The notes beneath the pieces were generated by a model that was given only the letters and a program-made list of their open reading frames with translations, did not search any database and was not told the DNA's origin. Position numbers and translations under genes: made by a program. 32,000 nt of DNA from Zestosphaera tikiterensis (GTDB lineage: Archaea > Thermoproteota > Thermoprotei_A > Sulfolobales > NBVN01), in assembly GCA_003056265.1 (NCBI GenBank), contig NBVN01000002.1, positions 480,001 to 512,000 on the forward strand. The letters run 5' to 3'. Of this stretch, positions 1-32,000 are shown piece by piece. The stretch's first letter is position 1. Each line of letters starts with the position of its first letter.

Positions 1-206
1 ACAACTGGCTCTTCAACCTTAAAGCTTCAATTCTTCTATACGTAACGCCCGATAGGGTAACTCAATATGTGGTGGATGGTAGAGCTACGTTAGAAGAAGT
101 TGTTGAGAGGATTTTAAGTAGTAAGTACCCAAGGTATGAATGGGAGTGTAGGTATTGCGCTTACTCCGTTTTATGTCCTTATAAAGTCGTGTTACGTCAA
201 ACCTAA
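1..206 (+). CDS. 3' end of a Cas4-like / PD-(D/E)XK (RecB-family) nuclease gene, truncated by the window edge
   Basis: Frame 3 is open from nt 3 to the TAA at 204-206. It is absent from the ORF track because no start lies in the window. My translation ends ...SSKYPRYEWECRYCAYSVLCPYKVVLRQT. That is a C-terminal C-x2-C-x5-C cluster, as in the Fe-S cysteines of Cas4/AddB-type nucleases. Confidence 0.4.
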   Translation, partial: NWLFNLKASILLYVTPDRVTQYVVDGRATLEEVVERILSSKYPRYEWECRYCAYSVLCPYKVVLRQT

Positions 207-276
207 AGTGATATGTGAAGCAAATCGAAAGAAACTTAATTAAACACTACATCCATAAGTTTTATAGTGAACGTCG

Positions 277-999
277 ATGGTTGGAAACTACCTTGAGTCT
301 GTTAAGGCTAGGCTCGTAGCCGGTTACCCAATATTTATTTACGATTCCGAAGGTCGTGAGGACGAATCCGATATGGTTTTCTTCGCTGGAGCTATAGACA
401 CCTACTCCATAACCATTTCAAGGAAGTTCGCAGGCGGTTTAACATGTTACGTCATGCCTTTAAGCGTTGGGAGAGAGTTAGGTATTAAATACGCAGAGGA
501 AATACTTAACTTAACCGGTTATGCGAAACTAACGCAGAAAAGATTAAGTTATGGAGACCCACCGAACTTTAGCTTATGGGTTAACCACATCTCAGTGAGG
601 ACAGGCGTTAGGGATGCGGATAAAGCAAAAACTATAAGGGGCTTAGACGAAGTAACTAAGTTAGTAACTGAGGAAAGGAATTCAACAGCAGCTATGAGTA
701 AATTCTACGCCGAATTCGTTAGCCCCGGCCACGTCCCCATACTTATGGGGAGGGGTTTAAACGTTAGGAAAGGCCATACGGAACTCGCTTTAGCGATAGC
801 GGAAATACTAGGATTAAGGCCAAGCATGGTAATAACCGAAGTTTTAAGTGATGGCGGTGCGGCCTCACTACATGAAGTTAAAAAACTAGCCGAAAAATTC
901 ACCACATACGTATTAAGAACAGATGAAATCCTAGAATTGTGGGACAGACTCAAACAAGGTTATCATCACACACGTATAGACAACGACTCTAAAATGTGA
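277..999 (+). CDS. ribB: 3,4-dihydroxy-2-butanone 4-phosphate synthase (riboflavin biosynthesis)
   Basis: 240-aa ORF. It carries DSEGREDESDMVF near the N-terminus and a GHTELALAIAEILGLRPSMVITEVL block, both characteristic of archaeal RibB. The size fits. Confidence 0.85.
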   Translation: MVGNYLESVKARLVAGYPIFIYDSEGREDESDMVFFAGAIDTYSITISRKFAGGLTCYVMPLSVGRELGIKYAEEILNLTGYAKLTQKRLSYGDPPNFSLWVNHISVRTGVRDADKAKTIRGLDEVTKLVTEERNSTAAMSKFYAEFVSPGHVPILMGRGLNVRKGHTELALAIAEILGLRPSMVITEVLSDGGAASLHEVKKLAEKFTTYVLRTDEILELWDRLKQGYHHTRIDNDSKM

Positions 1000-1176
1000 C
1001 GTTAAAACGCGTTTATTTATTTATTCATTCATAAAACAGATATCAGCGCACCACTTCCTACTTTTCCATAAGCTCTTAAAGAAGAATCCTTAGATCAATA
1101 GTTATATATGTAGGGAATTAAGTTAATGAACTCGAAAATCTAGTGGGGTTGGAAGCATGTCTAATCTTGCTTTCTG

Positions 1177-2016
1177 CTATCTTTTCCTTAATCGCGGATT
1201 TACGTATTCTTCTACAGCATATCCTATAAGCGAAAGCCCTAGGACTGTTATAGTTATCATAATGCCTGGAGCAACTATCCACCACCACATCCCGCTTGTT
1301 ATGGCTCCTGTATTCATAGCCCAGTAGATTATTCCTCCCCAGGACTTCTGGGTTGGATCTCCCATACCTAAAAAGCTTAACGAGGACTCAGCTATTATCG
1401 CTCCACCTATCCTGAGTATTGTTGACGCCGTTATTAGCGGATATAATTGAGGGAGTATATGCTTAAACATTATCCTTAAGTCTCCCGCGCCGATAGCTCT
1501 CGCGGCCTCTATGAAGGGTACGTTCTTAAACGACTTTACTTGAGCTTTAACCATCCTAGCTACTCCAGGCCAGCTGAAAGCCGCTATAGCTAATATTATA
1601 TTCTGGTATCCTTGCCCAAGAAACGCTGCCATTAATATCATGAAAGGCAGCACTGGAATAAGAAACATTACGTCCGTAATCGATGAAAGCACCTCTTCCG
1701 CTATACCACCATAATACCCCGCTATTAAGCCTATTACTGTACCAATAGCTACTGCCGAGGCCGCTGCGGCAAAACCTACAAGTAGTGATATCCTAGCCCC
1801 GTATACCAACTCACTAAATATGTCCTGCCCGATGTCGTTAGTTCCAAGTAAGTGTTTTGAGCTTGGAGGGAGGAACGGTCGATCTACAGTTTTCCAAGGA
1901 TCGTAAGGAGCTATGAGTTGAGGAACTAACGCCATGGCTAACGGAACTGCAAGCAAGATTAAACCCATGATGCTTTTCTCATTACTTAATATAAGCTGAA
2001 TTATTTTAGCCTTCAC
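1177..2016 (-). CDS. ABC transporter permease, Dpp/Opp C-type
   Basis: 279-aa polytopic membrane protein. It has the EAA-like loop IEAARAIGAGDLRIMFKHILP typical of DppC/OppC permeases. It overlaps the upstream permease gene by 4 nt. Confidence 0.85.
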   Translation of the reverse strand: MKAKIIQLILSNEKSIMGLILLAVPLAMALVPQLIAPYDPWKTVDRPFLPPSSKHLLGTNDIGQDIFSELVYGARISLLVGFAAAASAVAIGTVIGLIAGYYGGIAEEVLSSITDVMFLIPVLPFMILMAAFLGQGYQNIILAIAAFSWPGVARMVKAQVKSFKNVPFIEAARAIGAGDLRIMFKHILPQLYPLITASTILRIGGAIIAESSLSFLGMGDPTQKSWGGIIYWAMNTGAITSGMWWWIVAPGIMITITVLGLSLIGYAVEEYVNPRLRKR

Positions 2017-3002
2017 TCAAGCCTCACCCTCGGGTCTAAAACGCTTTGCAGGATCTCAACTAAGGTAACTAAGGTTAGGGTTACAGCAGATGTATAAACA
2101 ACCACACCTAGCAGAAGTGGGTAGTCCTGCATGTATATAGCATCGTAGGTCAGCCTTCCAATACCAGGAATTGAAAAAACTCTTTCTATAAGCATAGCGC
2201 CACCTAGCGAGACCCCTAAATCCATAGCTAATAGGGTTAGGATCGCAGCACAGGAAGGTTTAAAAGCGTGTTTTAATAAGATGTTACGTTCTGGAAGACC
2301 TCTTGCGTACGCCGCCATTATATAATCTTCACTCATAACGTCTAGCACGGCATTCCTAGTTATGACAAGGTACGTTGGGGTTGTCAGTAGAATCAAAGAT
2401 ACTAATGGCAACCAAAGGTGGTAAAGCACATCAGCTATATACTCAAACGGTGTTGCGTATGTAACTCCGTATGTATAAGCGCCAAAGAGTGGTGCTAAAT
2501 GCATGTAAAAACCAATAACTATAAGGAGAACCATCCCCAACCAAAATCCAGGCATAGACCTTAAAAACATTGCCACACTAACGAAGAATACATCCATTTT
2601 TGAAGCTCTTTTATACGCTACTAAAAGTCCTAGTAGTATACCGATAATTGCAGAGATCACTACAGAAGTTGTTACAAGGGTGAGCGTCCACGGCAATGCT
2701 TCTAAGATCACCTGACTCACGGGTTGAAGCCTACTAAACGATATCCCCAAATTCCCCGTTGTAAAGAACTCCTTTATGAAAATGAAGTACTGCTCTATTA
2801 TAGGTTTATCAAGTCCAAACTGTTTTATCAGCACATCCCTCATGTTAGGAGGCACGTTCGGGTTATTAATAAGGTAAGCAAAAGCGCCTCCCGGTAGCAT
2901 ACGAGGAATTACGAAGGTAATGGTTAAGATAACGTAAAAAACTACGATTCTTGAGGTGATTTTACGCAACAAAAAATGAGTGAGTTTCGACACGTAAACC
3001 AC
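2013..3002 (-). CDS. ABC transporter permease, Dpp/Opp B-type
   Basis: 329-aa polytopic membrane protein with the motif DYIMAAYARGLPERNILLKHAFKP (DppB/OppB-like). It lies directly downstream of the binding-protein gene. Confidence 0.85.
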   Translation of the reverse strand: MVYVSKLTHFLLRKITSRIVVFYVILTITFVIPRMLPGGAFAYLINNPNVPPNMRDVLIKQFGLDKPIIEQYFIFIKEFFTTGNLGISFSRLQPVSQVILEALPWTLTLVTTSVVISAIIGILLGLLVAYKRASKMDVFFVSVAMFLRSMPGFWLGMVLLIVIGFYMHLAPLFGAYTYGVTYATPFEYIADVLYHLWLPLVSLILLTTPTYLVITRNAVLDVMSEDYIMAAYARGLPERNILLKHAFKPSCAAILTLLAMDLGVSLGGAMLIERVFSIPGIGRLTYDAIYMQDYPLLLGVVVYTSAVTLTLVTLVEILQSVLDPRVRLE

Positions 3003-3010
3003 CTCTTAGA

Positions 3011-4909
3011 TTATTTTCTAGTGGTTCTCATTATTACTAACGCGATAGCTACTATAACTATTACTGCTACAGCACCTACAGCTATTAACGTATAATCGGC
3101 GCCAGAAGGCGGTGTTGTTGAAGTTGTTACGGTAGGTGACGTTATAGGTGTTGTTGCGATGGTCGTTGGTAAGGTTACTGAGGTTGTTGCAGATGGTTGC
3201 GTTGTTGGGTGTATAGTTATAGTAGTTGTAGGTGCTGTTTGCAGCTTTACGTTATATAAGCTCATAAGGCTAAACCAATTGTCAGGTGATGCTAGCGGGT
3301 CTAAAACCCAGCCTTTCCAAGTATCGTCTCTATAAGCAAATACGAATTGCTGGTGGACGGTGTTAAGCAGTGGAACATTCTCAGCTAATATCTCCTGTAT
3401 TTTCCATACAAGAGCTTTCCTAGCTTCAATATCTGTTGTGTTAGCTTGCTTTTCAAGTAAGGCGTCAAGTCCAGGTATGGTGCAGTGGCCGTTATTCCAA
3501 AAACCTTTGGTGTGGAAGATGTCCCTTAGAATGTCTGGGTCGAGAGATCCTACACCACCTATTATTAAAATGTCGAAGTCGCCGCTGTTTAATTTGTTCA
3601 CGAGTGCTGTCCATTCCAGTGGTTGGTAGTTGACTTTAACTCCTATCTCCTTTAGGTTATTAGATAGTATTTCTCCCCACCTAACCCTTAAAGGATCGTA
3701 GGACGGGGAGTATATAGTTAACGTGAATGTTGTGCCGTTGGGATAGTCTCTCCATCCATCGCCGTTTCTATCAATGAGCCCTAGCTCGTTTAGAAGCTGA
3801 GCTGCTTTAGATAGGTTGAAGGGATATTTCTTCTCTTTCGGCGGTAGGTTTTCATTATACCATGGACTAAGTACTGGCGGTAGTCTACCTAGAGATCCCG
3901 GTAAGGCATATCCTTGATACACAATGTTCACTACTTCTGTGATGTTTATTGCGTAATGAACTGCTTGCCTAAACTTAACCTCGTTCATTGGCCACCTCTG
4001 GCAGTTGAAGTAAGCGTATCTGGCGCCAGTCTCAGTTACGTTATGTAGCTTTATGTTGGGCTCAGTGACGAGCTGAGGTATTGTTTGATAAGGTATGCTC
4101 CAAGTCACCACATCTACTTCATTGTTCTTAAGAGCTAATAGCATAGCGTCTGCGTTCGATATTATCGGATAGAGTAATGTATCAATATAGGGTCTTCCTA
4201 AATGGTATTTCGGGTTGGCTACGAGCTTGTAGTATTGCTGTGGTTTATGTTCAGCGAATATGAAAGGCCCGCTTCCTATGGGAGGTTCGTTTTTATATTG
4301 AGCAAGTTCCGAAGGCTTGACGTCTTTCCATATGTGTTTAGGTAGTATGTAAACGCCGGCCGCTAGGTAGTATAGGAATGGAGCGTAAGGAGACTTAAGC
4401 TCTATTTGAACTGTGTAGTCATCAATTACTTTAGCTTCCTTTATAAATATGGCGTAGCTTGCGAACCTCGTGTAATTGTAGTAATCTCTTATGTAGTTAT
4501 ACGTAAAGGCTACGTCCTCCGCTGTTACAGGTTTGCCGTCATGCCATGTAGCGTTAGGGTAGAGCTTAAACGTCCACACCTTCCCATCTTCAGAAACGCT
4601 CCAATCCATAGCAAGTCTTCCTACGTAATTTCCGTCTGGAGCTCTAATGACTAGAGTGTCGTAAACTACGCTTATTATCATGTACTCCCAACTGGTACTG
4701 TATGTAAGTGGGTTTAAGGTGTTGGCTTCACCCATCATAGGGTCTCTGAATGTTCCTCCAGGAACTATCTTAGGGTCTCTAATTATGTAGTTAAACACTG
4801 ATTTAGTTTGATTAGCAGCGTTAACGTTCACCAGAGCTGATTGGATTATAATAACACATAAGAGCAACGTTATTATTGAAAGCCACTTCACCCTATGCAT
4901 GGCTACCAC
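3011..4909 (-). CDS. ABC transporter substrate-binding protein (family 5, peptide/oligosaccharide type) with a Thr/Pro-rich stalk and C-terminal membrane anchor
   Basis: 632 aa. It has an N-terminal signal/TM segment, then a family-5 SBP-like core (WTFKLYPNATWHDGKPVTAEDV...). The C-terminus is TTTITIHPTTQPSATTSVTLPTTIATTPITSPTVTTSTTPPS followed by a hydrophobic helix and RTTRK. Confidence 0.85.
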   Translation of the reverse strand: MVAMHRVKWLSIITLLLCVIIIQSALVNVNAANQTKSVFNYIIRDPKIVPGGTFRDPMMGEANTLNPLTYSTSWEYMIISVVYDTLVIRAPDGNYVGRLAMDWSVSEDGKVWTFKLYPNATWHDGKPVTAEDVAFTYNYIRDYYNYTRFASYAIFIKEAKVIDDYTVQIELKSPYAPFLYYLAAGVYILPKHIWKDVKPSELAQYKNEPPIGSGPFIFAEHKPQQYYKLVANPKYHLGRPYIDTLLYPIISNADAMLLALKNNEVDVVTWSIPYQTIPQLVTEPNIKLHNVTETGARYAYFNCQRWPMNEVKFRQAVHYAINITEVVNIVYQGYALPGSLGRLPPVLSPWYNENLPPKEKKYPFNLSKAAQLLNELGLIDRNGDGWRDYPNGTTFTLTIYSPSYDPLRVRWGEILSNNLKEIGVKVNYQPLEWTALVNKLNSGDFDILIIGGVGSLDPDILRDIFHTKGFWNNGHCTIPGLDALLEKQANTTDIEARKALVWKIQEILAENVPLLNTVHQQFVFAYRDDTWKGWVLDPLASPDNWFSLMSLYNVKLQTAPTTTITIHPTTQPSATTSVTLPTTIATTPITSPTVTTSTTPPSGADYTLIAVGAVAVIVIVAIALVIMRTTRK

Positions 4910-4930
4910 ACGATATACTAGGTATATGCG

Positions 4931-4938
4931 TTTATAAA
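4931..4938 (-). promoter_or_regulatory. TATA box (TTTATAAA) for the binding-protein/permease operon
   Basis: TTTATAAA is centred about 26 nt upstream of the ATG (complement of 4907-4909). That is the spacing expected for an archaeal promoter giving a leaderless or near-leaderless mRNA. Confidence 0.45.
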
Positions 4939-5200
4939 CATTCTTAAACCAAGCTTCTACTACACGCAGAGAGCACCTCCATAAAAACTTCTAAGGACTT
5001 CTTCACATCTCAATGACTTAAATCCTTAGTTTATATTTATTTAATCTAGCTTCTATTATTAGGACACTATCAATCAGTTTCAAAAAGTCTTAAATACTTC
5101 AATCTTATCGTATAGAACTAGCAAAACATAAACAAAGGCTTTAATTTTAAGTTGTAAAGCACGCTATTACGTTTCACTCACGAAAATCGTATCGTCATAA

Positions 5201-5227
5201 CTGAAAGCCTTGCCTTTAAAGGCAGGT
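5201..5227 (+). repeat. Solo copy of the CTGAAAG-hairpin motif (CTGAAAGCCTTGCC TTTAAA GGCAGG)
   Basis: CTGA-AAG is followed by a 6-bp stem CTTGCC/GGCAGG with a TTTAAA loop. Near-identical motifs lie at 18882-18908 (+) and 24884-24911 (-). Confidence 0.6.
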
Positions 5228-5275
5228 AAGTTGAAGTTTCCTACTTAGCTTGTTGCCTTCACGCTATGGGATAGT

Positions 5276-5334
5276 ACAGAAAAAGGAAAAGTAAGAAAGT
5301 CAATCTCCAATTCTTCGTTACTTTTTCCTTTTGT
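5276..5334. repeat. Long imperfect AT-rich inverted repeat (hairpin of about 20 bp)
   Basis: ACAGAAAAAGGAAAAGTAAGAA (5276-5297) faces TTCTTCGTTACTTTTTCCTTTTGT (5311-5334). They pair along most of their length with a few bulges. The repeat sits in the middle of an ORF-free 700-nt region. Confidence 0.55.
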
Positions 5335-5612
5335 ATTTGTAATAATTAACAGAAGAAAAGTTAGCAAATATTCTTTCTTCTTATATTTTCGTAATGGGAA
5401 CGATCTTTATGAACTAGGTAAGGAGGACTATTGAATGAAGCTTTGAGCTGCCTAAGGGGAGCATAGAGCAAATAGTAAAAGGTGGTAAGACGAATCGTCA
5501 ATGTAATAAAATATGATTAAAGAGTGAGATGAAGCTGGAATTTGAAATTCTGAAAGGTTAATGATGTTTGATTTTATGTGTGTTTTATTTTCTAGCAACT
5601 AAGAATAATCTA

Positions 5613-6372
5613 TTAGCATTTTTTGGGTTCTTCTTCAGCCCAGTTAAGATCTCCGTAGATTTTAACGTAGTTAAAGCCTACGTCTTTTGCTGAAGTTTTT
5701 AGTTCATATGCTGTGTAAAGCCTTATTTTATCGTTCATAAAATATGTTTTTGATGAACCATTAGGCTTAACTATCGTTATTATTCTCTTAAAGTATACTA
5801 CTGCCGTAACGTTCTCAGCATCTCTGTAGTCAATAATTATTATACGTTCATCATCGTGAGGTACGTCCCATATTGATGGCCCCTCCTTTTTACCTAAGGT
5901 AAAAGCAAAGGCTATAGGATTTGGCGCGTCAGCTATGAAAACACCCCCTGGTTTTAAGGCTTTATAAACGTTCCTCAGCAGTTTTTCGAGGTCTTCAGAT
6001 GAAGTCATATATGATATACTTGTAAAGAACATCGTAACAGCATCGAACTCTTCGTTAAAATCTATATTACGTACATCACCTTGAATAAACTTCACATTAA
6101 CGCCTAGTTTAGAAGCTTTCTCTTCAGCTATCTTAAGCATTTCACTATGTAGATCAACACCCATAACAGAATAACCTTTTTTTAGCGAGCTCTAAAGTAG
6201 GTCCACCAGTACCGCATGCTAAGTCTAAAACTTCCTTAACAGGCCTTCCAGCATCACGTTTAAAAACTTCTTCAACAAAGTCAACTAACCTAGGAACAAC
6301 GGAAGTTAAATAATCTTGATAAATAACGTCGTAATATCCAGCTAGGACACTATATAAAACATGCTCATACAT
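5613..6372 (-). pseudogene. Class I SAM-dependent methyltransferase, interrupted by a frameshift in an A7 run
   Basis: The 72-aa ORF (6154-6372) carries motif I, VLDLACGTGGPTLELAKK, then stops. The 183-aa ORF (5613-6164) continues MGVDLHSEMLKIA...GDVRN...FDAVTMFF...LKPGGVF. Removing one A from the coding-strand A7 (T7 at 6177-6183 on +) gives the continuous sequence LELAKKGYSVMGVDLHSEML. Confidence 0.8.
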
Positions 6373-6600
6373 TCCTAATGCCCGTATAAAATAGTTTAAA
6401 AGACGTACTTAAAATCCCATTTTCACATAATAGAATAATGGAGTTGTGTAAATTCCTCAAACTAATCCGCACCCAATGACATATTAACCTATGTCGAAGA
6501 GGCACTAACATACTTTCTCGAATATTCTCTTGTTTTACGATGAATACGGAGCGGTTTTAACCTATTTTTTAAGAGAAAAATAAAAATGAATGTTTAAAAG

Positions 6601-8187
6601 TTATGCCCCGCTTTGCCAAGCACGAACCATTTCTAAGATATCTGTGTAGATTTTCATAAGTACTCCAGACGTGTAATACGCTAGGTATTTGCCGGCTACT
6701 TCAGGCCCGGCTGTATTGTAGATCTTTAATGCCTCCTCTTCTACGTAGGGTTGTAAGTTGAATAATTCGGTTTCAATGGTGGTACGATATTTGCTTACTG
6801 TAGCATTCCTATTCTGATAGTCTAAGTCCACTAAAACACTAAATAATCTAAACGTCCAGTAAGCTGAGTTTAGGTCTATCTTGTTTGGATCCGCGAATTT
6901 ATACGGTGCTGGGAAGTCCGAGTATATCATGCCTAAGTATATTGGGACGTATACGTTCTCATCAGCTATGTTCGCAGCTCTCCACACTACTACACCTATT
7001 ATTGGTGGTAACCAGCTCCGTAGTTGAACAACCCAAGAGTCTTGGTTATGCCAAGGACTAATAGGTCTAATCGGTAGGTTCCTGTGAAAGCTTCCAGAGA
7101 GTGAGGTTCCATACTTATCCTGGGTAATAGCTACGTGGTTCACGGTCCGCAGAACCGCCATAAGATCTTGAGGCATTAACTTTCTATTAGGTTTTGCGGA
7201 AAACGGTAAATCGTTAGTTGGGTATGAAATTCCGGTTAACATATACAGTCCTGTCTGTTGCCTATAGACGTTATATAGCGAAGCTTGATTCGCAGGATCG
7301 CCGTAGGCTTTAGCAAAATCGAAAACTCCGTCTCGAGCAGGGTCATACCAACCCCTCTTAATCGCGTAATCTATGAGGTCCTTAGACCCCATGAAGTTCT
7401 TAGTGTCTGTAAGGTTTACCTGCCGTATCACAAACGAGTTAGCTATGACTACAATGCTATCGTCCGGAACTCTTTGCGCAACCCAGTGTTTACCATACAC
7501 GACGTCAACAACCCACGCTTCATTCAGATCCGCTACAATATAGTTCCTCGCAGGTGCTCCATACCCATAAGTTTCAACTAAAGTCCCTATTATCTGCACG
7601 GCTTCCCGCGCAGTCTTCGCCTGCTGAACCACTAGCAGCCTAAGGAGGTCTCTAATGCCTCCGTTTACAAGCTCCGGCTTATCCTCACGTGAAGACCCAG
7701 CGCTATTGCTGAAAATCACAACGCCGTACTCGTTAACGTATCTTCCACTAAATGATATCCCAGGCATCACAGCTCCCCAGAAGGCGTAAGTTCGTTTAGG
7801 CACAGGAACTGTTAATAACGTATTGGGTTCTTTATAAACCCATGTACCGTTTGTTAAGCGATATGCGTATAAACTCATAGGGGTATTTGAGGGGTTAACG
7901 AACAGAATGTCCACAACCTTACCGCTGTCGTCCTCGTTATGCGCTACGAGAACTGAACCGTCTGCCGATGCCGCCTTCCCAACTAAAATCGCTGTACATT
8001 GATACTCACTTTCATTCTCATATAAAGCGTTATCTGTTGAGATGGTGTTCAACTGCCTGAAGACTTCTCCGGAGGTTAATGTTTTAGAGCTTAATAACGA
8101 TGAGTTATATATCGATGGAAATATACATAACACTATTGTTGCCATAGCTAAAAGTGCTAAGATTTTCTTAGTAGACTTAAACGACAT
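6601..8187 (-). CDS. Secreted peptidase family C69 dipeptidase (Ntn-hydrolase type)
   Basis: 528 aa. It has an N-terminal signal/TM segment and the motif QCTAILVGKAASADGSVLVAHNEDDSG, which matches the catalytic-Cys N-terminus signature of C69 dipeptidases. Confidence 0.7.
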   Translation of the reverse strand: MSFKSTKKILALLAMATIVLCIFPSIYNSSLLSSKTLTSGEVFRQLNTISTDNALYENESEYQCTAILVGKAASADGSVLVAHNEDDSGKVVDILFVNPSNTPMSLYAYRLTNGTWVYKEPNTLLTVPVPKRTYAFWGAVMPGISFSGRYVNEYGVVIFSNSAGSSREDKPELVNGGIRDLLRLLVVQQAKTAREAVQIIGTLVETYGYGAPARNYIVADLNEAWVVDVVYGKHWVAQRVPDDSIVVIANSFVIRQVNLTDTKNFMGSKDLIDYAIKRGWYDPARDGVFDFAKAYGDPANQASLYNVYRQQTGLYMLTGISYPTNDLPFSAKPNRKLMPQDLMAVLRTVNHVAITQDKYGTSLSGSFHRNLPIRPISPWHNQDSWVVQLRSWLPPIIGVVVWRAANIADENVYVPIYLGMIYSDFPAPYKFADPNKIDLNSAYWTFRLFSVLVDLDYQNRNATVSKYRTTIETELFNLQPYVEEEALKIYNTAGPEVAGKYLAYYTSGVLMKIYTDILEMVRAWQSGA

Positions 8188-8509
8188 TGGTTTATTACCT
8201 CAGGTATTCGATTTTTACAAAGTTAATAAGTTTTAATTAATAATAAGGTAAATCAAAATAGTTTATCGCAAGACGGGATTAATGCGATACACGATTTTCA
8301 CTTTGAATTGATTACAGTAAACCTCTTGAGTTTGCTTAATTTCATTAAGTGATGATGGCTTTGCTGATTCAAAATGAGTTAGACTACCTTAGGAGTTAAA
8401 TGGAGCCTCTTAAATACCTAAATGAAATTTGATGTACTATTTTATATAGGTGGGGTGAGTAAAATTGAATATATTTGTTTTGTTATAGTATATGATTTAG
8501 GTTGCGTAT

Positions 8510-9424
8510 ATGGAGATAAAGCTATTAGCTTTTGATAGTTTTGGAGTTAGGTCTATGTCTACGTTTATACAGACTGACGACGTACTTCTACATATAGATC
8601 CGTCAGCGTCTTTAGCTCCAAGTAGGTATGGTCTCCCACCACATAGAAAGGAGGTTGAAAGACTTTTAGAATGTGGTAAGGTTATAGAGGATTTCGCTAG
8701 AGAATCTGAAGTAATAGTTATTACGCATTATCACTACGATCATCACGACCCCGGATATTTAATTCCGTTAGACATATACAAAGGTAAGGTTGTGTACGTT
8801 AAGAACCCTGAAGAGAAAATCAACAGAAGTCAAATGATAAGAGCTAGATACTTTCTAAACCTCATAAAACCGATAGCTAAAGAGGTAAAGATTGCTGAAG
8901 GCTCTGAATTAAGAGTCGGTAAAACAGCTATTAAGATTTCGGATCCCGTCCCTCACGGAGTTAACGATAGACTTGGATATGTTGTGGAGGTTAGCGTATC
9001 TGACGGAAGTACGAAAGTTGTGTATACGTCTGATGTGGAGGGACCTCCACTAGAAGAGCAGGTTAGGTTTATCCTAGTAGAGAAGCCAGACACTTTAATA
9101 ATCGACGGACCTATGACTTATATGTTAGGCTTTAGATACAGTAGGAAAGCCCTACAAGCAAGCATTGAAAACCTGAAGAAAGTCATTGAAGTCGGTGTGA
9201 AAAAGATAGTGATAGATCATCACTTCCTTAGAGACGTAAGCTATAGAGACAGGATAGTGGAGCTATATCAATACGCTAAAGAAAGGAATTCCGAGATAAT
9301 AACTGCGGCTGAGTTTATGAACAGACCTATAGAAATGTTAGAAGCTTTAAGGAATAAACTATATCAAGAGAAACCTGAAGAAATGAAAATCCCAGAAAAT
9401 CTTAGAAGTCTTTTAGAAGAATAA
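8510..9424 (+). CDS. Metallo-beta-lactamase-fold hydrolase (archaeal UPF0282-like)
   Basis: 304 aa. It has an HxHxDH-type motif, ITHYHYDHHDP, preceded by FGVRSMSTFIQTDD..IDPSASLAP. The size and layout resemble the archaeal UPF0282 MBL family, recalled from memory. Confidence 0.65.
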   Translation: MEIKLLAFDSFGVRSMSTFIQTDDVLLHIDPSASLAPSRYGLPPHRKEVERLLECGKVIEDFARESEVIVITHYHYDHHDPGYLIPLDIYKGKVVYVKNPEEKINRSQMIRARYFLNLIKPIAKEVKIAEGSELRVGKTAIKISDPVPHGVNDRLGYVVEVSVSDGSTKVVYTSDVEGPPLEEQVRFILVEKPDTLIIDGPMTYMLGFRYSRKALQASIENLKKVIEVGVKKIVIDHHFLRDVSYRDRIVELYQYAKERNSEIITAAEFMNRPIEMLEALRNKLYQEKPEEMKIPENLRSLLEE

Positions 9425-9578
9425 CTGCTCACCTTAACAGCATCTTCATTTCGTGCCTGCCATAACTAAGCCCATAACGGCTGTTTCCCCTCAATTACTC
9501 TACGGGGCCAACCCTCCTCAATCGTGTTTATAGTAGTTAATTATTAACTTTGAAGGATAGTTATCTTAGGTGTGATGT

Positions 9579-10286
9579 GTGCCTAAAATTACAGTTGAAA
9601 TACCTCAAGAGGTTTTAAACGAGTTAACACGTAAGTTTCAAGAAATGCCTCTTGATGAGGCGGTAAAGAAGGTTTTTGAAGAGTATTTAAGAAGAGCAGG
9701 CGAGTCGAAAACTCAGGTAAGGTCTTTAAGCGATGTTGAGACACTTATGACTAGCATTCAAAGAATGTTAAGAAGCGCTAACGACACTTTAAACGCGTAC
9801 TCAGCTTTAATGACTGAAATAAGGAATAAATTAACGGAACTCTACGAAGCGATTGATAACTTAAGCAAGAAAATCGACGATATAGGTAGTAAGGTAGCAT
9901 TACAGCAGCAGCTCCCTCAACCGCAAGTTGAGGTTCAACAACCTAAAGAGAAGGTGAGGGAGAAGATCTCAGCTATAGAGATACTTAAGAAGCAAAACGT
10001 CATATACGAGTCTGAAATAGCTTCAAAAATAAGGAATAGAGACGCGTTCTTCGACAAACTTAAGAGGGAGGGGGCGGTAGTTCTAGAACTTAAAGACCAG
10101 AGAATAGCGGTTGACAAAGCTTTCTGGGAGGAATTCCTGGAGAAAGTCAGCACTTTAAAAACAAACGTTGAAAGCGAGTACGTTAAGGTTTTAGGGCGTG
10201 CTGGTGCGGAACTACTTAAAAAGTTAAATGAAAGCGGGATAGCGATTTACGACGTCATAAAGAAGAAATGGGTAGTACATCACTAA
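9579..10286 (+). CDS. Uncharacterised protein: RHH-like N-terminus, central coiled coil, helical C-terminal domain
   Basis: 235-aa ORF with a GTG start. The N-terminus MPKITVEIPQEVLNEL has a beta-strand-then-helix pattern like CopG/RHH. Heptad-like, Q-rich middle region. No family recognised. Confidence 0.5.
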   Translation: MPKITVEIPQEVLNELTRKFQEMPLDEAVKKVFEEYLRRAGESKTQVRSLSDVETLMTSIQRMLRSANDTLNAYSALMTEIRNKLTELYEAIDNLSKKIDDIGSKVALQQQLPQPQVEVQQPKEKVREKISAIEILKKQNVIYESEIASKIRNRDAFFDKLKREGAVVLELKDQRIAVDKAFWEEFLEKVSTLKTNVESEYVKVLGRAGAELLKKLNESGIAIYDVIKKKWVVHH

Positions 10287-10322
10287 AAAACAGCTTACGT
10301 TTTCGATAATTCGATCATGAGC

Positions 10323-11366
10323 TTAAGGCGCTTTACCTTCAAGAAACTCCAGTCCGTAACCAGGCATTCTCATTCTAACTTTAATTTTTAGGGAGCCCTT
10401 CCAAGACTTAGAGATTTGACTGTAGAGCTCCTTAGCTATGGTTAACGGATGAACTAACTTAGGAGGTGTTTTAGCTGTAACGACAATCTCTAAAGAGTTT
10501 TTCTTAAGTGTGTAGCTATACTCCTCTATACTGGATCCATATTTACGAATTACGTAAGGTAAATACCCTAAAGCCCTCCATAAATCAACGTCATCTAAGG
10601 TTATTTCCGAGGACGTGATTTTCTCTGCTAAATGCTCCACATGAAGTAGTAGCTTAACCTTAGATACTTTAACGTTATTTTCTATTACGTTCCTAACCAC
10701 AACCAAGGATAGGTCGCTAATTGAGCAGTCCTCATCCACGCACGTAACCTCAGCTAACGCAACATCTTCCTTAACAACTAAGACTAAAGACTTAAGCTTT
10801 ATACCTAAGGAGGTTACATCCTCAGAAACGCGCTTCTCAAGGATTTGCTCAACGGTTGGGGCAGTAACCTCAGCTAAGCTCGGCTTTGAAACCTCCTCAA
10901 CCTTCTTAACTTCCTCCTTAACCTCTAATTCTTTAACCTCCTCCTTAGGCGTGGGCGTTACGCTCACTTCAGCAACTTTCAAGCTCTTCACAAGCTCTTC
11001 ATATACATCACCTAAAACCTCCTTCGAAAAGCTATATACGATTATACTGGCCGTTAAGTCCTTAGTTAAAACCTTTAATTTTTCAAACGCAGCGACACCA
11101 GAAAGCTCTTCAGTAGGAGACCTAAAAAACGTAGCAAACACACGTCCATTAAACACGTAAACACTTCCTTCAAAGTCTTTCGACCTAACCCTACCTAAAC
11201 ATAGCTTATCTTTACATAAATCCTTTATTAAAGCAATGAAATCCTCACCTACTGCGAGAGCCTTATTTAATATAATATCCCCCTTCAAAACTATTGAAAC
11301 GCTTAACGTAGGATCATCTATAGCTTTACTGTAAGTCTCAATTAAAGTTAGATCTTCAGTCATCAC
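10323..11366 (-). CDS. Uncharacterised protein with an acidic K/E/V-rich linker
   Basis: 347-aa ORF with protein-like composition. The central low-complexity stretch is TPKEEVKELEVKEEVKKVEEVSKP. The N-terminal segment GRVRSKDFEGSVYVFNGRVFATFF..LSGVAAFEKL is vaguely DUF4388-like. No confident family. Confidence 0.5.
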   Translation of the reverse strand: MMTEDLTLIETYSKAIDDPTLSVSIVLKGDIILNKALAVGEDFIALIKDLCKDKLCLGRVRSKDFEGSVYVFNGRVFATFFRSPTEELSGVAAFEKLKVLTKDLTASIIVYSFSKEVLGDVYEELVKSLKVAEVSVTPTPKEEVKELEVKEEVKKVEEVSKPSLAEVTAPTVEQILEKRVSEDVTSLGIKLKSLVLVVKEDVALAEVTCVDEDCSISDLSLVVVRNVIENNVKVSKVKLLLHVEHLAEKITSSEITLDDVDLWRALGYLPYVIRKYGSSIEEYSYTLKKNSLEIVVTAKTPPKLVHPLTIAKELYSQISKSWKGSLKIKVRMRMPGYGLEFLEGKAP

Positions 11367-11697
11367 CCAACCTCCTTGTTCTTCGATATACTTATCCCTT
11401 AATAATGTTAATATACGTTAACCTCCTTCAAACCTTAGTAAGAGCACGCGTAGCAGGAAGCTAACTTGCTGGACTACCTAATATATCCTTCCTTAAGTAT
11501 GTACCGTATTTTACCTACTTTGTTAAAAGCTAAGATGCTAAGGTAATTGAGATCGTTAAGTCTTTTCAAGTTGTTAAGGTGTGTGGGAATACTTCTTAAG
11601 GTGTAAGTCAATATTAAGGAGCTGTTGCAAAATTAAGTAGTAGAGGTGTTGAAGAGGGAAGTACGCATGTGTCGTTAGTCAATCTAATGTCGTTTAA

Positions 11698-11753
11698 AGA
11701 ATGATGACGTTATCCTCTTCTGATTGAATGATGTGGAAGAGCCGTTCTGACAT
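11698..11753 (+). ncRNA. C/D box sRNA (2'-O-methylation guide)
   Basis: Box C ATGATGA (11701-07), a 12-nt guide CGTTATCCTCTT, box D' CTGA (11720-23) and a 4-nt spacer. Then box C' ATGATGT (11728-34), a 12-nt guide GGAAGAGCCGTT and box D CTGA (11747-50). The symmetric 12-nt spacers and about 55-nt size are the canonical archaeal architecture. The location is intergenic. Confidence 0.8.
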
Positions 11754-11833
11754 AACTTAAGAGCGCTCTTTAAAGAGTGTGTGATTATGTTAAAAGCTTT
11801 TTAATATACCACTGACTTAATTTAGTTGGGGTC

Positions 11834-12208
11834 GTGAATATGAGTAACGAACTCGCTATTGGCGTATACCCCGCTTTGGTAGGTTTAGCAAATGCTTTTA
11901 TAGTGTTGGGGATTGTTGTCTTAGTGATTTACCTATACGTTAGATATACCCTCGGTAGAAAGGCTGCATTACCTCCAACACCTAAAAGTGAGGAAGTGAG
12001 CGCTCAACCCACTCCCTCAACCTCGAAAGAGACTCATCCAATCGAGGAAGTTATGGTTGCTGCAGCAGCTGTAAAACACTACATAGCTTCAAAGAGTTTA
12101 AAGCCGCCTACATATGTTTACCAACCCCTTCAATACTCAGCTTGGGTAATTAACTGGGTGAGGGAGGTAACGCAGACTTTCGATTATAACCCATACGTTA
12201 AAAAATGA
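11834..12208 (+). CDS. Small membrane protein, uncharacterised
   Basis: 124-aa ORF with one clear N-terminal TM helix (YPALVGLANAFIVLGIVVLVIYLYV) followed by a Pro/Ser/Thr-rich linker. Confidence 0.45.
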   Translation: MNMSNELAIGVYPALVGLANAFIVLGIVVLVIYLYVRYTLGRKAALPPTPKSEEVSAQPTPSTSKETHPIEEVMVAAAAVKHYIASKSLKPPTYVYQPLQYSAWVINWVREVTQTFDYNPYVKK

Positions 12209-12223
12209 TAGACTGCCCTACAG

Positions 12224-13600
12224 TCAATGAAGCGTTAAGTTTATGATTTTTAAAAGTTTTTCCACAGCTTCGACAGCATTCCTAGCTAAAACCCTAATCA
12301 TTGCTTCTTTACCTACGTCTCCCAAGTCATATATTATGTCTGGCGGTCGACGGGATTTCATCATCGCTTCTTGAACAACCCACTTTAAAGACATACCCTC
12401 AACTTTCTTAACTTCCTCCGGCTCTTTAGACCTATCTACGAAGATTACTTCAAACCCGGCCTTAACAGCGTTTTCGATAAGTTTCTCGTCATAACGTATG
12501 TTAACCATAGCTCTAAGCATTGGGTAATATTGCGTAACTACTATTAACGCCCTAGCTAAGTGTTTCGAAGCGCCAAACCTAACTGGGCCGACGGCTTTAA
12601 CTTCATCACCAACTTTAACTATCCTCCCTAAAACCCCCGCAACATCTTTTAAATCCCTTAAGTATTTAGGGTCGATAGCCTCAACAATGTTAACTCCGAC
12701 TTCCGGCATGTAATTACGTACTTTATCCGCGTTTAAAGTGAATAAACGAACAGCTTCTTCAACGTTTCTTAAGACTCTATATCTCTCCGCAGGAATCTCC
12801 AACCATGCGATAGGGTTTACCGGGCAGTGGCCTTTACCTATTTTAACTCCGTAATCTATAGATAAAGTTATGAACTCCTTAGCTTTCTCAACAGCTCTAT
12901 CCACTGCCTCACCTTTAGCTAATTCTGCAGCTATAGCTGCTGCGAACGCACACCCCGTACCGTGTGTACAGCCAGCGTCGATTCTAGATGCTTTAAACAA
13001 TTTAAATGAGCCGTTCCAGTAAAGAACGTCTATCGATTCACTACCTTCTAAATGACCTCCTTTAACTACTGCTGCCTCAGCACCTAGAACCTCAACTATG
13101 TCTTTAGCTGCTAACTTAGCATCGTCTAAACTCCTTATCTCCACGCCTGTAAGTTTCTCAGCTTCCGGCCTGTTTGGAGTAACTACCTTAGCTAAGGGTA
13201 TCAACTCCTTCACCAACGTCTCAACAGCTTCCTCACGCAGTAGTTGAGCCCCACTTTTAGCTATCATAACAGGATCTACAACTACTGGGAAACGATATTT
13301 CCTTACAGCCTCAGCAACAGCTTTAATTATTTGGGAGTTGCTTAACATCCCCGTCTTAGCGGCGTCTACCCCCATATCAACAACAACCGCTTCTATCTGT
13401 TTATAGACGATGTCAGGTGGTATATCATATATAGCCGTTACTTCATACGTGTTTTGAGCTGTTACGCTGGTTAACGCGACGGTTCCGTGAACCCCTAAAG
13501 CCGCAAAAGTCTTTAAATCGGCTTCTATGCCGGCACCGCCGCCTGAATCGCTTCCAGCTATTGTCATAGCCACAGGTATTCTACGACATGAACGTAACAT
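12224..13600 (-). CDS. thiDN: Bifunctional hydroxymethylpyrimidine/phosphomethylpyrimidine kinase plus ThiN-type thiamine-phosphate synthase
   Basis: 458 aa. The N-terminal ThiD signature is [27 protein letters not shown]. The C-terminal part, about 180 aa, has a ThiN-like [10 protein letters not shown]...GRIVKVG...[10 protein letters not shown]. Confidence 0.85.
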
Positions 13601-13631
13601 GATTTGATCCCTTAATTATGTTAGAACTAAA

Positions 13632-13640
13632 CTATAAATA
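13632..13640. promoter_or_regulatory. Shared TATA element (CTATAAATA) in the 71-nt thiDN/thi4 divergent spacer
   Basis: The element is centred near 13636. That is about 36 nt from the thiDN start (13600, minus strand) and about 36 nt from the thi4 ATG (13672). Confidence 0.4.
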
Positions 13641-13671
13641 CCTTTATTACTTAATTATAGCGGTGTGAGTC

Positions 13672-14457
13672 ATGGAACCATTAGAAGCTAAGATATCTAA
13701 AATTATATGGAAAGAAACACTTAATGATTGGCTCAAGCTAAGCAACGTAGACGTAGTTGTTGTGGGGGCAGGCCCTTCAGGTATGGTCACAGCTAAATAC
13801 TTAGCTGATTCAGGAATTAAGACTTTAGTTCTTGAAAGAAGGCTTAGCTTCGGCGGAGGTATAGGAGGGGGCGGGATGCTCATGCATAAGGTAGTTGTAG
13901 ACTCTAAAGCTCTTAACATATTAGATGACTTCAAGATTAAGTACTCACGTAGCGATTATGAAGGGCTTTATGTAGTTGATGCTTCAGAGTTGATGGCTAA
14001 ATTAGCTGCTGGGGCTATAGACTCCGGCGCGAAGATTGTGAACGGCATTACTGTAGAGGATTTGATAGTTCGCGACAACCCCTTCAGAGTTGAGGGTGTG
14101 GTAATACAGTGGAGTGCTGTTAACTTATCTGGATTACACGTCGATCCTCTATTCATATATTCAAAAGCTGTCGTAGACGCTACAGGACATGACGCTGAAG
14201 TACTTAAAGTTTTAAGTAGGAAGAACCCGGAAGTTAACCTAAAGATTCCAGGTGAGAAATCAGCTTACGCTGAGTTAAGTGAAGAATTAGTTGTGAAACA
14301 CTCGGGTAAGGTCTTACCCGGTCTTTACGTATCCGGAATGGCTGTAGCTGCCCTCTATGGAATTTATAGAATGGGGCCTATATTTACTGGGATGCTACTT
14401 TCCGGTAAGAAAGTGGCTGAGGAGATAGCTAAGGATTTAAGGGGTGGTTCTCAATGA
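13672..14457 (+). CDS. thi4: Thiazole synthase Thi4 (archaeal/eukaryotic type)
   Basis: 261 aa. It has the dinucleotide-binding motif [19 protein letters not shown], then [16 protein letters not shown] and [11 protein letters not shown], all typical of Thi4. Confidence 0.9.
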
Positions 14458-15128
14458 CCTTAAAACCTACTGAAAGGTTATGGAGTTCTATAACGCATGT
14501 TTTCAACGCCATCTTAAACCACCCATTCATTAAGGGTTTAACTGACGGATCTCTAGATGAGGAAATATTCAAAAACTACGTTATTCAAGACGCTATATAC
14601 CTAGTAGATTATGCGAAGTCTTTAGCTATACTAGCTGGTAAAGCACCTAAGGAGGAATGGATACGCATATTCGCTGAAGATTCCCTAGCTGTGATAGAGT
14701 TTGAGAAGTCCCTACATAGGTCATTCTTCACCAGATGGGGAATTGAAGAGTCTAAGTTAATTAACGTGACGCCAACACCCACAACTTATGGGTATGTTAA
14801 TCACCTACTTAGAAACGTTGTTTTAGAGGACTTCCCCGTAGGCGTAGCGACTATACTACCCTGCTACTGGATATACCTCGAAGTGGGGAAGGCCTTAGAA
14901 TCTAAAGGCTCTCCCAACCCTACATACGCTAAGTGGATAGAGATGTACTCCTCTAAAGAGTACTCTAAATACGTAGAGCGAGTGCTGAACATAGTTGATG
15001 AGGTTTTAAGTAACGTAGATAATATCACATGGTCTAAAGCGGTTAAAGCTTTTAAAATCAGCTCTATATACGAATACATGTTTTGGGATTCAGCGTATAG
15101 AAGTGAGAAGTACCCATTCAGCTTCTAA
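14454..15128 (+). CDS. tenA: TenA-family aminopyrimidine aminohydrolase (thiaminase II)
   Basis: 224 aa. [28 protein letters not shown] is the TenA N-terminal signature. It overlaps thi4 by 4 nt (ATGA), so the two are probably co-transcribed. Confidence 0.85.
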
Positions 15129-15221
15129 TGGAATGCTAAAACATCAATTAACTTTAATGAGGGCGACCGACTTCCTAAGCTCACTTTCACTCAAGCTTAT
15201 TACCTCCGAATATAGAATATC

Positions 15222-15653
15222 TTGGTGTCAACTATGGGTAGGTTTAGATTATATTACGCCTTACTACTCCTTACGGTAGTAGCGTTAACTTCTTTTAACG
15301 TGGTTTACGCTCAAGAAGGGGAGGTCACTAACATCACGTATGAAATACTTAAGAACCCTAAAGTCTATATAGCGATAGCTATTCAATTCCTGCTAGGGTT
15401 GGCTTTAGGTTACGTATCGTTTAAGATACTTAAATACATACTCGCGTTAATAGCTATACTTGCTTTAGGCTCCATACTATCGGTATGGAGTATTAGCGGA
15501 ACTTTAGAAACAGCTTTAAGTAGTGTTACCACGGAGTTCAGTAAGATATGGCCTTACGTAATGGGTGCTTTACAAGTGCTTGGAGTTCTTACCGTAGGCC
15601 CTGTAGCAGTAGGTTTCATCTTAGGCATAATATTGGCGTTGATACGCAAGTAA
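15222..15653 (+). CDS. Small integral membrane protein, uncharacterised
   Basis: 143-aa ORF with an N-terminal signal-like helix and about 3 further hydrophobic helices. A T-rich tract follows the stop. Confidence 0.45.
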   Translation: MVSTMGRFRLYYALLLLTVVALTSFNVVYAQEGEVTNITYEILKNPKVYIAIAIQFLLGLALGYVSFKILKYILALIAILALGSILSVWSISGTLETALSSVTTEFSKIWPYVMGALQVLGVLTVGPVAVGFILGIILALIRK

Positions 15654-15761
15654 CCTATTTTCTTTTCAATTCTCCACACATATACACTACATTTATCTTT
15701 TTGATATGCCGTTGTAAGCTTTTATTTCTTTAATCGGTAAATTCGTGGAGTTTCAAGTAAG

Positions 15762-16601
15762 TTGATGGAGGTGGAGGGCTTACACAAGCTTAGGAAACGC
15801 GTATCTGCTATCGCCTTACTTACGTTGTTATGCTTTACTTACTTAAGTGCTTTAAAGGTTGTATCGGAAGATCCTTTAAATAAAGTACTTCAATTCTTAA
15901 ATGATGAGTTGATAATCACGTATAGAGTTAAGAGGACTTTAACTATCTCTAACTTAAGCGGTTCCCCAGCTTCGATTACGGTAAGTCAAGAATTTATGTT
16001 TGATGTGAGGCCGTATAATAGCACACACGTAACGTTAATCGCTGGTCTATACCCAAACAGCACGATATCTGTGGATGTAGGGAGCAGTTCTTGGATTACG
16101 TTAGGTGGCGTGTTATCATGGATTACATCTAACTACACGGACTTTGTAATTAAGAATATGTTGCCAACCATAAAGGCTGTAGTAACGTATAACGACTTCA
16201 ATAGGTTAGCTAAAGAAACTATAGGTATTCAGCTGTTTATGGATAAACCAACTACAGCATCGTGCTCTACTTTACGGATAGGTGATGGGCTCTTCAACGT
16301 TTTTACTGTAGTTCTTGAAGACGGTGTAGCTTATTACGAGTGTGAGTTTAACCTACTTTTAAAGTTTCAAAGAGTGAGATCCGCAAGACTAACTCAAGCT
16401 ACCGGTGTTGTAGATGTTGTTGATGTTGTAGAGTCGAACATAGAGAAAGCTAACACGCAGCTCCTGACTAAGATCTTAATCAGCAGTAACGCTCAAAACA
16501 TTTTCGGGGTTGAGTTACTACTTATTATAGCCGTTACTTTAGTAGGTGTTTCAACCACGGTAACTGTGTTAACGGTTCTAAAGCGTTTTAGAAACAGATA
16601 G
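15762..16601 (+). CDS. Putative surface-exposed protein with an N-terminal signal and C-terminal TM anchor, uncharacterised
   Basis: 279 aa with hydrophobic N- and C-terminal segments (LLIIAVTLVGVSTTVTVLTVL-KRFRNR). It has several N-x-S/T sequons (NLS, NST twice, NYT). Confidence 0.45.
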   Translation: MMEVEGLHKLRKRVSAIALLTLLCFTYLSALKVVSEDPLNKVLQFLNDELIITYRVKRTLTISNLSGSPASITVSQEFMFDVRPYNSTHVTLIAGLYPNSTISVDVGSSSWITLGGVLSWITSNYTDFVIKNMLPTIKAVVTYNDFNRLAKETIGIQLFMDKPTTASCSTLRIGDGLFNVFTVVLEDGVAYYECEFNLLLKFQRVRSARLTQATGVVDVVDVVESNIEKANTQLLTKILISSNAQNIFGVELLLIIAVTLVGVSTTVTVLTVLKRFRNR

Positions 16602-16667
16602 ATTTTAAGTTATTTTAACACTATACCGTGGTGGTATGTTACGGTTGTTGATGACGTAAGCACGTCT

Positions 16668-17771
16668 GAAATTCGAGTTAACGCACCCTACATAACCGAT
16701 GAGGATGTACTTGAAGTTGTTAAAGTCCTTAAAAGCGGTAGGCTAGCAGCAGGGAACTACGTTAAAACTTTTGAGGAGGAGTTTGCTAGGTATTTAAAGG
16801 TTAAACACGTTCTCACAGTCTCTAACGGCACTATAGCGCTTTTCCTAGCTTTAAAAGCTTTAGGTGTTAAGGGAGGGGATGAAGTGATCGTACCGGATTT
16901 CACGTTCTTTGCTACGGCTTCCACCGTAGTTCTCGCCGGTGCTAAACCCGTGTTTGCCGACGTGGATTTAGATACGTATACCATCGACGTTCATGACTTA
17001 GAAAAGCGAATTACGGAGAGAACTAAAGCTATAGTGGTTGTTCATCTCTACGGACATCCAGCGTACATGGATCCAATCATGAAGATAGCTGAAGAAAGAG
17101 GTATTTACGTCGTTGAGGATTGCGCTCAATCTCACGGGGCAGAGTATAAAGGCGTTAAGACGGGTTCGATAGGTCATGTATCAGCGTTTAGTTTTTACGC
17201 CACGAAAAACATGACTATGGGTGAGGGCGGGGCTATAGCCACTAACGATGACTTTATTAAAGAGTATGTCGACCTTCAGAGAAACCACGGTCAGGTGGAG
17301 AAGTACCTGCACAAAGACATAGGTTGGAACTTCAGGATAACTGAGTTGCAGGGTGCTTTAGGACTTACGCAACTTAAGAAGCTAGACTTAATGAATGAAA
17401 GGAGGCGAGCTATAGCTAAGATATACGATCAAGAACTAAGTAACTTACCACAGATAAGAACGCCTACCGTTAAACCATACGCAAAACACGTCTACCATCA
17501 ATACACGATATGGGTTAACAACGCCGTGTTTAGAAATAAGTTAGCATCATTCCTACGTAGTAAAGGGGTTCAAACGTCAATTCATTACCCAACACCCCTT
17601 CATAGACAACCAGCATTGAAGAACTTCACGTCAGCTGGTAACGCCTACGTCAACTCAGATAAAGCTTCAGAGCACGTACTATCCCTACCCATGCATCCCG
17701 GATTAAGAGATGAGGAGGTTTACACAGTCGTTAAATACGTAAGGGAATTCTTTAAGGAAACCCGTTTCTAA
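16668..17771 (+). CDS. DegT/DnrJ/EryC1/StrS-family PLP-dependent sugar aminotransferase; true start unresolved
   Basis: The ORF track starts at GTG 16884, but the same frame is open back to 16602. It encodes the conserved N-terminus EIRVNAPYITDEDVLEVVKVLKSGRLAAGNYVKTFEEEFARYL..SNGTIALFLALKALGVKGGDEVIVPDFTF. The catalytic Lys context is FSFYATKNMTMGEGGAI. There is no ATG, GTG or TTG in frame between 16602 and 16883. Confidence 0.8.
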   Translation, partial: EIRVNAPYITDEDVLEVVKVLKSGRLAAGNYVKTFEEEFARYLKVKHVLTVSNGTIALFLALKALGVKGGDEVIVPDFTFFATASTVVLAGAKPVFADVDLDTYTIDVHDLEKRITERTKAIVVVHLYGHPAYMDPIMKIAEERGIYVVEDCAQSHGAEYKGVKTGSIGHVSAFSFYATKNMTMGEGGAIATNDDFIKEYVDLQRNHGQVEKYLHKDIGWNFRITELQGALGLTQLKKLDLMNERRRAIAKIYDQELSNLPQIRTPTVKPYAKHVYHQYTIWVNNAVFRNKLASFLRSKGVQTSIHYPTPLHRQPALKNFTSAGNAYVNSDKASEHVLSLPMHPGLRDEEVYTVVKYVREFFKETRF

Positions 17772-17835
17772 ACTGTCCGTTTAAATTAGAACTTAATTTA
17801 AAAACATTTACCCGTTGTTAACCCTTTAGTCTTAG

Positions 17836-18819
17836 GTGTGGATCTTGAAGTGTGTGGTTTGCGGTGTTAAGGAAGCAACTGTTTATCAAAGACATACAGG
17901 TATGGCACTCTGTAGGGATTGTTTTATGGAGGATATCATCAAAAGGGTTAGTAACGAAGTTAAGCGGTTTGATATGTTTAACGAAAGACATAAGCTTATG
18001 TTGGCTGTCTCAGGCGGTAAGGACAGCTACGTTCTACTCGATGTGATTTTAAAGCTGCATGATCCAAGCAGGGTAGGTGTTGTAAGCATTGTTGAGGGTA
18101 TAGAAGGCTATAACAGAGCTGAGGATTTAGTTAGGGTTAAGGGTTTAGCGTCTAAGCACGGCGTTGATGTGGTAGTTATCTCTTTAAAGGATTATGTAGG
18201 GTTGAGTTTGTCGGAGATTGTAAGTATGTCTAGAGAGAAGAGTATAAACGTTAGTCCATGTACTTACTGCGGGGTTTTAAGGAGGAAAGCAATAAATGAA
18301 GTTGCTAGGGATTTAGGCTACGATAGGGTTCTTACAGCCCATAACTTAGATGATGAAGTGCAGACAGCCCTGCTTAACGTGCTGAGGGGGGATTTATTTA
18401 GGCTTGTTCAACTACATCCTAAAGGGCCTTTATTAAGTTCTTTATTTGTACGTAAGGTAAAACCCTTAAGAAAGATTTACGAGGAGGAGATAGCTGTATA
18501 TGCTCATATAATAGGCTATGAGTTTCAAACGACTGACTGCCCCTACTTAAGATTCCAACCATCTCTTAGAGCAAGGCTACGTGAATATCTATACAGACTT
18601 GAAAGGAAAAACCCGGGAACAATGCTTAAGTTCCTTAACACGTTAGATGAGTTTCTAGAGAAGTACTTAAGTAAGTATGTCTCGTATCCTGAATTACCTA
18701 AATGTTTAAACTGCGGTGAAGCTACAGCTTACGGGAGGAAATACTGCATGGCGTGCGAGCTTCTAATGAATTTAGGGGTTGAGAAACCTAAGTATTTACG
18801 GTTAAGTCCACGTGGTTAA
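17836..18819 (+). CDS. PP-loop ATPase of the TtuA/Ncs6 (NcsA) family, tRNA 2-thiolation
   Basis: 327 aa. It has the PP-loop SGGKDS and AHNLDDEVQTALLNVLRGD. There are CxxC pairs at the N-terminus (CVVCG...CRDC) and the C-terminus (CLNCG...CMAC). Confidence 0.8.
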   Translation: MWILKCVVCGVKEATVYQRHTGMALCRDCFMEDIIKRVSNEVKRFDMFNERHKLMLAVSGGKDSYVLLDVILKLHDPSRVGVVSIVEGIEGYNRAEDLVRVKGLASKHGVDVVVISLKDYVGLSLSEIVSMSREKSINVSPCTYCGVLRRKAINEVARDLGYDRVLTAHNLDDEVQTALLNVLRGDLFRLVQLHPKGPLLSSLFVRKVKPLRKIYEEEIAVYAHIIGYEFQTTDCPYLRFQPSLRARLREYLYRLERKNPGTMLKFLNTLDEFLEKYLSKYVSYPELPKCLNCGEATAYGRKYCMACELLMNLGVEKPKYLRLSPRG

Positions 18820-18881
18820 GTAATCAACCATTACGTCAAGAAATAAATAACCTAGGTTAATCAATTATTTAGGGTTTACAG

Positions 18882-18908
18882 CCGAAAGCCTCGCCTTTTA
18901 AGGCGGGG
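18882..18908 (+). repeat. Solo copy of the CTGAAAG-hairpin motif (CCGAAAGCCTCGCC TTTTAA GGCGGGG)
   Basis: A 7-bp stem CCTCGCC/GGCGGGG (one G-U pair) with a 6-nt loop, preceded by CCGAAAG. It lies 63 nt after the thiolase stop and about 35-45 nt before the nucleoside phosphorylase start. Confidence 0.6.
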
Positions 18909-18941
18909 AGAATATTAGAGAACAGGTTCTTAGTCGGTGGG

Positions 18942-19667
18942 TTGTCAGCTATGCCTGTACATATAAAGGTTGGGAGGGGCGATGTAGCTGAGAGGGTGGT
19001 GTTTGCCGGTGACCCAGCTAGAGTACGTCAAATAGCTTCTATGCTTGATAACGCAAGGCTCGTAAATGAGAATAGAGGATTCATAACCTACACGGGGGAG
19101 TATAAGGGTATACCGATAACTGTAGCTACGCATGGGTTGGGCACGCCGTCTGCGTTAGTTGTTCTTGAAGAGTTAATATCAGTTGGTGGTAAGTATTTCG
19201 TTAGGTTGGGCACTTGCGGGTCTTTAGTTAAGGGGGTTAAGATAGGGGATGTGGTGATCCCCACAGGCGCTTCATACTATCCTGGTGGAGCACATTACCA
19301 ATACTACGGTGAGTTTGTATGTGGGCCGGCCACACCGGACTTTACATTACTTAAGAGTTTGGTTGAGGTAGCTGAGGAACGTAAGATCAATTACTTAACA
19401 GGCCCCGTAATTAGTAGCGATGCTTTCTACGCTGAAGATCCTAAATTCGTTGAGAAATGGTCTTCAAGAGGTGTTGTAGCGGTTGAGATGGAGTGTGCTG
19501 GTATATTCAACGTAGGGCTTATGAGAAGAGTTAGAACGGCAGCACTTCTAATCGTAAGTAACTCCTTAGTTGAGGAGTTAGGTCACGCTTCAGCAAAAGA
19601 ACTTGAGCAGTACGTGTTTAAAGCGGCTGAGATAGTTTTAGAAAGCTTAATTAGGGTAAAGCAGTAA
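18942..19667 (+). CDS. Nucleoside phosphorylase, PNP/UDP family 1 (purine/uridine/MTA phosphorylase type)
   Basis: 241 aa with the motifs VVFAGDPARV, TVATHGLGTPSALVVLEEL, RLGTCGSL and AVEMECAG, typical of hexameric DeoD/Udp/MTAP-I enzymes. The start is either TTG 18942 or ATG 18951. Confidence 0.8.
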   Translation: MSAMPVHIKVGRGDVAERVVFAGDPARVRQIASMLDNARLVNENRGFITYTGEYKGIPITVATHGLGTPSALVVLEELISVGGKYFVRLGTCGSLVKGVKIGDVVIPTGASYYPGGAHYQYYGEFVCGPATPDFTLLKSLVEVAEERKINYLTGPVISSDAFYAEDPKFVEKWSSRGVVAVEMECAGIFNVGLMRRVRTAALLIVSNSLVEELGHASAKELEQYVFKAAEIVLESLIRVKQ

Positions 19668-19672
19668 TTTTT
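19668..19672 (+). terminator. T5 tract immediately after the stop codon (possible archaeal terminator)
   Basis: TAA (19665-67) is followed directly by TTTTT. Oligo-T tracts are the usual archaeal termination signal. Confidence 0.3.
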
Positions 19673-19759
19673 CCCATCTTAAAACGTTTAATGCTCATTA
19701 AAAACAACTTATTTAAGGTATTACTGACTAAACAAGGTTGAGTAGGTAAGTGATACATT

Positions 19760-21010
19760 ATGAGTGAGCTACATGAGTTAATTGAAAATGAAATTAAAAG
19801 ACCTTCAGTTTTCGTTGATGAGTCAGTACTTTATCCGGAGTATATACCGCCTGTGATTAGGCATAGAGACGAGCAACTTAAGAGTTTGGTAAGGCTTTTT
19901 AAACCGGTTATTCTAAACCCTGGATCCACCAGCGTTAAGGCTTTATTGGTAGGTCCTATAGGCTCTGGAAAGACCGTTACGGCAGCTGTGTTTGGTAGGG
20001 AGATCTCACGTGCTGCCTCATCGAAGGGCTTGAATCTAATGTACGTTCACGTGAACTGCTCCAGATCTAAAAACCTCCCTAACATATTGAGGGAGGTGAA
20101 GGATCAGCTAGGGATTCCAATACCTGATAGAGGTCTATCAACTCAAGAGATGTTAGAAGCGTTGCTTAAATTACTTGAGAGAGAGAACATATACACTATA
20201 ATAACGTTGGATGAATTCGATTACTTCATTCAAGCAGCTTCTGTGGAGGATAAGTACACAGTGTTAAGGCTTTACGATATCTTTAAAGATGAGGTTAAGA
20301 GGATAAACTTCATATTCGTAGCTAGAGGCTCCCCAACTAACATATGGTCTAGGCTCGATAGTATTACCGGAAGCTATTTAATGAAGAACTTAATAACGTT
20401 TGAGCCTTACAAATCTAGAGAACTTCTTACGATACTTAAGGATAGGGTTGATAAGGCCTTCCACATAGGCGTAGTTGGGGATGAGGTTTTAGACTATATC
20501 TCTAAGCTAACGGGGTATGACACAGGCGGTGACGGCAACGCTAGGAAGGCTTTAGCGATACTTCACGCCGCAGGTAAGTTAGCAGATAAAGAGTTAATCG
20601 AAGGTAAGGCAAGTAGGGTAACAGTAGATCATGTTAGAATGGTGGTTACGCAAGAATACCCTTCGATGGTTGAATTACTGGATACGTTGCATTACCTCCC
20701 CTTACATGAGATCTTAATCTTAAAAGCCATAGTGCTTTCACTGAAGGAATCCGGTGAAGACTACGTATCCATGGGAGTTATAGAGAAAACATATAGGAAG
20801 TTATGTGAGGAGGTTGGGGAGGAACCCCGCGGACATACTAAAGTATATATGTTTGTTTTAGACTTAAAGCAGAGGAACATAATACTAACTAAGAACTCAA
20901 TTAAAGGTAGGAAGGGGAGAAGTACGTACGTAGGCTTCGGTATGGCACCTTTAGACCCGTTACTGCAGAGGTTGGACCTACTTATAAAGCAGAAGTTGGT
21001 GGTTAGATGA
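19760..21010 (+). CDS. cdc6: Orc1/Cdc6-family AAA+ replication initiator paralogue
   Basis: 416 aa. It has YIPPVIRHRDEQLKSL, then Walker A LVGPIGSGKTVTA and Walker B IITLDEFD, plus a C-terminal winged-helix-sized domain. Confidence 0.85.
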   Translation: MSELHELIENEIKRPSVFVDESVLYPEYIPPVIRHRDEQLKSLVRLFKPVILNPGSTSVKALLVGPIGSGKTVTAAVFGREISRAASSKGLNLMYVHVNCSRSKNLPNILREVKDQLGIPIPDRGLSTQEMLEALLKLLERENIYTIITLDEFDYFIQAASVEDKYTVLRLYDIFKDEVKRINFIFVARGSPTNIWSRLDSITGSYLMKNLITFEPYKSRELLTILKDRVDKAFHIGVVGDEVLDYISKLTGYDTGGDGNARKALAILHAAGKLADKELIEGKASRVTVDHVRMVVTQEYPSMVELLDTLHYLPLHEILILKAIVLSLKESGEDYVSMGVIEKTYRKLCEEVGEEPRGHTKVYMFVLDLKQRNIILTKNSIKGRKGRSTYVGFGMAPLDPLLQRLDLLIKQKLVVR

Positions 21011-21291
21011 GTAGGAGGGAAATTGACGATGTTTTATTGAGTAAGGCGAGGGTAAAGATACTTAAGAAACTCTTAAGTAAGGGTGAGATGAACATATCTC
21101 AAATAATTGATGAAACACGACTTAACTACAACACCGTAGTTAAACATTTAGAGTATTTAACTAATGCGGGTCTTGTTGAGGAGTTGAGGTTGGGTCGGGC
21201 TAGGGTTTTCAGACCCAACTGGCTTAATCCTAAAGTTAGGGTCTTGGAAGCCCTCTTAAATGAGTTAAGTCTTCTTGAAGAAGGCGTCTAA
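21007..21291 (+). CDS. Small winged-helix (ArsR-like) DNA-binding protein
   Basis: 94 aa. The pattern KARVKILKKLLSKGEMNISQIIDETRLNYNTVVKHLEYLTNAGLVEE is a classic wHTH. The start overlaps the cdc6 stop (ATGA). Confidence 0.7.
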   Translation: MSRREIDDVLLSKARVKILKKLLSKGEMNISQIIDETRLNYNTVVKHLEYLTNAGLVEELRLGRARVFRPNWLNPKVRVLEALLNELSLLEEGV

Positions 21292-22689
21292 CCCCCTACC
21301 CTCCTTCTCCTTTGTTTGGGTGGATTTGCCTTTACCCTTCGTTGGTGGGGAAGTCCCCGAAGATGTTTTAGAGGGTTTCGAGGCTTTAACCTCTTCTGAA
21401 ATAGCCTTCCTTAATTCCCTCACGTAGTTTAACACGGCATCAGCGTTTCTTTGAGTAAGGTATCTAACCATAGAATCCGTTAGGTTAAGACCTACAGCTA
21501 TTTTAGCCGCCATTTCGGGATTGTTATCGAATATTATCCTAACGTATGGAAGTACGTAATTAATTACCTTCTGTTTGGATGCGTGTACCTGCCTACCTAT
21601 TAACTCAGCTATGGTATCTCTTAAAGCTCTAGCCTCCTTCGTTTGAGTCATTAACCTAATTTTACTTGGGAATTGATACTTAACCCACCTATACTTCGAC
21701 TTAACGTCGTTTACTATAGATAAAGCGACGCCGGCGCTCATAAGCTCCGTAGCGTAAGCAAGTAAATCCCAAGAACCTGACTTAACGATCCTACCCATGT
21801 ATACGTCAGCCTTAGATAGGGCTTCGTAAGCCCTCCATAGATCTTCAGGGTCTGTAATTTGAAGGGGTAGGTTCTCGTTAATCCACTGCATGAGTTCGTC
21901 TGGAGCTAAGTCTGTTTGCGAGGCGTTTTGTTTAGCTTGCCATACGTAGTTAGACCTAAGTATGTTTCTAACGACTTCAAAAGGCTCTAAAACCCTATCT
22001 CTCGCCCTAAGTATTTGCTTAACTAAGTCTAAGGTTATCTTGCCAGCTCCTTCAGCTACAGCTTCTAAGTCGTTAATAGCGGATCTTAAATCCCCTTCAG
22101 ACTTCTCGGCTATGAACTTAAGCGCTTCCTCATCACATATGAGCTTCTCGTTTAAGCATATCTTCTTAAGTAGGTTTAAAACTTCAGTTTTTGTGAGCCT
22201 CTTAAACTCTACTAGAAGGGATTTATCCCTAACAGGTCTTAACCTCACGTCCCAAGGATCGTTGGCGGTCATAACGACGGGGTTTTTAGTTGTTTCTATG
22301 AGGTCTAAAATAGCTTCTATAGCGCCCTCATCCGCAACGCCGGATACGCCGTCAACCTCATCAAGCAGTATAAGCCTCTTACTCGCGAAAAGCCCTTTCT
22401 GCAGGCTCGCTACTTTAGCTACCCTCTCAATATCTGAAGCTCTCCTATAATCACTTGCGTTCATCTCAACTAACTGGTATCCGTACTCCCTACATATAGC
22501 TTCAACCATTGACGTCTTACCAGATCCTGGAGGGCCGTAGAATAAAGCAGCTTTCTTCTCCGGCTTACCCGATTCCCAACTTCTTAACCAAGCCTTAACT
22601 AATGCCTTAGCGTCGTCTTGATTAACCAACTCATCGATTTTTCTGGGCCTGTACTTAATCACCCAAGGGATTTTCTTACTTACCAACAC
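21265..22689 (-). CDS. rfcL: Replication factor C large subunit
   Basis: 474 aa with WVIKYRPRKIDELVNQ, Walker A FYGPPGSGKTS, DEVD, and a basic C-terminal tail ending in the PIP-like GLDAFFKK. It overlaps rfcS by 14 nt. Confidence 0.9.
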   Translation of the reverse strand: MLVSKKIPWVIKYRPRKIDELVNQDDAKALVKAWLRSWESGKPEKKAALFYGPPGSGKTSMVEAICREYGYQLVEMNASDYRRASDIERVAKVASLQKGLFASKRLILLDEVDGVSGVADEGAIEAILDLIETTKNPVVMTANDPWDVRLRPVRDKSLLVEFKRLTKTEVLNLLKKICLNEKLICDEEALKFIAEKSEGDLRSAINDLEAVAEGAGKITLDLVKQILRARDRVLEPFEVVRNILRSNYVWQAKQNASQTDLAPDELMQWINENLPLQITDPEDLWRAYEALSKADVYMGRIVKSGSWDLLAYATELMSAGVALSIVNDVKSKYRWVKYQFPSKIRLMTQTKEARALRDTIAELIGRQVHASKQKVINYVLPYVRIIFDNNPEMAAKIAVGLNLTDSMVRYLTQRNADAVLNYVRELRKAISEEVKASKPSKTSSGTSPPTKGKGKSTQTKEKEGRGLDAFFKKT

Positions 22690-23698
22690 GCTTTGCCTGC
22701 ACCTCAGCTAACTTCCTACCTATTAAAGCCATCTTAGCTAACAACGCATTCAATTGAATCTCGTCATCAGCACCTTCAACAACTCTAAACTGTATCTCAC
22801 CTATGTAATCAGCTAACTCAACCCTAACGGACTCCGGAATATCTACCTCAGAACTCATTATCTCCCTATGAATTTGCTTGATTATATCAACTCCAGACAT
22901 GCCGTAAGTCACCATAAGTGATCTCAACATATCCCTAGCTTTAATGAAGTTACCGCTTAAAGCAGCTTTAATCATCTCCCTAACCTCTTTAGGATGCGCT
23001 AAACCAACTACTTTATAAACGTTAGATACCGTAATCTCACCTAAGGCAGCGGTCGATTGAAGGATGTTTATAGCTCTCCTCATATCCCCTTCAGACAACT
23101 CGTAAATCGTTTCTAAAGCGTCGTTACCGCATTTAAGTTTTTCTTGAGAGCAAATCCACGACAGCCTACTAACGACGTCCTCCTTCTTAAGCGCTACAAA
23201 TCTAAACACAGCACACCTAGATTGAATAGGCTCTATGATCTTGCTTGGGTAGTTAGCGATTAGGATAAACCTAGACACTGTTACATACATCTCCATAAGC
23301 CTTCTAAGAGCTTGCTGAGCGTCTGCCGTCATGTTATCGGCTTCGTCGAGTAAGACTATCTTAAACGGCACGTCAGCCGGTAACTTACTCCTAGCGAATT
23401 CCTTAACCTTAGTTCTTATTACGTCAATACCGCGTTCGTCTGAAGCGTTAAGCTCCAACATATACAGCCTATAATCATCACCGTAGAAGTCACGTGCTAA
23501 CGCGTGTGCTGCCGTAGTTTTACCGGTTCCTGGAGGACCCGCGAAGAGTAGGTGTGGCATGTTCTTCTCCTTTATAAACTGCTTAAGCCGAGCAACAACC
23601 TCAGTTTGGTTAACTATCTCATCTAAAGTTTTAGGCCGATACTTCTCAGCCCACAGAAGCTCAGATAAAGTCTTACTTACCTCATCCACGTTAAGCAC
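22676..23698 (-). CDS. rfcS: Replication factor C small subunit
   Basis: 340 aa with WAEKYRPKTLDEIVNQ, FAGPPGTGKTT, LDEADNMT and SRC (QSRCAVFRF). No intein. Confidence 0.95.
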   Translation of the reverse strand: MLNVDEVSKTLSELLWAEKYRPKTLDEIVNQTEVVARLKQFIKEKNMPHLLFAGPPGTGKTTAAHALARDFYGDDYRLYMLELNASDERGIDVIRTKVKEFARSKLPADVPFKIVLLDEADNMTADAQQALRRLMEMYVTVSRFILIANYPSKIIEPIQSRCAVFRFVALKKEDVVSRLSWICSQEKLKCGNDALETIYELSEGDMRRAINILQSTAALGEITVSNVYKVVGLAHPKEVREMIKAALSGNFIKARDMLRSLMVTYGMSGVDIIKQIHREIMSSEVDIPESVRVELADYIGEIQFRVVEGADDEIQLNALLAKMALIGRKLAEVQAKRVGK

Positions 23699-23781
23699 CC
23701 CATATATAAACTTCGTTAAACATTGAAAAACTATTAATCACTTATCTCAATGACCTTGTTTCAAGCTTAAAAACACGTTAA

Positions 23782-24072
23782 CTACTTTCTTTGAATACCT
23801 AACCTTTCTATCACAGACGCGTAAGCTAGATTACCATCCACCTTCTTAATTAAAACCCTGACTTTCTCCCCTAAAACAGCTCTAGGAACGATGACTTTCT
23901 TATTGTTATGGTATCCAACACCCCTGCCTTCAGAATCCATTTCTTTTATACTTATTACGAGCTCGTCGCCAACCTGCATTTCCCTACCTTTATGTTCTTT
24001 ATAGCTGTCGTAGATGCTGAATCTTTGTACGTCTACGTTGTATGGGTTAGAATAATTTCTGTATTTAGTCAT
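23782..24072 (-). CDS. TRAM-domain protein
   Basis: 96 aa. VGDELVISIKEMDSEGRGVGYHNNKKVIVPRAVLGEKVRVLIKKVDGNLAYASV matches the TRAM beta-barrel pattern. Confidence 0.7.
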   Translation of the reverse strand: MTKYRNYSNPYNVDVQRFSIYDSYKEHKGREMQVGDELVISIKEMDSEGRGVGYHNNKKVIVPRAVLGEKVRVLIKKVDGNLAYASVIERLGIQRK

Positions 24073-24579
24073 TCATTCAACACCTATATATGCGCGTACG
24101 TCCATATATTTACACACAATATCTAAAAGTTAAAAGGGTTAATAAACCTAGAGCTTAATGAATTCATGAACTAACTAAATCGGAAGCCCTACGAGTAATT
24201 GATTATAGTGAGTTAACAGTTTAAATAAAGCTTTAAGTACATAGTATAGGGTTTAAAAGCACATTTTAAGGGCGTGCGTTTCTAATGAAAGGACGTGACT
24301 TAGTAAGTAAGTGGTTGGTTGAGGAAGGGTTTGAAATCAGAAAGTTTGAAGGCGGCGTAACACCTCTGAAGGTTGTTTGGGGATTAGACGTTTTTACACC
24401 TCCCCCTAAGCTAAACATTAAAATTGTGCAGTATGAGGGTAGAGAGGACAGGTATTTCCTACTCCTAGGCGTCGGTATCTCACCAGAACATAGGAGAGAA
24501 CTAGATAGGTTGAACGTCGAGGGCCGTTTAAGGTTTTCCTCTAAGTTAGTCAGCAGAGTTTTAAGTGTTTGCAACATTT

Positions 24580-24911
24580 CTGACCTCCTCCCCGTCCTGA
24601 GGGGTGGGTTTCCCCTTCGGGCGGTTCATTGGTTTGGAGGTACATGTTTCTTCATTCACCTCCGGGCCGGGCTTCCGGCCCACTACCCCTATCCCTGAGG
24701 GACTCGGGGTTATGGAATACCTTCATCAATCATCGACCTTTAGAAGGTCTCAAAACTTCGTGTGGGAGGCATAGCGTTGATTGCGTGTATGCTTTGATTG
24801 ATTTGTTTGAGGTTTGCCTCCCACACACATCAAGCATCATCACTAAGAATAAATTAGAAGCAATTATTTATAAACCTTTCTATCCTCGCCCTAAAGAAGC
24901 GAGGCTTTCAG
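24580..24911 (+). mobile_element. 332-nt non-coding, hairpin-rich insert (MITE/PATE-like or intron-like) bounded by CTGA...TCAG
   Basis: The left end is CTGACCTCCTCCCCGTCCTGAGGGGTGGG. The reverse complement of the right end is CTGAAAGCCTCGCTTCTTTAGGGCGAGG, so both ends are CTGA-nnn-CCTC-hairpin. The flanking 10-mers are TGCAACATTT (24570-79) and TGTAACGTTA (24913-22), 7/10 identical. There is no credible ORF inside. The UUCG loop and G-U pairs favour an RNA read from the + strand. Confidence 0.5.
24884..24911 (-). repeat. CTGAAAG-hairpin motif forming the right terminus of the insert
   Basis: The minus strand reads CTGAAAGCCTCGC TTCTTTAGG GCGAGG. It shares CTGAAAGCCTCGC with the copies at 5201 and 18882, with compensatory stem changes between copies. 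Confidence 0.6.
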
Positions 24912-25201
24912 TTGTAACGTTAGTATACAGCCATCGCCTATAAACCCGCAGGCAATAACTATAGCTTTAACGTTATTTGAATCCGACGTTGAGGAAGGCT
25001 TCAAGCCTAGGTTCCTAGAGAAACTTACCGTGCTTATTAATTCCTTCTTCACCGTAGTCTCGGTTTTTAATGAGGATTTCCCAATCGTGCGTAGGGATAG
25101 ACATGAAGACTCCTACGTGACGAGCATTTAACTTAACGTCTTTTAATTAAAAGCTTTTTAAGTTTATATTCTTAAGCCATTAAATATTGTCGGTGGTTTA
25201 A

Positions 25202-26413
25202 ATGAGGAAGATCTCATCGAGGTCATCCATCGTTAAGCCCTCACCTCAAAGAAGGCTTATAGCTAAAGCAAATGAGTTAGTGAGGTCTGGTAGGGTAGTT
25301 TATGATTATACGGCTGGGCAGCCGGGGTTACCTCCGGACGAAGAGCTCATTAAGACGTTCTATGAAAACTTACTTAAGGATCCTTTCAACTACTTTAGGT
25401 ACTTACCGACTAAGGGCTTAGACAAGCTACGTGTGGCTATTAGCGAAGACCTAAAGAAGTACGGAGGAATAACCGTAGATCCGGAGGATATTGTAGTGAC
25501 TTCAGGTGGTGTTGAAGGTATGAATCTCTCGTTAATTAGCGTTACAGACCCAGGCGATGAGATAGTCTTACTAGACCCTACATACAGCGTGTATTGGGAC
25601 TTAGCTGTGTATTACCAGCTGAAGGTTAAGAAATGCAGTCAAACGATAGAAACAGGGTTCCAACCTGATGTAGAGTGTTTAAAGGAAGTCATAACTAAAA
25701 ACACGGCGGCTGTGGTGGTTGTAAGTCCTGACAACCCGACAAGCAGGGTTTTAAATGAGGAGGTGTTTAAGACAATCGCTGATTTAGTGATAGATAACGA
25801 TGTTTGGTTATTGTATGATGAAGCCTATAAGCATATTATTTATGAAGGACAGCATGTATGGATACATAGATATTCACGAACTATGGAGAAGTTAATAAGT
25901 ATAAACACGTTCTCTAAAGATATAGCCATTCCAGGCTTTAGACTGGGTTATACGTATGGACCTAGGGAAGTAATCAACGAGATGGTAAAGCTTAAAGGTA
26001 TATTCTCCATAACCTCACCTGTGCCGGGTCAGTGGTTTGCCTACCAAGCCCTGACCTCAGGCATTAAAGAGAAATACTTAAGTAAGGTCCTACCTATCTA
26101 TAAGTCTAGGAGGGATGCCGCATATAACGCGTTTAGGAAGTACTTACCTGAAGCTAAGGTTTGGAACCCTCCAGCAAGCATGTACTTATTCCCCGACATG
26201 ACGCCCTACCTAGAGAGGGTTAAGATGAATGATATAGACTTCACGTTTAAACTAGCTGAGGAGAAGGGTGTGGTTATGTTGCCTGGATCTATATTCGGAG
26301 AGTGTGGTAAGAACCACTTGAGAGTAACTTTCGTTACTCAACCTGAAGAAAAGCTTGAGAAAGGTATAGAGATGCTTTCAGAGTTTATTGAAAAACTTGA
26401 GAAAAAAGCTTAA
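25202..26413 (+). CDS. Class I/II PLP-dependent aminotransferase (aspartate aminotransferase-like)
   Basis: 403 aa with the motifs SPDNPTSRV, YDEAY and the PLP-lysine context NTFSKDIAIPGFRLGY. Confidence 0.85.
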   Translation: MRKISSRSSIVKPSPQRRLIAKANELVRSGRVVYDYTAGQPGLPPDEELIKTFYENLLKDPFNYFRYLPTKGLDKLRVAISEDLKKYGGITVDPEDIVVTSGGVEGMNLSLISVTDPGDEIVLLDPTYSVYWDLAVYYQLKVKKCSQTIETGFQPDVECLKEVITKNTAAVVVVSPDNPTSRVLNEEVFKTIADLVIDNDVWLLYDEAYKHIIYEGQHVWIHRYSRTMEKLISINTFSKDIAIPGFRLGYTYGPREVINEMVKLKGIFSITSPVPGQWFAYQALTSGIKEKYLSKVLPIYKSRRDAAYNAFRKYLPEAKVWNPPASMYLFPDMTPYLERVKMNDIDFTFKLAEEKGVVMLPGSIFGECGKNHLRVTFVTQPEEKLEKGIEMLSEFIEKLEKKA

Positions 26414-27345
26414 ACACCTAGAACCTCTTTTAAGAGAGCGGCCCTAATATAAACCCCGTTTTTAGCCTGGTTAAAATACTTCGCTTGAGGTAGGTCGTCA
26501 ACATCCGTGCTTAACTCCCACACCCTAGGTAGTGGATGCATTATAATCGGTAATCTCTTAAACTTCTGGAGCATCGCTCTCTCTATCTTATATGAGCCTT
26601 TAAGACGTTCATATTCTTGAGGGTCTGAAAACCTCTCCTTCTGCAATCTAGTCACGTAAAGCACGTCAAGCTTCTCCATAACGTCCTCAGGCTTCTCGAC
26701 CATGTAGTATGTTACCTTACCTTCAATCTTCTTTATTACCTCCTCCCTAACCTGCAACTCCTTAGGCGATATGAAGTATATGGTCACGTCGTTAAACCTA
26801 GTTAGCATGTAAGACAGCGATGGTATAGTCCTTCCATACTTTAAATCACCCATCATACCTATAACTACCCCATCAACCCTACCTAACTCCTTCCATATAG
26901 TGTATACGTCCAACAACGCCTGCGTTGGATGTTCGTTTGTTCCGTCGCCGCCGTTGATGATCGGCGCCTTAACCATATCTTTAACTTTATGTGGGAAGAA
27001 CGGTTTACTATGTCTAACGACTATCACGTCTGGATCATAACCGTCTAAGATCCTCATGGTATCTTCTTCGGTTTCACCCTTCTGAAGGCTGGATACTTCC
27101 TCAATGAAGTCTATGACGTCCCCACCTAACCTCTTCATAGCAAATTGAAAACTAACTTTAGTTCTAGTGCTTGGCTCAAAGAACGCCGTAACCATCAACT
27201 TACCTACGGCATAGTTTAAAATACCGAAATCATTTATCTCTTCTTTAAGCCTTTCAGCAAGTATGAAAAGTCTGAAGAGATCCTGCCGCTCGAAGTCGAA
27301 AGCTGATAGTATATCTTTACCAACTAAACCACTCATTAAATACAC
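26410..27345 (-). CDS. pyrB: Aspartate carbamoyltransferase catalytic subunit
   Basis: 311 aa with FFEPSTRTKVSF (STRT motif), VLYVTRLQKERF and HPLPRV. These are signatures of aspartate rather than ornithine transcarbamylase. Confidence 0.9.
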   Translation of the reverse strand: MYLMSGLVGKDILSAFDFERQDLFRLFILAERLKEEINDFGILNYAVGKLMVTAFFEPSTRTKVSFQFAMKRLGGDVIDFIEEVSSLQKGETEEDTMRILDGYDPDVIVVRHSKPFFPHKVKDMVKAPIINGGDGTNEHPTQALLDVYTIWKELGRVDGVVIGMMGDLKYGRTIPSLSYMLTRFNDVTIYFISPKELQVREEVIKKIEGKVTYYMVEKPEDVMEKLDVLYVTRLQKERFSDPQEYERLKGSYKIERAMLQKFKRLPIIMHPLPRVWELSTDVDDLPQAKYFNQAKNGVYIRAALLKEVLGV

Positions 27346-27402
27346 CTCAATAAACTCTCTATACGTGGGTTAAAAAGCTTAGGTAAGCGACGTACTTTAG
27401 CT

Positions 27403-27885
27403 TTAAGACTTTAAGCCTCGTTTTTCAAAAGCTTTCTTAAAAGCCTTAACTATGTTAACATAGCCTGTACATCTACAGAGATTTCCTCTAAGCGCTTCCC
27501 TCAACTCCTCCTCACTTACCTCCATACGCTCCTTAAGTAGGTACTCACCCATAACTACAAACCCAGGTAAGCAATAACCGCATTGAATAGCGCCCTCCTC
27601 CATAAGCGCTTCCTGAACGGGTGTCAAACCGTCTTTAGAAACCCCTTCAACAGTCACGACTTCCTTACCGTTTACATCAACGGCTAACGTTATACATGAC
27701 AACACGGGTTTACCGTCTATAAGTACGGTACACGCACCACACTCGCCTATACCACACACGTATTTAGTGCCGGTTAAGTGTAGTTTATCTCTAAGTAAGT
27801 TTATCAAAAGTTCGTTTGGCTCGACCTCGGCTTCTACATACTCACCGTTAAGCTTAAACCTAACCACACGTTTCATAGGGAACAC
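27403..27885 (-). CDS. [2Fe-2S]-binding small subunit of a xanthine dehydrogenase/aldehyde oxidoreductase-family molybdoenzyme
   Basis: 160 aa with CGIGECGACTV, CGYCLPG and LCRCTGY. This is the two-cluster CoxS/CutC-type pattern. Confidence 0.9.
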   Translation of the reverse strand: MFPMKRVVRFKLNGEYVEAEVEPNELLINLLRDKLHLTGTKYVCGIGECGACTVLIDGKPVLSCITLAVDVNGKEVVTVEGVSKDGLTPVQEALMEEGAIQCGYCLPGFVVMGEYLLKERMEVSEEELREALRGNLCRCTGYVNIVKAFKKAFEKRGLKS

Positions 27886-28802
27886 CCACCCAACCTATTC
27901 AACGCTTTTAAGAAAGCATCATAAACTAAAACTTTAGAGACTTCCCTTCTATACCAAGCAGTACCTCTAACGTCGTCTATAGGTTTGATGTCCTTCTCGA
28001 GTAGGTTAAGGTATTGCTTAACTTCCTCAAGTTTCGCAGGCCTTCCAACTAAAGCAGCTTCTAAAGACTTCGCCCTTACAGGCGTTGGCGCTACAGAACC
28101 TAAAGCTATCTTAACATCTTCTAAAATGCCGTCCTTAAGTTTAATCATTACTGCCGCACTAGCTATAGCTAAATCTGTAGCAACCCTAGATATCTTAACG
28201 AACGCTGAACCTACACTAACGTTATGCTTATCTATCACCACCTCCGTTAAGACTTCATTACTCCTAAGAGCAGTGACTCCAGGACCTAAGAAAAACTCCG
28301 TTAATGGAATTACCCTAACACCTTGCTTACTTACTACCTTTACTTTAGCATCGTAAACCAACAGCGGTGGGGCACTATCGGCGGCTGGTGAGGCGTTACA
28401 TATATTACCTCCTAACGTAGCCATATTCCTTATCTGCAAGCTACCCATAGCTTTAACCGCATCGTAAAGTGCTGGTAGCTCATTCTTAACTATATCTGAT
28501 TTTTCAAGGTCAGACCAAGTAGTTAAAGCACCTATTCTGATGGACTCGGAATCACTTACTATATAGTTTAAGTTAGGTATCCTCTTTAAGTTGATTAGAT
28601 GTTTAGGCTCTAAAGCCCTCATCTTCATCTTAACTATGAGGTCGGTCCCCCCAGCTAAAACCTTAGCTTCCTCACCTAACTTGTCGAGAAGCTCTAAAGC
28701 CTCATCCAACGAGGTTGGTTCGTAGTATTCAAACCGTATCGGAAGGATTCTTGAATTCCTTAAGTTTAAGGGGACAGGCCTTACCTCACTCAAACCACTC
28801 AC
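27873..28802 (-). CDS. FAD-binding medium subunit of the same molybdoenzyme
   Basis: 309 aa with VLAGGTDLIVKMK and ATLGGNICNASPAADS, typical of CoxM/CutB-type subunits. It overlaps both neighbouring genes. Confidence 0.9.
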   Translation of the reverse strand: MSGLSEVRPVPLNLRNSRILPIRFEYYEPTSLDEALELLDKLGEEAKVLAGGTDLIVKMKMRALEPKHLINLKRIPNLNYIVSDSESIRIGALTTWSDLEKSDIVKNELPALYDAVKAMGSLQIRNMATLGGNICNASPAADSAPPLLVYDAKVKVVSKQGVRVIPLTEFFLGPGVTALRSNEVLTEVVIDKHNVSVGSAFVKISRVATDLAIASAAVMIKLKDGILEDVKIALGSVAPTPVRAKSLEAALVGRPAKLEEVKQYLNLLEKDIKPIDDVRGTAWYRREVSKVLVYDAFLKALNRLGGCSL

Positions 28803-31152
28803 CCCTTTCCTTCAAAGCCTTTAGAATCTTATCTGGTGTTATAGGCAACTCATAAAACCTAACGCCTATAGCGTTCGCTATCGCGTTAGCTACGGCAGCA
28901 GCTACGGGGTTCGACGCCGCCTCACCCAATCCCTTAGCGCCGAAGGGCCCCGTCGGTTCATAGGTCTCTGCAAACAATACTTTAAAGTCTTCAACTTTAG
29001 GCATGTCTTGAGCCGTTACTATCTTATAATCTGTTATGAAACCTCTACATAGTAACTCACCAGTCGTCGGGTTATAAGGCGTGTCTTCAGCAACTGCCAT
29101 ACCCCAACCCATGGCAAACCCTCCGTGGAGTTGACCCTCAGCTAGGTCCTTATTGATTACCGTACCTATATCAGCTCCCGCAACAACCCTTACAGGCCTA
29201 ACCTTACCTGTGTATGTATCGACCTCAACCTCAACGAACCATACGGTAAAGCTGGGTGGGGCGGAGGTAGCTCTATGAGTTACTACAGCCGCTATAGTGC
29301 CCCAATTCCTCTGCCATGCGATGGTAGCTAACTCCTTTAAAGTTATTTTAAGGTCTGGATTCCCCTCAACATATATGACCGCTTGCTTTAACTCCCTATC
29401 GTATCTTATCTTTAAAGCTTCAGGGTTTACAACCCTACCTAAAACCCTCACAGCATATTCGAATATCTTCTGCTTAACGATTTCAGCAGCTTTCAATGCT
29501 GCCGCACCACCGACGTACGTGCCTCTAGACGCATGTGTACATACGTCGTAGGGTGTTGTAGATGTGTCAGACCAGACAACGTTTATTAATTCTGGAGGTA
29601 CACCTAAGGCCTCAGCGATTATTTTAACGTGAGCGTCTAAAGTCCCTCCCCCATGATCCTGCAACGCCGTTATGTAGTCTATACTACCGTCTTCATTAAC
29701 CTTAAGCACGGCACCCGAGTAATCTATTACCTCACCCGATATCGGACCTCCAGCACCTGATGTGTGGAACCCTCTCCCAACACCAATACCTCTTCTAAAC
29801 CTTCCTTTCTTATCTTCTGGACGCCCCCTGGAACTCCACCCTATTAACTCACTTCCTTCCTTGAGTAGTTCTGGCACGCCATCGGATTTAATAACGCTTC
29901 TTACAGTAGGTCCTTGACCCCAGAATATATCTCCCTTACCCACGTAGTTCCTCAGCCTAAACTCCAGAGGATCTATTTTAAGCTCTTCAGCCAACTCATC
30001 AACAATCGTCTCAACAGCCCAAGTAACTTCCGGAGCTCCATAACCTCTAATAGCGCATCCAGGGACTTTATTAGTGTATACAGCCCTACCTACGTACCTT
30101 ATATTTCTCCATTTATATAGTGAGACAAACCAACCGAGTGAGGTTCCCAGGAGTGGATATGGCTGTACTTGATGTGCGCCTATATCTATAATGTTTTCAA
30201 ACTCGCCACCTATTAAAAACCCTTCCTTCGTAGCCCCTGCTTTAATTCTGAAGTGCATTGAGAACCCTACGTGATCATACATATCCTCCTCCCTAGTTAA
30301 CGCTATCTTAACAGGTTTCCTGGCTTTCAAGCAAAGGGCTACTGCTATAGGCACTATAACGTTTGTTTGTATGCTTGAGCCGAAACTACCGCCTATAGGG
30401 ACTTTAACTACGTTGACTTTACTCTCCGGCAAGTCGAAGATCTGGCTAACTAATATCCTAGTGTTATGTATTGTCTGCGTTGTTGTGTATATAGTTATGC
30501 TACCGTCCGTGTGGGGCACGCATAAAACCGCTTTAGGCTCTAACTGCATGTGATATCTTCTACCTGTCTTAAAGAACCTCTCGATAACTACGTCAGCTTT
30601 TTTAAACGCTTCATCAACATCTCCTTCGGAATACGTTAATTCAGCACCTACGTTATTCTTAACCTCAACCCATTTATCACCTTTCATAATTCTTTCATGT
30701 ATTGGAGGGGCGTCAGGTGACATAGCTTCGAAAGGATCTAATATAGGTTTACGTATGTTTTCGAACTCCACCTCCAATAACTCTAGAGCTCGTTGAGCCA
30801 GTTCTTCACTTGAAGCCGCTACAGCAGCTATGGGATCACCAACGAACCTAGGTCTCTTAGTCAAGACTTGATGATCTTTAAACGTTACTTCATGAACGCT
30901 TACTAACCTAGGGTTGTAGAGTTTTTGAGGTACGTCATCTGGAGTTATAACAACAGCGCCTAACCTCTCCGCTCTCTCTTTATTTATCCTTTTAACATCT
31001 GCGAAAGCGTAAGGACTTCTGAAGATCCTGCCGATTAACATGCCTGGGACTTCTAAGTCGTTAGTAAATTTAAGCGCTCCAGAAACCTTCGCTAAAGAGT
31101 CTTTCCTTAAAGTCTTTGAACCTAGGAAGCTCCAAGCAGTCATAAACTCCAA
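28786..31152 (-). CDS. Molybdopterin-binding large subunit (xanthine dehydrogenase/aldehyde oxidoreductase family; not a bona fide CO dehydrogenase)
   Basis: 788 aa with GGSFGS, AIRGYGAPE and GLGEAASNP motifs. The loop reads RGYGAPE rather than the VAYRCSFR active-site loop of form I CoxL. Confidence 0.9.
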   Translation of the reverse strand: MEFMTAWSFLGSKTLRKDSLAKVSGALKFTNDLEVPGMLIGRIFRSPYAFADVKRINKERAERLGAVVITPDDVPQKLYNPRLVSVHEVTFKDHQVLTKRPRFVGDPIAAVAASSEELAQRALELLEVEFENIRKPILDPFEAMSPDAPPIHERIMKGDKWVEVKNNVGAELTYSEGDVDEAFKKADVVIERFFKTGRRYHMQLEPKAVLCVPHTDGSITIYTTTQTIHNTRILVSQIFDLPESKVNVVKVPIGGSFGSSIQTNVIVPIAVALCLKARKPVKIALTREEDMYDHVGFSMHFRIKAGATKEGFLIGGEFENIIDIGAHQVQPYPLLGTSLGWFVSLYKWRNIRYVGRAVYTNKVPGCAIRGYGAPEVTWAVETIVDELAEELKIDPLEFRLRNYVGKGDIFWGQGPTVRSVIKSDGVPELLKEGSELIGWSSRGRPEDKKGRFRRGIGVGRGFHTSGAGGPISGEVIDYSGAVLKVNEDGSIDYITALQDHGGGTLDAHVKIIAEALGVPPELINVVWSDTSTTPYDVCTHASRGTYVGGAAALKAAEIVKQKIFEYAVRVLGRVVNPEALKIRYDRELKQAVIYVEGNPDLKITLKELATIAWQRNWGTIAAVVTHRATSAPPSFTVWFVEVEVDTYTGKVRPVRVVAGADIGTVINKDLAEGQLHGGFAMGWGMAVAEDTPYNPTTGELLCRGFITDYKIVTAQDMPKVEDFKVLFAETYEPTGPFGAKGLGEAASNPVAAAVANAIANAIGVRFYELPITPDKILKALKERGEWFE

Positions 31153-31236
31153 CCTCTCACGTTAACTCCTTAGATATTTGGAGTTAAGGGAAAAAATATT
31201 ATTATGTTTAATCCGTAATTAAATTCGGTGTGTTTA

Positions 31237-32000
31237 ATGCGTGGTGGGAACTTATTAGTTAGGAATGGTTTAATCGTAACTTCAGAAGCTATGTTTAAAG
31301 CTGACGTGAAGGTGGTTGACGGCAAGATAGTCTCAATAGGTGAGGGCTTAAGTAATGAAGGCGTTGACGAGGTAATAGACGCTAAAGGTATGTTGGTTTT
31401 ACCAGGTGTTGTTGATGAACACGTACATATGCGTGAGCCGGGGCTTGAGTTTAAAGACGATTTCACGCACGGCACTAAAGCAGCTGCTTTAGGTGGTGTA
31501 ACTACAGTTATTGAGCAACCCAATACGTTACCGCCTGTAGAGGATTCTAATACCTTACTAGCTAAGGCGAAGTTATTAGAGGGTAAGGCATTCGTTGATT
31601 TCGCGCTTTACGGCGTTTTATACGACTCTAACGTACATAACTTTGAAGACATGATTTCATCCGGTGCCGTAGGTTTTAAGGTGTTCTTAGGGCCGACGAC
31701 AGGTAATATACCGCCGCCTTCTACGGGGTCGTTATACCATATATTAAGTCTTTCAGCAAAGCATAACGTCACGATAGCCTTCCACGCAGAAGATAATGAC
31801 TTAGTTAACTACTTCACGAATAAAGTAAGGAGTGAGGGACGTGTAGACGCTAAAGCGCATGAAGACGCACGACCTCCGATATGTGAGGAGTTAGCTGTGA
31901 TTAAGTTAGCTACCATAGCTAAAAGAACGGGCGGTCATGCCCACATCTTACATCTATCCTCTAAAGAAGCTGTTGAAGTCATTAAAGAGGGTAAGGTGAG
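31237..32000 (+). CDS. pyrC: Dihydroorotase (cyclic amidohydrolase), 5' part, running off the window
   Basis: This ORF is not in the track because it has no stop in the window. My translation from ATG 31237 is MRGGNLLVRNGLIVTSEAMFKADVKVVDGKIVSIG...LPGVVDEHVHMREPGLEFKDDFTHGTKAAALGGVTTVIEQPNTLPP. The D.HVH.REPG ... GG.TT ... PNT.P pattern is that of class I dihydroorotases. Confidence 0.75.
   Translation, partial: MRGGNLLVRNGLIVTSEAMFKADVKVVDGKIVSIGEGLSNEGVDEVIDAKGMLVLPGVVDEHVHMREPGLEFKDDFTHGTKAAALGGVTTVIEQPNTLPPVEDSNTLLAKAKLLEGKAFVDFALYGVLYDSNVHNFEDMISSGAVGFKVFLGPTTGNIPPPSTGSLYHILSLSAKHNVTIAFHAEDNDLVNYFTNKVRSEGRVDAKAHEDARPPICEELAVIKLATIAKRTGGHAHILHLSSKEAVEVIKEGKV

Follow-up and report, generated by a model that had tools for sequence, protein, structure and literature searches.

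The DUF2299 gene of Zestosphaera tikiterensis is split by an insert that is very probably an internally deleted, protein-less derivative of the IS200/IS605 family (MITE/PATE), recently inserted 3′ of a TTAC within the coding sequence. The event is of an ordinary kind, being neither an intron nor a new class of intervening sequence. The gene is inactivated by the insertion, as the protein is cut off after residue 98 and the 3′ half is left start-less. All positions given here refer to the window, i.e. the whole 32-kb stretch of DNA that was analyzed, and the annotated features are compiled in Table 1.

Table 1. Annotated features of the divided DUF2299 gene and of its insert (window coordinates).
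Feature	Position	Strand	Description
DUF2299 gene, 5′ part	24285–24579	+	98 codons and base 1 of codon 99 (TGT, Cys); reads on to the stop at 24698, giving the NCBI-annotated 137-aa product P0002 of Zestosphaera tikiterensis
DUF2299 gene, 3′ part	24914–25131	+	Last 2 bases of codon 99, 71 more codons and stop; own start codon absent
Probable non-autonomous IS200/IS605-family element (MITE/PATE)	24580–24913	-	334 nt; top strand is the minus strand of the window, AACTGAAAGCCTCGC...GGGGAGGAGGTCAG; based on empty sites and shared ends
TTAC target (left cleavage site/transposon-adjacent motif)	24914–24917	-	Directly 5′ of the left end; belongs to the gene (codons TGT AAC), not to the element
Left end	24884–24913	-	AACTG, then AAAG (24905–24908, position of the IS608 left guide tetranucleotide), then subterminal hairpin CCTCGC/GCGAGG (24884–24904)
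TATA-box-like motif	24867–24874	-	TTTATAAA; same place in relics and full-length elements (upstream of tnpA in the latter); putative promoter
Central hairpin	24760–24826	-	Perfect 12-bp stem GTGTGGGAGGCA / TGCCTCCCACAC; from repeat scan and alignments
Predicted guide-RNA (omega RNA/right-end RNA) scaffold module	24580–24713	-	Homologous to the tnpB 3′ end and right end of full-length elements; covariation
Right end	24580–24608	-	Subterminal hairpin CCCACCCC-TCAG-GACGGGG (imperfect in this copy), then 10-nt tail AGGAGGTCAG ending in the right cleavage motif TCAG
Predicted guide portion of the RNA	24560–24579	-	AAAUGUUGCAAACACUUAAA; flanking gene sequence past the right end, antisense to DUF2299; by analogy with the build of omega RNAs (PMC10055086; PMC11043419)

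Structure of the divided gene and extent of the insert

The coding sequences on both sides of the insert are two parts of one DUF2299 gene. The Pfam domain DUF2299 was matched by residues 7–147 of the joined product, across both halves (E = 2.2e-18), which bears out the first-pass annotation, where the halves had been read as one small archaeal protein split in two. The ORF 24285–24698 consists of 98 native codons followed by foreign sequence, and the frame ending at 25131 is the continuation of the same protein. Joining position 24579 to 24914 results in a 170-aa protein that is collinear with its homologues. In total, 13 homologues of the joined product were found, the closest of them with 78% identity across 99% of the query. 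Eleven are uninterrupted single proteins of 171–175 aa, collinear across the junction. The remaining two are truncated entries, namely the window's own annotated product P0002 (137 aa) and P0003 (114 aa).

The 5′ ORF terminates at its own stop (24698) and carries an annotation as a 137-aa product, which would fit an alternative without a split gene, namely two distinct small genes on either side of an independent non-coding RNA gene. This reading is refuted by the span of DUF2299, the collinear homologues, the synteny and the empty sites described below, and it is left with virtually no probability. A single Pfam domain covers both halves, the 11 undivided homologues run through the junction and the 3′ frame lacks a start codon. 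Furthermore, the gene is undivided in a syntenic relative (L001), where it is flanked by the same neighbors, TRAM and aminotransferase.

The search for empty sites in relatives that had been suggested for this locus was successful in two cases: TGCAACATCTGTAACGTT in L002 (93% identical) and TGCAACGTTTGTAACGTC in the syntenic L001. Comparison with these sites revealed a clean insertion of 334 nt after TTAC without target duplication. Homologues and empty sites together place the insert at 24580–24913, with a register ambiguity of 2 nt on the gene side, and not at 24570–24912 (343 nt) as initially proposed. Removal of those 343 nt does restore the reading frame, but at the cost of three residues, one of them a Cys from a nearly invariant CxxC; the homologues carry V-C-N-x-C-N-V at the junction. 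A coding motif repeated at the two junctions and flanking 10-mers with 7 of 10 identical positions had been described as well, the latter as a possible target-site duplication. Both copies are native Cys-Asn-x-Cys-Asn codons of the gene, since they are carried by the homologues and the empty sites, and the imperfect flanking repeat is no longer puzzling because an insertion of the IS200/IS605 type makes no duplication. Likewise, the 7-bp pairing of UUGCAAC with GUUGUAA is real, but it is a consequence of the near-palindromic tandem Cys-Asn codons.

The G + C content of the insert is 0.56–0.60, compared to about 0.40 for its surroundings, and on both strands its folding is better than that of shuffled sequence (z = −3.4 and −4.3), in agreement with its first description as structured. 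For its plus-strand ORFs of 104 aa and 56 aa no Pfam match was obtained, and no inverted repeat between its termini was detected by a repeat scan. In the comparison with the 78% identical relative, dN/dS values of 0.06 (5′ half of the gene) and 0.08 (3′ half) were obtained. Based on these values the insertion is recent, which explains why the DUF2299 halves look undamaged. The annotated 137-aa "hypothetical protein" is flagged as an annotation error, as it represents a truncated DUF2299.

Intact halves with a restorable frame, a highly structured insert and a 7-bp pairing that could juxtapose the junction regions would also be compatible with a BHB intron, which the splicing endonuclease would excise from the DUF2299 mRNA, leaving production of the full-length protein intact. 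Such an RNA-level intron, as considered in the first-pass annotation, is extremely unlikely. In none of the three homologue-consistent registers (5′ cut at 24577–24579, length 334 nt) is a 4-bp central helix joined with flanking helices, the central/outer/inner helix pairs being 3/0/0, 2/0/0 and 0/2/2, respectively. A scan of 2025 junction pairs resulted in a single weak BHB-like combination, which would delete conserved residues, and no intron family in Rfam matched the insert. The 7-bp pairing itself is native codon sequence, the site is empty in close relatives, the ends of the insert are transposon ends common to tnpA/tnpB elements, and the conserved structure is located on the strand opposite to the mRNA (see below). 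With the BHB introns of cbf5 the insert shares only that a non-coding stretch interrupts a crenarchaeal protein gene; it differs from them by the absence of a BHB motif at the junctions, the transposon ends, the empty sites in relatives and a length that is about ten times greater.

Transposon ends and related elements

The insert has the characteristics of the IS200/IS605 family, i.e. a fixed TTAC target without duplication and subterminal imperfect palindromes at both ends without terminal inverted repeats. Lacking both terminal inverted repeats and a target-site duplication, it is not a classical cut-and-paste MITE. The earlier interpretation as a recently inserted non-autonomous mobile element was correct, although the element is not of the classical kind with a target-site duplication but appears to be a single-strand IS200/IS605 relic.

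The arrangement of its motifs resembles that of IS608 from Helicobacter pylori, for which the rules for guide tetranucleotide and cleavage sites have been described (PMC3201880). As in IS608, the insert is located 3′ of TTAC, AAAG directly precedes the foot of the left hairpin and the right motif, here TCAG, is found 10 nt downstream of the foot of the right hairpin, so that by analogy these would serve as target, guide and right cleavage motif. Target duplication and terminal inverted repeats are absent in either case, and the full-length relatives of the insert carry Y1 TnpA and TnpB. In contrast to IS608, the insert is protein-less and archaeal, its right cleavage motif is TCAG instead of TCAA and TTAC is 9 nt instead of 19 nt away from the left hairpin. 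The right hairpin spans 24590–24608, and the variant found in this copy also ends a tnpB element in Caldivirga (L047).

Using a 20-nt right-end probe, 54 loci were detected in a genome scan, nearly all of them in thermophilic archaea; the source genome of Z. tikiterensis was not among the matches though it contains the probe. Five of the 54 loci are relics of 260–339 nt that start with AACTGAAAGCCTCG and end with GGGGAGGAGGTCAG. Found through the right end alone, all five directly follow TTAC, their flanks being unrelated and duplications absent. Ten right-end loci are one-hairpin minis of 39 nt, of which seven follow TTAC. A left-end probe revealed at least 120 loci in metagenomes, where the spacing of the two ends is 39–40 nt in at least 23 loci, 122–434 nt in at least 29, 1297–1422 nt in at least 16, and 1780 and 1785 nt in at least two. 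By spacing, these metagenome loci are minis, relics and full-length elements, with at least 18 of the last kind. Across the family, relics span about 120–430 nt and minis 39 nt, at other TTAC sites.

The same left and right ends occur in the full-length elements L143, L095 and L180, at distances of 1780, 1785 and 1788 nt. L143 and L180 carry Y1_Tnp and OrfB_IS605/Cas12f1-like_TNB (Pfam; Y1_Tnp with E = 2.4e-40 in the 1.78-kb elements), and tblastn matches to TnpA and TnpB were found in L095. The autonomous elements sharing the ends of the insert are 1.8 kb in size, encode TnpA (Y1) and TnpB and originate from related hot-spring archaea. The contig with the full-length L180 and the contig of a Desulfurococcaceae MAG with the 39-nt mini L008 both have a length of 172,383 nt and stem from the same metagenome series.

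Inside the 32-kb window, neither tnpA nor tnpB was found by tblastn, and no further copies of the relic are present. Two short hairpin sites in the window resemble the left end. Among the best 120 matches listed in each of two TnpB protein searches, no Zestosphaera-named protein occurred. About 175 fetched loci contained neither a close copy of the central 100 nt nor a near-identical second copy of the relic. In other relics a stem with a different sequence is found at the place of the central hairpin, and the hairpin was not seen in the aligned parts of the full-length L143.

The 39-nt relatives (TTAC followed by AACTGAAAG-hairpin-AGGAGGTCAG) are spread over numerous separate sites, which lie in Desulfurococcales, in Thermococci and in metagenomes from hot springs. 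Bacterial REP/REPIN elements are mobilised by RAYT, a TnpA-like Y1 enzyme. Like these, the 39-nt archaeal elements are scattered over many sites, each being one short hairpin whose 5′ tetranucleotide context is conserved. Unlike these, they keep both IS termini and the TTAC target.

The probable minus-strand guide-RNA module

At gathering thresholds, the Rfam search of the whole window yielded zero matches, and no tRNA was found in it. Weak matches on the minus strand were obtained for sot0042 (RF02656; 23.6 bits, E = 5e-4, gathering threshold 88) and HgcC (RF00062; 19.7 bits, E = 0.034, gathering threshold 50). With scores this far short of the gathering thresholds, the insert belongs to neither family by the Rfam criterion. 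It nevertheless has the 3′ consensus ...GGGGAGGAGGUCAG in common with HgcC and sot0042, as well as the terminal hairpin and the arrangement of helices, and both RNA families have been tied to tnpB 3′ ends and PATEs (PMC4615843).

In the plasmid collection, only the right-end 57 nt were matched, which provided the first link to tnpB: these last 57 nt are 82.5% identical to the tnpB 3′ end in ISSis2 of Sulfolobus plasmids. Elements of the ISSis2 type (Sulfolobus plasmid pHVE14; Desulfurococcus mucosus chromosome) have a right-end terminus identical to that of the insert and a homologous omega-RNA region with the P1–P3 helices in common. They differ in their left end, which appears to follow TTGAC rather than TTAC, and their TnpB shares only about 40% identity with that of the TTAC-type elements.

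Overall, the last approximately 135 nt of the insert match the omega RNA region at the tnpB 3′ end. This scaffold module can be aligned to the right end of L143, has the same strand and terminus as in ISSis2 and L143, and contains frame-shifted relics of the TnpB C-terminus (NPESLRDRG and KPMNRPKG). For the covariation analysis, a hand-drawn, nested structure of 43 pairs was tested. On 26 family members 88% of the cells were paired, compared to 40–58% with slid partners, and compensatory changes were present in 18 of the 43 pairs; the observed values were reached in none of 500 shuffles. At one stem position, 16 sequences have U-G and nine have C-G, which is compatible with the minus strand only. 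A structure predicted by RNAalifold from the 26-sequence alignment was rejected and replaced by the hand-drawn one, as its long-range first helix clashes with the local hairpins of a 10-sequence run. In the copy studied here, the long-range helix of the scaffold is weakened and the terminal hairpin is imperfect. Homology, TnpB relics and covariation suggest that the minus-strand module is of the transposon guide-RNA (omega RNA) type and antisense to the gene.

An element of the IS200/IS605 type could in principle also be a self-splicing, IStron-like hybrid of IS200/IS605 ends and a ribozyme intron, able to excise itself from the mRNA. Hybrids of this kind are present in bacteria, as indicated in a preprint (bioRxiv 10.1101/2023.11.20.567912). 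For the present insert this has next to no probability. Neither a group I or group II intron nor another ribozyme family was matched in the region, even at E-values up to 10, and the guide-RNA module and the two end hairpins account for all conserved helices. The top strand of the element is antisense to the gene, so that the mRNA holds only its complement. The idea of one element combining mobility and splicing, also raised in the first-pass annotation, is likewise not supported as far as splicing is concerned, the structured RNA being apparently encoded on the strand opposite to the gene and of the transposon guide-RNA type.

The composition of the insert is rather that of a PATE. PATEs are protein-less IS200/IS605 derivatives from haloarchaea and Geobacillus, often with an omega RNA (PMC4615843; PMC10055086), and those with omega RNAs depend on TnpB in trans (PMC10055086). 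As in PATEs, the left end of the insert is fused to the right end, the coding part is deleted and the guide-RNA module is kept, with TnpA and TnpB presumably acting in trans. In contrast to them, its lineage belongs to Desulfurococcaceae and hot-spring Thermoproteota, it is located within a gene instead of an intergenic region, and it has a long central hairpin not seen in the full-length element.

Proposed mobilization and implications

The relic was probably moved as single-stranded DNA by a Y1 transposase (TnpA) encoded elsewhere and pasted directly 3′ of the TTAC formed by the DUF2299 codons TGT-AAC. Since the single-strand mechanism neither duplicates its target nor requires terminal inverted repeats, the junctions are only vaguely alike. 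The relic has retained the left end with AAAG guide tetranucleotide, hairpin and TATA-like box, the right end with hairpin and 10-nt tail ending in TCAG, and about 135 nt that overlap the tnpB 3′ end in full-length relatives and probably represent the scaffold of a TnpB guide RNA. Starting at the putative left-end promoter, transcription would continue through the scaffold and on into the flank, and the resulting guide RNA would match the restored TTAC + AAATGTTGCAAACAC... site (TTAC-AAATGTTGCAAACACTTAAA). TnpB supplied in trans could then re-cut any allele without the element, and excision by TnpA would restore the gene exactly, 334 bp shorter (...AACATTTGTAACG...). Exact restoration of the donor sequence is known for IS200/IS605 excision (PMC3201880; PMC10055086). 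Transcription, guide use and mobility of the relic are predictions from these comparisons, and the tnpA and the TnpB partner in Z. tikiterensis are putative and unproven.

It is a tentative and rather doubtful proposal that the relic is actively kept in DUF2299 by TnpB in trans via its own read-through guide RNA, the interruption being maintained and exactly reversible, and that at the same time the 39-nt relatives are mobile in their own right. The exact excision of IS200/IS605 elements (PMC3201880; PMC10055086), the undamaged gene halves and a predicted read-through RNA antisense to the 5′ half of the gene would also suit a domesticated element, acting either as a maintained switch that turns DUF2299 reversibly on and off (scarless excision by TnpA, re-insertion guided by TnpB) or by antisense regulation. 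Such a function is very unlikely, as nothing sets the element apart from a recent, simple insertion, relatives with empty sites show that it is not conserved, and a transposase or TnpB in Z. tikiterensis is only putative.

The main value of reading the insert as a recently inserted IS200/IS605 relic is a correction, namely that there is no long intron in this crenarchaeal protein gene. The gene knocked out in Zestosphaera is small, conserved and of unknown function. Among archaea, the locus is a clean case of a PATE with an omega RNA inside a coding sequence, for which empty sites are available. It also links the old "HgcC-like" high-GC RNA signature of hyperthermophiles to a TTAC-targeting IS200/IS605 lineage with autonomous, relic and 39-nt forms. 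If the 39-nt elements are indeed mobile, they would rank as the smallest derivatives of IS200/IS605 and as archaeal counterparts to the bacterial REP elements.

The DUF2299 gene and the extent of its insert

The open reading frame at 24285-24698 contains 98 codons of recognisable protein followed by G + C-rich foreign sequence, and the frame ending at 25131 is open back to approximately position 24910. Both parts had been read in the first-pass annotation as one small gene, split by a structured non-coding insert of 343 nt (24570-24912). The removal of 343 nt indeed keeps the frame, and residues 7-147 of the resulting 167-aa product, covering both halves, match Pfam DUF2299 (E 2.2e-18). Among 5.8 billion proteins searched, 13 relatives were detected, of which 11 are uninterrupted as anticipated, with lengths of 171-175 aa instead of the expected 160-170 aa. 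Of the two others, one is the protein annotated in the window itself, listed as a 137-aa 'hypothetical protein' from Zestosphaera tikiterensis. Due to the domain match across both halves and the uninterrupted homologues, the gene is truly split. The alternative, two genes with a separate RNA gene between them, is refuted by homologues and synteny.

In the alignment of the homologues, the junction reads V-C-N-x-C-N-V, with both Cys nearly invariant. S-V-C-N-I-S and S-C-N-V-S, initially taken for a coding motif repeated at the junctions, are both native and represent two halves of this CxxC-type motif. Empty sites, for which a search had been recommended, were found in two related loci, L002 (93% identical protein; TGCAACATCTGTAACGTT) and L001 (78% identical, same neighbouring genes; TGCAACGTTTGTAACGTC). 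Based on the junction motif and these empty sites, the insert is therefore assigned to 24580-24913 with 334 nt rather than 343 nt, and the restored gene encodes 170 aa rather than 167 aa. The insertion truncates the protein after residue 98. Compared with the homologues and both empty sites, the insertion shows no target-site duplication, as the imperfect flanking repeat consists of native tandem Cys-Asn codons. The 7-bp pairing of UUGCAAC with GUUGUAA exists, but results from the tandem TGCAAC/TGTAAC codons.

Relative to the 78% identical homologue, dN/dS is 0.06 and 0.08 for the two halves. This same strong purifying signature fits a recent insertion, so that the intact halves would require no special explanation. 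An archaeal bulge-helix-bulge intron in the DUF2299 mRNA, the RNA-level intervening sequence considered earlier, fails, as the motif is absent from the true junctions; no intron or ribozyme family was matched in Rfam. That the element acts as a domesticated reversible switch of DUF2299 is very improbable; nothing in the data calls for such a reading.

The DUF2299 gene of L002 diverges from the window from position ~1793, directly after ...CAGCCATCGCCT, into unrelated A + T-rich sequence, resulting in a product of 114 aa. This may stem from a rearrangement, a second insertion or a chimeric contig assembled from short reads.

IS200/IS605-type ends and relatives of the insert

Read on the minus strand, antisense to DUF2299, the 334-nt insert lies directly 3′ of TTAC (...AACGTTAC / AACTGAAAGCCTCGC...GGGGAGGAGGTCAG / AAATGTTGC..., slashes marking its ends). 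As in the rules described for IS608 (PMC3201880), the TTAC target is located outside the element, AAAG immediately precedes the left hairpin foot, and the right cleavage motif lies 10 nt 3′ of the right hairpin foot. Relaxed Rfam thresholds yielded no more than weak minus-strand matches to sot0042 (E 5e-4) and HgcC (E 0.034), with which the insert has the terminal motif in common, although by score it is not a member. Gomes-Filho et al. (PMC4615843) found overlaps between sot RNAs and tnpB 3′ ends, and showed that the terminal hairpin is shared with HgcC RNAs and with PATEs, IS200/IS605 derivatives that encode no protein.

Archaea and bacteria were scanned with a 20-nt right-end probe using one genome per species, the source genome being outside the scanned set. 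This revealed 54 loci, nearly all in thermophilic archaea (Desulfurococcaceae including Zestosphaera sp., Thermococci, Caldisphaera, Pyrobaculum, Metallosphaera, Caldivirga, and Nitrososphaeria). Five are relics of 260-339 nt, each with the same AACTGAAAGCCTCG start right after TTAC, the same terminus and unrelated flanks, and ten are 39-nt elements in which a single hairpin joins the left and right termini. A left-end probe detected at least 120 metagenome loci, where the distance to the right terminus is 39-40 nt in at least 23 loci, 122-434 nt in at least 29, 1297-1422 nt in at least 16, and 1780 and 1785 nt in at least two. The elements of 1.78 kb have genes for a Y1 transposase (Pfam Y1_Tnp, E 2.4e-40) and for TnpB (OrfB_IS605 and Cas12f1-like_TNB). 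A further such element, L180, has 1788 nt between its ends; its contig and the Desulfurococcaceae MAG contig with the 39-nt element L008, both 172,383 nt long and from the same metagenome series, are taken to be one.

The insert aligns with two regions of the full-length element L143, the left end including a TATA-like box and the rightmost 135 nt. In the plasmid collection, its last 57 nt are 82.5% identical to the tnpB 3′ end of ISSis2 (tnpA and tnpB), and its reading frames contain frame-shifted relics of a TnpB C-terminus (NPESLRDRG, KPMNRPKG). All testable sequence-level defining features of the IS200/IS605 family were found. By its sequence, the insert is assigned to the non-autonomous, omega-RNA-bearing PATE form of this family; it is not an intron. 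The initial suggestion of a recently inserted non-autonomous mobile element is borne out by the ends, the TTAC target and the empty sites in close relatives.

The putative guide-RNA module

For 26 family members, both relics and full-length elements, the last ~135 nt were aligned. The nested structure comprises 43 pairs in nine helices, including four well-supported hairpins, a long-range helix and the terminal hairpin. Of the cells, 88% are paired vs. 40-58% with partners slid by 1-3 columns, compensatory changes affect 18 pairs vs. 6-12 in the slid controls, and none of 500 shuffles reached the observed values. At one stem position, 16 sequences have U-G and 9 have C-G, a combination compatible with pairing on the minus strand of the window only. 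Covariation and this position therefore support that the minus strand encodes a functional RNA, at the location typical of TnpB guide RNAs. In the window copy, the first four helices are intact, and the long-range helix and terminal hairpin are weakened; its terminal variant is identical in a tnpB-bearing Caldivirga element.

No close copy of the central part was present among the approximately 175 loci compared. Every longer relic (e.g., L003, L035, L053) has a long perfect mid-element stem at the matching position, whose sequence varies by copy (GTGTGGGAGGCA/TGCCTCCCACAC in the window, GAGTCTCGGGAGC/GCTCCCGAGACT elsewhere); no such stem appeared in the aligned parts of full-length L143. The conserved GTGATGATG could be the leftover start of a former first gene or a C-box/k-turn-like motif.

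Features of the insert and other element traces in the window
Feature	Position	Strand	Sequence	Remark
Left-end-like hairpin	5199-5236	+	AACTGAAAGCCTTGCCTTTAAAGGCAGG...	intergenic gap 4909-5613
Degenerate 39-nt one-hairpin element after TTAC	18876-18918	+	AGCCGAAAGCCTCGCCTTTTAAGGCGGGGAGAATATTAG	
Central perfect 12-bp stem	24760-24771 / 24815-24826	-	GTGTGGGAGGCA/TGCCTCCCACAC	hairpin 24760-24826
Conserved motif	24835-24843	-	GTGATGATG	~25 nt 3′ of the TATA-like box; shared by all relics (L003, L035, L053, L014)

Minimal elements, spread and proposed retention

In the 39-nt elements, TTAC is followed by AACTGAAAG, an 8-bp hairpin with a UUCA or UUUA loop, and AGGAGGTCAG. They occur in genomes (L008, L010, L012, L013, L018, L020, L040, L041, L053, L056) and in at least 23 metagenome loci (e.g., L069 1066-1108). 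Their many sites, which have unrelated flanks, are distributed over Desulfurococcales, Thermococci and hot-spring metagenomes. They represent either mobile derivatives of minimal size or longer elements that repeatedly collapsed in place. The degenerate copy in the window, between the ORFs 17836-18819 and 18942-19667, matches their consensus at 31 of 39 positions, with one compensatory change in the stem. The left-end-like hairpin, which has neither a preceding TTAC nor a right-end tail, may be an isolated remnant of a left end or resemble one by chance.

ISSis2-type elements (L057 640-830, L058 1880-1950) have the same right terminus as the insert, whereas their left ends appear to follow TTGAC and differ in sequence 5′ of the hairpin, which suggests that target specificity was swapped between otherwise related elements. 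In two protein searches, the cognate TnpB lineage was common in hot-spring metagenomes and also occurred in Desulfurococcaceae, with no Zestosphaera-named protein among the best 120 matches listed in either search. Among the matches listed (P0014-P0253), the ISSis2-type and TTAC-type TnpB lineages are 72-89% identical across distant archaea, including Sulfolobales, Desulfurococcales, Thermoproteales, Nitrososphaeria and Verstraetearchaeota. Archaeal viruses, namely SMV1 and Hyperthermophilic Archaeal Virus 2, carry them as well. This implies a frequent horizontal spread.

In the IS200/IS605 family, TnpA makes a single-stranded circle as transposition intermediate, insertion takes place 3′ of the target without duplication, and excision is scarless (PMC3201880; PMC10055086). 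Transcription of the insert would start at the TATA-like box (24867-24874) and cross the scaffold into the flank, yielding the guide AAAUGUUGCAAACACUUAAA. Together with the adjacent TTAC motif, this guide would match only the restored empty site, so that alleles from which the element has been excised could be cut again by a TnpB provided in trans. Retention of the element would thereby be favoured, in line with what Meers et al. proposed for PATEs.
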